A DNA stretch of 56,348 bases from Ruminococcus sp. UBA3855 (GTDB taxonomy: Bacteria > Bacillota > Clostridia > Oscillospirales > Ruminococcaceae): positions 7,932 to 64,279 of the forward strand of contig DGHF01000136.1 in the NCBI GenBank assembly GCA_002392545.1, written 5' to 3'. The translations under genes and the position numbers were made by a program. Shown one piece after another: positions 1-56,348 of this stretch (positions are counted from its first letter, which is position 1; every line of letters begins with the position of its first letter). The notes under the pieces were generated by a model. The model ran no database searches. It saw nothing but the letters and a program-made list of their open reading frames with translations, and was not told where the DNA came from.

Positions 1-91
1 CTACAGGCGGGGGAGGATGTCACTCTACTGCTATTTTTCATTTTGTGAAATTTGTTTCTCTTGTTAGCTGATAATCCATTATTTATGATAT

Positions 92-145
92 AAAATACAA
101 TTTTCCGCCTGCATTCAGATGAACATAGACGGAAAATTGTATTTT
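92..145 (-). terminator. Candidate intrinsic terminator downstream of glgX
   Basis: Perfect 16-bp inverted repeat AAAATACAATTTTCCG (92-107) / CGGAAAATTGTATTTT (130-145). The 22-nt loop and weak U-tract lower confidence. Confidence 0.4.
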
Positions 146-161
146 AATCTTTTCGCTGAAA

Positions 162-2246
162 TCAGCGTTTTTTCATGGTCAGGATGGCTACAGTTCTCGG
201 AGGAATGAAAATTGTATTTCCGTTTCGTTTTATCATTGCATTGCAGTCCCATCCAGATACATACGGAACATTCGTGAAAAATTCCAGATTCCAAAATGTA
301 TCATTCGGAATATCCGGCAATTGCATGGGCTGTTGTTCCCAATGGGCATTGATTCCCAAAAATACAAGGTCGTCTTCGTCGTCCTCGTTCCGCCCTGCGA
401 ACATCACCCCGACTACGTGAGTATCGTCACGGAATTCCTGATTGTTCGGAAAAGAATTATGAATGCTCATACATGGATAACCTAAACTGCAAACAGACGT
501 ATTTTTCCGCAAAATAGGATGCTTTTTCCGAAATGCAATCAAATTTTTCACAAAGTCGAACACTTCATGAAACTGTTTCAGTCTCGACCAGTCCAACCAT
601 GAAATAATATTATCCTGACAGTAGGCATTATTATTCCCGAATTGTGTATTACAGAATTCATCTCCAGCCGGAAACATTGCAGCTCCCCGACTACAAAGCA
701 ATACTGCAAAGGCATTCTTTATCATCCGGATTCGAAGCCCCATCACTTCAGGGTCGGAAGTATCGCCCTCTATACCACAATTCCAGCTTGTGGGGCTGTT
801 GTCGCCATCGGTATTATTCCAGCCGTTGCCCTCGTTGTGCTTCTGATTGTAGGAATAAAGGTCATACAGCGTGAATCCGTCATGACAGGTGATGAAATTC
901 ACTGATGCATTATATCCACGGTATTCCGGCGGGTAAATGTCAGGTGAACCCATAATTCTTTGCACGGCATGATATGCCTTTCCGTTGTCGCCTTTCAGGA
1001 AACAACGCATATCATCACGATATTTTCCGTTCCATTCCGCCCATCTGTGCCAAGAGGGAAAACTCCCCACCTGATACAAACCGCCTGCATCCCAAGCCTC
1101 TGCAATCAGCTTGACTTTGCTCAAAATAGGGTCATATGCCAGATTTTTGAGCAAGGGCGCATTTTCCAACGGGCTGCCGTCCTCACTCCGTCCAAGAATG
1201 GATGCCAAATCAAACCGAAAACCGTCCACACGGTACTCTATTACCCAATGTCGCAGACAATCCAGAATGAATTGTTGCACAACCGGATGATTGCAGTTAA
1301 ACGTATTTCCGCATCCGCTGAAATTGAAATAATGTCCGTCCGGAGTCAGCATATAGTACACATTGTTGTCAAGCCCCTTGAAACAGAATGCAGGCCCATT
1401 TTCGTCCCCTTCTACCGTGTGATTGAATACCACGTCCAGAAAGACCAGAATTCCATTTTCATTCAGTGCCTTGATGAGCGTTTTCAATTCGTCCCCCTCG
1501 TGATTGTATTCCACCTGTGAAGTATAACTGGTATTGGGAGCGAAAAAACAAGTGGTATTGTATCCCCAATAATTCAGGAGTTGCTTTCCGTCCACTTCCC
1601 TTGCGCCGTCCATTTCGTCAAATTCAAAGACTGGCATCAGCTCCACGGCATTCACGCCAAGTTCTTTCAGGTATTCAATTTTTTCAATAATTCCTGCAAA
1701 TGTTCCTTTGTGGGTGACGTTGGAAGAAGAATCCTTCGTGAATCCCCTGACGTGCATTTCATAGATAATCAGGTCAGATAATGGAATATCCTGCTCCGGA
1801 TGTTCGCCCCAGTCAAAAAGCCCTGAACAGACTCTGCCATGATAAATGCCGTAATCTCTTGTTTTTTCTCCCCAGACACTTTGACCTGTCACGGCTCTTG
1901 CGTAGGGGTCTAGGACATTTCGGTTTTTATCGAAAATCAAGCCTTTTTCAGGGTTGTATTCTCCGTCGAAACGATAACAGTATTCAAAATCGTAAATATC
2001 AATTCCGAAAATCATAATTGACCACGTATCCCCGATTTTGTAACGGTTCGGAATGTCAATCACGGCGAAAGGCTCTCGCTCTTTCCGGTGAAACAGCACC
2101 ACCGAACAGGAAGTCGCATTGGCGGAATGAATCGTGAAATTGACCGCTTCCCCGACTGGTGTTGCACCATTCAGAAGATATAACCCCGGACGTACCGGAA
2201 ACCGACAGACCATTTCAATCGGGCTGTATTCATTATGTGGCATCAT
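162..2246 (-). CDS. glgX: Glycogen debranching enzyme / isoamylase-type GH13 (GlgX-like)
   Basis: 694-aa ORF with GH13 conserved regions DVVFNHT, GFRFDLASIL, EAWD and FITCHDGFT, plus an N-terminal beta-rich (CBM48-like) segment. Confidence 0.85.
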   Translation of the reverse strand: MMPHNEYSPIEMVCRFPVRPGLYLLNGATPVGEAVNFTIHSANATSCSVVLFHRKEREPFAVIDIPNRYKIGDTWSIMIFGIDIYDFEYCYRFDGEYNPEKGLIFDKNRNVLDPYARAVTGQSVWGEKTRDYGIYHGRVCSGLFDWGEHPEQDIPLSDLIIYEMHVRGFTKDSSSNVTHKGTFAGIIEKIEYLKELGVNAVELMPVFEFDEMDGAREVDGKQLLNYWGYNTTCFFAPNTSYTSQVEYNHEGDELKTLIKALNENGILVFLDVVFNHTVEGDENGPAFCFKGLDNNVYYMLTPDGHYFNFSGCGNTFNCNHPVVQQFILDCLRHWVIEYRVDGFRFDLASILGRSEDGSPLENAPLLKNLAYDPILSKVKLIAEAWDAGGLYQVGSFPSWHRWAEWNGKYRDDMRCFLKGDNGKAYHAVQRIMGSPDIYPPEYRGYNASVNFITCHDGFTLYDLYSYNQKHNEGNGWNNTDGDNSPTSWNCGIEGDTSDPEVMGLRIRMIKNAFAVLLCSRGAAMFPAGDEFCNTQFGNNNAYCQDNIISWLDWSRLKQFHEVFDFVKNLIAFRKKHPILRKNTSVCSLGYPCMSIHNSFPNNQEFRDDTHVVGVMFAGRNEDDEDDLVFLGINAHWEQQPMQLPDIPNDTFWNLEFFTNVPYVSGWDCNAMIKRNGNTIFIPPRTVAILTMKKR

Positions 2247-2292
2247 TGGCTTTCACCCTTTCAGATTATGATAATTTTGGTTGATATAAAGA

Positions 2293-2326
2293 AAAGCACT
2301 GACCGATATTCTCTAACCAGTGCTTT
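2293..2326 (-). terminator. Intrinsic terminator after pta
   Basis: 9-bp stem AAAGCACTG / CAGTGCTTT, followed on the minus strand by TTTTCTTTAT. Confidence 0.6.
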
Positions 2327-2349
2327 CCATCAAATCCAGAAAATTCTAA

Positions 2350-3366
2350 TTATGCCATGCCAGCTGTGATAATTGCCATTGCATAAACTTCGTCCGCATT
2401 GCATCCACGTGACAAATCATTGATAGGTGCATTCAGACCCTGCAAAATAGGACCATACGCAGCAAAACCGCCTAATCTCTGTGCAATCTTGTAACCGATG
2501 TTTCCGGCTTCAATGCACGGGAAAATGAAAGTATTTGCCTGTCCTGCAACCTTGGAATCCGGACACTTTGTTTTTGCAACTTCCGCAGAAACAGCTGCAT
2601 CAAACTGGAATTCACCGTCAACTGTTAATTCAGGGTCAATTTTTCTTGCTTCGATAACTGCATCATGGCTCAGCTGAACGGTTGCGCCCTTGCCTGAACC
2701 GTATGTGGAAAAGCTCAATACTGCAACCTTGGGGTCAATGCCGAAGAAATTAGCGGTTCTTGCAGTTTCTACTGCAACCTCTGCGAGTTTCTGCGCACCT
2801 GTCTGCACTACATTGCCCTCTTTGTCCAGCTTGTCGGGGTAATCAATATTGATAGCACAGTCACCCATTGCAAGCTTTTCCTCTACGCCGTTAACCTCAC
2901 GGAACAGAATAAAGCTCGAACTTACCAGAGTTGAACCCTTTTTTGTCTTGATAATCTGCAAAGCAGGTCTGACAGTATCTGCTGTGGAATAAGTTGCACC
3001 GCCCAGCAATGCATCAGCCTTGCCCATCTTAACCAGCATTGTGCCGAAATAATTGGACTTCTGCAAAGCAGTACGGCATTCGTCTTCGGTCATTTTGCCC
3101 TTACGCAGTTCAGCCATCTTTGCAACCATCTCATCCATTTCCGCATAGGTTGTGGGGTCGAGAACAGTTGCTGCTTCTACGTTAAAATTGCCAGCCTTTG
3201 CAGCTTCCTGAACTTCCGCAGGATTTCCGCAGAGAATCACATTCATAATGTCCTCTTTGAGCAGACGTTCTGTAGCGGACAGAATACGAGCATCTGTGCC
3301 CTCAGTAAATACGATTGTTTTTCTGCTTGCTTTGAGATTATCAAGCAGTTTGTCAAACATAGCCAT
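2350..3366 (-). CDS. pta: Phosphate acetyltransferase
   Basis: 338-aa ORF. N-terminal KTIVFTEGTDARIL and C-terminal GPILQGLNAPINDLSRGC match the phosphate acetyl/butyryl-transferase family. AGGAGG RBS lies 9 nt upstream. Confidence 0.9.
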   Translation of the reverse strand: MAMFDKLLDNLKASRKTIVFTEGTDARILSATERLLKEDIMNVILCGNPAEVQEAAKAGNFNVEAATVLDPTTYAEMDEMVAKMAELRKGKMTEDECRTALQKSNYFGTMLVKMGKADALLGGATYSTADTVRPALQIIKTKKGSTLVSSSFILFREVNGVEEKLAMGDCAINIDYPDKLDKEGNVVQTGAQKLAEVAVETARTANFFGIDPKVAVLSFSTYGSGKGATVQLSHDAVIEARKIDPELTVDGEFQFDAAVSAEVAKTKCPDSKVAGQANTFIFPCIEAGNIGYKIAQRLGGFAAYGPILQGLNAPINDLSRGCNADEVYAMAIITAGMA

Positions 3367-3711
3367 TTTTAACAGCCTCCTAATATTAAGATTCTATTAT
3401 TTATTATATCACACTTTTTCACAAATTGCAATAGTTTATTTGGAAAAAATTGTGTTAATTCTATGATATTGTTGTTGTTCACTAAATATTCATAAAAAAT
3501 ACAATATTTATTCATAATTCTATGGTATTATAAGAGCATGAAAAGCTTTTCGGTATTCGGAAAAATGAATTTCCAATCAATTTGATATCTGGACAATGGT
3601 GTTCTATATGGCGTATGTGCCGTATGGGACATTTTTCATTTATTGGGGACAATGACGTAACTATATGAATGAAAAAGCCATATTTTCAGGAAAATATAAG
3701 GAGATGTTACT

Positions 3712-4956
3712 ATGGATACAGGAAGCACGGCTTTTGTTCTTCTCTGTTCGGGACTGGTATTTTTTATGACACCGGCATTATCGCTCTTTTACGGCGGACT
3801 GGTACGGAGAAAAAACGTTATCAATACAATGTTTGCATCAACATTCACCATCGGCACAGGAATTGTCATGTGGGTACTGTTTGGGTATTCGCTTTCATTC
3901 GGCACAGACCATGCCGGAATTATCGGCGGTCTGGAATGGTTCGGCTTGAATGGTGTTTCCCTGACTGAACCCTACAGAGAGGGCGGAGCGATTTCAAATA
4001 TGGTCTTCTGTATTTTTCAGATGATGTTTGCCGTCATTACCCCTGCATTGATTACAGGTTCAGTGGCTGGAAGAATGCGTTTCCGTTCCCTGTTCACATT
4101 CATTATTTTCTGGACATTGATTGTTTATTATCCGATGGCGCATATGGTATGGGCGAAAGGTGGTTTTCTGGATGCAATTGGTTCATTGGACTTTGCAGGC
4201 GGAAACGTGGTGCATATCACATCCGGAATCAGTGCATTGCTGCTCTGTATCATTTTAAAGCCTCGCTGTGACATGGGTCAGGCAAACTATCGAGTACACA
4301 ACATTCCTATGGTTGCACTTGGCGCATTCATTCTGGTGTTTGGCTGGTTCGGATTCAATGCCGGTTCTGCATTAGCCGCTGACGGTCTCGCCGCTCATGC
4401 ATTTATTACAACAGCGGTTTCCTCTGCTTCTGCAATGCTTTCTTGGATGCTCTGTGATGTAATTGCCAATAAAAAGCCCACTTTTGTGGGAGCTACTACC
4501 GGATTGGTTGCCGGACTGGTCGGCATTACCCCCGGGGCTGGATTTGTACCTGTATGGGCTGCAATTGTCATTGGTCTGACAACTTCCCCAATTTGTTTCC
4601 TGATGATTTCCAAAGCAAAAGAGAAATTCGGTTATGATGATGCGCTGGATGCTTTCGGCTGTCATGGTATCGGCGGAATCTGGGGCGGTATCTGCACCGG
4701 ACTTTTCACACAGACTTCTATCAACTCCGCCGCAAGATGGAACGGCTTATTCTTTGGAGATACACAGTTATTCCTTGTACAGCTCCTGAGCATTGTCATC
4801 AGTATTGCGGTTGCTATCGTGGGTACATTGATTTGCTACGGCTTGACAAAGCTCCTGACTGGTGATATTCGTGTCAGCGTGACAGAGGAACGCCTTGGAC
4901 TTGACCGCACACAGCACAGTGAATCTGCATATCCGTCCTTCAATGGTCTGGATTGA
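3712..4956 (+). CDS. amt: Ammonium transporter (Amt family)
   Basis: 414 aa, multi-TM. Amt signatures DFAGGNVVHITSG and DDALDAFGCHGIGGIWGG. AAGGAG RBS. Confidence 0.9.
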   Translation: MDTGSTAFVLLCSGLVFFMTPALSLFYGGLVRRKNVINTMFASTFTIGTGIVMWVLFGYSLSFGTDHAGIIGGLEWFGLNGVSLTEPYREGGAISNMVFCIFQMMFAVITPALITGSVAGRMRFRSLFTFIIFWTLIVYYPMAHMVWAKGGFLDAIGSLDFAGGNVVHITSGISALLLCIILKPRCDMGQANYRVHNIPMVALGAFILVFGWFGFNAGSALAADGLAAHAFITTAVSSASAMLSWMLCDVIANKKPTFVGATTGLVAGLVGITPGAGFVPVWAAIVIGLTTSPICFLMISKAKEKFGYDDALDAFGCHGIGGIWGGICTGLFTQTSINSAARWNGLFFGDTQLFLVQLLSIVISIAVAIVGTLICYGLTKLLTGDIRVSVTEERLGLDRTQHSESAYPSFNGLD

Positions 4957-4974
4957 TGAAAGGAGCGTTTTCAA

Positions 4975-5361
4975 ATGATTATCAAAATCGAAGCTTATAT
5001 CCGTGAAGAAAAAATGGATGATGTTCTTGATGCACTGGCGAAAATGAACGTTCATGGTATTACCTGTTATCAGGTCATGGGGTGCGGTGCTCAGCACGGC
5101 ATTAAAAAATATGTCCGTGGAAATCAAAATATTCCTGTAAATATGCTCCCGAAAATCAAGATTGAAGTCGTGGTGAGTACTGAAGAATGGGAAGATAAAG
5201 TCATGGAATGTATTCGCAGTTCCGCTTTCACCGGACACCACGGAGACGGTAAAATTTTCAGCTACGAGGTGCGGAATGCTCTCAGAATCCGAACAGGCGA
5301 AACAGGCGAACAGGCGGTTTATTCAAACTCCTCCCTCAACCCCGCCCCCCCAAAAAATTGA
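4975..5361 (+). CDS. glnK: Nitrogen regulatory protein P-II (GlnK-type, amt-linked)
   Basis: 128 aa, 18 nt after amt. P-II pattern: KIEAYIR start, T-loop GCGAQHG..Y.RG, and DGKIFSYEV..ALRIRTGE. It carries a roughly 16-aa C-terminal extension relative to canonical 112-aa P-II. Confidence 0.8.
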   Translation: MIIKIEAYIREEKMDDVLDALAKMNVHGITCYQVMGCGAQHGIKKYVRGNQNIPVNMLPKIKIEVVVSTEEWEDKVMECIRSSAFTGHHGDGKIFSYEVRNALRIRTGETGEQAVYSNSSLNPAPPKN

Positions 5362-5475
5362 TTCTCCTCCTCACTTTTACAGACGGTCGGACTTTTTGTC
5401 CGGCTGTCTTTTTGCGTGAAACTATTGACAGAGATAATTAAAAATGATATAATAGAAAAAGAATTTGAAAGGGGG

Positions 5476-6633
5476 ATGGCAATGGCAAAAAATGTATGGG
5501 GATACTGGGATTGTCCTTTCTGCTGTGCAAAAACCATTCGTGGCGATAAGACAGAATGTCCGCACTGCGGACATGCAAGAGGTCAGAATGTCCGCTTCTA
5601 TATGCGTGAAGGCGTTCTGGAATACGTCCCTCCCGAAGATACCAATAAAAAACAGAATTGGGTATGCTCTTTCTGTGACAATCAGAACGCTTGGGAATTA
5701 ACACAATGTGCCTACTGTGGCGCAAGACGTGACGAGGCGGAAACGACTTATTTCGGCGGAAATGTCCAGCATGGCGAATATGGGCAGGATGTTGCACAAA
5801 ATGAACCCCCTCCCCCTCCGCCTGATGTTCCTGAAACTCCTGTCACTGATTCGCCGGAAATCTCAGAAACACCTGTCATGGATTCAGAAGAAATCCCCGA
5901 AACTCCGGTTATTCGTCCGGTAACAACCCATTACAAGCCTTCTTTGTGGGAAAAATTGAAACTGCCTGTGATTTTGTCCTGTCTCCTGATGATTCTGTTA
6001 TGGATATTCATTCCGGTTACAAGGAGCATCAAGGTTTCAAGCGTTTCATGGAACAGAGAAATTCAGATTGAAAAATATACTACTGTTACAGAAAGTAACT
6101 GGTCAATTCCCTCCGGCGGACGGTTGAAATATACTCGTCAGGAAGTTCACCACACGGAAAAAGTCATTGACCACTACGAGAAAAAACCATATCAAGTTTA
6201 TGACCATGACGAAATTACCCATAAATACAAAGACTTGGGAAATGGTCAGTTTGAAGAAGTCGAAGTCAAAAAACCTGTTTACAGAACAAAATACCGTGAT
6301 GAGCCTGTTTACCGAAATAAACCTGTCTATGCTACGAAATATTATTACGAAATTGAACGATGGAAATATGACCACTCTCTGAACAGCTCCGGAACAGATA
6401 AATTACCCTACTGGGCGGAAATTCCCAAACTCCAGAACAACGGAAAAGCTGGAAGCGAACGTGAAAGCAAACGTCTGGAGCATTATTACATATATGGCAA
6501 ATATAACGGAAAAATCAAAGAATATGAGCTTTCCTATGATAAATGGAGCAATATCGAAATCGGGCAGGATATCAAATTCAAAACATTACGCTTCGGAAGT
6601 AAAGTCATCGGGGATATTGAGTTATTAGAATAG
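5476..6633 (+). CDS. Zinc-ribbon membrane protein of unknown function
   Basis: 385 aa from ATG 5476, which has an AAAGGGGG RBS; the GTG 5416 extension has none. Two CxxC..CxxC units (CPFC..CPHC and CSFC..CAYC), Pro-rich ETPV repeats, one TM helix (LPVILSCLLMILLWIFIPV) and a K/Y/E-rich C-terminal domain. Confidence 0.6.
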   Translation: MAMAKNVWGYWDCPFCCAKTIRGDKTECPHCGHARGQNVRFYMREGVLEYVPPEDTNKKQNWVCSFCDNQNAWELTQCAYCGARRDEAETTYFGGNVQHGEYGQDVAQNEPPPPPPDVPETPVTDSPEISETPVMDSEEIPETPVIRPVTTHYKPSLWEKLKLPVILSCLLMILLWIFIPVTRSIKVSSVSWNREIQIEKYTTVTESNWSIPSGGRLKYTRQEVHHTEKVIDHYEKKPYQVYDHDEITHKYKDLGNGQFEEVEVKKPVYRTKYRDEPVYRNKPVYATKYYYEIERWKYDHSLNSSGTDKLPYWAEIPKLQNNGKAGSERESKRLEHYYIYGKYNGKIKEYELSYDKWSNIEIGQDIKFKTLRFGSKVIGDIELLE

Positions 6634-6654
6634 AATTATCTACAAATAGTAAAA

Positions 6655-6690
6655 AAGGACGGCTGGTTTTTTAGCCAGTTGTCCTTTTTG
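6655..6690 (+). terminator. Intrinsic terminator
   Basis: 12-bp stem AAGGACGGCTGG / CCAGTTGTCCTT (two G-U pairs), 8-nt loop, then TTTTTGTATTTTT. Confidence 0.7.
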
Positions 6691-6819
6691 TATTTTTCAT
6701 GAACAAAATTGATATATTTTACTTTTTCACTGCAATGCCTTATTTTTACGGGAATGTCATTTTCATGTAGGCGAACTTAGCTAATTTCAACAAATTGACA
6801 AGCATTATCACAAAACTGC

Positions 6820-6848
6820 TTGACTTTTTTGGCTAAAAGTGATATAAT
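6820..6848 (+). promoter_or_regulatory. Sigma-A-type promoter for the hydrogenase-like gene
   Basis: TTGACT, 17-bp spacer, TATAAT, with a TGn extended -10 (TGATATAAT). Confidence 0.6.
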
Positions 6849-6913
6849 ATAGGTGATGAAAAAAGAGATTTCTAAGTATTTCAGATTACAATAATTAAAG
6901 GAGTGACGTTATT

Positions 6914-8629
6914 ATGCAGATAGTTACTGTAAATGAAAGCAATTGTATTGGATGTAATGCTTGTGTTCGTGTCTGTCCTGTTCATGCCAATGTAACCAGA
7001 CTAAAAGAGGGAACAACAGACGAATTCGTTACTACAATCGATTCCAATGCTTGTATTAACTGCGGTGAATGCGTTAAAGCGTGTATGCACCATGCAAGAG
7101 GCTATAACGACAATATCGACGAATTTACCAAAATGCTGGAAAACAAAGAACCTATGGTGGTGATTGTTGCGCCGGCAGTCCGTACCAGTTTCCCGAACGG
7201 TGCATGGCGTGTCCTGCTTTCTTGGATTCGTGAACACGGAAACTGCAAAATTTATGACGTTGGTTTCGGTGCGGATATTTGCACCTATATGCACAATGAG
7301 TACATGAAGCGGAGCGGTAATTCTAAAAAGATTGTGACACAGCCCTGTCCGGCGGTTGTCAATTATATTCAGAAGTATAAGCCTGAATTGATTTCTTATC
7401 TTTCCCCTGTCATGAGCCCTGCCGGATGTCTTGCAATGTGGCTTAAAAAATATCGTGGTGTCAAAGAACCCATGTTCATGCTCTCCCCCTGCATTGCTAA
7501 AACCAGCGAAGCAGCAAGAGAAAAGGCTTTCGATTACAATGTTACTTTCCGCCATCTCGAAAAGTATGTTATCAAAAAAGGTCTTCATTGGGAACAAAAG
7601 GCACAGTTTGAATTTGACGAACTGGAAGGCGGTATCGGTCGCCTGTATCCTATGCCGGGGGGACTGAAAGAAACTCTGCAAATTCTCAATCAGGATTTAA
7701 TCATCAGAAATGCAGAAGGTCCGCATACTTTATATGACAGGCTCGAACGCTATGCACAGACAGAAGACCGCAAAAAGCCTGATGTTCTGGACGTTCTGAA
7801 CTGCGAATTCGGTTGCAATCAGGGAACTGCTGTTCCGGAAACCGTTGCCAACCTGATGGAAGTGGAAAGTATCATGGATAATATTTCCCTGAGTAATGCA
7901 CGTGAAATGCACGGCGGATTCCTCGGAATTGGTCGTCTGAAACGCTTCAAGGAATTTGACAAGACACTTTCCCTCACGGACTTCATGACAGAGTATCATA
8001 GTGAACGTGTCAGACAGGCTGTCCCGACTGCAAATGATTACCTTGAAATTTTCCACAGTATGCACAAAATGGATGCTTCGGAACAGGCTATTAACTGCGG
8101 TTCATGCGGTTACAAGACTTGTCAGGATATGGCTCATGCGATTTTCTTGGGAATGAACGTCAAGGAAAACTGCATTCATTTCCTCAAGCACAGCCTGAAA
8201 GACAGCTACCGGAAATTGCGTGATGTTTACGGTGCTTGTGTGGCAGAAGTGCAGGAAATCGGCGTTGTCAGCCAGCAGGTACAGGAAAGTCAGAGTGAAA
8301 TTCTTGACGCAAGCACGGACATCAGCGATAAGGCTGTTAAATTAAGCGGAAATATCGCCCGTCTCCAGAAACTTAGTGAGACTTATCTCGAACAATATCA
8401 GGGCAAACAGGTAGAGACTATGACCCTTGAAGACTTCGTGAAAATGCAGAAATTTATTGCTGCTATCAGTACCATGTCTAAGAGTTATTACGACGTTGCA
8501 AAAGAGTTTGAGGAAACTTCCGGCAATATCCAGCATCAAATTCAGTCAATGACCGAATCCGTTACCAATTTGTCAGGCATTTCGGACGGCTTGCAGAATG
8601 TCATGCTGGAAAGCGCAAAGAATGTGTAG
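6914..8629 (+). CDS. [FeFe]-hydrogenase-like putative sensory protein with C-terminal Fe-S motif and coiled coil
   Basis: 571 aa. Two ferredoxin CxxCxxCxxxCP motifs at the N-terminus. H-cluster-like motifs are divergent: TQPCP (vs TSCCP), SPCIAK (vs MPCxxK) and LNCEFGCNQG. Then CGSCGYKTCx16C, followed by a Q/S/E-rich coiled-coil tail. Confidence 0.7.
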   Translation: MQIVTVNESNCIGCNACVRVCPVHANVTRLKEGTTDEFVTTIDSNACINCGECVKACMHHARGYNDNIDEFTKMLENKEPMVVIVAPAVRTSFPNGAWRVLLSWIREHGNCKIYDVGFGADICTYMHNEYMKRSGNSKKIVTQPCPAVVNYIQKYKPELISYLSPVMSPAGCLAMWLKKYRGVKEPMFMLSPCIAKTSEAAREKAFDYNVTFRHLEKYVIKKGLHWEQKAQFEFDELEGGIGRLYPMPGGLKETLQILNQDLIIRNAEGPHTLYDRLERYAQTEDRKKPDVLDVLNCEFGCNQGTAVPETVANLMEVESIMDNISLSNAREMHGGFLGIGRLKRFKEFDKTLSLTDFMTEYHSERVRQAVPTANDYLEIFHSMHKMDASEQAINCGSCGYKTCQDMAHAIFLGMNVKENCIHFLKHSLKDSYRKLRDVYGACVAEVQEIGVVSQQVQESQSEILDASTDISDKAVKLSGNIARLQKLSETYLEQYQGKQVETMTLEDFVKMQKFIAAISTMSKSYYDVAKEFEETSGNIQHQIQSMTESVTNLSGISDGLQNVMLESAKNV

Positions 8630-8639
8630 GTGAGTATTT

Positions 8640-9077
8640 ATGAAAATGTTCGATAGAGGTACAATCGGCTGTGAAATGTGTCGCCGTTTACCAGTTCCGT
8701 CAGAGGAAGATATGCAATGGATGAGAAGCGGTCAGCCCCTTTATTCCCTCGTTGCGGATGCGGTTTCCGCTCCCTCTGAAAGTGAAGCCAATGCACTGGA
8801 AAAGATTGATGTGGATGGTCTTTCTGCGATGGATGCGATGGACAGTGCTATGGACAGCTTGGAAGAATTATTCGGTTTAAGCGAAACCAAAAAGCCGGAA
8901 ACCGTTCCGGTGGATTCTCCGCAGAGTTCTGATTTGCTCCCTGTTGTGGATGATGACCTGAAAACAGATAAAATTTTCTACAAGGATGAAAATAAAATTT
9001 TCATGACCCTCAGTCAGAGAAATGTCGAAGTCATGTTCTGCCCGTTCTGCGGCAGCAATCTGACACAGAAAGCATAA
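8640..9077 (+). CDS. Hypothetical acidic protein with terminal CxxC pairs
   Basis: 145 aa, starting 10 nt after the preceding stop, with an AGGTGAG RBS. CEMC lies near the N-terminus and CPFCG near the C-terminus (a split zinc-ribbon look). The middle is acidic. Confidence 0.5.
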   Translation: MKMFDRGTIGCEMCRRLPVPSEEDMQWMRSGQPLYSLVADAVSAPSESEANALEKIDVDGLSAMDAMDSAMDSLEELFGLSETKKPETVPVDSPQSSDLLPVVDDDLKTDKIFYKDENKIFMTLSQRNVEVMFCPFCGSNLTQKA

Positions 9078-9091
9078 TCAATGACAATCAG

Positions 9092-9121
9092 AAAACCAGC
9101 CCTTTCCGGACTGGTTTTTTT
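9092..9121. terminator. Bidirectional intrinsic terminator
   Basis: Hairpin CCAGCC / GGACTGG with one bulge, flanked by AAAA and TTTTTTT. It sits between convergent genes. Confidence 0.55.
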
Positions 9122-9123
9122 GA

Positions 9124-9645
9124 TTATTTCTTGACGTGCAATTGTGGAATTCTTTTCAGAATCAATTCATACACTGTCACGGATGCAGCCACGCCGAAAA
9201 TACCCTGTACCAGATTCGACGGAACGCCTGACAAAGCTGTAACGACTGACTGATACATGAAGCCTTCAAACACTGCATACCCTGCTACCATGATGATTTC
9301 TGCCACAACAGCGGCTGTGATTCTTGCCGGAAATGTGTTGATTTTCTCGCTCAATGCCTTGTAAATGGAATAGGATGCTAAAGCCATCAGTGACTTGACA
9401 ATCAATGTAATTGGTGCGTACACCATGTACCCTGATAAAATGTCCGCCAGTGCTGAACCGATTCCGGCGGCGGCTGTCCCCCATCCAGCCCCCAGAAGCC
9501 ATGCGGAAATGTTCACGAACGTGTCCCCTAAATTCAAATAGCCCTTTGTCGGGGTCGGAATGCGAATTAACATCGTGGCAACGGTCGTGAATGCCGTCAA
9601 CAGGGCGGTCAATACAAGGATTTGTGTTTTTTTGTGTTGCTTCAT
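9124..9645 (-). CDS. ECF transporter S component (substrate unknown)
   Basis: 173 aa with about 5-6 TM segments. The small integral-membrane pattern (LTALLTAFTTVATMLIRIP...LNLGDTFV...ALADILSGYMVYAPITLIVK) is typical of ECF S subunits. Confidence 0.65.
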   Translation of the reverse strand: MKQHKKTQILVLTALLTAFTTVATMLIRIPTPTKGYLNLGDTFVNISAWLLGAGWGTAAAGIGSALADILSGYMVYAPITLIVKSLMALASYSIYKALSEKINTFPARITAAVVAEIIMVAGYAVFEGFMYQSVVTALSGVPSNLVQGIFGVAASVTVYELILKRIPQLHVKK

Positions 9646-9683
9646 ATTGTTATCTTCCTTTCGTGTGAATTGTTTACAATCTG

Positions 9684-9712
9684 ATTATATCACAAAATTC
9701 ACCGTTTGTCAA
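9684..9712 (-). promoter_or_regulatory. Sigma-A-type promoter for the ECF S-component gene
   Basis: Minus strand TTGACA, 17-bp spacer, TATAAT with TGn. The leader is only about 35 nt. Confidence 0.6.
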
Positions 9713-9760
9713 TTAGTTATTTTCAATTACAATTCATCTGCTTTCTATATAATTACTATC

Positions 9761-9798
9761 AAAAAATCCCCCTGCTCCATGACGGAACAGGGGTTTTT
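9761..9798 (-). terminator. Intrinsic (bidirectional) terminator ending the defence-like cassette
   Basis: CCCCTG...CAGGGG stem extended by CTCC/GGA, flanked by A6 and T5, immediately after the stop at 9801. Confidence 0.7.
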
Positions 9799-9800
9799 GA

Positions 9801-10856
9801 TTATAATACATTCAAATCAAGCAATTCCTGATAAGAGAGACACTGCCAATGGGCAAGCGTGTTTCGGGCAATGCGCATATTTTTTAAACGCTGTAACTCG
9901 GAATCAGAAAGAAATTTATGTGTTCTGCAAATATAATATAACTGTCCGATTTCCAGCTCGTCGGGATTGTCAACCTTTTCACCATTGGAACTGGTGACAG
10001 GGAGATGATATTTCAGACGTTCTTCATACTTTTCAATCAAATCACGGCGGAATTTCTCTAATTTCGGGAATACAAACTTAATCTGTGCTTCCCATACTGC
10101 CATATCCACTTTTTCTTTGAGACTGGTCATTTTAATGCCATTCTCCTGAAATGTCTGGTTTGTGACCTGTACGGGCTTCTGTGCAAGCTCTAACTCTGCG
10201 GAAATCAGCAGTCCAGCGAGTTCAATATTATTGTCTGCGATATTGCTTGCCACTTCCGAAAGATACATTTTCTGCGTACGGTTGCAGGAAAGTGAAGAAA
10301 TCATGGTCATGCACAACATGAGACAGTCATAATCCGTGATGTAATCAGAATACTGCAAGACTTCCACATGTTCCGACGTATGCACCAGTGCATTTTTCGT
10401 CAGGAGAATAAACAGGGCATGCTCACTCTCCGCCGGACAGCTCCGGATATATCTGGAAATCGTATTGAACCAGTTTTCGGAATCCTCTGACGAAATTCCT
10501 GTCAAACATACAAACCGGTGATGAATCGGGGTCAGTGGATTTTTCGCCATAAATTCCTCACGGCTGTTATGTGTTGTGGGCCAGTATTTGTCTCGCTCAT
10601 CTTCACTGCAATAGCGTTTGAACAGGAATTCTCCGGCATCCTTTACACCGGATGCATCATGCACGTCAAAAGTTCTGGTGTCCATCATCTTGCCAAGTCT
10701 CTGACAAAGGGTATCTGTCAGAATGTCGCACCACGGCACTTCGTCCGTAAAATTGAGAATCACAGATTTTCCAAGCTCCAGATATTCTTCTGCATCACTC
10801 AGGAAACGGACGGCATTCGCCATTTTTTCCCACCAAAGTTCGCCTACCATGCTCAT
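9801..10856 (-). CDS. HEPN-motif protein (putative RNase effector) with N-terminal degenerate P-loop-like domain
   Basis: 351 aa. Its ATG overlaps the stop of the upstream giant ORF (ATGA at 10853-10856). The C-terminal RIARNTLAH contains an Rx4H motif (9849-9866) in a helical context. The N-terminal LELGKSVIL looks like a relic Walker A. Confidence 0.6.
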   Translation of the reverse strand: MSMVGELWWEKMANAVRFLSDAEEYLELGKSVILNFTDEVPWCDILTDTLCQRLGKMMDTRTFDVHDASGVKDAGEFLFKRYCSEDERDKYWPTTHNSREEFMAKNPLTPIHHRFVCLTGISSEDSENWFNTISRYIRSCPAESEHALFILLTKNALVHTSEHVEVLQYSDYITDYDCLMLCMTMISSLSCNRTQKMYLSEVASNIADNNIELAGLLISAELELAQKPVQVTNQTFQENGIKMTSLKEKVDMAVWEAQIKFVFPKLEKFRRDLIEKYEERLKYHLPVTSSNGEKVDNPDELEIGQLYYICRTHKFLSDSELQRLKNMRIARNTLAHWQCLSYQELLDLNVL

Positions 10857-13800
10857 GACTTATCCCCCTCTACAAAGTATTCTGCCATGCTCTGGTCAAC
10901 TTCTTCCTGACTGCCAAGCATTTCACGGAAACCTTCTGTTGCAAAACGATACCGCTCGCCCTCTAAGCTCAACACGTTCAAATCCCACATTTCATTCAGC
11001 AATTCTTCCATCTGCTCACGTTTGAGGGAAATCAGTCTCACAATGTTGTATTCATTGGCAACTTTCAGAATTTCATCCAGTGTATAGCCCTTTTCAGAAG
11101 GATTTGTATAATAAAGATATGAGAGAATCAATGCAATGATATGATAGTTACTGTGTCCCTTTTCTTCGACAAACAGGGTGATTTCCAGTTTTTCATTGAC
11201 TTTGTCCATGAAAGATTTATCTGCAAGCACTTTCTTGAAATGGTTTTCTGTTACTTCATAAGACGGGGTATTGATTTCGTTATAGCCTGCATAATCATCA
11301 TTTTTCATTGCTTCCAGCAGTTTCTGACAGTACAGCTGAATCAGTCCAGGGAAATAGTTGGTTTTGGCAAGAATCAGGGAAATGACATTTTCATTGAAAC
11401 GGAATCCCAAATAAGCCAATGTATGTGTCAGGAGCTTCACGGCTTCCGGTCTCTGGAATGGTCTGACAATGACGGAATTCAGATGCACAAGGTTGGAATT
11501 TCCGTGCAGCATTGCTTCACGGTTGTAACGGCTGAGGTTATGCAGACCAGCCATGACAAGCTTGAAACGGTTGGACGGGAGGTTTTTCAGTGCGCCAATA
11601 GGTCTGTTTCCGTCTTCCATGCTGGTCTTGATAAATTCGTCCGCTTCGTCAAGCATCAGCAACAGATAATTGATTCTGGTTGCAGGGTCATTGTCCATAA
11701 GCCGTTTTTTGAGGTGTCCTGCGAGCGTGTCCCAATCATCACAACGACAGGATTCATCAAGAATTCCGGCGATAATCAATTCATTCGAAACAATTTTCGC
11801 AACATCTGTATAATTCAGTCCGAGAACTTCCACAAGGACAGCCCTGTCACCGTTGGCGTTTTTGTCAATGTTGTGCTGTGCCATTTTGAGCAGTGCACTC
11901 TTGCCCAGCTGGCGACCGCCGTAAACAAGGTTTGCACCGTCGGCGGATTCAATCGAGGTGAGTTCTGCTTCACGCCCTGTGAACAGCTCCGGAGGCATTG
12001 TCTGGCTTGACTTCTCCACAAACGGCTGATAATATGCAAAGGGCATTGTAATTGCCATTAACATTTTATTGACCGTATTTGAAGCGTAATGTTTCGCAAG
12101 ATACAGCAATACTACACGGTCAACCACAATAAAGCACTTCGCAAATGTCTTTTCTTCCTTGATTTTTCTGGCAAGCTTTCTTCTTTCGTCCTGATTCAGC
12201 GCATAATCAAGGAATACCATTGTATGCTTGGCTGCGGTGTTGACACTGCGGAACATATCCATTAAACGGTTACAGTCGAAACGTCCATACAGACAAAGCA
12301 CTCTGAAACCTTCTTCCTCGGAAAGGGAACTGAATGCCGGAATCGGGTGGGGGTAATTGATTTTACCAGTCTGTTTCTTGCGGATAACCAAATAAGAATC
12401 TTCATTGTTTCCGTTGTCAGGCGAAACCTGACAGCCCGAAAATCCTAACGAATTCAGGAGCTTTTCAATGCGGTCTGCTCCTGTCGGATTTGCTGCAATC
12501 CAATTATGAATCAGACTGCAACCGCCCTTGACATCCTTCATGGCGTTGTTGGTGAGGTGCTTCATGGCGAATTCAAGATTTTTCTTTCCGACATATTTTG
12601 TAATTGCCAATTCCAGATTGATTTTTGCATCAAAGGAAACACGGTAATTGGTTGCATGTTCATTCATGAAACCATTGAAAAAGCTGAATGGGTCAGTTGT
12701 ATAATTCATGGTTAATTCTTTGGTGTCATGTCTTCTGATGCAGTTGAGCATATATTCTGCAACAGTGTAATTCTGGTCTTGAATATGGGAAGCAATGTCT
12801 TTTTTCGGGTAAACACCGAAATCATATTCGGGCTTGTCAGCAAGTTCCTCCAGCTGTTTCATGAGCCGTTCACCCTTTTCGGCGGAATCCACTGCAATCT
12901 TGTGGCGAATGACTTCCAGCATTCTGACATAGAATCCAAAATCACTTGTCAGCCTTGTGATACGATACCAGTCAAGCGTTAATGCAAGAATATTTGTTTT
13001 TTCGCCGTTGATGTTGGAAAGTGTGCCGTAACTCTCATATAATTCCAGTTCGTCATTGAAATCATGATAGAGTGTTTCAAAACGCTGTTTCGCCTGTTTC
13101 AGACAGTCATTGAACTGCTGGAAATCCTTATGCTTGGCGATTTCTTCAATGCCCATATCTTCACCGTAGGACTTAATCAGCATTGCACTGCGGAAATTAT
13201 GCTTTGATTCTACTTCACTGAGAATTTCAGAAATACGCTCTTCCCATGAAACATGCTTATGCCCTGCATGACGTTCAATTCTGTAAAGAATGTTGAAATC
13301 CTCCCAGCCACAGAATGTTGACTGCAATTCAGGCAGGTACTTTTCATTCAGAAGAATGTCTTCCCCTGCAAGGAAATCAATGAACATATACTTCCTTGCA
13401 CGTGTATCATATGTTCCGTTCATCTTTGCAGAAATTTCCTGAGCGGTTCTATAAATTGCTTCTGTTCCCCAGTCAAAACCATGTTTCTTTGTGTACTGTT
13501 CACAGGATTCAAGGACGCCTTTGAGGTGTTCGGTTATCCGTGGTGCAACTTCCTGATATTTCTCTTTTGCAAAAACATTGTCATTTCTGTTGAAATGTTC
13601 TGCAATCGAAAGCCATTCACAGATACACACCAGCATTTTCCGGATGGTCAGGACAATATTATTCCGCTTTCCGCCCTTGATTTTGTCGTAAGGTCTGGAA
13701 ATATGACGTTTTTCGCTTTGAATGAGGTCACGGGCTTCATCCCAGAAATTATCAATGAACTTGTCAATTTTCTTGCTTTCAATATGTTCAGCAGATACCG

Positions 13801-16567
13801 GTCTGTCATTACGGATGAACAATTCTGAAATGGTATCTCTTACCTCGGCGAAACGTGAAACATCATTTTGTACCACAATGTCCAGACACTGCCGGAGTTT
13901 ACTGCTTTCCGGTGCGAACATGAGTTCACGCATCCTGCGGACTTGTCCCTGACTCTCGTAAACTTCATTTTTCAAATCAACAGCAGTTGCGCAGGTCTTG
14001 GCTTCTGCAATGACCTTTTGCACAACAGCATCACTGGTTCTGTAATCGGCGAAAATATCCATCCCACAGCCTGTCATGGTGCGGAAATCACAAAGTTCGT
14101 CAAGGAGTAATGTCAATGTCGGGAAATCGCTGGAAATTTCGCTGTTTTCCGCCAGCTCCCGAAGGTCTTCAATGGTATAATCCATCACTTCGGAATGATT
14201 GAATAAAGCCGTCATGCAGGATGCCGTCATCAGCTTGTCATTCAGTTCCGGAATAATAGTACTTGTCTCCTGAAAAGCAGAAATAATTTCCGTGCTGAGG
14301 TAGGAATTTTCAGAAAGAGGGCTGTTAAATGCCAGACTGAAAGATTTTTCCACTGCCGGAATTGTCTGAGATACAGCAACCACTTCCCCTGTTTCGTCGG
14401 TATGCTCCTGTCCGGAGGATACTGCCAGCATGGAGGCAGATTTCAGGTAGGTCAGCAGACAATCGAGATGCTGTTTATCAAATGCAAATGCATGTCTGAA
14501 AATATCCTCGTCGGTCATATTTAATGTGTCGAAACCGTCCGTATCCTGATACGCTTCGAATGCTTCACGGAGTGTTTCAGCCGATTCTTCGGAAATCAAT
14601 TCTTGTTCGGAATCATCTTCCTGAATTTCTTCGTCAAAATCTTCCTCATAGGAAACTTTTTCCTCTTCCTCCTGCTTTTTCTTGATTTTTTCGATTTCTC
14701 TCAGGACTTCCCTTTTCTTTTCGCAGGCAGCAGAGAGTTTTGCATATTTTTCAGCGTTTTCATACTCGCCGTTTTCAAAATACACTTCTGCCAGTTCAAT
14801 GTAAATTGTAGTATCTCTCTGCTTATAGCGTTCTGTCATCTTGTTGCGCTTGACAACATCCAGCCAGTCAAGCAACTGACCAATTGCAGAGGGATAGTCT
14901 TTCAGCATCCGGTAACAATGCTCTTTTCCTGCCAGATAATGGAGAATTCTTCCCAATTCATCTGAACCGCAGGATTCCATGAGCATATTCAGCAGGCGGA
15001 TGCATTCAGAATAATTCTGAATTTTCATGTAATATTGGTAAAGCATTTCCAGCGTTTTAGGCTGATGGAAAGACTTGTCAAAATATTCTGCCACAAATTT
15101 TTCCAGTTCGGAACGGTATGTGCCGTTGTCGTCTCCGTTGGAATTCCACAACGCAAGATAACACATGATAATCCGTGAAAATGCCTCTTCTGCGCTGTCT
15201 CCGTCCAGTTTTTTCCGATAAGCCTCAATGGCTTCATCATAACGCTTTTCGGAATAAAGCTGTTTTGCATCTTCCACTTCTTCATTGACCGGCGCAGGGG
15301 CTGTTTTTTTATCCCCGAACCATTGCTGAATGTCCACAGCTACAAAACGACTGAACCGCTTTTCAAACTGGAATACAATCGAAATCGGGGAAAGTGCTTT
15401 ATTGGAGGAAAGTCTTTTCAGCCTTGCCGTCAGTCCGGCATCAGCAACATCTTTCAGCTCAAAAGAATACCGGAGACCAGTTTCTTCTTCTACTTTTCCA
15501 TTGTTTTCAAATATATTATAAGAAACAATTTTACCAAAATATTTTTTACCAATTACAGGGGAAAGATTGTCTATGATAGTAACCTCACTGGGGACAGGGG
15601 GTGCTTCCTGAACCTCTTCTTCGTTTCCGACTTCTGTCATATTGGAAACATGCTCTTCAATTTCCTTGATAACATCATCCATCGGATACCGCAGACGAAT
15701 AACTTTCAGGCATTTTTCAAAATCGCTGATTTCTTCAATTCTCTGTGCACATTCACTGCCGATGAATTTTACCAGATGCAAAATTTCCTCTTTTGCTTCC
15801 TCAGTATAATCTTTTTTCAAGATGTAAGTGATACCAGAAATATCTTTCGTTTCTGAACAAGCTTTTTTCAGAACTTCCGCTGCTTCTGCAAGATAGACAG
15901 AACTTCCTTCTGTCATGTAAAGTGATGAAAACGCAGCAGCAAGAGAATACAAAGGCTTGCTTTCAGATGGTTTCATTTTCAATGCGCCATGATAGGCGGA
16001 AAGATACGCACTCCTTGTATCTTTTGCATAGAAAAATGAAATTGCTGCATCTTGGAAATTTTCCAGCAATAACTGCACCCACGCATAATAATGGTTGACA
16101 CGAGGGTTATAATCCCATTCATTTTTTAACATGATATCCCATATCAGTTCTGCTGCTTCCTGACACTTTGTCACTTCATGACTCTTAAAAAAACTTTGAC
16201 ATTTGTCATGTGAAGAAGTCAAAGCCTTTCTTTCCTCCGGATTCATTGCCTTAAATGTTTCTGCAACAATTTCCTTGGTACAGGTAACTTTTCCGATTTC
16301 CACCTCTTTCGTGCTTTCTTCTGGCTGTGCAGAAATCATTGGTTCTGCAATGGTGTTAATGATAGGCTGAATCATGTTTCCAAAATTCTCTTCTATCATT
16401 GCAATCTGTTCATATTTCAGCGTTGCCAATGACGTAATCTGAACAGAAAGCGTTTCCTTTCCGTCGTTTTCTGACACAATGCCGTCAATCATTTGTCCGT
16501 TTTTCTGCGTGAACCGCACTCTCTCCCCTGTTTTCAGGGCTGACAGTTTCTTTTCTATCAGGTTCAT
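10853..16567 (-). CDS. Giant TPR-repeat / C-terminal P-loop NTPase (Arch_ATPase/ORC-like, STAND-style) protein
   Basis: 1904-aa uninterrupted ORF; AGGAGG RBS 9 nt upstream. FTGREAEL...GGRQLGKS Walker A (11897-11920) and LLLMLDEAD Walker B (11639-11665). TPR-like repeats at about aa 431-615, acidic linker at aa 629-662, beta-barrel-like modules near the N-terminus. Confidence 0.8.
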   Translation of the reverse strand: MNLIEKKLSALKTGERVRFTQKNGQMIDGIVSENDGKETLSVQITSLATLKYEQIAMIEENFGNMIQPIINTIAEPMISAQPEESTKEVEIGKVTCTKEIVAETFKAMNPEERKALTSSHDKCQSFFKSHEVTKCQEAAELIWDIMLKNEWDYNPRVNHYYAWVQLLLENFQDAAISFFYAKDTRSAYLSAYHGALKMKPSESKPLYSLAAAFSSLYMTEGSSVYLAEAAEVLKKACSETKDISGITYILKKDYTEEAKEEILHLVKFIGSECAQRIEEISDFEKCLKVIRLRYPMDDVIKEIEEHVSNMTEVGNEEEVQEAPPVPSEVTIIDNLSPVIGKKYFGKIVSYNIFENNGKVEEETGLRYSFELKDVADAGLTARLKRLSSNKALSPISIVFQFEKRFSRFVAVDIQQWFGDKKTAPAPVNEEVEDAKQLYSEKRYDEAIEAYRKKLDGDSAEEAFSRIIMCYLALWNSNGDDNGTYRSELEKFVAEYFDKSFHQPKTLEMLYQYYMKIQNYSECIRLLNMLMESCGSDELGRILHYLAGKEHCYRMLKDYPSAIGQLLDWLDVVKRNKMTERYKQRDTTIYIELAEVYFENGEYENAEKYAKLSAACEKKREVLREIEKIKKKQEEEEKVSYEEDFDEEIQEDDSEQELISEESAETLREAFEAYQDTDGFDTLNMTDEDIFRHAFAFDKQHLDCLLTYLKSASMLAVSSGQEHTDETGEVVAVSQTIPAVEKSFSLAFNSPLSENSYLSTEIISAFQETSTIIPELNDKLMTASCMTALFNHSEVMDYTIEDLRELAENSEISSDFPTLTLLLDELCDFRTMTGCGMDIFADYRTSDAVVQKVIAEAKTCATAVDLKNEVYESQGQVRRMRELMFAPESSKLRQCLDIVVQNDVSRFAEVRDTISELFIRNDRPVSAEHIESKKIDKFIDNFWDEARDLIQSEKRHISRPYDKIKGGKRNNIVLTIRKMLVCICEWLSIAEHFNRNDNVFAKEKYQEVAPRITEHLKGVLESCEQYTKKHGFDWGTEAIYRTAQEISAKMNGTYDTRARKYMFIDFLAGEDILLNEKYLPELQSTFCGWEDFNILYRIERHAGHKHVSWEERISEILSEVESKHNFRSAMLIKSYGEDMGIEEIAKHKDFQQFNDCLKQAKQRFETLYHDFNDELELYESYGTLSNINGEKTNILALTLDWYRITRLTSDFGFYVRMLEVIRHKIAVDSAEKGERLMKQLEELADKPEYDFGVYPKKDIASHIQDQNYTVAEYMLNCIRRHDTKELTMNYTTDPFSFFNGFMNEHATNYRVSFDAKINLELAITKYVGKKNLEFAMKHLTNNAMKDVKGGCSLIHNWIAANPTGADRIEKLLNSLGFSGCQVSPDNGNNEDSYLVIRKKQTGKINYPHPIPAFSSLSEEEGFRVLCLYGRFDCNRLMDMFRSVNTAAKHTMVFLDYALNQDERRKLARKIKEEKTFAKCFIVVDRVVLLYLAKHYASNTVNKMLMAITMPFAYYQPFVEKSSQTMPPELFTGREAELTSIESADGANLVYGGRQLGKSALLKMAQHNIDKNANGDRAVLVEVLGLNYTDVAKIVSNELIIAGILDESCRCDDWDTLAGHLKKRLMDNDPATRINYLLLMLDEADEFIKTSMEDGNRPIGALKNLPSNRFKLVMAGLHNLSRYNREAMLHGNSNLVHLNSVIVRPFQRPEAVKLLTHTLAYLGFRFNENVISLILAKTNYFPGLIQLYCQKLLEAMKNDDYAGYNEINTPSYEVTENHFKKVLADKSFMDKVNEKLEITLFVEEKGHSNYHIIALILSYLYYTNPSEKGYTLDEILKVANEYNIVRLISLKREQMEELLNEMWDLNVLSLEGERYRFATEGFREMLGSQEEVDQSMAEYFVEGDKS

Positions 16568-16620
16568 TCAAAAATACCTCCTGTTGAAAATATTCCCACC
16601 AAATATAGTGAGACAATTTT

Positions 16621-16649
16621 ATTATACACTATTCCAACAAAAAAGTCAA
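16621..16649 (-). promoter_or_regulatory. Sigma-A-type promoter of the giant NTPase gene
   Basis: Minus strand TTGACT, 17-bp spacer, TATAAT, lying between the WYL gene stop (16710) and the giant ORF start (16567). Confidence 0.6.
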
Positions 16650-16675
16650 TATTAAGTTCAGAAAATTTATTTCTA

Positions 16676-16685
16676 TTTGCGCAAA
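16676..16685. promoter_or_regulatory. Perfect 10-bp palindrome, candidate operator
   Basis: TTTGCGCAAA, about 27 bp upstream of the -35 of the giant-gene promoter. Function is inferred only. Confidence 0.25.
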
Positions 16686-16709
16686 ATTCAACAGAGAGTT
16701 ATTTTTTCA

Positions 16710-17684
16710 TCAAACTTCACCATATAAACGTTTCATCTTTTCGATTTCCGTTTTCATCTCATCAACGAAACTTTGAGGGGAAAGCACTTTCACCCATGCC
16801 CCTTGTGAAAGGAGATACATCATCAGCCCACGACCATTATTCACATCAGCTTCAATGGTGTAGGTTCTTCCGTCCTTGGATGTGATTTTTGCAGTGGGGA
16901 GGCGGTCAAGAATCGCCTGCACTGACAAGCCCGTGAATTCAAATACTACCTTGATTCCTTCCCCCGGAAACATGAACTGACTTTTTTCCCGAAGACTGCC
17001 TTCATCAAAATCGTATTCCGGCGCAAGGGTGAAACGATTCCGGTTTTCCGTGATGGAGAAAATACGGTCAATCCGGAAATAGCGGGGGCTGAAAGTTTCG
17101 TCATCTTCCTGATAGGCAATCAGGTAAAAATAATATTCACTGAACATAATCGCAAGGGGCTTGATTTTGCGCTTGATTTCGCTCCTGTCCATCTTGAAAT
17201 AAGAAATCGTGATAATGTGTTTGTCTTCGATTGCCTGCACAATCCGCCATAAATTATCAATCAAGGAATGACAGTCCATTTTCACCTCATTATAATGGTA
17301 GACTTCTTTCCGGATTAGGTTGTCAAAACTTGTCCTGTTTTCAATGGTGCTGAAATTTTTGAGTTTTGAAATCAGGTTCAGAATCTCATGCTTCGAAAAG
17401 CAACGGCTTCCCAGCAATACTTCAATAATTGCAAAAAGTTCCTTGTTTTTGAGAAATTCGTCATTTGTGAGAATATAGGACTTGTCACGGTGAGAATAGG
17501 TCAGTTCTGCATTCTGCATCAATTCTCTGTGTTCGGTCAGGAATGACTGAATTTCTGTCACGTCACGGCTGATACTTTTGGTTGAAACATGGTATTCCTC
17601 AGAAAGCTTTTTCGGGGAAATTTTCTCTCCCTTCAATGCTCTGAAAAAAATCTCAAGAATACGCTCATTTTTCTGATGTTCCAC
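16710..17684 (-). CDS. WYL-domain transcriptional regulator (HTH-WYL-C-terminal extension; BrxR/CapW-like architecture)
   Basis: 324 aa with a GTG start and an AAAGGAG RBS 9 nt upstream. N-terminal HTH (ISPKKLSEEYHVSTKSISRDVTEI). WYL-type core (ITISYFKMDR...YYFYLIAYQEDDETFSPRYFRIDRIFSI). Confidence 0.8.
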   Translation of the reverse strand: MEHQKNERILEIFFRALKGEKISPKKLSEEYHVSTKSISRDVTEIQSFLTEHRELMQNAELTYSHRDKSYILTNDEFLKNKELFAIIEVLLGSRCFSKHEILNLISKLKNFSTIENRTSFDNLIRKEVYHYNEVKMDCHSLIDNLWRIVQAIEDKHIITISYFKMDRSEIKRKIKPLAIMFSEYYFYLIAYQEDDETFSPRYFRIDRIFSITENRNRFTLAPEYDFDEGSLREKSQFMFPGEGIKVVFEFTGLSVQAILDRLPTAKITSKDGRTYTIEADVNNGRGLMMYLLSQGAWVKVLSPQSFVDEMKTEIEKMKRLYGEV

Positions 17685-17719
17685 ATTGTACAGCTCCTTT
17701 CTTTATCTGATATAATTTT

Positions 17720-17728
17720 ATTATACCA
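17720..17728 (-). promoter_or_regulatory. Possible extended -10 promoter for the WYL regulator gene
   Basis: Minus strand TGGTATAAT with no good -35. Confidence 0.3.
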
Positions 17729-17807
17729 TCCGACCCCGACATATGGGTGTCCGTTCATAAAAAATTTACAATTGTATTTCGAAACAGAAACGAAAGCTGT
17801 ATTTTGC

Positions 17808-17836
17808 TTGACGTTTCGGGCAATTTGTGATATACT
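17808..17836 (+). promoter_or_regulatory. Sigma-A-type promoter for the lipoprotein gene
   Basis: TTGACG, 17-bp spacer, TATACT with TGn (TGATATACT). Confidence 0.6.
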
Positions 17837-17855
17837 GATATTGGAGGTGTTACGA

Positions 17856-19358
17856 ATGAAAAAATTATCATGGGTCATATTGCTGGCAATCTTTCTGACG
17901 GGTTGCGGTGCTGAAACGGAAACAGAAATTTCCGTTCCTGATGGAAATATTCAGCAGGAAACCGCCGTTGCTTTCAATATCGAAAACCCTGCGCCTGAAC
18001 CTGAAACCGAACCCATCAAAGAATCTGAAACAATTGACATTCCCCTTGAAACGCTCGAAAATCCCCCTGCTCCTGCCGTTCTGGATTTTGCCGATTTCGA
18101 CAGCATTCCGGATGAGAAAATTGCTGAACTCGCTCTTCATGACTTTTCAACAACGGAATTTATCGAAAGTTATTATGTCCCACGCATTGACCGGAATTAT
18201 CAATTGAAATTTGTTCCCGAAAATGAGGACTTTGAAAGCTATCTTTCCAACCCCGAAAATTTTACCATTGAAACCAGTTCAAATTATACCATTGAAGCCG
18301 TCAACCCCTATGACGAAAATGATTTGTATTCCATTTTTGAAGTACATTATACTGACGATTCCCAAGGGGCGATTGAATACCAGCTCTTTCCTAAAAATTT
18401 CCGGCTCTCCGGAAATGATTATGCCATCTATACGGGCGGTATGGATGAAGAATCCGTCCTGCTCAATTTCGACCTCATCAGCCAGAATCAGCATATCATC
18501 TGGAGAAATTTCAGGGACAACCCCGAAATCAAATGCATTGCCTATGATTTTTACAGCGTGACAAGGCTTGACAATGATACTGCTGAATTGGGATGGTACT
18601 GCTATCTGATTGACAGAGATGATTTCATGGTATCGCTCCGACCGGAATGGAATTTGAAACGAAATGTGAATCTTTCTGGTCTTCCTGAATCTGTACCGGA
18701 TGACGATTCCCAAAGTCCCAACATCCCTGATGATGCCGAAATTTTCACCGATATTCAGCTCTATGCAAGTCAATCAGAAATTGTGATTGGCGAAGACCAA
18801 ACCAACGACAATGAAGTGATTTGGTATGCGAAAATTCCTGTTGACTGTAACCCTGAATCAGTCGCTTTGATTGATGAAAGCACCGGCGAAAAAGTCGCTG
18901 ATTTGTATGACCTCGCAGATTATGAAAAATACGGTGATACCATTCAGGGCGATTCTATCTATAACTGCCGTTTCAAGGTGAATATTGACATTGACACAAA
19001 CCCCGATGTTTCAGAGGATGCACATTATCATTATTATGCGGAATTCGCTGACAACAAAGGCATTCACCGTTCCGAACCGTTCCAAATCTGGGTACTCGAA
19101 CAGTTCACCGACAAGGAATTAAACGATATAGAAATTGTAGACAAAGCCGTTTCTGAAATGCTCAATTCCAATGATTTCCAGAAACTTTCACCCGAAAAAA
19201 GAGTGAAATTCGCTGAAAAGCGTCTGCATGAACTCGAAGAACAAGACTATATCAAACAAGGCAGTATCCGTACTTATGAGCTGAATATTTCGTTTGAGTA
19301 TTCGTGCGGAATTTCCGGCGGAATGATGCCTTACCAATTTGATGAAAATGTCGATTAA
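17856..19358 (+). CDS. Secreted acidic lipoprotein of unknown function
   Basis: 500 aa from ATG 17856, with a GGAGGTG RBS. Signal peptide plus lipobox MKKLSWVILLAIFLTGC. The 17589 extension runs through the promoter and has no RBS. Confidence 0.7.
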   Translation: MKKLSWVILLAIFLTGCGAETETEISVPDGNIQQETAVAFNIENPAPEPETEPIKESETIDIPLETLENPPAPAVLDFADFDSIPDEKIAELALHDFSTTEFIESYYVPRIDRNYQLKFVPENEDFESYLSNPENFTIETSSNYTIEAVNPYDENDLYSIFEVHYTDDSQGAIEYQLFPKNFRLSGNDYAIYTGGMDEESVLLNFDLISQNQHIIWRNFRDNPEIKCIAYDFYSVTRLDNDTAELGWYCYLIDRDDFMVSLRPEWNLKRNVNLSGLPESVPDDDSQSPNIPDDAEIFTDIQLYASQSEIVIGEDQTNDNEVIWYAKIPVDCNPESVALIDESTGEKVADLYDLADYEKYGDTIQGDSIYNCRFKVNIDIDTNPDVSEDAHYHYYAEFADNKGIHRSEPFQIWVLEQFTDKELNDIEIVDKAVSEMLNSNDFQKLSPEKRVKFAEKRLHELEEQDYIKQGSIRTYELNISFEYSCGISGGMMPYQFDENVD

Positions 19359-19365
19359 ATTAAAA

Positions 19366-19396
19366 TTCCCCTGTTTTCCTAACAAAAACAGGGGAA
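19366..19396. terminator. Bidirectional intrinsic terminator
   Basis: 12-bp stem TTCCCCTGTTTT / AAAACAGGGGAA with a 7-nt loop and A/T-rich flanks, between convergent genes. Confidence 0.7.
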
Positions 19397-19401
19397 AATT
19401 T

Positions 19402-20397
19402 TTATTTTGCAAGAATTTTTTCGATTTTGTCAATTTCCTGCTGTGTGAAGTCAAGATTCCGGATACATCCGGCATTTTCGGCGATTTGTTCCGGAGAACT
19501 TGCACCAATTAAAACCGTTGTCACGGCTGGATTACGGAGAATCCACGCAAGTGCCATCTGTGAAAGAGTCTGCCCTCTCTCCTGTGCAACGGCATTCAAT
19601 GCACGGAGTTGATTCAGCATTTCCTCTGTGAGCTGTTCTCTGAGCCATGTATTTCCCTTTCCGATTCTGGAATTTTCAGGGATACCGTTCAGATAGCGTC
19701 CTGTCAGAAAGCCTTGATACAACGGCGAAAATACGGCGATTCCTTTACCATTTTCATGGCAATATTTGTCAAGTCCATCTGATTCAATCCATCTGTTGAG
19801 CATGGAATAAGACGGCTGATTCACAATGAATGGTGTTTTCAGCTCCTTAAAAATAGCGGAAATTTCAGCGGTCTGTTCGGTGTTATAATTAGAAATACCC
19901 ACATATAAGGCTTTCCCCTGCTTCACTGCATGGTCTAAGGCGAGGGCGGTTTCTTCGAGAGGGGTTTCAGGGTCGAAAATGTGATGATAGAAAATGTCAA
20001 CATATTCCAGCCCCATCCGCTTCAAAGATTGGTCAAGGGATGCAAGTAAATATTTCCTTGAGCCGTTCATTCCCCCATAGATGCCTTCCCACATATCATA
20101 GCCAGCCTTTGTGGAAACACAGATTTCATCACGGTAAACCCCTAAACCGTTTTTCAGGATTTTTCCGAAATTCTCTTCGGCTGAACCATTATAAGGATGT
20201 CCGTAATTATTCGCCAAATCAAAATGAACAATTCCCAAATCAAACGCTTTCCGGCACATCGCCTCCGCATTCGCAAAGCTGGTATCTGCTCCGAAATTCC
20301 GCCACATTCCAAGCGAAATCACAGGCAGTTTCAAGCCCCATTTCCCACAACGTCGATAAATCATACTGTCATAGCGTGTTTTGTCTGCAAGATACAT
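19402..20397 (-). CDS. Aldo/keto reductase (YghZ/Gpr-like)
   Basis: 331 aa. AKR pattern: YRRCGKWGLKLPVISLGMW..., FDLANNYG, and GLEYVDIFYHH. Confidence 0.85.
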   Translation of the reverse strand: MYLADKTRYDSMIYRRCGKWGLKLPVISLGMWRNFGADTSFANAEAMCRKAFDLGIVHFDLANNYGHPYNGSAEENFGKILKNGLGVYRDEICVSTKAGYDMWEGIYGGMNGSRKYLLASLDQSLKRMGLEYVDIFYHHIFDPETPLEETALALDHAVKQGKALYVGISNYNTEQTAEISAIFKELKTPFIVNQPSYSMLNRWIESDGLDKYCHENGKGIAVFSPLYQGFLTGRYLNGIPENSRIGKGNTWLREQLTEEMLNQLRALNAVAQERGQTLSQMALAWILRNPAVTTVLIGASSPEQIAENAGCIRNLDFTQQEIDKIEKILAK

Positions 20398-20615
20398 ATT
20401 TCCAAATCCACCTTTCGGAATATAATCTACTTCATTATATCATATCCATACACCCCAACACCCTGATTATTTTTGAACAAAATGTAAATTTTTGATGAAT
20501 TACTGACGGATTATATCTTTGGGAAGATTTGTGCCGGATAATATCGGATTTTGTCGGAAACGAAATAATTTTAGTCCAGTTGTTTCCCATATGGAAAATT
20601 TTAGCTAAAAAAAGC

Positions 20616-20644
20616 TTGACAAACGCCCGAACTTATGTTACAAT
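20616..20644 (+). promoter_or_regulatory. Sigma-A-type promoter preceding a ~200-nt leader
   Basis: TTGACA, 17-bp spacer, TACAAT with TGn (TGTTACAAT). Confidence 0.55.
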
Positions 20645-20851
20645 AGCATTACAGCAGGCGAAAAGTATCATATCCCACTTTAAAGCAGTAAAAATTACAG
20701 AGAAGTATTCCGCAAAGAGTCCGTCATTGTTTTTGTACGGTGTAAATTTTCCCCTGAATAAGGGTACGTATTTCATATTCTAATTGTTACCCAAAACAAA
20801 ACCAGAGGATTCCGACGGAAACAGCACCAGAACGAAAGAGAGGTTATTATA

Positions 20852-21061
20852 ATGATGTCTTGTAAAATGAATAATACAGCCCTCATGCAGGAGGCATTAG
20901 CATTCTGCATTGCCGAAACTGAAAAGAATATCCTCGAATTCTACGAAGAAGCCCAGAATCAGCCCGATGATGCTCCCGTAACCCGTGCCGAAATTGCCAG
21001 AGATATGCAGAAAGAATTTCATTACCTGTACATACTTCAAAGTATGTATTCCATTGTATGA
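20852..21061 (+). CDS. Small hypothetical protein (69 aa)
   Basis: GAGAGG RBS 8 nt upstream. Helical acidic sequence with no recognisable motif. Confidence 0.4.
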   Translation: MMSCKMNNTALMQEALAFCIAETEKNILEFYEEAQNQPDDAPVTRAEIARDMQKEFHYLYILQSMYSIV

Positions 21062-21178
21062 GATGCATTCCAAAAAAATGCCAGTCCGCTGAAAATCCGA
21101 TACTCCGCCTTGGGTATGATATAAACCGTCAACCGCTATTATTTTGAATGAATGTCCGTAAAAATAATATCTTCCCAA

Positions 21179-21209
21179 AAAAGGAACTGCCATTCTGACA
21201 GTTCCTTTT
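21179..21209. terminator. Bidirectional intrinsic terminator
   Basis: Stem AAAAGGAACTG / CAGTTCCTTTT with a 9-nt loop. Confidence 0.7.
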
Positions 21210-21222
21210 GTATTACAGCATA

Positions 21223-22281
21223 TTATTCTGTGATTTCGCCATTTTCTGCGCCGTCTTGGGAGGTTTCAGCACCTTCGGAATCGGGATTTTCTCCGTCGGG
21301 GGTTTCATCGTCGGAAATTTCGCCCTCCTCACCAGAATCAACAGCAGTTCCATTCAAATCAGCGTAAACGTCCGTTCCGAACCATTTCATAGAAATTTCC
21401 GTGAATGTCCCGTCTGCAACCATTTCATTGATAGTCTCCTGAATCTTGTTACGAAGAGCTACATCCGACTTTCTGAAACCAATTGCATAATTTTCGTTGG
21501 CTTCTTTCGCCAGAAGGATGTTATAAATCCCGCCGTTGCTGGAATTCCAGTAATTAGCAACTCCGGAATCCATGCAGGCAGCATCTACAAGCCCAAGTTC
21601 TAATTGTCTCAAAACGTCGCTGTTGTCTTCCATGGAAGTGATGTAAATTTCGGGATATTCCGTCTCTAACAGGTCTTTCGAAGTCGAACTGTCCGGAACA
21701 CTGACTGTCTTTCCAGCCATGTCTTCTATCGTTTTCACTCCGCTTTCAGGGTCAACAATAAACACAATGTCAACTTTCATGTAAGGGTCGGAAAGACACA
21801 TTGATTTCTCTCGTTCAGGGGTCATTGACATTGCGCTCCAAATGCAGTCAATTTCTCCAAGAGAAAGGTCATCTTCCTTTTCTTCCCACACGATTTCATG
21901 CTTGACAAGGTTAATTCCGAGACGGTTGCAGACCTCCCCTGCAAAATCGACTTCAAACCCGACAATTTCGCCGGATTCGTCAACAAACGACGACGGCGGG
22001 TAAGAAGAACTCAGCCCCATGACAAGTTCTCCTTTTTCCTGAATCTTTTCCCATGAATTATCTTCTTCCGGCACTTCGTCGGGAGAATCAGCAGGCTCAT
22101 TTTCATCTGCTGGGGGCTTCTCCTCCTCCGATGCAGGGGACTCATCTGTAACATGTGGTGCAGGGGGCGTGGTGGGCGTGGGTGCAGTGGTGGAAGTCGT
22201 CGCTCCTCCACAAGCCGTCATTGCCATACAGCAAAATATTGCCAAAGCTGACAACATTCTTTTCATCTTCATATATTTCAT
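21223..22281 (-). CDS. Amino-acid ABC-type solute-binding lipoprotein (family 3), paralogue 1, acidic C-terminal tail
   Basis: 352 aa from ATG 22281, with a GAGGAG RBS. Lipobox AMTACGG, a P/T/E-rich linker, SBP_bac_3-like core (MGLSSSYPPSSFVDESGEIVGFEVD...DGTFTEISMKWFG) and a D/E/G-rich tail ending EITE. Confidence 0.8.
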   Translation of the reverse strand: MKYMKMKRMLSALAIFCCMAMTACGGATTSTTAPTPTTPPAPHVTDESPASEEEKPPADENEPADSPDEVPEEDNSWEKIQEKGELVMGLSSSYPPSSFVDESGEIVGFEVDFAGEVCNRLGINLVKHEIVWEEKEDDLSLGEIDCIWSAMSMTPEREKSMCLSDPYMKVDIVFIVDPESGVKTIEDMAGKTVSVPDSSTSKDLLETEYPEIYITSMEDNSDVLRQLELGLVDAACMDSGVANYWNSSNGGIYNILLAKEANENYAIGFRKSDVALRNKIQETINEMVADGTFTEISMKWFGTDVYADLNGTAVDSGEEGEISDDETPDGENPDSEGAETSQDGAENGEITE

Positions 22282-22350
22282 CTTGAAATATCTCCTCTCG
22301 TCTGAACAATCATTATCTGTCAAAAAATCATCAAATATTCTTCTGGTATA

Positions 22351-23334
22351 TCATTCTTCTGTGATTTCGTCATCCCCTGTATTGTCTTCGGAGGGGTCAG
22401 CTTCTTCAGAACCCAAGCTTTCGCCTTCGATGCCGGATTTATCAGCTGTTTCATTCATCCGAGCATAAACATCTGTTCCGAACCATTTCATAGAAATTCC
22501 GGTGAATGTTCCGTCTGCAATCATACTGTCCATAGTTTCCTGAATCTTGTTGCGAAGAGAAACATCCGCTTTCCGGAAGCCAATCGCATACTTTTCGCTG
22601 TCTTCTGTTGCATTGAGAACCGTATAATTTCCACCGTTGTTGGAATTCCAGTAATTAGCAACGACAGAATCCACACATACACCATCCAGAAGCCCCAATT
22701 TCAGCTGTCGGAAAAGCTCGTTATTATCTGCCAAAGGAGTAATGTAGACTTTTGAGTTATACTCTTTTTCTAAAAGTTCTTCCGAGGTTGAACCATCCTG
22801 TGCCCCTATCGTTTTTCCGCCAACATCCGCCACACTGTGAATTTCACTATCAGCCGGAACAATGAAAACAATGTTATTTCCCATGTAAGGCTCAGAAAGA
22901 CACATTGTTCTCTCACGTTCGGGGGTGACTGACATTCCGCTCCAGATGCAATCAATTGTTCCAAGAGAAAGGTCATCTTCTTTTTCTTCCCAGACGATTT
23001 CATGTGTCACAAGGCTGATATTAAGACGTTTACAGATTTCATCTGCAAGGTCAACTTCAAATCCGACAATTTTTCCGGAATCATCTGTGAACCCCAACGG
23101 CGGAAAATCTGAATCCAAACCCATGATGAATTCCCCTTTTTTCTGAACCTTCTCCCATGAATTATCATCCGCAGGCTCTCCGTCAGGAGTATTCTCCTCC
23201 GGTGCAGGTGGTTGGGTGGCAGGCGTGGGGGACGTGGCAGGCGCAGTGGAAGTGTTCGCACCTCCGCAAGCGGTCATTGACACACAGCAAAATAATGCCA
23301 AAACAGACAATATACTTTTCATCTTGCATTTCAT
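22351..23334 (-). CDS. Amino-acid ABC-type solute-binding lipoprotein (family 3), paralogue 2, acidic C-terminal tail
   Basis: 327 aa with an AGGAGG RBS. Lipobox SMTACGG. Core is collinear and highly similar to paralogue 1. Tail ends EITEE. Confidence 0.8.
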   Translation of the reverse strand: MKCKMKSILSVLALFCCVSMTACGGANTSTAPATSPTPATQPPAPEENTPDGEPADDNSWEKVQKKGEFIMGLDSDFPPLGFTDDSGKIVGFEVDLADEICKRLNISLVTHEIVWEEKEDDLSLGTIDCIWSGMSVTPERERTMCLSEPYMGNNIVFIVPADSEIHSVADVGGKTIGAQDGSTSEELLEKEYNSKVYITPLADNNELFRQLKLGLLDGVCVDSVVANYWNSNNGGNYTVLNATEDSEKYAIGFRKADVSLRNKIQETMDSMIADGTFTGISMKWFGTDVYARMNETADKSGIEGESLGSEEADPSEDNTGDDEITEE

Positions 23335-23461
23335 TCTCGATACCTCCTCTTATTTGTAGGTAGCACTGAATCAAAATAAGTATTCATGGAGGTGCACAGC
23401 ACAACTGCCGACACCAACAAACCAAACACACGAATTTTCTTCATTTTCATTTGGTTTTTCC

Positions 23462-24238
23462 TCAACTTTTTGCAATAATGACTTGTTCTGACTTGAAATA
23501 GCTTTCTGTGAATGATGCTTTTGTGATGTAATCTTTCTGAACGGTAATTCTGGACACGGCAACATCCGCCTTTCCGGCTTTGACAGCCTCAAGAACCTCA
23601 TCCGTGCTTGACATTTCCTTGATAACAAGGCTCATGCCCAGTTTATCACAAATTGCCCTCATAATGTCCGGTTCTAAGCCAACAACCGTACTGCCTTCTT
23701 TTTCTGCAAAGGGGGGAAGGTTGGCAACAGTCGCCATAATCAATTCACCCTTGGTATCCTGTTCTTTCGCAAGATAGGGCACATGGTCAGCGGAAGTTCC
23801 TACCCAATGGGAAAGAATTTCATCAATTGTTCCGTCCGTTTTCAATGTTGAAAGTGTTTCATTGAGCATTGTTGCCAGCTTTTCATTTCCCTTTTTGCAG
23901 GCGATAACATAAGGCTCAGTGTCAATTTTCTGGTCAAGGATTTTCACAGCATCAATATGCGCTGTATAAATCTGTGCAGGGGCTTCGTCCATGATAATCG
24001 CATCTGTTTCACCGTTCTGCAATGCCTGAACTGCTTCCAGACCGCTGTTGAACGAGACAACCGTTGCATTCATGATTCCATTTGCATAAACTTCCCCTGT
24101 GCTTCCGCTCAGACAAGCAACTGATGCACCTGAAAGGTCACTTAATTTTTCAATACTTTTGCCGTTTCCACACGCTGTCATGGATGCGCAAAACATCACA
24201 GCCGAAACCAGCAGACTAAGAATTTTGGTTTGCTTCAT
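23462..24238 (-). CDS. Solute-binding lipoprotein (family 3) with circularly permuted lobe order
   Basis: 258 aa from ATG 24238, with a GGAGGA RBS 7 nt upstream. Lipobox SMTACGN. The segment that is normally C-terminal (LSGASVACLSGSTGE...EPYVIACKKGN...DGTIDEILSHWVG) comes before the segment that is normally N-terminal (ELIMATVANLPPFAEKEG..VVGLEPD...KADVAVSRITV...FTESYF). Confidence 0.7.
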   Translation of the reverse strand: MKQTKILSLLVSAVMFCASMTACGNGKSIEKLSDLSGASVACLSGSTGEVYANGIMNATVVSFNSGLEAVQALQNGETDAIIMDEAPAQIYTAHIDAVKILDQKIDTEPYVIACKKGNEKLATMLNETLSTLKTDGTIDEILSHWVGTSADHVPYLAKEQDTKGELIMATVANLPPFAEKEGSTVVGLEPDIMRAICDKLGMSLVIKEMSSTDEVLEAVKAGKADVAVSRITVQKDYITKASFTESYFKSEQVIIAKS

Positions 24239-24411
24239 GTTATTTTCCTCCATCTTCATCAATCACATAAATGTACGGTACTATTATACTCTTTTTCACT
24301 AAAAATTGCAAGTAAAAGCCAGAAAAAATTTTTTGATTTGGCATTTTTGCACAGAATTAGTAATTCTTATAAAGTATTCTCTATCATGTAATCACGAAGA
24401 AAGAAAATTTA

Positions 24412-24843
24412 TCATGATATATTTTTGTCAATGATTTCATTGAGTGTGCGCCATCCCAGAACGGCGCACTTTACTCTTGACGGCATATGAGAAATATCCT
24501 GCAAAGAAGAAGCTTCTTCCAGCCGTTCCAATTCTTCATCCGTCACGGTTTCTTTAATCATTCTCATGAAAATGTCAGCTAATTCCTGCGCTTCCTTGAC
24601 ATCTTTCCCAATGACCAAATCAAGCATCATATCCGCTGAGGCCTGAGAAATGGCACATCCGCTCCCTTCGTATGAACCGTCAGTGATAATGCCGTTTTCG
24701 ACTTTCAGATTCAATACAATATCATCTCCGCAACTGGGGTTGACCCCTTCAAGGGAGAAATCCGGCAGTTCCATAGAGTGTTTATGCGCTGGATAGCGGT
24801 TATGTTCGGTAAGAATTTCATTATAAAAGGTACGATTATTCAT
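24412..24843 (-). CDS. sufU: Fe-S cluster assembly scaffold / sulfur acceptor SufU
   Basis: 143 aa with three conserved Cys contexts: NPSCGDD, GSGCAIS and RVKCAVLGW. Confidence 0.85.
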   Translation of the reverse strand: MNNRTFYNEILTEHNRYPAHKHSMELPDFSLEGVNPSCGDDIVLNLKVENGIITDGSYEGSGCAISQASADMMLDLVIGKDVKEAQELADIFMRMIKETVTDEELERLEEASSLQDISHMPSRVKCAVLGWRTLNEIIDKNIS

Positions 24844-26047
24844 AGCCCATCTGACTCCTTATCTTTTTCAGAACGCTGATAAACCGGTCAATATCTTCAT
24901 CTGTGTTGTAAAATGCCAGACTTGCACGGACTGTTGACGGAATGCCAAGCAGAATGTGCAAAGGCTGTGCGCAGTGATGCCCTGCACGGATGCACACATT
25001 TTCAGAAGCAAAAATTTCGGCGATATCATGCGGATGTACCTCATCAATGGTGAATGTCAAGATTCCATGATGATTTTCAGGCAGTTTGTCCCCGACAATG
25101 TTTACATGAGGAATTTCCTGCATCTGCTTCATGGCGTATTCTGTCAGATGGAGTTCACGGCGTTCAATTTCATCAAAACCGATACTTTCCACAAATTCAA
25201 TCGCTGATTTCAAGCCCCACGCATCACCGGCACTGACTGTTCCGGCTTCAAATTTCTGCGGTAATTCAGCAAAAATGGTCTTTTCCTTAGAAACGTAATC
25301 AATCATTTCACCGCCCTGCAAAAACGGGGGCATTTCCTCCAGCAGATTCTTTTTTCCGTAAAGTGCGCCGATTCCCATAGGGGCATACAATTTATGACCT
25401 GAAAAGGCGAAAAAGTCAACATCCAATTCCTGCACATTGACAGCAATATGCGGAACACTTTGTGAACCGTCCACACAAATCATAGTCCCCATTTCGTGGC
25501 AGATTTCCGCAAATTCCTGAATCGGGTTCACACGTCCGAAGACGTTGGAAATCTGTGCAATGGTGAAAATTTTTGTTTTCGGGGTCAATGCATTTTTCAG
25601 CATTTCCGCAGTATATAAGCCTTCCTGTGTGCAATCCAGATAACGCACAACAGCTCCATGCAACTTTGCATATTTTTTCCAAGGCAGGAAATTGCTGTGA
25701 TGTTCAGACGTTGCAACTAAAATTTCGTCACCCTCTGAAACAAATCTCTCACAAAAAGAGGAGGCAACCAGATTCAGGCTTTCCGTTGCATTTCGTGTGA
25801 AAATGATTTCACAAGATTGCTTTGCATGAACGAAATCAGCGGTTTTCTGTCGTGCCTGTTCGTAAGAATCCGTGGCGGACAAACTCAATTCATACAAGCC
25901 CCTCATAGGATTAGCGTTGTATCTGGTGTAAAATTCTGCAACGGCATCCATGACACATTGTGGTTTCTGTGCCGTGGCTGCGCTGTCAAGGTATGCAATA
26001 TCCTGATTCAAAAGGGGAAATAATTTTCTCACTTCAATATCTGTCAT
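24836..26047 (-). CDS. sufS: Cysteine desulfurase SufS (class II)
   Basis: 403 aa. PLP Lys motif FSGHKLYAPMGIGALYG and active-site RAGHHCAQP. Confidence 0.9.
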   Translation of the reverse strand: MTDIEVRKLFPLLNQDIAYLDSAATAQKPQCVMDAVAEFYTRYNANPMRGLYELSLSATDSYEQARQKTADFVHAKQSCEIIFTRNATESLNLVASSFCERFVSEGDEILVATSEHHSNFLPWKKYAKLHGAVVRYLDCTQEGLYTAEMLKNALTPKTKIFTIAQISNVFGRVNPIQEFAEICHEMGTMICVDGSQSVPHIAVNVQELDVDFFAFSGHKLYAPMGIGALYGKKNLLEEMPPFLQGGEMIDYVSKEKTIFAELPQKFEAGTVSAGDAWGLKSAIEFVESIGFDEIERRELHLTEYAMKQMQEIPHVNIVGDKLPENHHGILTFTIDEVHPHDIAEIFASENVCIRAGHHCAQPLHILLGIPSTVRASLAFYNTDEDIDRFISVLKKIRSQMGYE

Positions 26048-27072
26048 GTGAAATCCTCCTCATCCATGCCGAGACGGGAATAAATCAATTTCGCCGTTTC
26101 GGGGTGGTTCATTCTTCTGATGGCGGTTTCAATTCTGGACTGACTGAGCATTTTATAAACGGTTTCCCTGTCAAGTCCTCTTGACTGCATATAGAATAAT
26201 AATGTTTCGTCAAGCTGTCCGATAGATGCGCCGTGTTCGCCTTCCACGTCTTCCTCTGTGCAGAGAATCAGCGGGACGGATTTATTGACAACATCCTCAT
26301 CCAATAACAGCACATCTTCACTCTCTGCACCCTTTGAACCGGAACAGCCGGAAATGAAGTTGATAGTCTGTCTTGAAATTTTGAAAGAATTCCCATGCAT
26401 GACACCAGACGAAACAATATTCGAATTCGTCAATTTTCCGACATGGTCAGCGACATAATTCATGTCGAGTTTCTGACCGTTTTCCAGAATATAGGATGTG
26501 TAGGAATCAAATGCAGAATTTTTTCCGGTCAAGTTCGCCTTTGCGCCGAGGTAAGTTTCAGCTCCGCCAAGGGAAACCGTTGTCAATTGCAATTGTGCAT
26601 TCTCAGGGCATTCGCCGTTCAATGCACTGATAACCCTGAAATTTTCGCCCATTAAGTTCAATTGTACAATATGGAGCTTGACACCCTCTGCCAAATTCGC
26701 ATGAATCATCAGACCAGCCAGACCCTCTGCATCTTTTTCAGACTGCATCCGGAAAATTAAAGTTGCATTGGCATTCGCTTCAATCTCAAAAGCAACACCA
26801 CATTCCTGACCGTTTTCGGCTGACAAATCCAGCACAATCGGTTCAGAGGGGGTATTTTCAATCAAAATCGGGTATGCATCCGCACCCTCAAATAATGCTT
26901 CTGTTTCGCCGTTTTCGGGGACGTATGCAATTTTATCCAAATCAATCGAATCAGCCTTGACCTGCATCTGTGAAGTAAAGCCGATATTTGTCAGAACAGC
27001 CCCATTCATGCCGAGTTTGTTCCAAGTCGGAGAGGGTAATGTGTTCACTCTCAGTTTCTCAATTTTTGCCAT
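26044..27072 (-). CDS. sufD: Fe-S cluster assembly protein SufD
   Basis: 342 aa from ATG 27072, with a GGGAGGGG RBS 5 nt upstream. It sits between sufB and sufS. C-terminal SufB/D beta-helix pattern (GASIGQLDETLLFYMQSRGL). Confidence 0.8.
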   Translation of the reverse strand: MAKIEKLRVNTLPSPTWNKLGMNGAVLTNIGFTSQMQVKADSIDLDKIAYVPENGETEALFEGADAYPILIENTPSEPIVLDLSAENGQECGVAFEIEANANATLIFRMQSEKDAEGLAGLMIHANLAEGVKLHIVQLNLMGENFRVISALNGECPENAQLQLTTVSLGGAETYLGAKANLTGKNSAFDSYTSYILENGQKLDMNYVADHVGKLTNSNIVSSGVMHGNSFKISRQTINFISGCSGSKGAESEDVLLLDEDVVNKSVPLILCTEEDVEGEHGASIGQLDETLLFYMQSRGLDRETVYKMLSQSRIETAIRRMNHPETAKLIYSRLGMDEEDFT

Positions 27073-27085
27073 GTTATCCCCTCCC

Positions 27086-28495
27086 TTAGCCAATGCTTCC
27101 AATCATTTCGATACGGATTAAATTATTCATTTCCAATGCATATTCAAGGGGCAATTCTTTGGAAACATTGTCCGCAAATCCGCTGACAATCAGGGCTTTC
27201 GCTTCTTCCTCTGAAAGACCTCTCGACATTAAATAAAAGACTGCATCATCACTGATTCTGCCAATTTTCGCCTCGTGTCCGATGTCGGCATCATTGGTTC
27301 GAATGTCCATTGCCGGAATGGTATCTGACCTTGATTCAGAATCCAACATCAGCGACGCACATGATACGGAAGACTTGCTTCCCTTTGCGGACGGCTTCAC
27401 AACAACTTCACTACGGAATGTATTTCCGCCCCCACTCTTTGAAATCGAACGTGTATTCATATAAGAGGACGTATTCGGGGCATTGTGAATGACCTTTGCA
27501 CCTGTGTCCAAGTCCTGACCTTCTCCGGAAAATGTAATTCCGGTAAATTCAGACCGTGCGCCCTCTCCGTTTAAAACACTTGTCGGGTAGAGGTACGAAA
27601 CATGAGAACCGAACGAACCCGAAACCCATTCAATTTTTCCGCCCTCTGCCACCAATGCACGCTTGGTATTGAGATTGTACATATTTTTCGACCAGTTTTC
27701 AATTGTCGAATAACGCAGTGTTGCGCCCTTGCCAACGTATAACTCTACACATCCGGCATGAAGGCTCGCTGCATAATATTTCGGCGCAGAACAGCCCTCA
27801 ATAAAATGCAAATATGCGCCCTCTTCCACGATAATCAAAGTGTGTTCAAATTGTCCTGCTCCCTCTGCATTCAAGCGGAAATAGGACTGCAACGGAATAT
27901 CTACCTTGACACCTGCCGGAACATACACGAACGAACCGCCAGACCATACAGCCCCATGCAAGGCGGCGAATTTGTGGTCTGTCGGGGGAACTAACTTCAT
28001 GAAATGTTTCTGAATCATCTCTGCATATTTTTCGTCCCACATTGCCGTTTCAAGGTCAGTGTACACAACGCCCAACTTTGCGACAGATTCTCTCAAATTA
28101 TGATATACGATTTCAGAGTCATACTGCGCTCCGACACCCGCCAGAGATTCTCTCTCCGCCTGCGGAATGCCGAGTTTTTCGAATGTGTCCTTGATATTAT
28201 CCGGCACGTCTTCCCAATTGTTGCGCATTCTGGTTTTTGGTCTGATATAGGTGACAATTCTGTCCATGTCAAGCCCTTCAATAGAAGGACCCCACTGGGG
28301 CATTCTCTGTTTATGATACAATTCCAGCGAATGCAGACGGAAATCACGCATCCACTGAGGGTCATGCTTTTCCTCTGAAATTTCTGCAATAATTTCGGAG
28401 GTAATACCCGAATCGAGCATATCCGCTTCATCTTCTTCATAGCGGAAGTCATAAATACTTTCGTCAATATCTTCAATAAATGTTTTTTCTTTCAT
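27086..28495 (-). CDS. sufB: Fe-S cluster assembly protein SufB
   Basis: 469 aa. Typical SufB sequence: HGAVWSGGSFVYVP..., and GHEAKIGRISDDAVFYLMSRGLSEEEA. Confidence 0.9.
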   Translation of the reverse strand: MKEKTFIEDIDESIYDFRYEEDEADMLDSGITSEIIAEISEEKHDPQWMRDFRLHSLELYHKQRMPQWGPSIEGLDMDRIVTYIRPKTRMRNNWEDVPDNIKDTFEKLGIPQAERESLAGVGAQYDSEIVYHNLRESVAKLGVVYTDLETAMWDEKYAEMIQKHFMKLVPPTDHKFAALHGAVWSGGSFVYVPAGVKVDIPLQSYFRLNAEGAGQFEHTLIIVEEGAYLHFIEGCSAPKYYAASLHAGCVELYVGKGATLRYSTIENWSKNMYNLNTKRALVAEGGKIEWVSGSFGSHVSYLYPTSVLNGEGARSEFTGITFSGEGQDLDTGAKVIHNAPNTSSYMNTRSISKSGGGNTFRSEVVVKPSAKGSKSSVSCASLMLDSESRSDTIPAMDIRTNDADIGHEAKIGRISDDAVFYLMSRGLSEEEAKALIVSGFADNVSKELPLEYALEMNNLIRIEMIGSIG

Positions 28496-28518
28496 GATAT
28501 TCTATCCTTATTGTATTA

Positions 28519-29262
28519 TTATTCGTTGATAAAGCTTTCAAAGCCGTTTTCGTTGACCTCGTCCACAAGAGAACGGTCTCCGGTGTGAATGATTTTTCCA
28601 TTGGCGAGAATGTGCGTTTTGTCAACATTGAGAGCATCCAGAATTCTGGTGCTGTGGGTGATAATCAGCAATGTACCGCCGTTTTTCTGAAATTCCTGAA
28701 TGCCGTTCGAAACTGTCTTGACAGCATCCACGTCAAGCCCTGAATCCGTTTCGTCCAGAATGGCAAGCTTCGGATTCAACATCAGCAACTGGAAAATTTC
28801 AGCCTTTTTCTTTTCACCGCCGGAAAATCCAACATTCAAATCACGTTCGGTATAAGCCTCATTCATGTTGAGCAGTTCAAGAGCGTGTTTCATGCTTTTC
28901 TTGAAATCCCACATCTTAATACGCTTGCCTGTTTTCTGTTCCAGTGCGTTTTTGGTGAATCCGCCGAGGGTGATACCAGCCACCGGAATGGGGTCTTGGA
29001 AAGTCATAAAAATACCGCTCTTTGCACGTTTATCAGTGGTTTCAGCGGTCACGTCCCTGCCGTCAAAGAAAATCGTCCCTGCGGTCACTTCATATTTCGG
29101 ATTCGCTAACAGCGTATGACCCAATGTGGATTTACCAGCCCCGTTAGGCCCCATAATGACATGTGTCTCACCCTGTGCAATGGAAAGGTCAATGCCCTTT
29201 AAAATTTCTTTTTCTCCTACTTTGACACAAAGTCCATTGATTTCCAGTAAATTTGTACTCAT
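28519..29262 (-). CDS. sufC: Fe-S cluster assembly ATPase SufC
   Basis: 247 aa. Walker A GPNGAGKSTL, ABC signature FSGGEKKK and Walker B LAILDETDSGLD. Confidence 0.9.
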   Translation of the reverse strand: MSTNLLEINGLCVKVGEKEILKGIDLSIAQGETHVIMGPNGAGKSTLGHTLLANPKYEVTAGTIFFDGRDVTAETTDKRAKSGIFMTFQDPIPVAGITLGGFTKNALEQKTGKRIKMWDFKKSMKHALELLNMNEAYTERDLNVGFSGGEKKKAEIFQLLMLNPKLAILDETDSGLDVDAVKTVSNGIQEFQKNGGTLLIITHSTRILDALNVDKTHILANGKIIHTGDRSLVDEVNENGFESFINE

Positions 29263-29307
29263 TGTATAAAATTCCTCCTGAATATAATGTATAATCTCAT
29301 AAATGTA

Positions 29308-29336
29308 ATCATATCACAACTTTTGTCAGTTGTCAA
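29308..29336 (-). promoter_or_regulatory. Sigma-A-type promoter of the suf operon, with an inverted repeat in the spacer
   Basis: Minus strand TTGACA, 17-bp spacer, TATGAT with TGn. The spacer holds CAACT-N6-AGTTG (29317-29332). Confidence 0.55.
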
Positions 29337-29551
29337 GGAATGTACCCCACTCTAACAAATAGTTTGACGTTTTCAAATAAAATATTCCCCCTGAATTGTG
29401 AAATATGCACATAAATGTAAAATCAATTCTGATAAATTTCAATAAAAATCCTGTGCCTGTAAGAAATAACTAATTCTAAAATTATCCGTAATACAGACAA
29501 TTTTAGTATAAAAAATAAGAAATTGCTAACTCTTGTTTCACCGTGCAACGC

Positions 29552-29580
29552 TTGACAATTGGCGGAAAATGCATTATAAT
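29552..29580 (+). promoter_or_regulatory. Sigma-A consensus promoter
   Basis: TTGACA, 17-bp spacer, TATAAT. Confidence 0.6.
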
Positions 29581-29613
29581 AAGGGTATCAAACTTTTGAA
29601 AGGAGTTTTGAAA

Positions 29614-30426
29614 ATGAAAGAAATTGAAGTATACAAAAAAGATTTAGAAAACGTTGCAGATTATGGAACAAATGGCTTTATTGCAACTGTAACAGATAAA
29701 ACAATGAAAGTGCAATATGAAACCATTGCTCCCCTTTCTGGATGGGCTAGGGATGAAGGTTTTTTTGAATTGATTGTAACATTAGATAGTGAAGTTAATT
29801 TAAAAATTGACTTCCTCACTATGGAATTTTCGGCATCCCCTAGTAATATTTCTCTTTCACAAAAAAGTGGGATTTATCATTTTTATTTCAAATTAAGAAA
29901 ATATGATGGTGGGAAACATAGGTACTTGATTGATTTTTTCCTCAATGCTAACTCAGGCACATACAAAATTTCAGAAGTCAAGTTAAGGGAATGGAAATCG
30001 TCCGAAATTTTCGAAAAACTGCAATCGATTGACAACGAGGGTATGCAACCAAAAGAAACCGCCCTTGAAAGCAAAGTTTCCAACATTTCCGCAAAATTTG
30101 ACGAACTTTCCGACTTTCTGAAAACATTCACTGAAAATGATATGTCTCATGTGAACGGCGAAAATGTGGAGAAAATCGGGGAATTGGAATCTCTGTTACA
30201 GTCCTATGATGAAAGATTGTCGGCAATGGTCGGAAAATATGTCCGTATTGCTCCCGAATGCAAAAATTATTTCAATGCAAGCCATGAAGCGAAACAATTT
30301 GAAGAAAATGACGTTCTGAAAACTGCGATTTACACTGTCAAGGCTTATCAATCGGGATTGTATACACTTTCTTCTCCGCAAAATCCTGACATTCTGGTAT
30401 CTTTCGAGATGGTGACAAGAGTCTGA
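29614..30426 (+). CDS. Hypothetical protein
   Basis: 270 aa from ATG 29614, with an AAAGGAG RBS. Beta-rich N-terminal half and helical acidic C-terminal half. No motif recognised. The 29533 extension overlaps the promoter. Confidence 0.55.
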   Translation: MKEIEVYKKDLENVADYGTNGFIATVTDKTMKVQYETIAPLSGWARDEGFFELIVTLDSEVNLKIDFLTMEFSASPSNISLSQKSGIYHFYFKLRKYDGGKHRYLIDFFLNANSGTYKISEVKLREWKSSEIFEKLQSIDNEGMQPKETALESKVSNISAKFDELSDFLKTFTENDMSHVNGENVEKIGELESLLQSYDERLSAMVGKYVRIAPECKNYFNASHEAKQFEENDVLKTAIYTVKAYQSGLYTLSSPQNPDILVSFEMVTRV

Positions 30427-30529
30427 ACCTGTAACCCCAACAAACAAATTTGACAAAATGCGCCCTATCATAATATAATAATAAAAGCCCCCATCAAAGA
30501 TATAGGGGGCTGAAAGGAGCATTTTGTTG

Positions 30530-31312
30530 ATGAAAGAGACTTTGGAAGGATTGCTTGTGCCGTTTCTGGGTACATCTTTAGGGGCTGGCTGTGTCTTCCT
30601 GATGAAAAACAATTTCAGCCGGACGGTTGAGCGCATTTTGACAGGCTTTGCGGCTGGTGTGATGGTGGCGGCGAGTGTGTGGAGCTTACTCATTCCGGCA
30701 TTGGAACAATCGGCTGAAACCATGGGGAGACTGGCATTTATCCCCTCTGTGATTGGCTTTTTGGTGGGAATTGCATTTCTGCTGACATTGGATAGGCTCA
30801 TCCCACATTTACACATGGACACCGACAAGCCGGAAGGCTTGCCCTCGAAACTGCCCAAAAATACCATGATGTTATTGGCGGTCACGTTGCATAATATCCC
30901 CGAAGGAATGGCGGTCGGGGTCGTGTACGCTGGTTATCTGTACGGAAACACCAGCATCACCGCAGCCGGAGCATTCGCCTTGGCGGTGGGAATTGCTATA
31001 CAGAATTTTCCAGAAGGTGCAATTATTTCCATGCCCTTGAAAGCGGAGGGAATGACCAAAGGGAAAGCATTTTTAATGGGAGTGTTGTCGGGCGCAGTTG
31101 AGCCAGTCGGCGCATTTATAACGATATTATTCGCAGGGCTGGTGATTCCGGCAATGCCCTATTTATTGAGCTTTGCAGCAGGTGCAATGATTTATGTGGT
31201 GGTGGAAGAACTCATTCCGGAGATGTCCGCCGGAGAACATTCCAACATTGGAACGATTGCTTTTTCGATTGGATTTTCAGTCATGATGACTTTAGATGTG
31301 GCATTAGGGTGA
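30530..31312 (+). CDS. zupT: ZIP-family divalent metal (zinc) transporter
   Basis: 260 aa from ATG 30530, with an AAAGGAG RBS. ZIP signatures LHNIPEGMAVG and IQNFPEGAIIS. Multi-TM. Confidence 0.8.
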   Translation: MKETLEGLLVPFLGTSLGAGCVFLMKNNFSRTVERILTGFAAGVMVAASVWSLLIPALEQSAETMGRLAFIPSVIGFLVGIAFLLTLDRLIPHLHMDTDKPEGLPSKLPKNTMMLLAVTLHNIPEGMAVGVVYAGYLYGNTSITAAGAFALAVGIAIQNFPEGAIISMPLKAEGMTKGKAFLMGVLSGAVEPVGAFITILFAGLVIPAMPYLLSFAAGAMIYVVVEELIPEMSAGEHSNIGTIAFSIGFSVMMTLDVALG

Positions 31313-31353
31313 AAAAATTCCCTGTTCTCCTTTGCGGAAACAGGAAATTTTTT
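31313..31353. terminator. Bidirectional intrinsic terminator
   Basis: Stem TTCC(C)TGTT / AACAGGAA with one bulge and a 12-nt loop, flanked by A6 and T6, between convergent genes. Confidence 0.55.
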
Positions 31354-31354
31354 G

Positions 31355-32023
31355 TTATGCATTCAGAATCTGCCTGATAATCTGCAAAATATCGTCATGA
31401 ATTGCCTCGATTGTTCGGGGCTTTTCATTTTCGGCGCAGGGGATGAAATGCCACTTCGAAAAAGCATCATGTTCAGCGACATAAAGCGCAGATTCCCGAC
31501 AGCGTTTCAGGAAATCAATGTCAGATTCGTGAATGTCCTTCTTGTTTTCGTCCCCCTGATAACGTTCAGAGAGTAATTTCTGTGAAACTTCAATCGGCAT
31601 ATCCAGAAATAACACTGCATCCGGCGCAGGAATGCCGAGTTTGCAGTATTCATAATCATACAGCCATTGACAGAAATTTTCCCACTCCGACTGCGGTAAT
31701 TTGGTCGTCTGATAAATCGCATTGGAAGTGGTATATCTTGCAGAGATGATATTTTTGCCTGATGTATAATCAACATACCAGTCCTTCCGGTAGCTGATAT
31801 ATCTGTCAACGGCATAAAAACTGCTTGCAGAATAGGCATGATTGAGCGGTTCGGGATTGGGGATATTTCCGGCGAGATAATCGGAAATGATTTCCCCTGT
31901 CTGAGAATTGTAATTCGGGAACGTCAGGAAACGACATTCCGGAAAGACCTCTTTCAACAAGTCCAGTTGTGTACTTTTTCCGCACCCGTCCAGACCGTCC
32001 AATATAATCAATTTTGATTGCAT
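31355..32023 (-). CDS. tmk: dTMP kinase-like P-loop nucleotide kinase
   Basis: 222 aa. P-loop LDGLDGCGKSTQ and a DRY-type motif (AVDRYIS). Size fits the thymidylate kinase family. Confidence 0.6.
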   Translation of the reverse strand: MQSKLIILDGLDGCGKSTQLDLLKEVFPECRFLTFPNYNSQTGEIISDYLAGNIPNPEPLNHAYSASSFYAVDRYISYRKDWYVDYTSGKNIISARYTTSNAIYQTTKLPQSEWENFCQWLYDYEYCKLGIPAPDAVLFLDMPIEVSQKLLSERYQGDENKKDIHESDIDFLKRCRESALYVAEHDAFSKWHFIPCAENEKPRTIEAIHDDILQIIRQILNA

Positions 32024-32064
32024 AATTAAAAAACTCCTTTCTGAAATGGGTATTTTAAGGGGGT

Positions 32065-32098
32065 ATGGGGGAATTCTCCCAAGCCCCTTTATCTAAAT
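32065..32098. repeat. Short (hairpin-less) copy of the repeat unit found at 32839-33030
   Basis: ATGGGGGAATTCTCCCAAGCCCCTTTATCTAAAT matches the two ends of the long units (AATGGGGGAATT... and ...CCCCCAAGCCCCCTTTATTTAAAT) but lacks the central ~65 bp. Confidence 0.6.
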
Positions 32099-32817
32099 AT
32101 CACCCATAACACCCCATAAATCACAGGCTGATGAATGACATAAATTTCCAGCGCATGACACCCAATCCAATTCAATGGCGAAATCCCTTTCCAGCGGACA
32201 GAAAGAATTTTCTCCCCTGCCACCTGATACAGATAGAATCCTGTCAAAAATAAAAATAACCACGGTATCAATGAAAAATAATCCGTCGAATAAAATCCCA
32301 TATGCGGAAATCCCAGATATGCCGTCAGATAATTCCGGTATAACCATTCGGGAAGTTTCAACAGCAGATGCGTGAAAATGCCTAAATATCCCTCATTGAC
32401 GTGACGTGTGAACGCAAACAGCCCGTAACTCACCAACAGCCCCACAATTGCCGGAACTTTTTTCAGGTACGGTTTCAAAGCCCCCACCATTAACATACTT
32501 GAACCAATCAAAGTCAATACCCCAAACAGAATTAAATCCTCCGGCATGAATAGCAGTGTGACCAATGTCACACCCATGCCCAAGGCGAACACAATCCCTC
32601 CACGTTTCAGGGTATGCCTTCCCATCCCTGAACAGAACCCCGAAAGCGTGATAAATGTGCAACATATGCACTGTTGCCAGATGTAAGCCCCATACCCAAA
32701 ATACCATTCCCAATTGACCCCGAAAATATAAACCAAATCCCAGACTGCATGAAATAACACCATATTAATGACTGTAAAGCCTCTGATGGTATCCAGAAGC
32801 GAACAGCGTTCTTTCAT
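32089..32817 (-). CDS. DUF1624/heparan-alpha-glucosaminide N-acetyltransferase-like membrane protein
   Basis: 242 aa, multi-TM. The N-terminal LLDTIRGFTVINMVLFH pattern is typical of the DUF1624 acyltransferase-like family. GAGGAG RBS. Confidence 0.65.
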   Translation of the reverse strand: MKERCSLLDTIRGFTVINMVLFHAVWDLVYIFGVNWEWYFGYGAYIWQQCICCTFITLSGFCSGMGRHTLKRGGIVFALGMGVTLVTLLFMPEDLILFGVLTLIGSSMLMVGALKPYLKKVPAIVGLLVSYGLFAFTRHVNEGYLGIFTHLLLKLPEWLYRNYLTAYLGFPHMGFYSTDYFSLIPWLFLFLTGFYLYQVAGEKILSVRWKGISPLNWIGCHALEIYVIHQPVIYGVLWVIFR

Positions 32818-32838
32818 GTGAAAAACTCCTCTCTATCT

Positions 32839-32935
32839 AAATGGGGGAATTTTCGCCAGAAAGTCTTAGTGCAGATTGCTGAAACTAATGCAATCTCCGC
32901 TAAGGGCGAAACTTTCCCCCAAGCCCCCTTTATTT
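32839..32935. repeat. Tandem structured repeat, unit 1 (78-nt imperfect hairpin at 32843-32920)
   Basis: Outer stem GGGGGAA.TTTCGCC / GGCGAAA..TTCCCCC. Inner stem CTTAGTGCAGATTGC / GCAATCTCCGCTAAG. Loop contains TGAAACTAA. Confidence 0.75.
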
Positions 32936-33030
32936 AAATGGGGACAAATTCCCTTTGAAGCCTTAGCACGAACTTCCTGAAACTAACGCAGTTCGCATTA
33001 AGAGGGCATTTTTCCCCAAGCCCTTTTATA
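32936..33030. repeat. Tandem structured repeat, unit 2 (78-nt imperfect hairpin at 32940-33017)
   Basis: Same architecture as unit 1 and the same loop TGAAACTAA. The inner stem CTTAGCACGAACTTC / GCAGTTCGCATTAAG differs from unit 1 by paired (compensatory) substitutions. Confidence 0.75.
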
Positions 33031-33058
33031 TTATACATGATTCCGGAAAATCTGTCAA
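33030..33058 (-). promoter_or_regulatory. Sigma-A consensus promoter reading through the tandem hairpins toward the DUF1624 gene
   Basis: Minus strand TTGACA (33053-33058), 17-bp spacer, TATAAT (33030-33035). Confidence 0.6.
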
Positions 33059-33076
33059 GTTTTTGGAATGGAATAC

Positions 33077-33105
33077 TTGACATTTCACGAGAAAAGTGAT
33101 AAAAT
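33077..33105 (+). promoter_or_regulatory. Sigma-A-type promoter for the PLP-enzyme gene (divergent, back-to-back with 33030-33058)
   Basis: TTGACA, 17-bp spacer, TAAAAT with TGn. Confidence 0.6.
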
Positions 33106-33156
33106 GATATTGTCGCTTATTTGGCGGTGATTGATTTGTGAAAGGTAGGAATTATT

Positions 33157-34365
33157 ATGAATCAGGAAAATGAACACGTTTCCGACAGTTGGAGTTTTAC
33201 CACTCGTTCCATTCATGTAGGAAGTGAGCCGGATTCTGCCACAGGCGCAGTTGAACCGGCAATTTATATGGCGAACAGCTTTCAACTCCCCTATGACCCC
33301 TCAACAATGAACTGGTCAGCATCCGAAGCCAATATTTACACCAGAAACGGCGGTGTCAATCAGGGTATGCTGGAAAAGAAGCTTGCAAACCTTGAAGGCG
33401 GTGAAGACTGCGTAGTCCTTGCCAGCGGTGTGGCTGCATTGTCCGCCCTCTTCTTTACCAAGCTGAAAAAGGGCGACCATGTAATTTTCTCCACAGTCAC
33501 CTACATTGCAACATACAGAATTTTCAATGAACTCTGGACAGAAAAATGGGGCATTGAAACTTCCATTGTCGATTGTACAGACATCGAGGAAATCAAAAAG
33601 GCTATCCGCCCCAATACCAAGTTGATTCATTTCGAAACCCCCGGAAATCCAACTCTCTGCATCTGCGACATTGAAGCCATTGTGAAACTCGCTCACGAAC
33701 ACGGAATTCTGGTTTCCGCTGACAATACATTCTCCTCCCCCTACAATACCAGACCGCTGGAATATGGTGTTGATTACGTCGTTGAAAGCTTGACAAAATA
33801 CATCAACGGTCACGGCGATTCCATGGGCGGTGCAGTTATCGGCAATCATGAGGATATGGACAAAATCCGTTATCAGGCACAAGTCAACATTGGTGGTTGT
33901 ATCAGCCCATTCAATGCATGGCTCATCATGAGAGGGTCTCAGACGTTTCCTCTGCGTATGCAGGTACACAATGACAATGCCTTAGCCGTTGCACAGTGGC
34001 TCGAAAAACAGCCTTGTGTATCCTTTGTGGCTTACCCCGGACTGGAAAGTTTTAAGGGGCATGACATCGCAGTCAAGCAGATGAAGCACGGTTTCGGCGG
34101 TGTGCTGTCATTCGGCTTGAAGGGTGAACATGATTTATATAACCGTGTTGTCACTCACCTGCATGTATTCACCTCTGCGGTATCGCTGGGAAATGCAGAA
34201 AGCCTGATTGTCTTCTTGGGTGAAGACGACGAAAGAATGTATCTGTACCCGCAGGAATTCCACGGCGGTTTCTACCGTGTAGCTATCGGCATTGAAGACA
34301 AGACTGACCTCATCAACGATTTGAGACAGGCATTTCAGGCGGAGGGTCTGGAAACTGTCGATTGA
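33157..34365 (+). CDS. PLP-dependent Cys/Met-metabolism enzyme (methionine gamma-lyase / O-acetylhomoserine sulfhydrylase family)
   Basis: 402 aa. Family pattern: TRSIHVG, VESLTKYINGHGDSMGG (PLP Lys) and SLGNAESLI. Confidence 0.8.
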   Translation: MNQENEHVSDSWSFTTRSIHVGSEPDSATGAVEPAIYMANSFQLPYDPSTMNWSASEANIYTRNGGVNQGMLEKKLANLEGGEDCVVLASGVAALSALFFTKLKKGDHVIFSTVTYIATYRIFNELWTEKWGIETSIVDCTDIEEIKKAIRPNTKLIHFETPGNPTLCICDIEAIVKLAHEHGILVSADNTFSSPYNTRPLEYGVDYVVESLTKYINGHGDSMGGAVIGNHEDMDKIRYQAQVNIGGCISPFNAWLIMRGSQTFPLRMQVHNDNALAVAQWLEKQPCVSFVAYPGLESFKGHDIAVKQMKHGFGGVLSFGLKGEHDLYNRVVTHLHVFTSAVSLGNAESLIVFLGEDDERMYLYPQEFHGGFYRVAIGIEDKTDLINDLRQAFQAEGLETVD

Positions 34366-34387
34366 TTCAGATAATTTTAGCATAAAC

Positions 34388-34425
34388 AAAATCCGGAGCT
34401 TTTCAGAAGTTCCGGATTTTGTTTT
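34388..34425 (+). terminator. Intrinsic terminator
   Basis: 10-bp stem ATCCGGAGCT / AAGTTCCGGAT, followed by TTTTGTTTTT. Confidence 0.8.
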
Positions 34426-34440
34426 TCGGAAATATTGCGC

Positions 34441-34470
34441 AAAAAATCCGTTCCAAACGGAACGGATTTG
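34441..34470 (-). terminator. Intrinsic terminator after rpsI
   Basis: 9-bp stem ATCCGTTCC / GGAACGGAT with a 4-nt loop, then T6 on the minus strand. Confidence 0.8.
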
Positions 34471-34500
34471 AATTTTCCATATATCCAGACAAAAGCCTGA

Positions 34501-34902
34501 TTATCTCTTGGAGAACTGCGGAGCACGTCTTGCAGCTTTGAGACCATACTTCTTTCTTTCCTTCATTCTGGGGTCACGAGTCAGGAAACCAGCAGCTTTC
34601 AAAGCAGGACGAAGTTCAGCATCATACTGCAACAGCGCACGAGCGATACCGTGACGGATAGCACCAGCCTGACCAGTTACACCGCCACCCTCAACAGTAC
34701 ATACAACGTCGAACTTTTCGAGGTTTTCAGTCAGAGCCAAAGGCTGACGAACGATGAGTTTCAGAGTTTCAAGACCGAAATAATCGTCAATGCTTCTGTC
34801 GTTGATAGTGATATTACCATTTCCGGGGATAAGTCTTACACGAGAAACGGACTGCTTTCTTCTGCCTGTACCATAGTGGTAAGCAACTTTAGGTTCGTAC
34901 AT
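34501..34902 (-). CDS. rpsI: 30S ribosomal protein S9
   Basis: 133 aa from ATG 34902, with an AAAGGAG RBS 8 nt upstream. [15 protein letters not shown] and C-terminal [16 protein letters not shown]. Confidence 0.95.
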
Positions 34903-34920
34903 AATTTTAGCTCCTTTCAA

Positions 34921-35349
34921 TTAGAATTCGTATACTTCCGGCTTCTGAGCAGCGTGCTTGTGTTCAGCACCCTTGAAAGTGCGCAGACGCTTTGCCTGTA
35001 CAGCACCTTGAGAATTGTGAGGGAGCATACCAGTAACAGCAATCTTCATAGCACGGTCAGCCTGTTCAGCCATGAGCTTCTTATAAGAAACTTCTTTCAG
35101 ACCACCAATCCAGCCAGTGTGCCAGTAAAACTTCTTCTGCTCCAGCTTCTTGCCGGTCAAAATTGCCTTATCGCAATTGATGATAATTACATTGTCTCCG
35201 CAGTCAACGTGCGGTGCAAAAGTGGGCTTATGTTTTCCTCTGAGCAGTACGGCAGCCTGTGCAGCCACACGACCAAGGGGCTTGTCCGTAGCATCCAGAA
35301 TATACCACTTACGGCTGATTTCGCCAGCCTTCGGCATTGTTGTAGACAT
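34921..35349 (-). CDS. rplM: 50S ribosomal protein L13
   Basis: 142 aa. RKWYILDATDKPLGRVAA...LRGKHKPTFAPHVDCGD. Confidence 0.95.
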   Translation of the reverse strand: MSTTMPKAGEISRKWYILDATDKPLGRVAAQAAVLLRGKHKPTFAPHVDCGDNVIIINCDKAILTGKKLEQKKFYWHTGWIGGLKEVSYKKLMAEQADRAMKIAVTGMLPHNSQGAVQAKRLRTFKGAEHKHAAQKPEVYEF

Positions 35350-35483
35350 AATTCGTCTCCTCCATCCATATTTTATCAGAATTTATCATCCTGTAATACA
35401 TGATAACCGAATACGGGGACATCCGGAATTTTCAGGTATCCGAGGGATGTGGTGAGGCGGTCGGTTATTCCGCATCACCATAC
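35350..35483 (-). promoter_or_regulatory. Structured 5' leader of rplM-rpsI (candidate L13 autoregulatory leader)
   Basis: About 130-nt leader. Hairpin at 35451-79 (GGTGA.GCGG / CCGC.TCACC). Its loop AAUAACCGA is complementary to UCGGUUAU at 35403-35410. Confidence 0.4.
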
Positions 35484-35489
35484 CTGCAT

Positions 35490-35518
35490 ATTATAGCATA
35501 ATTTCCGAAAAAAGTCAA
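35490..35518 (-). promoter_or_regulatory. Sigma-A promoter of rplM-rpsI
   Basis: Minus strand TTGACT, 17-bp spacer, TATAAT with TGn, preceded by an A/T-tract region. Confidence 0.65.
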
Positions 35519-35539
35519 GTGTTTTTTCAAAATTTTTTC

Positions 35540-37189
35540 TCAGGATTCTGCATCTCTCTCACGCAGAATATGATAACAAATTTTTCCGCTGTGTGTTTTC
35601 GGTAGGGCATCAGCAAAAGCAATGATTTTCGGGCATTTATAATGTGCAATGCGTTCATTGGAAAATTCCTGCAATTCGCTTTTCAAATCCTCGGATGGCT
35701 GAAAACCGTCTTTCAGAACAACAGTTGCCTTGACAAGATAACCACGCTCTGAATCGGGAACACCTGTGACAGCGCATTCCAGCACGGCAGGATGTTGAAT
35801 CAGAACGCTTTCCACCTCAAAAGGACCTATTCTATAACCGCTGGATTTGATAATGTCATCTGTTCGGCTGACGTAATAATAATAGCCTTCTTTGTCCTTC
35901 CAAGCGGTATCACCAGTATGAAAAATGCCGTCTTTCCAGAAACGAGCGGTTGCATCTTTATTATTTCCGTAGCCCATGCAAAGCCCTTCCGGCATATGCT
36001 CACGGGTATCAATGCAGATTTCTCCGGTTTCACCAGTTTTGACCGGATTTCCTTCAGCATCCAGCAAAAGCACATTGAAATGAGGGTTCGGCTTTCCCAT
36101 TGAACCACGTTTCGGGCGAGAACCAGCGAAATTTCCAATCATCAATGTTGTTTCCGTCTGTCCGAAACCTGCCATAATTTCCAGCCCTGTCGCCTCGTGA
36201 AACAGCCGGATGATTTCTTCCTGCAAAGCCTCCCCTGCTGTCGAAACGTGCCGGACACTTGCGAACGCTTCACGGCGGATTCCGTTTTTCGCCATCATCC
36301 GGAATAATGTCGGCGGTGCACAGAATGTTGTCACCTGATATTTTTCCAGCACCTGCATCATTTGTTCAGAATTGAAATGTTCAAATTCGTAAACCATCAC
36401 CGCCGAACCGCAAAGCCACTGACCGTAAATTTTCCCCCATGAACATTTTGCCCATCCGGTATCTGCAACAGACAGATGCAAGCCGTCATTCCGGACACAC
36501 TGCCAATATTCAGCAGTGACAATATGCCCAAGGGGATAAGCGTAATTATGTATGGTCATTTTGGGGTTTCCGGTCGTGCCGGACGTGAAATAAATTAAGA
36601 ATTCATCATTGACATGATTCGGAATCCTTGTGAGCCGTTCCGGTTCGGCGGAAAGTTTGTCATCAATCCAGACAAAGCCTTTCCTTTCGGCACGGACTGT
36701 ATAAAGCATCGGTTTTGTGTGAGATTGTTCGGAGGCTTCAAAGATACGTCCGCACAAATCCTCATCTTCCGCACAGATAACCGCCTTGATATTTGCAGAA
36801 TTGAGCCTGTAGATAATGTCATTTGTCTGTAACATATATGTAGCAGGAACAGCCACCGCCCCGATTTTGTGCAGTGCCGTGACCAGATACCAATATTCGT
36901 AATGCCGTTTGAGTATCAGCAGAACCCTGTCACCTTTCTGAATGCCCTGCTTGAGAAGAAAGCTCCCTGCCTGAGAAGAAAGACGGCTGATATCTGAAAA
37001 AGTGAGCTTTTTTTCATTTCCCTGCTCATCACAGAACTGAACCGCCCTTTTCTGCGGTTCTTCGTCTGCGATTGCATCCACAACATCATATGCAAAGTTG
37101 AAATTTTCCCCATAGTGCAATTGAAAGCCCTTTAAATGACCAGATTCATCAAACGTTGTTTCACTGAATTTTTGAAAAAGTGGTTTCAT
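35540..37189 (-). CDS. AMP-forming acyl-CoA synthetase (medium-chain/ACSM-like)
   Basis: 549 aa. AMP-binding motif YFTSGTTGNPKM, plus GQTE, YHTGD and a C-terminal KTHSGKI motif. Confidence 0.85.
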   Translation of the reverse strand: MKPLFQKFSETTFDESGHLKGFQLHYGENFNFAYDVVDAIADEEPQKRAVQFCDEQGNEKKLTFSDISRLSSQAGSFLLKQGIQKGDRVLLILKRHYEYWYLVTALHKIGAVAVPATYMLQTNDIIYRLNSANIKAVICAEDEDLCGRIFEASEQSHTKPMLYTVRAERKGFVWIDDKLSAEPERLTRIPNHVNDEFLIYFTSGTTGNPKMTIHNYAYPLGHIVTAEYWQCVRNDGLHLSVADTGWAKCSWGKIYGQWLCGSAVMVYEFEHFNSEQMMQVLEKYQVTTFCAPPTLFRMMAKNGIRREAFASVRHVSTAGEALQEEIIRLFHEATGLEIMAGFGQTETTLMIGNFAGSRPKRGSMGKPNPHFNVLLLDAEGNPVKTGETGEICIDTREHMPEGLCMGYGNNKDATARFWKDGIFHTGDTAWKDKEGYYYYVSRTDDIIKSSGYRIGPFEVESVLIQHPAVLECAVTGVPDSERGYLVKATVVLKDGFQPSEDLKSELQEFSNERIAHYKCPKIIAFADALPKTHSGKICYHILRERDAES

Positions 37190-37288
37190 AAAATTCCTCC
37201 ATTCTCATTCTCGGTTGTGTATACATATCAGCATAAATTCGACAAATATCTGCAAAATAATCCTTTTATATATTGTTATTTGTAAATT

Positions 37289-37319
37289 GAATTGCCCCTG
37301 CTCGTACTAGGGGCAATTC
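37289..37319 (-). terminator. Candidate intrinsic terminator after accA
   Basis: 11-bp stem GAATTGCCCCT / AGGGGCAATTC with a 9-nt loop and a modest U-tract. Confidence 0.5.
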
Positions 37320-37324
37320 TGAAA

Positions 37325-38143
37325 TTATTTACGGAAAAATCCCTTTGAGCTGGATTTCTCTTCAAAAATACCGAATTTACGGAAACGTTCATAACGTTGC
37401 TGAACAATTTCCTCTTCACTGAGTTTCATCAGTTCGTCCACAGCTTCTGCAAGCTGCATTTTCAGAGCCTTGCACATTTCGGGGAAATGCTCCAAGCTTT
37501 CCGGAATGATTTCTTCCGCAACACCAAAATGCTTCATGTCGGCGGCGGTAATATGCAGGCATTCCGCAGCCTTTGCAACATTCTCCTGAGTTGATTCTTT
37601 CCAGAGAATAGATGCACAGCCCTCCGGAGAAATGACGGAATACACCGCATTTTCCAGAATATAAACCTTGTTCGCACTTGCCAGAGCCAATGCGCCACCG
37701 CTTCCGCCTTCGCCAATAACGACGGAAATGACCGGAGTTTTCAAGCCCATCATTTCCATGATGCTCTCTGCAATTGCCTGACCCTGACCACGTTCTTCAG
37801 CTTCTGCCGCCGGATATGCGCCTAATGTATCCACAAAGCAGATAACAGGACGATGGAATTTTTCAGCCTGTTTCATGAGACGGAGTGCCTTTCTGTAGCC
37901 TTCGGGCTTCGGACAGCCGAAATTTCGTTCCATACGGCTCTGCAAATCCCAGCCCTTTTCCATGGCGATAAAGGTCACAGGTTCGCCGTTGAGGTAGGCA
38001 AGACCGGAATAAATTGCAAGGTCATCGCCGAAACGCCTGTCCCCGTGCAGTTCAATTGGATTTTCGAAAATTTCCTTGACATACTGACCGCCGGTAGGTC
38101 TTCCGCTTTTTCTGGCGGTTTTGAGTTTCTCATAAGCTGTCAT
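37325..38143 (-). CDS. accA: Acetyl-CoA carboxylase carboxyltransferase subunit alpha
   Basis: 272 aa. [23 protein letters not shown] and [16 protein letters not shown] overlap with accD. Confidence 0.9.
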
Positions 38144-38955
38144 GAAACATCCCTCCTTCCGTGCATTGTGAGGAGCTGAGTCAAAGTGCCCCGAAGTTCA
38201 TTCCTTGGAATAATCGCATCAATGAACCCATGATGCAGTAAAAATTCAGCACTCTGGAAGTTATCAGGGAGCTGGCTTTTCGTGGTCTGTTCCACAACTC
38301 TGCGCCCTGCAAAGCCTACAAGGGCTTTTGGTTCAGCAAGGATAATATCTCCCTGCATTGCGAAAGAAGCCGTGACACCGCCTGTTGTGGGGTCGGTGAG
38401 GACGGTAATATATAACAGCCCTGCATTGCTGTGCTGTTTGACTGCACCGCTGACCTTTGCCATCTGCATGAGGGAAACAATACCCTCCTGCATTCTTGCA
38501 CCGCCGGAAGCCGTGAAACCAATTACAGGCAGTTGATTTGCTGTTGCATATTCGAACAGTCTTGTAATTTTCTCACCGACAACAGAACCCATACTCGCCA
38601 TGATGAATTTAGAATCCATCACGAACAATGCAACTTCCTTTCCGCCAATTGCTGCCTTTCCGCAGACAACAGCATCATCTTCCTTTGTGGAAGCCTTAGC
38701 CTTTTCGAGTTTATCAGCATAATTGGGGAATTCCAGAAAATCCTTGCTGACAAGTCCGGTATCAATTTCAGTGAAACTCTTTTTATCCGCAGTCAGTTCG
38801 ATTCTGTCTCTTGCACCGAGGCGGTAATAATAACCGCAGTTCGGGCAGATATACAGATTTTGTGTCAGATTGTAAGCAGTTTCTTCATTTCCGCACTTTT
38901 TACATTTGATTTTTGTGGAATTCGTTGCTTTCTGAAACATATCCATGAGTCCCAT
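38140..38955 (-). CDS. accD: Acetyl-CoA carboxylase carboxyltransferase subunit beta
   Basis: 271 aa. N-terminal zinc ribbon CKKCG..CPNCG and [18 protein letters not shown]. Confidence 0.9.
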
Positions 38956-39380
38956 TACTTCCCCTCCTTTGCTGAAACAAGTGCAAAGGAGAATTCCGCC
39001 TTGACAGCCAATTTACCGTTGACAGTTCCCTTTCCTTCACAGAAATAGAAATTTCCCTTGCTTTTGATGATTTTGCATTCTGTTTCGTAAGTATCCCCCG
39101 GTCTGACAGGGGTCTTGAATTTCACTTTGTCCAGCCCTGTGAAAAAAGGTGTCTTCCCTTTTCCGGCATCCGCCAGCAATACACAGGCAGACTGCGCCAG
39201 AATTTCACAAAGAATCACCCCCGGAACAACAGGATTATCCGGAAAATGCCCTTTCAGAAACCATTCATCACCAGTGATATGTAATTTTCCATGAGCAATG
39301 CCATCTTCACAGGTTGCCTCATCCAGCAATAACATATTGTCACGGTGGGGAATGATTTGCATAATTTCTTCTTTTGTCAT
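38955..39380 (-). CDS. fabZ: 3-hydroxyacyl-ACP dehydratase FabZ
   Basis: 141 aa. [11 protein letters not shown]-type start and [19 protein letters not shown]. Confidence 0.9.
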
Positions 39381-39392
39381 AATACAGCCCCC

Positions 39393-40619
39393 TCAGATTT
39401 TCTTGAGTGCGATAACAGCATTATGACCGCCGAAGCCCAGATTAGAAGAAATTGCTCCGTTGATGGGGGTCTTTACAGCAACATTAGGAGTGTAATCAAG
39501 GTCAAGTTCGGGGTCTGGTTCGGCATAGTGGATAGTCGGGGGAACAGTATTTTCCTGCATTGCCAGAATACAAGCAATCGCTTCCACAGTACCAGTTGCG
39601 CCGAGCATATGACCAGTCATGGACTTTGTAGAGCTAATGTGCAGTTTCTTTGCATCCTCACCGAAAGCCTTTTTAATGGCAGTTGTTTCGGTCTTGTCAT
39701 TGAGAGGAGTAGAAGTGCCGTGAGCATTGAAATACACTTCGGAAAGGTCAATGTCACCAAGTCCCTGATATGCTTCCAGAATTGCCTTTGTGACATAGGT
39801 TGCATCAGGGTCGGGAGCGGTTACATGATGAGCGTCACAGGTTGAGCCATAGCCCACAACCTCAGCCAGAATTTTCGCCCCTCTTGCAACAGCGTGTTCG
39901 TATTCTTCCAATACCACAACGCCAGCACCTTCCGCCATGACGAAACCGCTTCTGTTTTTGTCGAACGGACAGCAAGCTGTTTCGGGGTCATTGGAATTAG
40001 AAAGAGCCTGACAATTTGCGAATCCTGCAATTGTCAGCGGTTCAATTCCGGATTCTGCACCGCCACAAATCATGGCATCTGCATAACCGTGAAGAATGGT
40101 ACGATAACCCTCACCGATTGCCGTTGTACCTGTTGCGCAGGCAGTCGAAACCGCCACACAAGGGCCATTTGCTTTGAATTCAATGGCAATGTTTCCGGCA
40201 GCGATGTTATAAATCATCTTCGGCACAAAGTACGGAGAAACTTTTCTAGCACCCTTTTCCAGCAGGTTCTTGTGGTCGGTGCAGAGTGTATTGATACCGC
40301 CGATACCTGAACCAAAGCAGACACCAATTCTGTCGCTTTCCATTGTCCCTGCAAGTCCGCTCTGTTCCATTGCCTCTCTGGAAGCAACCAGCGCAAATTG
40401 TGTAAAGGGGTCAATTTTGCGGGCAACTGCTTTTCCAAGGATTGCATTGGCATCAAAATTTTTCACTTCCCCTGCAACCTGTGATTTCATTTCGGATGCA
40501 TCAAATTTTGTAATGGGAGCGATACCATTTTTACCTGAAAATATCGCTGTTCTGAACTCCTCCACATTATTGCCGACAGGAGTCACAGCACCCATTCCAG
40601 TAATGACGATTCTTCTCAT
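39393..40619 (-). CDS. fabF: 3-oxoacyl-ACP synthase II
   Basis: 408 aa. MRRIVITGMGAVTPVG, active-site AVSTACATG, and NAHGTSTPLND / GHMLGATG. Confidence 0.9.
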   Translation of the reverse strand: MRRIVITGMGAVTPVGNNVEEFRTAIFSGKNGIAPITKFDASEMKSQVAGEVKNFDANAILGKAVARKIDPFTQFALVASREAMEQSGLAGTMESDRIGVCFGSGIGGINTLCTDHKNLLEKGARKVSPYFVPKMIYNIAAGNIAIEFKANGPCVAVSTACATGTTAIGEGYRTILHGYADAMICGGAESGIEPLTIAGFANCQALSNSNDPETACCPFDKNRSGFVMAEGAGVVVLEEYEHAVARGAKILAEVVGYGSTCDAHHVTAPDPDATYVTKAILEAYQGLGDIDLSEVYFNAHGTSTPLNDKTETTAIKKAFGEDAKKLHISSTKSMTGHMLGATGTVEAIACILAMQENTVPPTIHYAEPDPELDLDYTPNVAVKTPINGAISSNLGFGGHNAVIALKKI

Positions 40620-40835
40620 GCGTGATATCGTTACTGAAAACCAATAAAAACCATAGGCTTTTATATTATTCCTTGTTCAGCGTGTCCGTGATAACGTTTG
40701 GCATGACACTCCCAAGGCGTAAATTCCCCTATCAGGGTATATGCTGTCAGTCGCAAAAAAATACCACTGACAGCACCAGTAACATTTCCTTTCTTACTGA
40801 ATTTGCCAAAACAATATTGATATAGTCAAATAGAA

Positions 40836-41561
40836 TTACATTGCCATACCGCCGTCACAGCGGATGATTTCGCCTGTGATGTAGTCGGACATCGGAGAAG
40901 CAAGGAACAAAGCCAGATTTGCGACTTCTTCGGGCTTTCCGAATCTTCCCATAGGAATGGACTTTTTCAGCTCCTCATTTTCCTGAAAAGCGGTGGTCAT
41001 GCTGGTCATAATAAATCCGGGGGCAATGGCATTGCAATTCACACCACGTCCGGCAAGTTCCTTTGCGGTGGTCTTTGTCAAGCCGATAATTCCAGCCTTG
41101 GAGGCGGAATAATTCGCTTGTCCGGCATTCCCGAAAATTCCGGAAACAGAGCTGATATTGATAATTTTTCCGCTCCGTTTTTTCATCATGGAACGATAAA
41201 AATTCTTAATCATGTAAAATGCGCCTTTCAGATTTACATCAAGGACAGCATCAAAGTCGGATTCACTCATTTTCAAAATGAGATTATCTCTGGTAATACC
41301 AGCATTATTCACGAGAATGTCAACATTTCCGAAATCTGTCAGAATCTGCTTGCAGGTTTCTGCAACTTTTTCAGCGTCTGCAATATTGCAGGAATAAGAC
41401 CTGACAGTCACACCCAATGCAGAGAGTTCCTCCACTGCCTGAGTGGCTTCTTTCACATCAACAATTGCAATATCCGCCCCGTTTTCAGCGAATTTTCTTG
41501 CAATTTCAAGTCCGATTCCCTGAGAACCGCCAGTAATGACAGCAACTTTTTCTTTCAGCAT
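40836..41561 (-). CDS. fabG: 3-oxoacyl-ACP reductase
   Basis: 241 aa [18 protein letters not shown] and YSASKAG. Confidence 0.9.
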
Positions 41562-41573
41562 TGAAAACCCTCC

Positions 41574-42488
41574 TTACACTTTCAATTCTGCAAGAACTGC
41601 ACTCAATGTCTCCATATCCTCCACACGGTACACTTTTGCATCAGGGAGAATCTGAGAAATGAGCTTTTGCAGGGTATTTCCGACACCAGTTTCAATGAAT
41701 GTATCAAAACCGTCATTCGCCATATTCTGGATTAACTTTGTCCACTGTACCGGATGGTCAATCTGTTTGAGCATGGTTTCTTTCGGGTCGCCCTCATAGG
41801 GAGATGCTGTATAATTCGCATACACCGGAATTTCAGGGGCTTTCACATCAAACTGTTCCAGTTCCTTCCCGAACGGCTCAACGGCTTTTGTCATGTACGG
41901 AGAATGGAACGCACCACTGACAGCCAGCATCAAACCTCTGCCCTTAACGGCTTTCACATCCTTTGCAAGGGCTTCCAGTTGTTCCTTGTCACCGGAACAA
42001 ACCAACTGCATAGGCGAATTATAATTCACCGGATACACTTTATCATAGGGCTTTGCAAGTTCCTCAACCTGTTCCGTGGGAAGCTTGACAACCGCCATCA
42101 TAGCACATTCAACACCTTCGGAGGCTTTCGCCATTGCTTCACCACGCTTGACAGCAATCTTGAAACCGTCCTCATAAGAATAAGCGTTTCCCATTGCCAG
42201 AGCCGGAATTTCACCCAATGAAAAACCTGCGAAACCATCCGGCTGAATGCCGTTTTCTTTAAGAGCAATTGCAGCCGCCATATCTGCCAGATACAGGCAA
42301 GGCTGTGTATTTTCCGTCTGTTTGAGGGCTGTACCGTCTCCGGTGAAACTCTGCTCAATTGTGCCTGTTCTGATGGCATCAGCGGAATCATAGAGAGCCT
42401 TGACAGCTGGAATATTGTGATAAAAATCTTGTCCCATGCCAACGTGCTGAGCACCCTGACCGGAGAAAACAAATGCTATTTTACCCAT
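41574..42488 (-). CDS. fabD: Malonyl-CoA:ACP transacylase
   Basis: 304 aa. FVFSGQGAQ and GFSLGE active site. Confidence 0.9.
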   Translation of the reverse strand: MGKIAFVFSGQGAQHVGMGQDFYHNIPAVKALYDSADAIRTGTIEQSFTGDGTALKQTENTQPCLYLADMAAAIALKENGIQPDGFAGFSLGEIPALAMGNAYSYEDGFKIAVKRGEAMAKASEGVECAMMAVVKLPTEQVEELAKPYDKVYPVNYNSPMQLVCSGDKEQLEALAKDVKAVKGRGLMLAVSGAFHSPYMTKAVEPFGKELEQFDVKAPEIPVYANYTASPYEGDPKETMLKQIDHPVQWTKLIQNMANDGFDTFIETGVGNTLQKLISQILPDAKVYRVEDMETLSAVLAELKV

Positions 42489-43426
42489 TTTTCTGCTCCT
42501 TTCAGGATGTTTTCAGCATCCTGCATGATTTCATTGATAATTTCTTCACAGGTCTGCTCCTTGTTAATCATGCCCGAAATCTGTCCGGCAAGGACACTTC
42601 CGGTTTTCACGTCGCCTTCGACAGCAGCCCTGCGGAGAGAACCTGCGCCCAAATCAGCGATACTTTCAGCAGTTGCTTCAGGAGCATATTCTTCCTTGAC
42701 GAAATTTCTGGTGAAAGCGTTCTTGATACCTCTGCAAGTATTACCGCCGAATCTGCGACCTGTCACCTGCGTGGAAATATCTTTCGCTTTCAATACCATA
42801 TCTTTATAATTCTGATGTACTCCGCATTCCTTTGCAACAAGGAAACGTGTCCCCATCTGTACCCCGACAGCTCCTAGCATCAGAGAAGCAACCACTCCCC
42901 TGCCGTCACCGATACCGCCAGCAGCAAGCACCGGAATATTGACTGCATCCACAACCTGCGGTACAAGGGTCATTGTTGTCAGTTCGCCGATATGTCCGCC
43001 GGATTCCTGACCTTCTGCAATAACGGCATCAGCTCCCATTTTTTCGGCTTGTTTCGCCATGGTTACAGATGCAATCACAGGGATGACCTTAATTCCTGCC
43101 TCTTTCCACATAGGGAGATAGGGGGCGGAACTTCCTGCACCTGTCGTCACAACTGCGGGTTTTTCCTCTGCACAGACCTTTGCACAGGCTTCTGCATGAG
43201 GACTCATTAACATAATATTCACGCCAAAAGGCTTGTCAGTCAGGCTTCTGGCAATCTGAATCTGTTCTCTGACATAATCTGCGCCGGCATTCATTGCCGA
43301 AATAATTCCGAGACCTCCGGCATTGGAAACTGCGGCGGCTAATTTGCCGTCCGCAATCCATGCCATACCGCCTTGGAACACAGGGTACTGAATGCCCAGC
43401 ATGTCACAAATAGGCGAAGCTATCAT
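42476..43426 (-). CDS. fabK: Enoyl-ACP reductase II (FabK, FMN/NPD family)
   Basis: 316 aa. Nitronate-monooxygenase-like: YPVFQGGMAWI and AEGQESGGHIG. Its position in the fab cluster supports the call. Confidence 0.85.
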   Translation of the reverse strand: MIASPICDMLGIQYPVFQGGMAWIADGKLAAAVSNAGGLGIISAMNAGADYVREQIQIARSLTDKPFGVNIMLMSPHAEACAKVCAEEKPAVVTTGAGSSAPYLPMWKEAGIKVIPVIASVTMAKQAEKMGADAVIAEGQESGGHIGELTTMTLVPQVVDAVNIPVLAAGGIGDGRGVVASLMLGAVGVQMGTRFLVAKECGVHQNYKDMVLKAKDISTQVTGRRFGGNTCRGIKNAFTRNFVKEEYAPEATAESIADLGAGSLRRAAVEGDVKTGSVLAGQISGMINKEQTCEEIINEIMQDAENILKGAEKWVK

Positions 43427-43429
43427 TGA

Positions 43430-43657
43430 TTAAGCCTCTGCAACGAGCTTTTCAACAGCTTCAACCAGCTTGCCAACGGTATTGATTTCGGGAGAGGGTG
43501 TGAACTCAATGCCGAACTTGTCCTCCAAATCCATTGCCATCTCTGTCATATCGAGGGAGTCAATGCCGAGGTCAGCGAAAGTGGTTTCCATTTCAATTTC
43601 TGCTGCGTCCTTGTCTGTAGCCTCTGCGAGCATGTTGATGATTTCTTCCTTTACCAT
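43430..43657 (-). CDS. acpP: Acyl carrier protein
   Basis: 75 aa with the phosphopantetheine site DLGIDSLD. Confidence 0.9.
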   Translation of the reverse strand: MVKEEIINMLAEATDKDAAEIEMETTFADLGIDSLDMTEMAMDLEDKFGIEFTPSPEINTVGKLVEAVEKLVAEA

Positions 43658-43741
43658 TGTCTTTTTCTCCTTTGTGAAAAATTTTAATTATATGCAACGG
43701 GAATTTCCCGAATACATCATGAAATATATGTATGAATCAGC

Positions 43742-44707
43742 TTACCATTCTATTAAGCAAGCTGCATTGGAAAGACCTCCGCCGAATGCGCAGAGAATGA
43801 TTTTATCTCCTCGTTTCAGCTTTCCGCTCTGTGCAAGTTCATGCAATGCAATCGCAACAGATGCGCCGGAAGTATTGCCGTATTTTTCGATATTCACAAA
43901 CATTTTGCTTGGGTCAATGCCTAAACGCTTGCTTGCAAAGTCGATAATTCTCAAATTTGCCTGATGCGGAACAATCCATGCAATATCATCAGCAGTTAAA
44001 TTGTTTCGTTCCAGCAAAGTGGTGATGTCCTGTGCAATGGAGGAAACAGCATACTTGAAAGTTTCCTGTCCCTGCATGTGAATATAAGGTGTCCCGATAT
44101 CCTCCTGTGTTTTCTGGAAATAGGGGGATGTTCCGACGAAATGCGGAATTCTGATAACCTCGTCATTTCCCTTGACAGTGAAAACGGAATCAATGTAATT
44201 ATCTGCACGCTCAAGGACTGCTGCGCCTGCGCCGTCGCCGAAAATAATGCAGGTACTGCGGTCTTGGAAATCCACAATACCACTCATTCTTTCACAGCCA
44301 ACCACCAGCATTTTCTTGTATTCCTTATGCAGTGCAAAATATGCCGCCGCCGTTTCCAGTACATACAAGTAACCAGCACAAGCCGCCTGCAATTCAATTG
44401 CAACGCACGTTGCACCAATATTTTTCTGAATCATGCAGGCAGTTGACGGAGAAGAACACTCCCCACTGATTGAACCTGTGATAATCATATCCAGTTCTTC
44501 AGGTTTTACTCCGGCATTTTCCAAAGCCTGTAAAGATGCTTTTGTTCCCATATCAGAGGTGAACTCTGTTTCAGAAATGCGCCGTTCCTTGATACCCACA
44601 CGCTTGGTAATCCACTCGTCAGATGTTTCAACCAGCTGTGAAAGGTCGTCATTTGTCACAGCCTTCGGCGGTACATACATACCCGTTCCGATAATGCGAA
44701 AACTCAT
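43742..44707 (-). CDS. fabH: 3-oxoacyl-ACP synthase III
   Basis: 321 aa from ATG 44707, with a GGAGGA RBS 7 nt upstream. FRIIGTGMYVP, AACAGY active-site Cys, VPHQAN, and GNTSGAS. Confidence 0.9.
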   Translation of the reverse strand: MSFRIIGTGMYVPPKAVTNDDLSQLVETSDEWITKRVGIKERRISETEFTSDMGTKASLQALENAGVKPEELDMIITGSISGECSSPSTACMIQKNIGATCVAIELQAACAGYLYVLETAAAYFALHKEYKKMLVVGCERMSGIVDFQDRSTCIIFGDGAGAAVLERADNYIDSVFTVKGNDEVIRIPHFVGTSPYFQKTQEDIGTPYIHMQGQETFKYAVSSIAQDITTLLERNNLTADDIAWIVPHQANLRIIDFASKRLGIDPSKMFVNIEKYGNTSGASVAIALHELAQSGKLKRGDKIILCAFGGGLSNAACLIEW

Positions 44708-44903
44708 GCTTGAATCCTCCCAATGATTAAATTTGGCATCCAATAATTTAGTACCCATTGAACACCAGTTTGTTACAAAATTCAATACCAAATAACCAGA
44801 AAATTTGATGCTGATTTTTGTCTATTTTGACGAAGAATAACAATGTAACATTTTTGTTTTCTCCGTTACTAACTTATTGATAAAAGAAAGCTGAGGTGTC
44901 TTC

Positions 44904-45416
44904 ATGAAACAAGAATTTGAAGCCCTGTATCAGGAATATTTTCCCCGAATTTATGCTTTTCTCTATAAACTGACAGAAAGCCATGACCTTGCAGAAGAAC
45001 TGACACAGGAAACATTCTATCAGGCTTTTGTATCATTTTACCGTTTCCGTGGAGACAGCGACGTTTTCACATGGCTTGCCTCTATCGGGAAACATACATA
45101 TTATCGTTATCTGCGGAAAAATAAACATATGGCAGATAATATCAATACAGAAGAATTGATGGAACTCTACGAAAGCGAAGCCACAGAACACCTTGCCGAC
45201 ACCGTAGAACGCCGGATGCTGGCGGAATGTGCCAAAAAAGCCCTTCTGTCACTGCCGAAAAAATATCAGGATGTTATGATTCTGCGTGTTTATGCCGAGA
45301 TGAGTTATGCCCAAATCGGGGATTCCCTGCATATCAGTGAAAATTCTGCAAGGGTAATTTATTATCGGGCAAAGAGAATGTTATTGGAGGAGATACAGAA
45401 TGAATATCACGTGTGA
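44904..45416 (+). CDS. ECF-type RNA polymerase sigma-70 family factor
   Basis: 170 aa. Region 2 (AEELTQETFYQAF..FRGDS.VFTWL) and region 4 HTH (MSYAQIGDSLHISENSARVIYYRAKRML). Confidence 0.85.
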   Translation: MKQEFEALYQEYFPRIYAFLYKLTESHDLAEELTQETFYQAFVSFYRFRGDSDVFTWLASIGKHTYYRYLRKNKHMADNINTEELMELYESEATEHLADTVERRMLAECAKKALLSLPKKYQDVMILRVYAEMSYAQIGDSLHISENSARVIYYRAKRMLLEEIQNEYHV

Positions 45417-45774
45417 AGTAGCAAGAGACATGGCGGAACTTTACAAGGCGGATTTGCTGATTAACAAAGAGAGTATCCAGCAGATTCGCTCCCACCTGAA
45501 AACATGTCCGTCCTGCCGTGAATACTATAAAGCCTATGACAGGCACACCACTGAACAGCGTTCCAAAAATCAGCCGTCTTTCTCTGACGACATGGACGAA
45601 GTTCAGAAAAGAACCTATGCAATATTAGCAAAGAAAATGAATCATCACCGTATTATGGAAATTATCGGCACAAGTGCCGCCATTGGCGCAGGTTCAATTA
45701 TGTTAATTATCGGGCTTGTCATGACAAGCAAGTCCCTGCATAAAAATATCAACAAAGGAGCTGAAACTTTATGA
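45400..45774 (+). CDS. Anti-sigma factor (zf-HC2 type, single TM)
   Basis: 124 aa, overlapping the sigma gene by 17 nt. H-x3-C-x2-C motif (HLKTCPSC) and a C-terminal TM helix. Confidence 0.7.
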   Translation: MNITCEVARDMAELYKADLLINKESIQQIRSHLKTCPSCREYYKAYDRHTTEQRSKNQPSFSDDMDEVQKRTYAILAKKMNHHRIMEIIGTSAAIGAGSIMLIIGLVMTSKSLHKNINKGAETL

Positions 45775-46286
45775 TTGAAATTTACTGTGGCGATGGCAAG
45801 GGAAAAACCACCTCTGCCATCGGGCTGGCTGTCCGTGGGGCTGGTGCTGGAATGCGTGTACATATTGTGCAATTCCTCAAAGGCGGTCACACCTCAGAAC
45901 TTTCCATTCTGGAAAACATCCCCAATATTACCATTATGCGCTGTGACAAGGAATATGGTTTTACGTTCAACATGGACGACACCGAAAAAGAACGCCTTAC
46001 CGCCTGCCACAATGACCTGCTTCACAAGGCATCTGACCTCATTTGGAGCGGTAAAACAGATATGCTTATTTTAGATGAGTATTTCTGTGCATACAACCTG
46101 CATCTGTTCGACAAGGAATTTGCAAACAGAATTGTTTTCACCTGCCCTGATACCGTCGAGCTGATTTTAACCGGACGTGACCCCGAACCACAGTTCATTG
46201 AAAAGGCGGATTATGTAAGCGAGATTCACGCTGTCAAGCATCCTTATGAAAATGGCATTTCTGCCAGAGAGGGCATCGAGTACTGA
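45771..46286 (+). CDS. cobO: Cob(I)yrinic acid a,c-diamide / cobalamin adenosyltransferase (CobO/BtuR family)
   Basis: 171 aa. P-loop YCGDGKGKTTSAIG, followed by VQFLKG. ATGA overlap with the anti-sigma gene. Confidence 0.8.
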   Translation: MIEIYCGDGKGKTTSAIGLAVRGAGAGMRVHIVQFLKGGHTSELSILENIPNITIMRCDKEYGFTFNMDDTEKERLTACHNDLLHKASDLIWSGKTDMLILDEYFCAYNLHLFDKEFANRIVFTCPDTVELILTGRDPEPQFIEKADYVSEIHAVKHPYENGISAREGIEY

Positions 46287-46369
46287 CACGCCGTAATTTC
46301 ATTATATCATACTTCAAAAAAGAAATCAAGTGTAATTGGAAATATTTTTTGTCGTATTTGTTCGCAAAT

Positions 46370-46406
46370 AAAAAAACATCCTGATTTGAAATCAGGATGT
46401 TTTTTT
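46370..46406. terminator. Bidirectional intrinsic terminator (cobO on plus, tRNA-Arg on minus)
   Basis: Stem CATCCTGAT / ATCAGGATG flanked by A7 and T7. Confidence 0.85.
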
Positions 46407-46413
46407 GTTGGAG

Positions 46414-46487
46414 CGTGCCTGAAGGGACTCGAACCCCCGACCTACTGGTTCGTAGCCAGTCACTCTATCCAGCTGAGCTACAGGCAC
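46414..46487 (-). tRNA. tRNA-Arg (anticodon ACG)
   Basis: Reverse complement reads GTGCCTGTAGCTCAGCTGGATAGAGTGACTGGCTACGAACCAGTAGGTCGGGGGTTCGAGTCCCTTCAGGCACG. It folds as a cloverleaf with anticodon loop CTACGAA. CCA is not encoded. Confidence 0.9.
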
Positions 46488-46505
46488 ATCTTCTCAACAA
46501 GTATT

Positions 46506-46534
46506 ATTATAGCACAAGTCAATCGATTTGTCAA
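46506..46534 (-). promoter_or_regulatory. Sigma-A promoter of tRNA-Arg with upstream phased A/T tracts
   Basis: Minus strand TTGACA, 17-bp spacer, TATAAT with TGn. TTTTCAAAA-type units repeat about every 10 bp across 46541-46620. Confidence 0.7.
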
Positions 46535-46625
46535 GCCTTTTTTCAAAAAAATTTTCAAAAATTTTCAAAATATTTGAAAATGGCTTCAAATAGCTAAAAT
46601 TTTCAAAAAAATTTTTTCAAGGCAT

Positions 46626-46655
46626 AAAAAAAGGGGAGGTATCCCCTCCCCTTTT
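46626..46655 (-). terminator. Intrinsic terminator after hpf
   Basis: GC-rich stem AGGGGAGG / CCTCCCCT, flanked by an A-run and TTTT. Confidence 0.8.
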
Positions 46656-46684
46656 ACATTGCATCGGGTCAACAGTTCCGGAAA

Positions 46685-47209
46685 TCAGTCTTCATCCGGA
46701 ACAAGTACTGCATAACCACCGCCGTCACGCTTGTAAACGACATTGACAGCTCCTGTTTCTGCATTCTTGAACATGAAGAAAGCATGTCCGAGCATATTCA
46801 TCTGCAAGATTGCTTCGTCGGTGCTCATGGGGCGGAGCTTGAATTTCTTGGTACGCAGAACGGAGAAATCCACCTCTTCAATGGGTTCTTCAAATTCCTG
46901 CTTGAAAGCGGAATCCTTGAGACGCTTTTCAAGACGGGTCTTGTTCTTGCGAATTTGGCGGATAATCTTGTCAACAGCAGCATCCAGAGCCTCATTTTTG
47001 TCAACAGCGGTCTGTTCTGCACGATAGAACATCTGGTTATAATGAACGGTCAATTCAAGGACGATGTTCCCTTTCAGTTCTGTGAGCATGATTTTTGCAT
47101 CCGCTTCGTCACCAAAGAACTTGTCAAGCTTGGAATCGAGCCGCTTCTGTGCGTACTCTGTAAAAGCCTGAGAAACCTGCATTTTTTTCGCATTGATTGT
47201 AATATTCAA
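46685..47209 (-). CDS. hpf: Ribosome hibernation promoting factor (long form)
   Basis: 174 aa with a TTG start and a GGAGGA RBS 6 nt upstream. S30AE/RaiA-type N-domain plus a C-terminal dimerisation domain (MSTDEAILQMNMLGHAFFMF). Confidence 0.9.
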   Translation of the reverse strand: MNITINAKKMQVSQAFTEYAQKRLDSKLDKFFGDEADAKIMLTELKGNIVLELTVHYNQMFYRAEQTAVDKNEALDAAVDKIIRQIRKNKTRLEKRLKDSAFKQEFEEPIEEVDFSVLRTKKFKLRPMSTDEAILQMNMLGHAFFMFKNAETGAVNVVYKRDGGGYAVLVPDED

Positions 47210-47260
47210 AACAATTCCTCCTTGTTCACGGAATACAATTGTACTCCGGTTGATGATTCT

Positions 47261-47289
47261 ATTATAACATATTTGATAAAAAATTTCAA
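47261..47289 (-). promoter_or_regulatory. Sigma-A-type promoter of hpf
   Basis: Minus strand TTGAAA, 17-bp spacer, TATAAT with TGn. A/T tracts lie upstream (47290-47340). Confidence 0.6.
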
Positions 47290-47389
47290 GTGTTTTTTTA
47301 AAAATTTAGAAAAAAATCTGAAAAGTTTCAAAAATCGCATCAAATCATGAATAATTGGTGTCAGCTTTCTGAAAATTCAGAAAATTCTG

Positions 47390-47418
47390 TTGCAGAAATT
47401 CCGAAAATGTATTATAAT
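47390..47418 (+). promoter_or_regulatory. Sigma-A-type promoter of the FHA-SEDS-PBP operon
   Basis: TTGCAG, 17-bp spacer, TATAAT. Confidence 0.55.
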
Positions 47419-47457
47419 AGATAGTGAAAACTTTCAAAAGAAAAGGAGTGATTCAGG

Positions 47458-47949
47458 TTGAAAGAATTGTTCACCTATCTTTCAAGACTGACAATTCCCG
47501 ACTTGGTTCTTTGTGCGGCGGCGGTTGTGATTCTGGATTTGTTCGCATTCGCTGTGATACTGTCCGCCTACAAAGAAAGCAACCTCTGCAAAAAACGCTG
47601 GGAAAAAGTCGGGGCAAATATGGAACTGCGCATGAGAGGAAAAAATGCAGAGGGCAATACAGAAATATTGCACTTTCCCCTTGAAGCAGATGAAATTTTG
47701 CTCGGTCGGCATATTTCGGCTGACATTCGTTTACCGGATGAATCTGTTTCAAGGTATCACGCTTTAATGACGGTCACGGGCGGAGTCTGGAGTATTACGG
47801 ATTTAGGCTCAAAAAGCGGTACATTCGTCAACGGCAATCGCATTCAGCAAACAAGCTTACAGTCTGGTGATGTGATTCAGTTCGGCACAATGCAGATGAA
47901 ATTCACCAAAAAGCCAAACCCTCAGAGAGGAGGTCAGCGGAATGTTTAA
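47458..47949 (+). CDS. FHA-domain membrane protein (FhaB-like)
   Basis: 163 aa with a TTG start and an AAGGAG RBS 9 nt upstream. N-terminal TM helix, then FHA core LGRHISADIRLPDESVSRYHA...GSKSGTFVNG. Confidence 0.75.
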   Translation: MKELFTYLSRLTIPDLVLCAAAVVILDLFAFAVILSAYKESNLCKKRWEKVGANMELRMRGKNAEGNTEILHFPLEADEILLGRHISADIRLPDESVSRYHALMTVTGGVWSITDLGSKSGTFVNGNRIQQTSLQSGDVIQFGTMQMKFTKKPNPQRGGQRNV

Positions 47950-49240
47950 AAACGGCATTTCTTATGCTGGTACAATTTTCCTGATGCTTCTGACACATAT
48001 TTCCATGCTGGGAATTGTCTTTGTCAGGGGAAATTACGGAAATATTTCAGACCTTGCCATTCTGGCTGGGGCAGTGCTTGTGATGGATTTTGTGGGGCTG
48101 TTTGTAATGAAACGCTACAGACAGATGACATATACCCTTGACATTATGCTGTTGGGAATCCTGAACATGAGTTTGATTTTTCAATCCTGTTTTGGTGGGG
48201 TTCACTTGTCAATTAAACATCTGGTTACCTGCATAGCGGCATTGGTAGCATGTGAATTGGGATTTCTCCTCACAAGAGACCATGAATGGATTCGAAAACA
48301 AAAGAAATTTGTTTATGTTGTCATTGGCTTGCTTGTGCTGGCGATTCTGTTTCTGACAGGCGGGCGCAGTATGTGGATAACCATAGGAAGTTTTTCAATA
48401 CAGCCCTCTGAATTTATCAAGCCATGTTATATTTTAATCTGTGCAGCATCCATTGTGGAACTTCACAAGAAAGTGAAGGTATTATTCTTTCATGTTTCCA
48501 TGGATACGCTTTTCATGGGAGCGGTGACAATCCTCATATTCGGTTTACAATGGTGGTGTCGAGACCTTGGAAGCCTGCCGACATTCGGGGCAATTTTTGT
48601 ATGTTCGCTGTTCTGCCGTCTCTGCTACCCGAAAGCGAAAATCAACAAGACGGCGATTGCATCCATGTGTGTAGGCGGAATTTTGTTGTTAATGATTGCT
48701 TGGATGCTTGCACCTGCATATGTGCAGGAGCGTTTACATGTAGATATCTGGGCTGACCAGTACGGCACGGGGTATCAGCAATGTCAAGCCCTGATTGGAA
48801 TTGCCCGTGGCGGATGGTTGGGAGTTGGCGCAGGTCAGGGAAATCTGCACAAGGTCTTTGCACATGAATCTGATATTGTATTTTCGACAATCTGTGAAGA
48901 ATGGGGTTTGCTGTATGCTTCTCTGACAGTACTCATGATTTTGATTATGCTGACAACAATTCTGATGAATCCGCCGAAAAGTTATTATCATGCAACCATG
49001 GCAGCCGGAGTTGTTGCGGCATTTGTGGCGCAGATGGCATTGAATATTTTCGGCTCATGCAACATGATACCATTCACAGGGGTGACATTGCCTTTTATTT
49101 CACAGGGAGGCAGTTCCATGGTGACTTGCGGTTTTCTGGTGGGAATGCTCAAAGCCGGACAATCCCCGCTGTTTCATCATGAAATCATTGAAATAACCGC
49201 TCAACAGCCACGCAGAAGAACAAGGAGGAATGCAACATGA
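47942..49240 (+). CDS. SEDS-family peptidoglycan polymerase (RodA/FtsW)
   Basis: 432 aa, multi-TM. QPSEFIKP and a C-terminal GVTLPFISQGGSS motif. Confidence 0.85.
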   Translation: MFKNGISYAGTIFLMLLTHISMLGIVFVRGNYGNISDLAILAGAVLVMDFVGLFVMKRYRQMTYTLDIMLLGILNMSLIFQSCFGGVHLSIKHLVTCIAALVACELGFLLTRDHEWIRKQKKFVYVVIGLLVLAILFLTGGRSMWITIGSFSIQPSEFIKPCYILICAASIVELHKKVKVLFFHVSMDTLFMGAVTILIFGLQWWCRDLGSLPTFGAIFVCSLFCRLCYPKAKINKTAIASMCVGGILLLMIAWMLAPAYVQERLHVDIWADQYGTGYQQCQALIGIARGGWLGVGAGQGNLHKVFAHESDIVFSTICEEWGLLYASLTVLMILIMLTTILMNPPKSYYHATMAAGVVAAFVAQMALNIFGSCNMIPFTGVTLPFISQGGSSMVTCGFLVGMLKAGQSPLFHHEIIEITAQQPRRRTRRNAT

Positions 49241-50607
49241 AAAGCATCCGCAGAGGTCAGTTTTTAATCATCATCATGCTGTTGATTTTTCTCTTCATGT
49301 TCGGCATTTTGATTTACAAGTTACAGCATGAATCTGCTTTCTACATCTCTCACGCACATGGTACATCATTAGGGAAAGTGTTTGACAGAAACGGAGACGT
49401 TTTATTTGACCCTGATGCAACCGCTGAAAAATACGGTCAGGATTATTTCATTGACATTGGTAATCTCATCGGGGACGATTCCAGACAGATGACAAATACC
49501 CTTGTTGCCCAAAATAAAGACCTGCTGGCAAATTTCAGTTTCATGCTCGGTGAACAGTCCAACGGAAATGCTTCAATTCACTGCACCCTTGACCACGATG
49601 TCAACCGGACTGTCTATGATGCGTTCGGCTCAAAGAATGGCTGTGCCATTGCTTACAATTACATTACCGGAGAAATTTATATTTGTCTCAGCAAACCCAG
49701 CGTGAATATTTTGAATCATTATGCCGATATTGACAGTCTGGAAAACGGAAGCCTGCTTTGTTCGGTATTTTATCCGACTGTTCCGGGTTCTACGCAAAAG
49801 ATAGCAACAACCATTTCCGCCTTGGAACATATGGGCTATGACAAACTGATGTCAAAACAGTACGATTGTACAGGCAGTTACACTAATTTGAGTGATACCG
49901 TTATCAAGTGTCATCAGGCTTCGGGGCATGGTACGCAAAATATTATAGATGCTTTCGCTAACAGCTGTAACCCCTTCTTTGCACAACTGGTCGAAGACCC
50001 TGACTGGAAACTTTCTGACATTGAAGAAACTTACCAGAAAATGGGCTTTTGTGTCAATAATGAGACAGACCAGACTTATCTCAATATCAACGGAATCAGT
50101 GCTTATACCGCTTCTACATTTCTCACCGATAAAAAGGACTTTAACACCCAATGGGGCTGTATGGGACAAGGTACAACCCTCGCAAGCCCCTTGCAGATTA
50201 TGACTTGGCAAAGTGCCATAGCCAACAGCAACGGCGTTTCCACAATGCCTTACCTGATTGACTATGCAACCACCGTCAGCGGAGATGTGACCGCTCAGGC
50301 AAAGACAGAATATTCCGCTCAGATGTTCACCGAAAAAACCGCCCTGAATATGCGTGAAATCATGCTCCAGAACGGCAGAAAACGTTATTCCAATGTCCTC
50401 CCTGATACGGATATCGGTGTCAAGAGTGGTACAGCTCAGATTGGCAATGCCAAAACAGAAAATTCCCTTCTGACTGGTTTCGTGGATGATGTCAATTTTC
50501 CAATTGCATTTTGCATCATGATTGAAAACAGAGTTTCAGGGGAAGTCACAACCGACCAGATAGCTTCTGTGATGCTCAAAAATTTAAAAGATTCCCTCAA
50601 TTCCTGA
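49237..50607 (+). CDS. Class B penicillin-binding protein (transpeptidase)
   Basis: 456 aa with an ATGA overlap with the SEDS gene. N-terminal TM helix. SxxK (GSTQK), SxN (SCN) and KSG (KSGTA) motifs. Confidence 0.8.
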   Translation: MKSIRRGQFLIIIMLLIFLFMFGILIYKLQHESAFYISHAHGTSLGKVFDRNGDVLFDPDATAEKYGQDYFIDIGNLIGDDSRQMTNTLVAQNKDLLANFSFMLGEQSNGNASIHCTLDHDVNRTVYDAFGSKNGCAIAYNYITGEIYICLSKPSVNILNHYADIDSLENGSLLCSVFYPTVPGSTQKIATTISALEHMGYDKLMSKQYDCTGSYTNLSDTVIKCHQASGHGTQNIIDAFANSCNPFFAQLVEDPDWKLSDIEETYQKMGFCVNNETDQTYLNINGISAYTASTFLTDKKDFNTQWGCMGQGTTLASPLQIMTWQSAIANSNGVSTMPYLIDYATTVSGDVTAQAKTEYSAQMFTEKTALNMREIMLQNGRKRYSNVLPDTDIGVKSGTAQIGNAKTENSLLTGFVDDVNFPIAFCIMIENRVSGEVTTDQIASVMLKNLKDSLNS

Positions 50608-50634
50608 AAAAATGAAAAGAAAGGATGTGTTATC

Positions 50635-51621
50635 ATGTCAGATAATCAAGCCCCCATGCAGAGATTGAAAATCCTCTACCTTTACAAAATCCTCATGGAA
50701 AAAACAGACGAAAATCACCCCATTTCTATGCCGGAAATCATTCGGGAACTCCAGACATACGGCATTCAGGCAGGCAGAAAAGCCCTCTATGAAGATATTG
50801 AAGCCCTTCGGGCTTTCGGGTTGGATATTGTGTCAACCCGTGGCAGTCAAGCCGGATATTGTGTCGTAAGCAGGAGTTTTCAGCTCCCCGAACTGAAATT
50901 GTTAGCGGATGCCGTCGCCTCTTCCAGATTCCTGACCGAAAAAAAGGCGAAACAGTTGATTGAAAAAATCAGCTCCCTCGGCAGTCCCTACGAAACAGGG
51001 CAAATCAAACGTCAGATTTATATTGCCAACCGCACTAAAGCCATCAATGAAAGAATCTATCTCAATGTGGATGCCATTCACAGAGCCATTACCGAAAATA
51101 AAAAAATCTCTTTCCGCTATTTCAAATACAATGTCGAAAAGAAAAAGAAGTACAGCCCTGATTTACATATCTGTTCCCCCTATGCATTGACTTGGGACGA
51201 TGAGCGTTATTATCTTGTCGCACACTATGACAAATACCCCGATAAAATGACAAATTTCCGTGTTGACCGTATGGAAAGCGTTCAGCTCCTCGACGAACCA
51301 GCCCAGAAACTCCCCAAAGGTTTCAGTCTGAAAGAATACCTTTCTTCGACATTTTCCATGTTCAGCGGAACTTCTCAGGATATTCAGCTTCGGTTCGAAA
51401 ATGAGCTTGTCAGTGCTGTGATTGACCGCTTCGGAACGGATGTGAAATTACATCCTGATGATGACAACCATTTTACCCTCACTGTCAGAATCAAAGCGGA
51501 ACAGCCCTTTTTCGGGTGGCTGTTCGGGTTCGGAACAAGAGCGCAGATTATCCAGCCGGATGACGTTCGGGAAAAATATATCAATATGCTGAAAGAAGTT
51601 CTTTCCAATTCCACAAAGTGA
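50635..51621 (+). CDS. WYL-domain transcriptional regulator (second copy in the window)
   Basis: 328 aa. N-terminal wHTH (ISMPEIIRELQTYGIQAGRKALYEDIEAL). WYL core (ISFRYFKYN...SPYALTWDDERYYLVAHYDKYPDKMTNFRVDRM). C-terminal extension. Confidence 0.8.
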   Translation: MSDNQAPMQRLKILYLYKILMEKTDENHPISMPEIIRELQTYGIQAGRKALYEDIEALRAFGLDIVSTRGSQAGYCVVSRSFQLPELKLLADAVASSRFLTEKKAKQLIEKISSLGSPYETGQIKRQIYIANRTKAINERIYLNVDAIHRAITENKKISFRYFKYNVEKKKKYSPDLHICSPYALTWDDERYYLVAHYDKYPDKMTNFRVDRMESVQLLDEPAQKLPKGFSLKEYLSSTFSMFSGTSQDIQLRFENELVSAVIDRFGTDVKLHPDDDNHFTLTVRIKAEQPFFGWLFGFGTRAQIIQPDDVREKYINMLKEVLSNSTK

Positions 51622-51626
51622 AGTAA

Positions 51627-51660
51627 AAAACCGCTCCGGATTTTTCGGGGCGGTTTCGTT
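51627..51660 (+). terminator. Intrinsic terminator
   Basis: Stem AAACCGCTCCG / CGGGGCGGTTT (one G-U pair) with a 7-nt loop, then TTTCGTTTG. Confidence 0.7.
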
Positions 51661-51708
51661 TGATTCACAATACAAAAAGTCGCCAACCGAAATTGACGAC
51701 TTCCATTT

Positions 51709-51784
51709 TGGCAGGGGCACCAAGATTCGAACTCGGGACACGTGGTTTTGGAGACCACTGCTCTACCAACTGAGCTATACCCCT
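51709..51784 (-). tRNA. tRNA-Trp (anticodon CCA)
   Basis: Reverse complement reads AGGGGTATAGCTCAGTTGGTAGAGCAGTGGTCTCCAAAACCACGTGTCCCGAGTTCGAATCTTGGTGCCCCTGCCA. It folds as a cloverleaf with anticodon loop CTCCAAA. The 3' CCA is encoded. Confidence 0.9.
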
Positions 51785-51824
51785 ATCTAATTTTCTGTCG
51801 TCCGTACTTCCCGACGACTATTAT

Positions 51825-51853
51825 AGTATAGCACATTTCAAAGGATTTGTCAA
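51825..51853 (-). promoter_or_regulatory. Sigma-A promoter of tRNA-Trp
   Basis: Minus strand TTGACA, 17-bp spacer, TATACT with TGn. It shares TTGACAAATC and GTGCTATA with the tRNA-Arg promoter. A/T tracts lie at 51854-51900. Confidence 0.65.
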
Positions 51854-51922
51854 GCCTTTTTTCAAAATTTTTTCAAATTTTTTTGAATTTTTATGATATT
51901 CCCGATATTTCGGCATAAACAA

Positions 51923-51954
51923 GGAACGGCTCACCCCAAAAGGCGAACCGTTCC
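51923..51954 (-). terminator. Possible terminator after the small secreted-peptide gene
   Basis: 7-bp stem GGAACGG / CCGTTCC with an 18-nt loop. The minus strand then reads TTGTTTAT. Confidence 0.35.
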
Positions 51955-52006
51955 CCAAAAACAGGAGATGTTTTTATGAAGAAATCGTTTTTAATGAGTC
52001 AGAATA

Positions 52007-52204
52007 TTATTTTCTGACTTTTTTTGAGCCTTCATCATCTGAGAAAGAAGGGTCTCCGGCAAGTTGTTCGGCAGTTGTTTCGGTTTCGTTGTGAAATAAT
52101 GTTTCCTCTGTCGGGGTTTCGTCATTGGTAGCAAAGGCAGTTGCTGAAAGTCCAGACAGACACATTGCCAACGTTGCAGACCATGCAAGCAGTTTTGTTT
52201 TCAT
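52007..52204 (-). CDS. Small secreted acidic peptide (65 aa precursor)
   Basis: AAGGAGGG RBS 8 nt upstream. Sec-type signal MKTKLLAWSATLAMCLSGLSATAFA, then an acidic 40-aa mature part ending KKVRK. Confidence 0.5.
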   Translation of the reverse strand: MKTKLLAWSATLAMCLSGLSATAFATNDETPTEETLFHNETETTAEQLAGDPSFSDDEGSKKVRK

Positions 52205-52309
52205 AGGTTTTGCCCTCCTTGTTAAAATGCTTTCTACTCAATAAGACGGAATTCCCCCCAAAAAATTGCACATGATTTTGTAAACAAATTGTAAACTATT
52301 CATGAATAA

Positions 52310-52335
52310 AATGCACCATCCGAAGACAGTGCATT
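52310..52335 (-). terminator. Candidate intrinsic terminator after the trmH-family gene
   Basis: Stem AATGCAC / GTGCATT with an inner extension closing on a UUCG loop (minus strand), followed by TTATT. Confidence 0.5.
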
Positions 52336-52344
52336 AAAAAAATA

Positions 52345-53154
52345 TTATCGTTTTCTCAATTCCCAGAATGCCACGGCACTAGCAGAAGCGACATTGAGAG
52401 AATCCACCCCGTGCATCATGGGTATTTTGACAGTTGCATCACAAGCCTGAATGGTTTCCGGCTTTAAGCCCTCTCCCTCCGTGCCGAGGATGACAGCAAG
52501 CTTTTTTTGTTGGGACAGCTCCGGCGCATCAATATTGATGGTGTCATTCCGCAGAGCCATTGCCACGGTGAAAAATCCTGATGCTTTCAACAGCTCCACA
52601 TAATCCGGCGCACCGCACGGAAAATATGTCCACGGTATCTGAAATACCGTCCCCATGCTCACACGCACTGACCGCCGATATAAGGGGTCACTGCATGACG
52701 GTGTTAATATGACGGCATCCATCCCCAACGCAGCCGCAGACCGGAAAATTGCTCCCACATTGGTTTGATTCATGATGTCTTCCAAGACGGCGACACGCTC
52801 CGCATTTGCAAGCACTCCGGAAAGGTCAGAAGGCTTTTGTCGGTACATGGCACAAAGTACCCCCTGTGTCATTTGATAGCCTGTAATGGCTTTGAGTACC
52901 TCAGAATCCGCCGTGTAAACATCCGCCTGACAGCGGTCAATAATATCACTTGCCTGCCCTGTGACGTACTTTTTTTCGCATAACAATGATATGGGCTGAT
53001 ATCCTGCATCCAGTGCCCTGCGGATAACTTTGGGACTTTCGGCAATGAAAATGCCGATTTCCGGCTCATTCCAATGAAAAAGCTGTTTTTCGTTGGTACA
53101 TTGATAGGGTGCAAGTTCCGGTAAAGACAAATCATTTACTTCAATAATATTCAT
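52345..53154 (-). CDS. SpoU/TrmH-family RNA 2'-O-methyltransferase
   Basis: 269 aa from ATG 53154 (ATGA overlap with the upstream gene). SpoU motifs LEDIMNQTNVGAIFRSAAA, LGTEGEGL and IPMMHGVDSLNVASA. Confidence 0.8.
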   Translation of the reverse strand: MNIIEVNDLSLPELAPYQCTNEKQLFHWNEPEIGIFIAESPKVIRRALDAGYQPISLLCEKKYVTGQASDIIDRCQADVYTADSEVLKAITGYQMTQGVLCAMYRQKPSDLSGVLANAERVAVLEDIMNQTNVGAIFRSAAALGMDAVILTPSCSDPLYRRSVRVSMGTVFQIPWTYFPCGAPDYVELLKASGFFTVAMALRNDTINIDAPELSQQKKLAVILGTEGEGLKPETIQACDATVKIPMMHGVDSLNVASASAVAFWELRKR

Positions 53155-54092
53155 GTGACTGCATTTCCTTTGATATAATCGTAAATCATTTTTCTGCCGT
53201 CTTTGGCTTCGGGGAGAAATCCAGCAGCCGCCCAAGTATGCATCATTTCTCTGCCAACAATTGTATTTAATTTGACATTATCCTGAATGCATTTTTGCTT
53301 GATTTCCTCCAACTGCACAGAAAGGTATTCTTTTTCGCCATAAATGACCAGCATTTCAGGGAAACCCTTCCAATTGTAATGTATCGGCGACTTAAACCAT
53401 GGAACATCAGAGCAATTCACTCCTGCTATATCCATCAATTTTCCCATATCCCGAATATATTCCGGCGGAAACATACAATCAGAATCACCCATATCTTGAA
53501 TTGATGCATATTGTTCCATGGTCAAAGGAATGCGGACAGTTGGCGAAAACAAAATCAATTTTTCCGGCAATGAGATTCCTAATTTTCTTTGCTTAATGTG
53601 TACCATGGATGACAAACAGAGACTTGCACCAGACGACAGCCCAAAAAATATAATATCATGTGCGGAATGCGTTTTCAAGGCTTCCCGATATACCTGTAAA
53701 GCAGATTCGATAATTTTCTCCGCTGTCGTATCCGGAAATAGCGGATACCATACCAACCAAACTTCTGCGCCGGTCTTGTCTGCCATATCCTGTGCAAATT
53801 CAAAATCTCCCTTATCGCCTGCCATCATGAACCCACCGCCGAAAAAATACATCACCAATTTTTTGAACGGTTCGGAAGAATGGCTATGTACTGCATAATA
53901 ATGGGTATCCCCTGCCTGATTTTCGTCAAAAGAATACTTCCTGTGCAGTTTTTCCAAAGGGAGAACTGTCTTTTTTTGATTTTCACGGCATTCATTGATA
54001 TAATTTGTGGTATCTGTGATAGCCCTTTTCATCACAGGCTGAACAGACCGCCGGAATAATTTTTCAGTCAATTTATAAGCTAGTGTTGCCAT
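53151..54092 (-). CDS. Alpha/beta hydrolase (esterase/lipase, fold-3 type)
   Basis: 313 aa. Oxyanion FFGGGF and nucleophile elbow GLSSGA (GxSxG). Confidence 0.75.
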   Translation of the reverse strand: MATLAYKLTEKLFRRSVQPVMKRAITDTTNYINECRENQKKTVLPLEKLHRKYSFDENQAGDTHYYAVHSHSSEPFKKLVMYFFGGGFMMAGDKGDFEFAQDMADKTGAEVWLVWYPLFPDTTAEKIIESALQVYREALKTHSAHDIIFFGLSSGASLCLSSMVHIKQRKLGISLPEKLILFSPTVRIPLTMEQYASIQDMGDSDCMFPPEYIRDMGKLMDIAGVNCSDVPWFKSPIHYNWKGFPEMLVIYGEKEYLSVQLEEIKQKCIQDNVKLNTIVGREMMHTWAAAGFLPEAKDGRKMIYDYIKGNAVT

Positions 54093-54109
54093 GTCTCACA
54101 TCTCCCCTG

Positions 54110-55537
54110 TTATTTTTTACCAATGAGCAAAGACGAACCAGAAAGGAACATCCATTTCGATTCCCATGGAGTCATAAATTTGCAGTCGGTTGTATCAATC
54201 AGCTCCACACGTTCAAAACCAAGTTCTTCCAATTTGTTGATAAGCTTCTGAATATCACCATAATGGGATTTTGACATAATGTCATGAATGGCGAATGTAC
54301 CGCCTTTTTTGAGAACTCTCAATGTTTCCAGAATCAAGGCTTGCTTATCTTCTCCCATGATATTGTGATATACATAATTACTGGTGACACAATCGAAACT
54401 TTCATCAGGGAAATCAAGATGCATTGCATCCCCCTGTGCAAAGGTAACATTCTTCACACCCTCTGCAAGGGCATTCTTTTCGCACAACTTCAGATTAAAA
54501 CAATCATATTCTTTGCCCCATCTGTCAATTCCGACCATTCTCCCCTGAGGATTATTCTTTGCACATGCAATGGTCAATGCACCGCTTCCACAGCCAACAT
54601 CCAGACCAACACCATTTTCAGGAAGTTCAATATATTTTGCAACTCCCTCCACAATCTGCCTTGACATCTGACGAGTTCCGTCATAATCAAACGCTTTGTG
54701 CATATTTTTCGCCCAAATCGTCGCTGAGGTCATGGCAAGCGTTCCCACACTCAGACCAATTGACAAAAGATTGTTTTTCTTGTTTTTTCGGTCTCCTGCA
54801 ATCATGGAAACCGCCATTCCCAAAGCGAAGACATCCGTCCCCAATTCCAGCTGATGAATGAGTTTTTCCGGCATCCAGTTTCTGTATTCTGGTTTAGACG
54901 GGATTTCGATTTTCTCATCTGCGAATTTTTCGGAATGAATGCATTCCACGTACATCATGGGAATTGCACCGTCAAAAATTTCCGTATTTCCCACGCTCCA
55001 GCCGTTTTCTTCTAAAAATTCGGGATAAGTTTCTTCACTCCAATGGGCATCAAAGGTAATCCCAGCCACGGAAAGCATTTTCGACCAAAAAGCCGTTCTG
55101 CGGTTTCCGTTTTCATGAATGAAATTCGGGGCAATCAGAATGCCTTCCGGTTTCAGAACCCTTGCAATTTCAGAGAGTACCCTCTCCGGCTTTTCAATCA
55201 CGTGTAAGGCATTGGCAATGATAACCACATCAAAACTATTGTCCGAAAAAGGCAGTGCATCCGCCGAAGCCTGACGGAAAGTCAGATTCGAGGGAATAAT
55301 GCCCTTCTGTGCTTCTTTGAGCATATTTTCCGCAAAATCGACTGCAATGGTTTGTTTTGCAGAAGCGGAAATATGCTTGGCAATTTTGCCTGTGCCGGTT
55401 GCAATTTCCAATACATTCTTGTCAAAACACACAGCACGGATTTTCTCGTAAAGTTTTTCATATGCACTATCATTCATTTTCATGAATTTGTCGTAAACAG
55501 GCGCATACAGATTCCAGATAGTTTCATTGTTCTTCAT
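54110..55537 (-). CDS. Fusion of two class I SAM-dependent methyltransferase domains joined by a hydrophobic hairpin
   Basis: 475 aa. Motif I appears twice (VLEIATGTGKIA and GLDVGCGSGALT). Between them are two hydrophobic segments (DVFALGMAVSMIAG and LLSIGLSVGTLAMTSATIWA). Confidence 0.75.
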   Translation of the reverse strand: MKNNETIWNLYAPVYDKFMKMNDSAYEKLYEKIRAVCFDKNVLEIATGTGKIAKHISASAKQTIAVDFAENMLKEAQKGIIPSNLTFRQASADALPFSDNSFDVVIIANALHVIEKPERVLSEIARVLKPEGILIAPNFIHENGNRRTAFWSKMLSVAGITFDAHWSEETYPEFLEENGWSVGNTEIFDGAIPMMYVECIHSEKFADEKIEIPSKPEYRNWMPEKLIHQLELGTDVFALGMAVSMIAGDRKNKKNNLLSIGLSVGTLAMTSATIWAKNMHKAFDYDGTRQMSRQIVEGVAKYIELPENGVGLDVGCGSGALTIACAKNNPQGRMVGIDRWGKEYDCFNLKLCEKNALAEGVKNVTFAQGDAMHLDFPDESFDCVTSNYVYHNIMGEDKQALILETLRVLKKGGTFAIHDIMSKSHYGDIQKLINKLEELGFERVELIDTTDCKFMTPWESKWMFLSGSSLLIGKK

Positions 55538-55598
55538 GGTAAATTCCTCCTTTATTGTAAAAAATAATCACTATTTCTGCATTGTGAAACAATGCTGT

Positions 55599-56348
55599 TT
55601 ATCTGTCAATCACGGATATTCCCAGACCAGCTGACCCTATTCCGGTATGACAGACCACACTGCACGACAGTGCATCATAACGAATTTTAAATTCCGGAAA
55701 CATGGTTTGTATCTGATTCTGCCATTCCTTGGCTTCTTCCTCCGTCTCAAATGAACCAGCGGTGGAAATACGTATTTTCTCATAAGAAATATGTTTCAAA
55801 CGGTTCTGCAAATCATCCTGAACAGCATCAACAATTTTCTGTTTTGCATTCTTCATTCCTCTTGGTTTGGCGAATGATTCAAATTTATCGCCCATATTCA
55901 CCAATACGGGCTTGATATTGAGAACGGTTGCAATCGTCGCAGTACTCGCAGACACACGACCGCTTTTTTTGAGATATTCCAATGTGTCCACTGCTAAATA
56001 GATTACAGAATTGCCGGCATTTTTCTCCAGTCTCTGCCTGATGTCAAGCGCAGACATTCCCTGTTCTGCCATGTATAAACCATCCATGACCGATTCACGC
56101 AACGTTACTGAAATTCGTCTTAAATCCGCCACCTGCACTTTTCCATTGTAATCCTCTGCAACTGCTGTTGCTGATGCACATGACCCACTCAGACCGCTTG
56201 ACATTGGCATATAGACAATTTCATCATAGCCCATCTTGAAAATTTTATCCCATTGTTCCATTATCAGCCCTACAGATGGTTGAGAAGTGGAAACTTCTTT
56301 TCTGTTATGCATTGCGTGAAATACATCTTTGTGTGTGACATCAATTCC
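55599..56348 (-). CDS. DegV-family fatty-acid-binding protein (5' end outside the window)
   Basis: The frame stays open to the window edge (..GIDVTHKDVFHAMHNRKEVSTSQPS..). DegV pattern SSGLSGSCASA. Confidence 0.8.
   Translation of the reverse strand, partial: GIDVTHKDVFHAMHNRKEVSTSQPSVGLIMEQWDKIFKMGYDEIVYMPMSSGLSGSCASATAVAEDYNGKVQVADLRRISVTLRESVMDGLYMAEQGMSALDIRQRLEKNAGNSVIYLAVDTLEYLKKSGRVSASTATIATVLNIKPVLVNMGDKFESFAKPRGMKNAKQKIVDAVQDDLQNRLKHISYEKIRISTAGSFETEEEAKEWQNQIQTMFPEFKIRYDALSCSVVCHTGIGSAGLGISVIDR

Follow-up and report, generated by a model that had tools for sequence, protein, structure and literature searches.

Two adjacent minus-strand genes within the 56,348-nucleotide stretch of Ruminococcus sp. 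UBA3855 DNA analysed here (the window), one encoding a giant 1904-aa NTPase and the other a 351-aa partner protein with a predicted HEPN domain, form a conserved operon that we judge somewhat likelier than even to be an NTPase-gated HEPN RNase conflict system directed against mobile elements, and a candidate for abortive-infection-like action. An immunity or conflict role appears the most likely for this module, which may function by abortive infection.

The conserved unit and the WYL gene

An earlier note on this DNA had described a three-gene cassette in which a WYL regulator gene accompanies the pair. The three ORFs lie co-directionally on the minus strand at exactly the coordinates it gave, and translation of the positions it assigned to the motifs GGRQLGKS, LLLMLDEAD and RNTLAH recovered all three. 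The locus contains the following features:

10853–16567, minus strand: giant NTPase gene, core component 1 (1904-aa ORF; 13 full-length homologues)
9801–10856, minus strand: partner gene, core component 2 (351-aa ORF; 79 homologues)
9769–9793, minus strand: intrinsic terminator ending the two-gene operon (11-bp stem, 7 G-C pairs, T-run)
16621–16649, minus strand: giant gene promoter, TTGACT-17-TATAAT (11/12 consensus match)
16710–17684, minus strand: gene for a WYL-family transcription regulator, HTH-WYL-WCX by Pfam and PADLOC (324 aa, GTG start)
16676–16685, unstranded: palindrome TTTGCGCAAA, in a segment found solely with the WYL gene
16609–16627, minus strand: 19-nt direct repeat, copy 1, across the –10 box of the giant gene promoter
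17708–17726, minus strand: 19-nt direct repeat, copy 2, across a putative –10 box that precedes the WYL gene

The ATG of the partner gene does overlap the giant's stop codon (ATGA, 10853–10856), with a GAGGGGG ribosome-binding site upstream, and a strong terminator stands 3′ of the 351-aa gene (9793–9769). The pairing of the two genes is conserved: of 90 related loci, from Clostridia and Negativicutes, 89 have the partner gene immediately downstream of the giant gene and in its orientation. The spacing from giant stop to partner start is –4 in 32 of 83 loci and between –8 and +14 in 76, and across these loci the two genes are usually translationally coupled. IMG/VR contigs and a Salinibacter plasmid show the same adjacency and tight spacing, and no further gene is conserved around the pair in the 90 loci. 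The conserved core is two genes, giant and partner, not three.

The third gene encodes a protein with the architecture earlier ascribed to it, an HTH, a WYL core and a C-terminal extension: WYL (6e-13) and WCX (2.9e-8) exceed their Pfam gathering cut-offs, HTH_11 is weak (5e-4), and PADLOC WYL models match at 1e-28. BREX and CBASS loci are known to carry WYL regulators, and the window's protein, encoded directly upstream of the operon, has the HTH-WYL-WCX architecture common to BrxR and CapW. Its place in the cassette did not survive comparison, as no WYL homologue was detected in the 90 loci related to the module, the gene is absent from the called genes of nine inspected neighbourhoods, and the syntenic relative L001, whose giant is 75% identical, has no WYL gene at the corresponding spot. 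The WYL gene is an indel relative to L001, which together with the absence of homologues places it outside the conserved unit. It appears to be a lineage-specific addition rather than core, joined to the module in this genome only, and its BrxR/CapW-like regulatory role is putative. The giant's promoter, reported earlier and second in the region by match to consensus, is conserved in the WYL-less L001 and therefore belongs to the two-gene module.

The palindrome TTTGCGCAAA is present as described, within sequence specific to the window when aligned with L001; as the operator proposed for it, it is not statistically distinguished from chance: the window has 8 matches at ≤1 mismatch where 5.1 are expected, and 16 of 100 shuffles reach that number. 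The better operator candidate is the 19-nt repeat (family D1) common to both promoters, whose copies are 89% identical and spaced 1099 nt apart; it may serve both promoters as an operator or be a trace left by insertion of the WYL gene. That the WYL repressor is an integral and co-evolving component would fit its adjacency and shared orientation in the window, the repeat in both promoters, and its kinship to the WYL regulators of BREX/CBASS loci, but with no homologue in 90 loci and a syntenic relative that keeps the giant's promoter intact without the gene, we regard this as extremely unlikely. As a general unit the three-gene cassette is effectively refuted.

Domain architecture of the giant and partner proteins

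From N to C terminus the giant protein comprises a variable N-terminus, a helical core, an alpha/beta domain, a P-loop NTPase and a tail:

16370–16567, minus strand: residues 1–66, small beta-rich N-terminal module (conserved in 32 Oscillospirales relatives)
15308–15565, minus strand: residues 335–420, cold-shock-domain-like OB fold (PDB profile search)
14708–15280, minus strand: residues ~430–620, TPR repeats (TPR_12 and PDB profile matches)
12446–14365, minus strand: residues 735–1374, conserved all-helical core (AlphaFold2 model)
12038–12433, minus strand: residues 1379–1510, alpha/beta domain before the NTPase (strand/helix alternation in the AlphaFold2 model)
11288–11992, minus strand: residues 1526–1760, STAND/Arch_ATPase-like P-loop NTPase (Pfam, PDB, invariant Walker residues)
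10856–11287, minus strand: residues 1761–1904, conserved C-terminal tail, a putative winged helix according to the earlier note (YFPGLIQLYC, DYAGY and ELNVL conserved)

Across the family the N-termini differ in length by 350–1100 aa and the C-terminal module is constant, these ~1170 residues consisting of a novel helical core, the alpha/beta domain, the P-loop and the tail. Residues 1–66 gave weak PDB profile matches to NusG-KOW, NusA-S1 and LSm4 (E 0.15–1), tentatively suggesting a possible SH3/KOW/Sm-like barrel. For residues 335–420, a profile built from 36 sequences has two cold-shock proteins as its top PDB matches, 2lss at E 0.0053 over the full length and 2kcm at E 0.006. Diverse members almost always keep G345; conservation does not extend to the aromatic RNP motifs. 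The TPR-like repeats seen earlier are genuine though weak in the window's own giant, as TPR_12 is found in 13 of 13 close homologues (best 5e-10) and the region gives PDB profile matches to LapB, Hop/STIP1 TPRs and the TPR sensor of PH0952; an acidic linker follows, to about residue 700.

The AlphaFold2 model of residues 735–1524 (pLDDT 86.9) contains solely helices over residues 735–1374, and this core of ~640 residues, conserved family-wide, has no Foldseek match (best E 0.43 in PDB, 0.09 in BFVD). The alpha/beta domain lacks a P-loop, has no structural match in PDB or BFVD, and carries highly conserved motifs in the alignment (IPAFGS, EGFRVLCLYG, VLLD, ERRxLARKIKE and DRV); it is kept in distant plasmid-borne relatives. 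The large P-loop NTPase with TPRs that had been proposed is well founded: around Walker A (GGRQLGKS, 11897–11920) and Walker B (LLLMLDEAD, 11639–11665), G1550, G1551, G1555, K1556 and D1640 are invariant in 26 diverse members, with R1552, Q1553 and E1641 nearly so. Pfam assigns AAA_16 to 10, AAA_14 to 9 and nSTAND_NTPase4 to 4 of 13 homologues, and ATPase_2 (6e-9) and AAA_22 (1e-5) to distant members, while the PDB match to the STAND protein PH0952 (6mfv) reaches E 1e-7.

The partner has two predicted parts:

10137–10856, minus strand: residues 1–240, AAA+-fold base and helical lid (AlphaFold2 pLDDT 93.5)
9804–10124, minus strand: residues 245–351, predicted HEPN domain (conserved motif and Pfam matches)

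The earlier reading of this protein as an RNase-type effector probably fits its C-terminus, but it had missed the AAA+-fold domain in the first ~240 residues. The conserved columns of the partner contain neither GK[ST] nor hhhhDE, i.e. neither Walker A nor B, and by its model the N-terminal domain is a predicted pseudo-ATPase. The best Foldseek matches are RFC/CTF18 small subunits, ORC/Cdc6, NLR NB-ARC and TRIP13 (E 9e-5 to 1e-3), with EfAvs5 also retrieved, and the three-domain layout aligns with RFC small subunits and ORC/Cdc6 over ~360 columns at low TM-scores of ~0.36–0.41.

The RNTLAH motif (9849–9866, minus strand) lies at the end of helix 318–335 in the AlphaFold2 model, as described for HEPN helix-3 (PMC3710099). 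R331, N332, A335 and H336 are invariant across 34 partner homologues, and among 86 partners, distant taxa included, ~97% retain RNx[LI][AS]H, in agreement with the HEPN-type motif first noticed in this gene. Five HEPN-clan Pfam families recur among the 34 homologues (HEPN_Swt1 14, HEPN_RiboL-PSP 7 with a best value of 6e-5, DUF4145 6, HepT-like 5 and HEPN_Apea 1), all matches falling below gathering thresholds. The Azospirillum counterpart joins its homologous HEPN to an additional P-loop kinase-like domain.

Many defence and toxin systems use HEPN domains as dimeric RNases, and non-catalytic HEPN domains exist (PMC3710099, Table 1). If the HEPN-like domain here is no nuclease, giant and partner would make up a heteromeric AAA+/STAND machine, one subunit active and the other inactive, that acts on nucleic acids as a loader, a remodeller or a structural element, RNxLAH serving binding rather than catalysis. 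The layout shared with RFC small subunits and ORC/Cdc6, the sub-threshold Pfam matches and the non-catalytic precedents are consistent with this. However, the R and H of Rx4H and the polar N are near-universal in very distant partners, which is the catalytic HEPN signature, and the Azospirillum fusion suits the chemistry of RNA ends more than clamp loading, making a non-nuclease role very improbable.

Distribution and genomic context

The giant's C-terminal module forms 2872 clusters at 50% identity, and the family occurs in at least 578 species of Clostridia and Negativicutes, a patchy distribution of hundreds of species out of the 185,579 in the collection from which they were counted; more distant relatives lie on plasmids in other phyla. 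Of the neighbourhood traits that the earlier note linked to defence, conserved pairing and heterogeneous flanks were found and defence-island enrichment was not: the immediate neighbours at ~70 loci are mostly housekeeping (GGDEF, response regulators, MetRS, ArsR), and since only a handful match defence families convincingly, the signal expected of a classical defence island is faint at best. The majority of copies are found on chromosomes amid housekeeping genes, and two species with giants 75% identical carry the pair in one and the same such context, which points to vertical inheritance over that timescale. Some copies adjoin TraG/T4SS, IS66, serine recombinases, relaxase or prophage tail genes, others are on plasmids, and some lie in contigs called viral (IMG/VR); a search of 50,697 phage genomes gave no match to the family.

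These surroundings also suit a non-defence RNA-processing or stress-response module serving host physiology rather than immunity, in which the giant's CSD/TPR region senses an endogenous signal (nutrients, stress or the state of RNA) and the giant gates the HEPN RNase accordingly, so that the transcriptome is adjusted or dormancy induced. The housekeeping flanks, the synteny between two species, the wide and vertical-looking spread over Clostridia and Negativicutes, the RNA-type modules of the giant (CSD-like, possibly a KOW/Sm-like barrel) and the involvement of the HEPN RNases Las1, Ire1 and RNase L in RNA processing (PMC3710099) all fit. The patchy distribution, the highly variable N-termini, the copies on plasmids, beside conjugation/recombinase genes and in contigs called viral, and the adjoining regulator of a type typical of defence loci do not, and we consider this reading unlikely.

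A selfish toxin/addiction module, with the HEPN partner as a toxin restrained by the giant, would persist by post-segregational killing or as cargo stabilising mobile elements. HEPN domains are common among toxins of TA systems (PMC3710099), and the tight translational coupling and the location of some copies on plasmids or beside ICE, IS and recombinase genes agree with such a role. It is nevertheless very improbable, as an antitoxin needs nothing close to a multi-domain NTPase of 1900 aa whose catalytic motifs are invariant, gene order and size are unlike HEPN-MNT or other known TA pairs, and most copies sit in chromosomal housekeeping surroundings.

Known relatives and a proposed mechanism

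No PADLOC v2 family matches the module, bearing out the earlier view that it belongs to no named system. In domain make-up it resembles proteins in which a Swt1-type HEPN is joined to STAND-ATPase, TPR and S1/cold-shock OB domains, as well as the N-terminal HEPN-STAND(-CSD) proteins of Bacillus cereus, all of them known from computational prediction (Anantharaman et al. 2013, PMC3710099). The vocabulary is the same (HEPN with active Rx4-6H, STAND NTPase, TPR, cold-shock/S1-like OB), and HEPN_Swt1 is the partner's commonest Pfam match (14/34). In contrast to those proteins, the HEPN here shares a polypeptide with a pseudo-AAA+ domain and is encoded apart from the NTPase by a translationally coupled gene; the NTPase is C-terminal, behind a helical core without known relative.

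Avs and other antiviral STAND (NLR-like) proteins also unite a nuclease-type effector with TPR-type repeats and a large signalling NTPase of the P-loop kind, with presumed activation via oligomerisation and induced proximity, and the partner's fold search retrieves NLR NB-ARC and EfAvs5. Avs is a single polypeptide with N-terminal effector, NTPase and C-terminal sensor, whereas the order here is sensor, novel core and NTPase with the effector in trans, and PADLOC Avs models do not match the module. The PrrC/RloC anticodon nucleases are likewise NTPase-regulated HEPN RNases and abortive-infection effectors, but fuse an ABC/Rad50-type ATPase to HEPN in one ~400–800 aa protein, PrrC relying on a type I R-M partner; our module has neither ABC ATPase nor R-M partner. 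DUF499/BrxC-type STAND/ORC-Cdc6 ATPases with N-terminal HEPN share the STAND/ORC-like ATPase and HEPN endoRNase, and BREX loci have WYL (BrxR) regulators. These Hma/'BREX-related' systems need a methyltransferase and a helicase-nuclease (PMC12839542), neither of which is in any of the 90 loci, and Pfam/PADLOC searches of the module found no DUF499 or BrxC. The partner's structural kinship to clamp loaders and ORC/Cdc6 extends to its lack of Walker motifs, as in the delta/delta′ or Orc subunits which associate with active ATPases, but the TM-scores are low, its third domain carries the HEPN motif, and there is no replication-gene link.

In the conflict system that we favour, giant and partner are predicted to interact physically, oligomerise and cut RNA. 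The giant's variable N-terminus (in this subfamily beta-barrel, CSD-like OB fold and TPR array) would sense a trigger, perhaps RNA or a foreign protein, and its conserved C-terminal module would act as a nucleotide-dependent switch and oligomerisation engine. The partner's pseudo-AAA+ domain would dock onto the giant's NTPase module, on the model of inactive subunits joining clamp-loader or ORC assemblies. Trigger binding and ATP-dependent oligomerisation, as STANDs oligomerise upon activation (PMC6468293), would bring two or more HEPN domains together and complete a composite active site, and the resulting cleavage of cellular and/or invader RNA would arrest growth of the infected cell. In this genome the BrxR/CapW-type WYL regulator gene inserted directly upstream may repress the operon as a local embellishment. 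The composition of the module is undescribed and its logic already known, and it is widespread in gut Clostridia, representing a large and phylogenetically broad family rather than a rarity.

The conserved gene pair and its surroundings

The three minus-strand open reading frames described in the earlier note were all found exactly where it placed them, and its motif positions proved right on translation (GGRQLGKS at 11897-11920, LLLMLDEAD at 11639-11665 and RNTLAH at 9849-9866). The layout of the 1904-aa NTPase (the giant), the 351-aa protein (the partner) and the WYL regulator is as follows:

9793-9769, minus strand: strong intrinsic terminator, 3' of the partner gene
9801-10856, minus strand: partner ORF, 351 aa
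10853-16567, minus strand: giant ORF, 1904 aa
16710-17684, minus strand: WYL regulator ORF, 324 aa, GTG start

The partner ATG overlaps the TGA of the giant in the ATGA already pointed out by the note and is preceded by a GAGGGGG ribosome-binding site, and the promoter TTGACT-17-TATAAT claimed for the giant gene is present at 16649-16621.

A gene of ~350 aa lies directly downstream of the giant in all nine homologue neighbourhoods inspected (giants 36-75% identical), none of which holds a WYL gene. The conserved pairing that the note had named as support for its reading extends to 89 of 90 related loci from Clostridia and Negativicutes, where the partner-family HMM matches the same-strand ORF directly downstream of the giant; the sole locus without a match ends at a contig edge. 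Measured from giant stop to partner start, 32 of 83 loci have a distance of -4, and 76 of the 83 lie within -8 to +14. Clustering of the flanking ORFs of the 90 loci revealed no further gene beside the pair common to more than a handful of them, and phmmer found no homologue of the window WYL protein at any. L001, a syntenic relative whose giant is 75% identical, has the same neighbours as the window (ECF-riboflavin, Fe-hydrogenase, lipoprotein and Suf genes), and alignment of the window intergenic DNA with this locus shows the giant promoter to be conserved and the WYL gene, together with its own promoter, to be an indel that is present in the window and absent from L001. Because of the 89/90 pairing, the lack of any other shared gene or WYL homologue and the indel in L001, we conclude that the conserved unit is an operon of two genes that has a promoter and a terminator of its own, and that the WYL gene, which the note had made part of the unit, is a lineage-specific addition.

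The identity proposed for the added gene holds: WYL and WCX both pass their Pfam thresholds in the 324-aa protein (49 bits against 21.8 and 34.4 bits against 23.9, respectively), HTH_11 lies just under its own at 20.2 bits, and PADLOC WYL models match at 1e-28, so that it is a bona fide HTH-WYL-WCX regulator. This is the HTH + WYL + WCX architecture of BrxR/CapW-type regulators; no conserved genomic association with the pair is seen (0/90 loci). The protein may repress the two-gene operon in this genome. The palindrome TTTGCGCAAA at 16676-16685, for which an operator role had been suggested, does exist, but its frequency is no higher than chance, and we reject it as an operator as it cannot be told from a chance occurrence. 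A 19-nt direct repeat (89% identical, copies 1099 nt apart at 16609-16627 and 17708-17726) spans the -10 boxes of the giant promoter and the putative WYL promoter, and is a better candidate operator than TTTGCGCAAA, possibly one shared by both promoters. Its copies also bracket the WYL indel, and the repeat may be an insertion footprint instead of an operator.

A profile of the C-terminal 1200 residues of the giant, searched against 1.84 billion cluster representatives, retrieved 2872 proteins at E <= 1e-3, 1774 of them at E <= 1e-30. Among the best 150 of these 2872 relatives nearly all contain most or all of a module of ~1170 residues, preceded by N-termini of some 350 to 1100 residues. When one genome per species was scanned, relatives of the giant were present in at least 578 species. 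The hosts among the matches listed include Oscillospiraceae, Ruminococcus, Lachnospiraceae, Butyrivibrio, Eubacterium, Dorea and Hungatella, as well as Selenomonas, Phascolarctobacterium and Quinella of the Negativicutes, and there are cultured strains among them (R. callidus MSK.21.81, E. ramulus ATCC 29099 and B. proteoclasticus P6B7). A full-length pair of 47% identity also occurs on a 185-kb contig (CAYWPN010000003.1, L019) of a MAG labelled 'uncultured Alistipes sp.' (Bacteroidota), the cause being either faulty binning or labelling or a transfer across phyla.

The 140 nearest neighbours at ~70 chromosomal loci match 185 Pfam families, none of them in more than four proteins, and are mostly housekeeping genes (GGDEF, response regulators, MetRS, ArsR). 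Strong PADLOC matches are few, in raw counts one PDC-S05 gene, one type IV REase and mad genes. The flanks are highly variable, the pair being all that the loci have in common, yet there is no clear defence-island signal; of two further features that the note would have counted in favour of its reading, variable flanks are borne out, and no clear defence-island enrichment is seen.

Several further elements of the window were recorded. For the ORF listed at 17589-19358 (plus strand, 589 aa) the most likely start is near 17859, which would open the protein with a lipoprotein signal peptide, MKKLSWVILLAIFLTGCGA, and leave a gene at 17859-19358; it has no Pfam match, and a 500-aa counterpart lies divergent beside the giant gene in L001. 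The aldo-keto reductase gene at 19402-20397 (minus strand) is missing from the otherwise syntenic L001 and forms a second small indel by the cassette. An Rfam match to RAGATH-18 RNA at 40669-40717 (minus strand), which only just exceeds the gathering threshold (46.0 bits against 44.9), lies upstream of the ORF at 39393-40619, and tRNA-Arg(ACG) and tRNA-Trp(CCA) are found at 46413-46487 and 51709-51784, respectively, both on the minus strand.

Domain architecture of the two proteins

Neither protein could be placed in a family by direct Pfam, NCBIfam, PADLOC or PHROGs assignment, and PDB sequence searches with profiles of close homologues of the giant and the partner returned TPR noise only. 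The domains of the giant were delimited from profiles, alignments and models, as listed here.

Domains of the giant protein, with the basis of each assignment
aa 1-66: conserved β-rich module; weak KOW/S1/Sm-like similarity only
aa 335-420: cold-shock-like OB fold; best PDB profile matches are the CSD proteins 2lss (E 0.0053) and 2kcm (E 0.006)
aa ~430-620: TPR; TPR_12 in 13/13 close homologues
aa ~620-700: acidic linker; sequence
aa 735-1374: all-helical core; AlphaFold2 model
aa ~1379-1510: α/β domain; AlphaFold2 model
aa 1526-1760: P-loop NTPase; profile matches, invariant Walker residues
aa 1761-1904: conserved tail; alignment

The aromatic RNP motifs are not retained in the cold-shock-like OB fold. 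Residues G1550, G1551, G1555 and K1556 of the Walker A motif GGRQLGKS are invariant across 26 diverse members, as is D1640 of the Walker B motif LDEAD, with E1641 nearly so. Distant family members match Pfam ATPase_2/Arch_ATPase at 6e-9 and AAA_22 at 1e-5, and the close homologues match AAA_16 (10/13), AAA_14 (9/13) and nSTAND_NTPase4 (4/13). The giant also matches PH0952 (6mfv), a solved STAND TPR sensor (PMC6468293), at E 1e-7 through the ELFxGRxxEL...GGRQLGKS stretch and the TPRs, the part of this match that falls in the NOD spanning only ~40 residues round the P-loop. The usual STAND layout, a NOD followed by C-terminal sensor repeats, differs from that of the giant, whose TPRs are N-terminal to the NTPase and in which ~145 residues follow it. 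The giant thus has a STAND/Arch_ATPase-type signalling NTPase, but in an inverted layout, with the sensor repeats N-terminal and the NTPase near the C-terminus.

The region between repeats and NTPase was modelled with AlphaFold2 from 39 diverse sequences (aa 735-1524, pLDDT 86.9). Foldseek returned no significant structural relative of this model (best E 0.43 in the PDB and 0.09 in BFVD), and as modelled the central ~790 residues are without a structural relative in either database. A nuclease (PD-(D/E)xK/Mrr-like), Toprim, PIN or TIR domain was considered for aa 1340-1510; the stretch is α/β in the model, and because Foldseek found no PDB or BFVD relative, there is no basis for assigning it an effector function.

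The AlphaFold2 model of the partner (pLDDT 93.5) gives a Foldseek list dominated by AAA+ matches, the best being CTF18-RFC and RFC small subunits, ORC/Cdc6, TRIP13, RuvB, NLR NB-ARC (NRC2/3) and EfAvs5 (E 9e-5 to 3e-3, 290-430 aligned columns, TM ~0.3-0.4), and aa 1-240 therefore form an AAA+ base with a helical lid. The P-loop position, in the loop after strand 31-36, reads TDEVPW, and the invariant columns contain neither the conserved K/[ST] of a Walker A motif (GxxxxGK[ST]) nor the DE of a Walker B motif (hhhhDE), a pattern that marks the N-terminal domain as a pseudo-ATPase. That the partner is a paralogue of the giant's own ATPase was rejected (hhalign probability 0.1%).

The C-terminal ~105 residues are helical; the model is all-helical over aa 246-347, with a beta-hairpin insert, and RNTLAH occupies the C-terminal end of helix 318-335, ahead of a loop and a short final helix. 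Such a position agrees with HEPN domains, in which Rx4-6H is located at the end of helix 3 (PMC3710099). R331, N332, A335 and H336 of the motif are invariant in 34 partner homologues, and across 86 partners of distant taxa ~97% preserve RNx[LI][AS]H. The window protein alone has no Pfam match, and a PDB sequence profile search gave no HEPN match for the partner, but five HEPN-clan families recur among the 34 homologues (HEPN_Swt1 in 14, RiboL-PSP-HEPN in 7, DUF4145 in 6, HepT-like in 5 and Apea in 1), the matches being marginal, with RiboL-PSP-HEPN best at 6e-5. The HEPN assignment made in the note is thus probable, given this recurrence and the near-universal Rx4-6H with a polar N after R, and the partner C-terminus is probably a HEPN domain and a predicted metal-independent RNase.

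Mobile relatives and known systems

Relatives of the α/β + NTPase + tail module, 24-29% identical by tblastn, occur on plasmids of Salinibacter, Thiodictyon, Euzebya, Brasilonema, Streptomyces, Azospirillum and others. Salinibacter pSR118 encodes a 1927-aa 'ATP-binding protein' and, 3 nt on, a 377-aa protein that matches the partner HMM at 1e-15 and carries RMRNRIAH at its C-terminus. On an Azospirillum oryzae plasmid (L102; NZ_CP054617.1, 1-11049) the module belongs to a >3100-aa 'RNaseH domain-containing' protein; the next gene encodes a 525-aa protein with a homologous HEPN domain (RRGMAH) and a C-terminal GPTGAGKS P-loop kinase-like domain, and a DUF6035 protein follows. This arrangement is a different elaboration of the same C-terminal engine. 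Brasilonema octagenarum pBOCT2 (L103; 2600-12859) encodes a 2289-aa relative that includes much of the helical core as well (profile positions 258-1191), with a 1094-aa helicase downstream in place of the HEPN partner.

No homologue was found in phage genomes; the pair is present in six IMG/VR contigs. Neighbours at the IMG/VR and plasmid loci include serine recombinases, a relaxase, PcfJ, tail and baseplate genes, Mrr and helicases. Two Oscillospiraceae loci have genes for a ClpP-like protease and a TraG/VirD4-type coupling protein (TraG/T4SS) just upstream of the pair (L005, 5344-7163; L008, 2823-4672), and in L008 IS66 TnpB and transposase genes lie downstream; these genes suggest that in both the pair is carried on an integrative conjugative element.

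The note had recognised no named system, and no model in PADLOC-DB v2.0 (systems to 2023, including Avs, Septu, Gabija, Lamassu, BREX, Zorya, PrrC/RloC and ApeA) fits the pair: the partner has no match, the giant gives noise only (E 0.03-0.2), and 23 distant family members give sporadic matches with E > 3e-4. The literature searched, including the DefensePredictor, HEC (embedded-defence) and Avs8-21 papers, holds no matching description. A place in the BREX-related/DUF499-Hma group was rejected for want of an associated methyltransferase or helicase; no methyltransferase, helicase or R-M partner accompanies it at the 90 loci. The logic of a signalling NTPase with a HEPN RNase is known from PrrC/RloC, DUF499-HEPN proteins and Avs-type NLRs, and from the HEPN-bearing STAND proteins predicted in 2013, whereas the composition of the pair is not a known one: an inverted domain order, an effector in trans on a pseudo-AAA+ adaptor and a central ~790 residues without a structural relative.

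Proposed mechanism and implications

HEPN domains generally require dimerisation for activity. In the mechanism that we propose, the pseudo-AAA+ domain of the partner would dock onto the NTPase of the giant, whose N-terminal region would recognise a trigger and set off ATP-dependent oligomerisation; this would juxtapose the HEPN domains, and the resulting RNA cleavage would arrest the cell or the invader. On balance we lean slightly towards the pair being a conflict/defence system that works in this way. More tentatively, and with somewhat less than even confidence, it could be the first example of a large and undescribed family of immune receptors in prokaryotes, in which a STAND-like giant with a swappable N-terminal sensor and a ~640-residue helical core of new fold recruits, via a pseudo-AAA+ adaptor, a HEPN RNase that is the product of a coupled gene. 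The C-terminal engine would then serve other phyla in combination with different partners (HEPN plus kinase-like P-loop in Azospirillum, helicase in Brasilonema).

The unit to clone is corrected to the two genes (window ~9760-16700), which bring a promoter and a terminator of their own; as the WYL gene can be left out, the experiment is simpler and avoids repression by the regulator. If the pair is an immune system, its catalytically dead AAA+ domain would be a new type of adaptor linking an RNase to a signalling NTPase, and the large helical core without a structural relative would be a second new mechanistic element. Gut and rumen Firmicutes have been little sampled in defence-system discovery, work having centred on E. 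coli and Bacillus. An immune role would make the pair a widespread and so far invisible addition to the defences of these bacteria (at least 578 species, 2872 sequence clusters), and the reading as the first of a receptor family, if true, would establish a new and modular superfamily of defence systems, abundant among Clostridia of the human and ruminant gut.

Follow-up and report, generated by a model that had tools for sequence, protein, structure and literature searches.

Two tandem hairpins upstream of an HGSNAT-type acyltransferase gene of Ruminococcus as probable copies of a lineage-restricted interspersed repeat

The short region upstream of a membrane acyltransferase gene (HGSNAT_cat, or DUF1624) in Ruminococcus sp. 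UBA3855 contains two adjoining hairpins of closely similar design, which raises the question of whether they represent a leader RNA dedicated to this gene or copies of a sequence that is dispersed through the genome. The initial annotation of the window, that is, the whole 56,348-nt stretch of DNA analyzed here, considered both readings, proposing a leader or stability element at the RNA level, or a palindromic DNA repeat of the REP or MITE type. The most probable answer, to which a probability of roughly 0.8 is assigned here, is that each of the two units represents an independent copy of an interspersed repeat of about 92–105 bp, which is restricted to a lineage, contains no gene, folds as a hairpin, and is comparable to the REP/BIME, BOX, or MITE sequences of other bacteria.

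The hairpin pair and its transcriptional setting

The two units (Table 1), each of about 97 bp, can be aligned with one another over 98 columns, with a mean column identity of 81%. Each folds, on either strand, into a single long imperfect hairpin interrupted by a one-sided 7-nt bulge, which occupies the same position in both units. The hairpin of unit 1 (32843–32920) is followed by the 3' tail AAGCCCCC, and that of unit 2 (32940–33017) represents a different subfamily, distinguished by its stem (AATTCCC/GGGCATT). The fold of unit 1 reaches −41.3 kcal/mol (z = −6.5) on the plus strand and −39.1 kcal/mol (z = −4.2) on the minus strand, and that of unit 2 is weaker, at −24.1 kcal/mol (z = −2.4) and −27.3 kcal/mol (z = −1.7), respectively. 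The loop decamer, CTGAAACTAA, is found at exactly two sites in the window, 32879–32888 and 32977–32986, against a chance expectation of 0.11. The alignment, the folding, and the decamer count bear out the initial description of two tandem hairpin units with a shared architecture, bulge, and loop, and the reading of the arms confirms the three exchanges reported in the inner stem (A-T to G-C, G-C to A-T, and T-A to C-G), all of which preserve pairing. On the minus strand, the stems are followed by the tail AUUUAAAU or AUUUAGAU, with no U-tract directly after the stem, and the promoter and terminator scan found no terminator-like site at either hairpin, in agreement with the initial view that they do not resemble simple terminators.

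The identity of unit 1 is 0.78 to its nearest copies, which are located on other contigs, versus 0.61 to unit 2, and the nearest relatives of unit 2 are found at C228:26498 (0.86) and C27:2438 (0.84). As each unit is closer to copies elsewhere than to its neighbor, the pair is not the product of a local duplication.

Table 1. Features of the HGSNAT locus, with positions in the window, and TnpB elements of the two high-copy genomes, located by contig.
Feature	Position	Strand	Basis
Repeat unit 1	32836..32932	+ (family-alignment orientation)	Pair alignment, folding, covariance-model (CM) match 32834–32930, 82.3 bits
Repeat unit 2	32933..33029	+	Pair alignment, folding, CM match 32931–33036, 95.9 bits
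Sigma-70-type consensus promoter, TTGACA-17-TATAAT	33058..33030	-	−35 at 33058–33053, −10 at 33035–33030; 12/12 matches (scan)
HGSNAT_cat (DUF1624) membrane acyltransferase gene	32089..32817	-	PF07786, E = 1.1e-35, full-length match
Divergent promoter of the Cys/Met-metabolism PLP enzyme gene, TTGACA-17-TAAAAT	33077..33105	+	11/12 matches; outside the repeat
Cys/Met-metabolism PLP enzyme gene	33157–34365	+	Domain search
Core-less repeat remnant, tmk/HGSNAT spacer	32044..32098	+	CM match 32051–32098, 19.9 bits, E = 0.0036
TnpB elements	Own genome C199 (~4.0–5.5 kb), C58, C60, C170; sister species (G020) C13:60550, C7:105564, C127		

The initial annotation had also pointed to a consensus promoter on the minus strand that would read through both hairpins into the DUF1624 gene, and the scan recovered this promoter with every consensus position matched. 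From the usual spacing between the −10 box and +1, the transcript is predicted to begin at approximately 33023, at the first minus-strand bases of unit 2, which form the foot of the distal hairpin. The predicted 5' UTR of the HGSNAT gene, of about 205 nt, contains both repeat units, which would be expected to appear in the transcript as two stable hairpins. Only about 19 nt, including the ribosome binding site (RBS; AGGAG at 32826–32830, minus strand), separate unit 1 from the ATG, so that the transcription of the gene must presumably cross at least this unit. In the promoter spacer, the 15-mer ATGATTCCGGAAAAT (33037–33051) is similar to the 15 nt with which the Cys/Met gene begins, ATGAATCAGGAAAAT (33157–33171), 120 nt away, a likeness that is probably due to chance. 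The remnant in the tmk/HGSNAT spacer is a 55-nt mini-palindrome of the element ends, and overlaps the HGSNAT stop codon.

Hairpins placed between a consensus promoter and an RBS, with covarying stems and identical loops, might be expected of a gene-specific cis-regulatory leader RNA, such as a riboswitch or a protein-binding attenuator. This structure, however, offers neither a terminator/antiterminator alternative nor a U-tract, and in the comparison with Rfam 15 that the initial annotation had proposed, the window region and five copy-bearing loci from three genomes returned only spurious matches far below the gathering threshold, with no family being matched. The distribution of the element, presented below, bears on the same question.

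Copies in the genome, in related genomes, and on phages

The genome that contains the window (G000) is a metagenome-assembled genome (MAG) of 2.6 Mb in 249 contigs, 80% complete, and that of a sister species (G020) is 95% complete, with both being fragmented, which leaves repeats and insertion sequences (IS) under-assembled in the counts that follow. The genome searches by BLASTN and covariance model suggested initially revealed that copies of the element are numerous, intergenic, and dispersed, and that they face either way relative to genes. Unit 1 alone recovered approximately 25 near-full-length copies by blastn, on many contigs, and iterated nhmmer found 46 copies in 31 clusters, reaching 52 at convergence, while a covariance model (R1) built from an alignment of 32 main-type copies (A2) gave 50 matches. 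A rough examination of their context, based on the longest ORFs, placed 30 of the 31 clusters between ORFs, and the long ORF that spans the remaining cluster is taken to be spurious.

Several clusters occupy operon-like spacers, such as that of ruvC-ruvA, and many copies are found at contig ends, as expected of a repeat that breaks assemblies. The copies occur singly, in tandem arrays with a maximum of five units (contig C36), or in head-to-head inverted pairs (C65:33555/33646 and C228:4775/4873), and they are often located immediately past the stop codon of the preceding gene, at a distance of 0–15 nt in all 10 cases in which the left gene is on the plus strand. The flanking genes are unrelated, with copies being located both upstream and downstream of genes, and in 23 independent contexts with co-directional flanking genes, 10 copies were in the sense and 13 in the antisense orientation.

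A second, unrelated dispersed repeat is found in the same genome, consisting of a motif of about 16 nt, GATAAATC(G/A)GAATTTA, with at least 20 occurrences, usually in inverted pairs 140–290 nt apart (for example, C55:2559/2703, C73:9244/9383, C127:11114/11314, C169:656/947, C214:4530/4743, and C65:2804/3005), which often enclose GGTGACGGGGTGACGG. These pairs look like a separate MITE-like family, and in the sister species some copies of the hairpin repeat are located inside them.

The sister species returned 53 matches to R1, and nine more genomes of the genus contained weaker, diverged matches (1–8 per genome), in which the ends and outer stems are common and the interior is different. In 24 other families of the order, represented by one genome each, no match was found. 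The end pattern ATGGGGGA-N60-90-TCCCCCAWRCCCC has 31 matches in the own genome, versus none for the reversed control, and is present in 8 of 50 genomes of the genus. Its single match in 248 genomes of 165 other genera of the family is GC-rich and looks like a chance occurrence. A scan of all species representatives, checked with R1, detected true copies in MAGs from rumen and gut, under the labels Ruminococcus sp., R. flavefaciens, or Oscillospiraceae bacterium. Three genomes from outside the set of 50 (G322–G324; Ruminococcus sp. RGIG7051, RGIG4914, and UBA4383) contain 10–12 pattern copies each, in a version (e.g., L056:461–574) that keeps the ends and outer helices and has an apex of about 35 nt that is not self-complementary and contains the direct repeat CGTTCACTC twice. 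Given these carriers beyond the 50 genomes, the superfamily defined by the ends is patchy, but wider than a single genus. In a termite-gut MAG (G325), only a 25-nt mini form, ATGGGGGATTCTCCCCCAAACCCCC, was observed.

The comparison of orthologous sites revealed polymorphism in the presence of the repeat. At the window site, the spacer of the sister species measures 58 nt, versus 224 nt here, and has no repeat, with the HGSNAT and Cys/Met genes being syntenic (76% and 92% identity, respectively) and the diverged flanks leaving the junctions inexact. In the tmk/HGSNAT spacer, the situation is reversed, with a full copy in the sister species where the window has only the 55-nt remnant. A genome-wide comparison of 20 loci of the sister species with the own genome found shared orthologous copies, insertions present only in the sister species, extra copies present only in the own genome, and several decayed solo ends or mini-palindromes. 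One of the insertions exclusive to the sister species faces a truly empty, compact spacer (C232:31064–31080). The solo ends that resemble the remnant of the window are located at C145:5570–5605, C82:9155–9185, and C25:21008–21020, and mini-palindromes of the element ends, of about 40 nt and with no GTAG, also exist. The cleanest chromosomal case is a 91-bp copy at C228:4776–4866, which is absent from the sister species and lies head-to-head directly beside an existing copy. No target-site duplication is evident there in the comparison with the sister species, and none was consistent across six other filled and empty pairs.

Copies are also found on phages, within genuine contigs of tailed phages. 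The end pattern was detected in 15 contigs of IMG/VR, four of which have main-type copies, scoring 95–117 bits. One of these copies separates a head-tail adaptor gene from the structural gene that follows it, within a module that also includes the major head and tape-measure genes, and another is flanked by a phrog_2698 gene and a DNA helicase gene, next to Sak4-like and primase genes. A related prophage in the own genome, on contigs C180 and C35, has structural genes (head-tail adaptor, major head, and tape measure) that are 80–95% identical to those of its relatives UViG_3300032037_000120 and 3300032038_000354. At the orthologous spot of the prophage, which is empty, the two genes abut, and in the filled phage, the element is flanked by an imperfect duplication of about 26 nt, which preserves the end of the upstream gene together with the RBS and start of the downstream gene; in this single case, the duplication may be either mechanistic or selected. 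No match was found by blastn of both units against cultured phages and plasmids. The sharing of MITEs by bacteria and their viruses has been described in general, in a study in which Ruminococcus is mentioned only as a host genus (PMC11602168).

These data support the REP/MITE-like reading included in the initial annotation, given the dispersed copies in both orientations, the empty site of the sister species, and the copies on phages. They do not support its alternative of a leader RNA that serves the DUF1624/HGSNAT gene specifically, considering that the genes beside the element are unrelated and number in the dozens, that it faces either way and lies upstream as well as downstream of them, and that no such leader precedes the HGSNAT ortholog of the sister species, which makes a gene-specific regulatory RNA a highly improbable explanation of the pair.

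Conservation of the structure and strand asymmetry

The repeat is non-coding, and is delimited by conserved 5' and 3' ends, (A)ATGGGGGA and TCCCCC-AWR-CCCCC in the copies of alignment A2, with ATGGGGGA/TCCCCCAWRCCCC as the end pair. The ends form terminal inverted repeats (ATGGGGG/CCCCCAT), and their complementarity runs inward through the whole element, forming three stacked helices of 5, 8, and 5+8 pairs, with a one-sided 7-nt bulge (consensus GWGAAAG) and an A-rich loop (consensus AAAAACTAAY). In this 26-pair structure, standard pairs occupy 92.7% of the cells of A2, versus 39–54% with slid partners. Changes on both sides are found at 15 of the 26 pairs, and the observed covariation score was reached by none of 500 column shuffles (RNAalifold was also run). 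Inspection of A2 by eye distinguishes a minimum of eight apical-stem sequences that all still pair, so that the covariation signal reflects more than two subfamilies. Further subfamilies retain the ends and the outer helices, and have other interiors.

The selection-like compensation that had been read from the two units of the window is thus seen to extend to the family as a whole. The initial annotation had further considered that many dispersed, randomly oriented copies with no covariation would indicate a plain REP or MITE sequence. The dispersal and the random orientation were indeed observed, but the covariation is present rather than absent. This combination of conserved unpaired bases and covarying stems is also typical of functional RNA, which counts against the reading of the units as a repeat. 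Complementarity in a palindrome can be restored by hairpin-internal repair, and not all compensation need represent selection.

The two strands of the element are not equivalent. In an alignment guided by the model, which comprises 56 copies of the own genome and the sister species (A6), the apical helix has 30 A:C cells and a single G:T cell. An internal loop with CA opposite CA is found in 39 of the 56 copies, with Watson-Crick pairs in most of the others, and on the complementary strand, this loop becomes a tandem G.U/G.T wobble. When folded with RNA parameters, the complementary strand, with the loop UUAGUUUCA, is the more stable in 55 of the 56 copies (mean −44.4 versus −37.1 kcal/mol), and with DNA parameters, it is the more stable in 51. 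For the window units, this better-folding strand ("F") is the minus strand of the window. Given that the wobble pairs are confined to the complementary strand, which is also the more stable, the hairpin is shaped for one particular strand.

A strand-specific hairpin with G.U-type wobbles and very stable stems (mean −44 kcal/mol) could be understood as a host-recruited element that acts in the RNA, as an mRNA-stabilizing stem-loop, an RNase III site, or a weak terminator, with the family being kept by host selection. Roles of this kind have been proposed for the REP, BOX, and Correia elements, and the position of many copies 0–15 nt past a stop codon would be consistent with them, as would the predicted start of the HGSNAT transcript at the base of the distal hairpin. 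The well-folding strand, however, is the mRNA-sense strand of the co-directional flanking genes in only 13 of 23 contexts, the presence of the element varies freely at orthologous sites between sister species, decayed remnants are common, and the distribution within the genus is patchy, all of which makes the maintenance of the family by such a host function unlikely.

The conserved structure and loop might also belong to a family of small RNA genes that are present in many copies, each transcribed independently. The −10 box in the window ends about 8 nt before the minus-strand 5' end of the element, and good promoters are found at this spacing in two further copies. When the copies were scored, however, a promoter with at least 10 of 12 matches was found on the minus-strand 5' side of only 3 of about 33 copies, the opposite flank had the same distribution of scores, and there was no promoter enrichment at either end. 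The hairpin is followed by no terminator, and the tandem arrays have no spacers that could accommodate a promoter, so that small RNA genes can hardly account for the family. The strand signature most likely reflects a single-stranded step by which the element itself propagates, rather than a function in the host mRNA.

Spread of the repeat and comparison with known systems

As an interspersed repeat, the element would multiply within genomes and insert in intergenic DNA, often right beside an existing copy, and may also ride on phages, with its propagation by way of a single-stranded intermediate leaving the strand signature. In the window, two copies of different subfamilies would have landed between the promoter and the RBS of the HGSNAT gene, by chance in a 5' UTR, and any effect on this gene, most plausibly on the stability of its mRNA, would be a by-product of the insertion.

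The search for a mobilizing enzyme refers to the assembled sequence, and draft MAGs under-represent IS elements, a limit that applies to each of the negative results that follow. The Y1/RAYT transposase (PF01797) was not found in either the own genome or the sister species, which are the high-copy genomes, and is present in 6 of 41 genomes of the genus, with no relation to the repeat load. IS110 has one copy in each of the two high-copy genomes, but is also present in genomes that have no repeat, and no repeat copies were found near the Y1 or IS110 genes of relatives. TnpB genes (IS1341-like, TnpB-only) number four in the own genome and five in the sister species, with none in three low-copy genomes of the genus. 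The 1.43-kb TnpB element that was delimited by comparing the two species (94% identity between them), however, is unrelated to the repeat at its ends, and no TnpB gene has a repeat copy nearby, so that this candidate was also rejected. IS1182-type DUF772 transposases are found in three carrier genomes, where the contigs are cut within the gene and the ends are not readable. A search of the own assembly for a partner IS, based on repeat-like end pairs 0.6–3.5 kb apart, yielded no candidates.

A more speculative reading, and a rather doubtful one, is that of a structured element that moves between Ruminococcus chromosomes and phages, spreading by a strand-specific ssDNA or RNA intermediate with an enzyme outside the known hairpin-dependent transposases. 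If this were the case, the bulge, the loop, and the tandem wobble would be the recognition features of a novel system of mobilization or host-phage conflict.

With the interspersed repeat as interpreted here, the annotation of the covarying hairpin pair as a regulatory RNA for the DUF1624/HGSNAT gene should be avoided. The repeat of rumen Ruminococcus appears to be undescribed, with no Rfam family matched and no paper on such a repeat in this genus found in the literature. It breaks MAG assemblies, marks strain-level variation, and links hosts to phages, and its strand-specific hairpin, with no recognizable transposase, poses a small mechanistic question on the spread of repeats in the Firmicutes.

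Among the known systems, the REP/BIME (REPIN) sequences share with the Ruminococcus repeat the form of imperfect palindromes outside genes, which number in the tens, are often located just past stop codons, and are restricted to a lineage, as well as the tandem or inverted arrays of different subtypes and a strand-specific hairpin compatible with an ssDNA substrate. The REP/BIMEs of Enterobacteria and Pseudomonas are mobilized by RAYT (Y1 HUH) transposases. The repeat described here, however, is longer, at about 95 bp versus the 20–40 bp of REP, is built of three helices that include a bulge and a conserved loop, and differs from the REP-RAYT system in having no GTAG-type 5' tetranucleotide and no Y1 gene in the high-copy genomes, and in being found on phages. 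Like REP, it is extragenic, has a high copy number, and is clustered in arrays.

Similarities with the MITEs (e.g., RUP) and the Correia/NEMIS elements of Neisseria include a size of about 100–150 bp, inverted ends, a non-coding sequence, an intergenic location, and insertion polymorphism, as well as co-transcription with the neighboring genes in the form of hairpins, which is predicted for the window units. The terminal inverted repeats, small size, absence of coding capacity, and insertion polymorphism at orthologous sites of the Ruminococcus repeat are all features of MITEs, but its complementarity is found throughout, and not only at the ends, and with regard to two defining features of a classical MITE, no consistent target duplication of fixed length (such as one of the TA type) was observed, and no partner IS was found, with the draft assemblies limiting the second of these comparisons. 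The PATEs, which are derived from IS200/IS605, are similar with respect to the absence of target duplication in the cleanest case, the strand-specific hairpin, and the TnpB genes present in both high-copy genomes, whereas the ends of the TnpB element are dissimilar to the repeat, and the Y1 TnpA that PATEs require was not found in these genomes.

The BOX elements of Streptococcus pneumoniae, with the structure boxA-(boxB)n-boxC, are also intergenic repeats of a Firmicute, with conserved terminal modules, a variable interior, and a long stable hairpin. They occur in both 5' and 3' untranslated regions, and can alter the expression of their neighbors, and no transposase is known for them. There is no sequence similarity between the two, however, and the interior is replaced in the Ruminococcus repeat, whereas it is reiterated in BOX. 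The strand-specific wobble signature and the phage-borne copies observed for the Ruminococcus repeat may also distinguish it from BOX. Despite the differences from the REP-RAYT system in size, 5' motif, and RAYT gene, the behavior of the Ruminococcus repeat is closest to that of REP/BIME and pneumococcal BOX.
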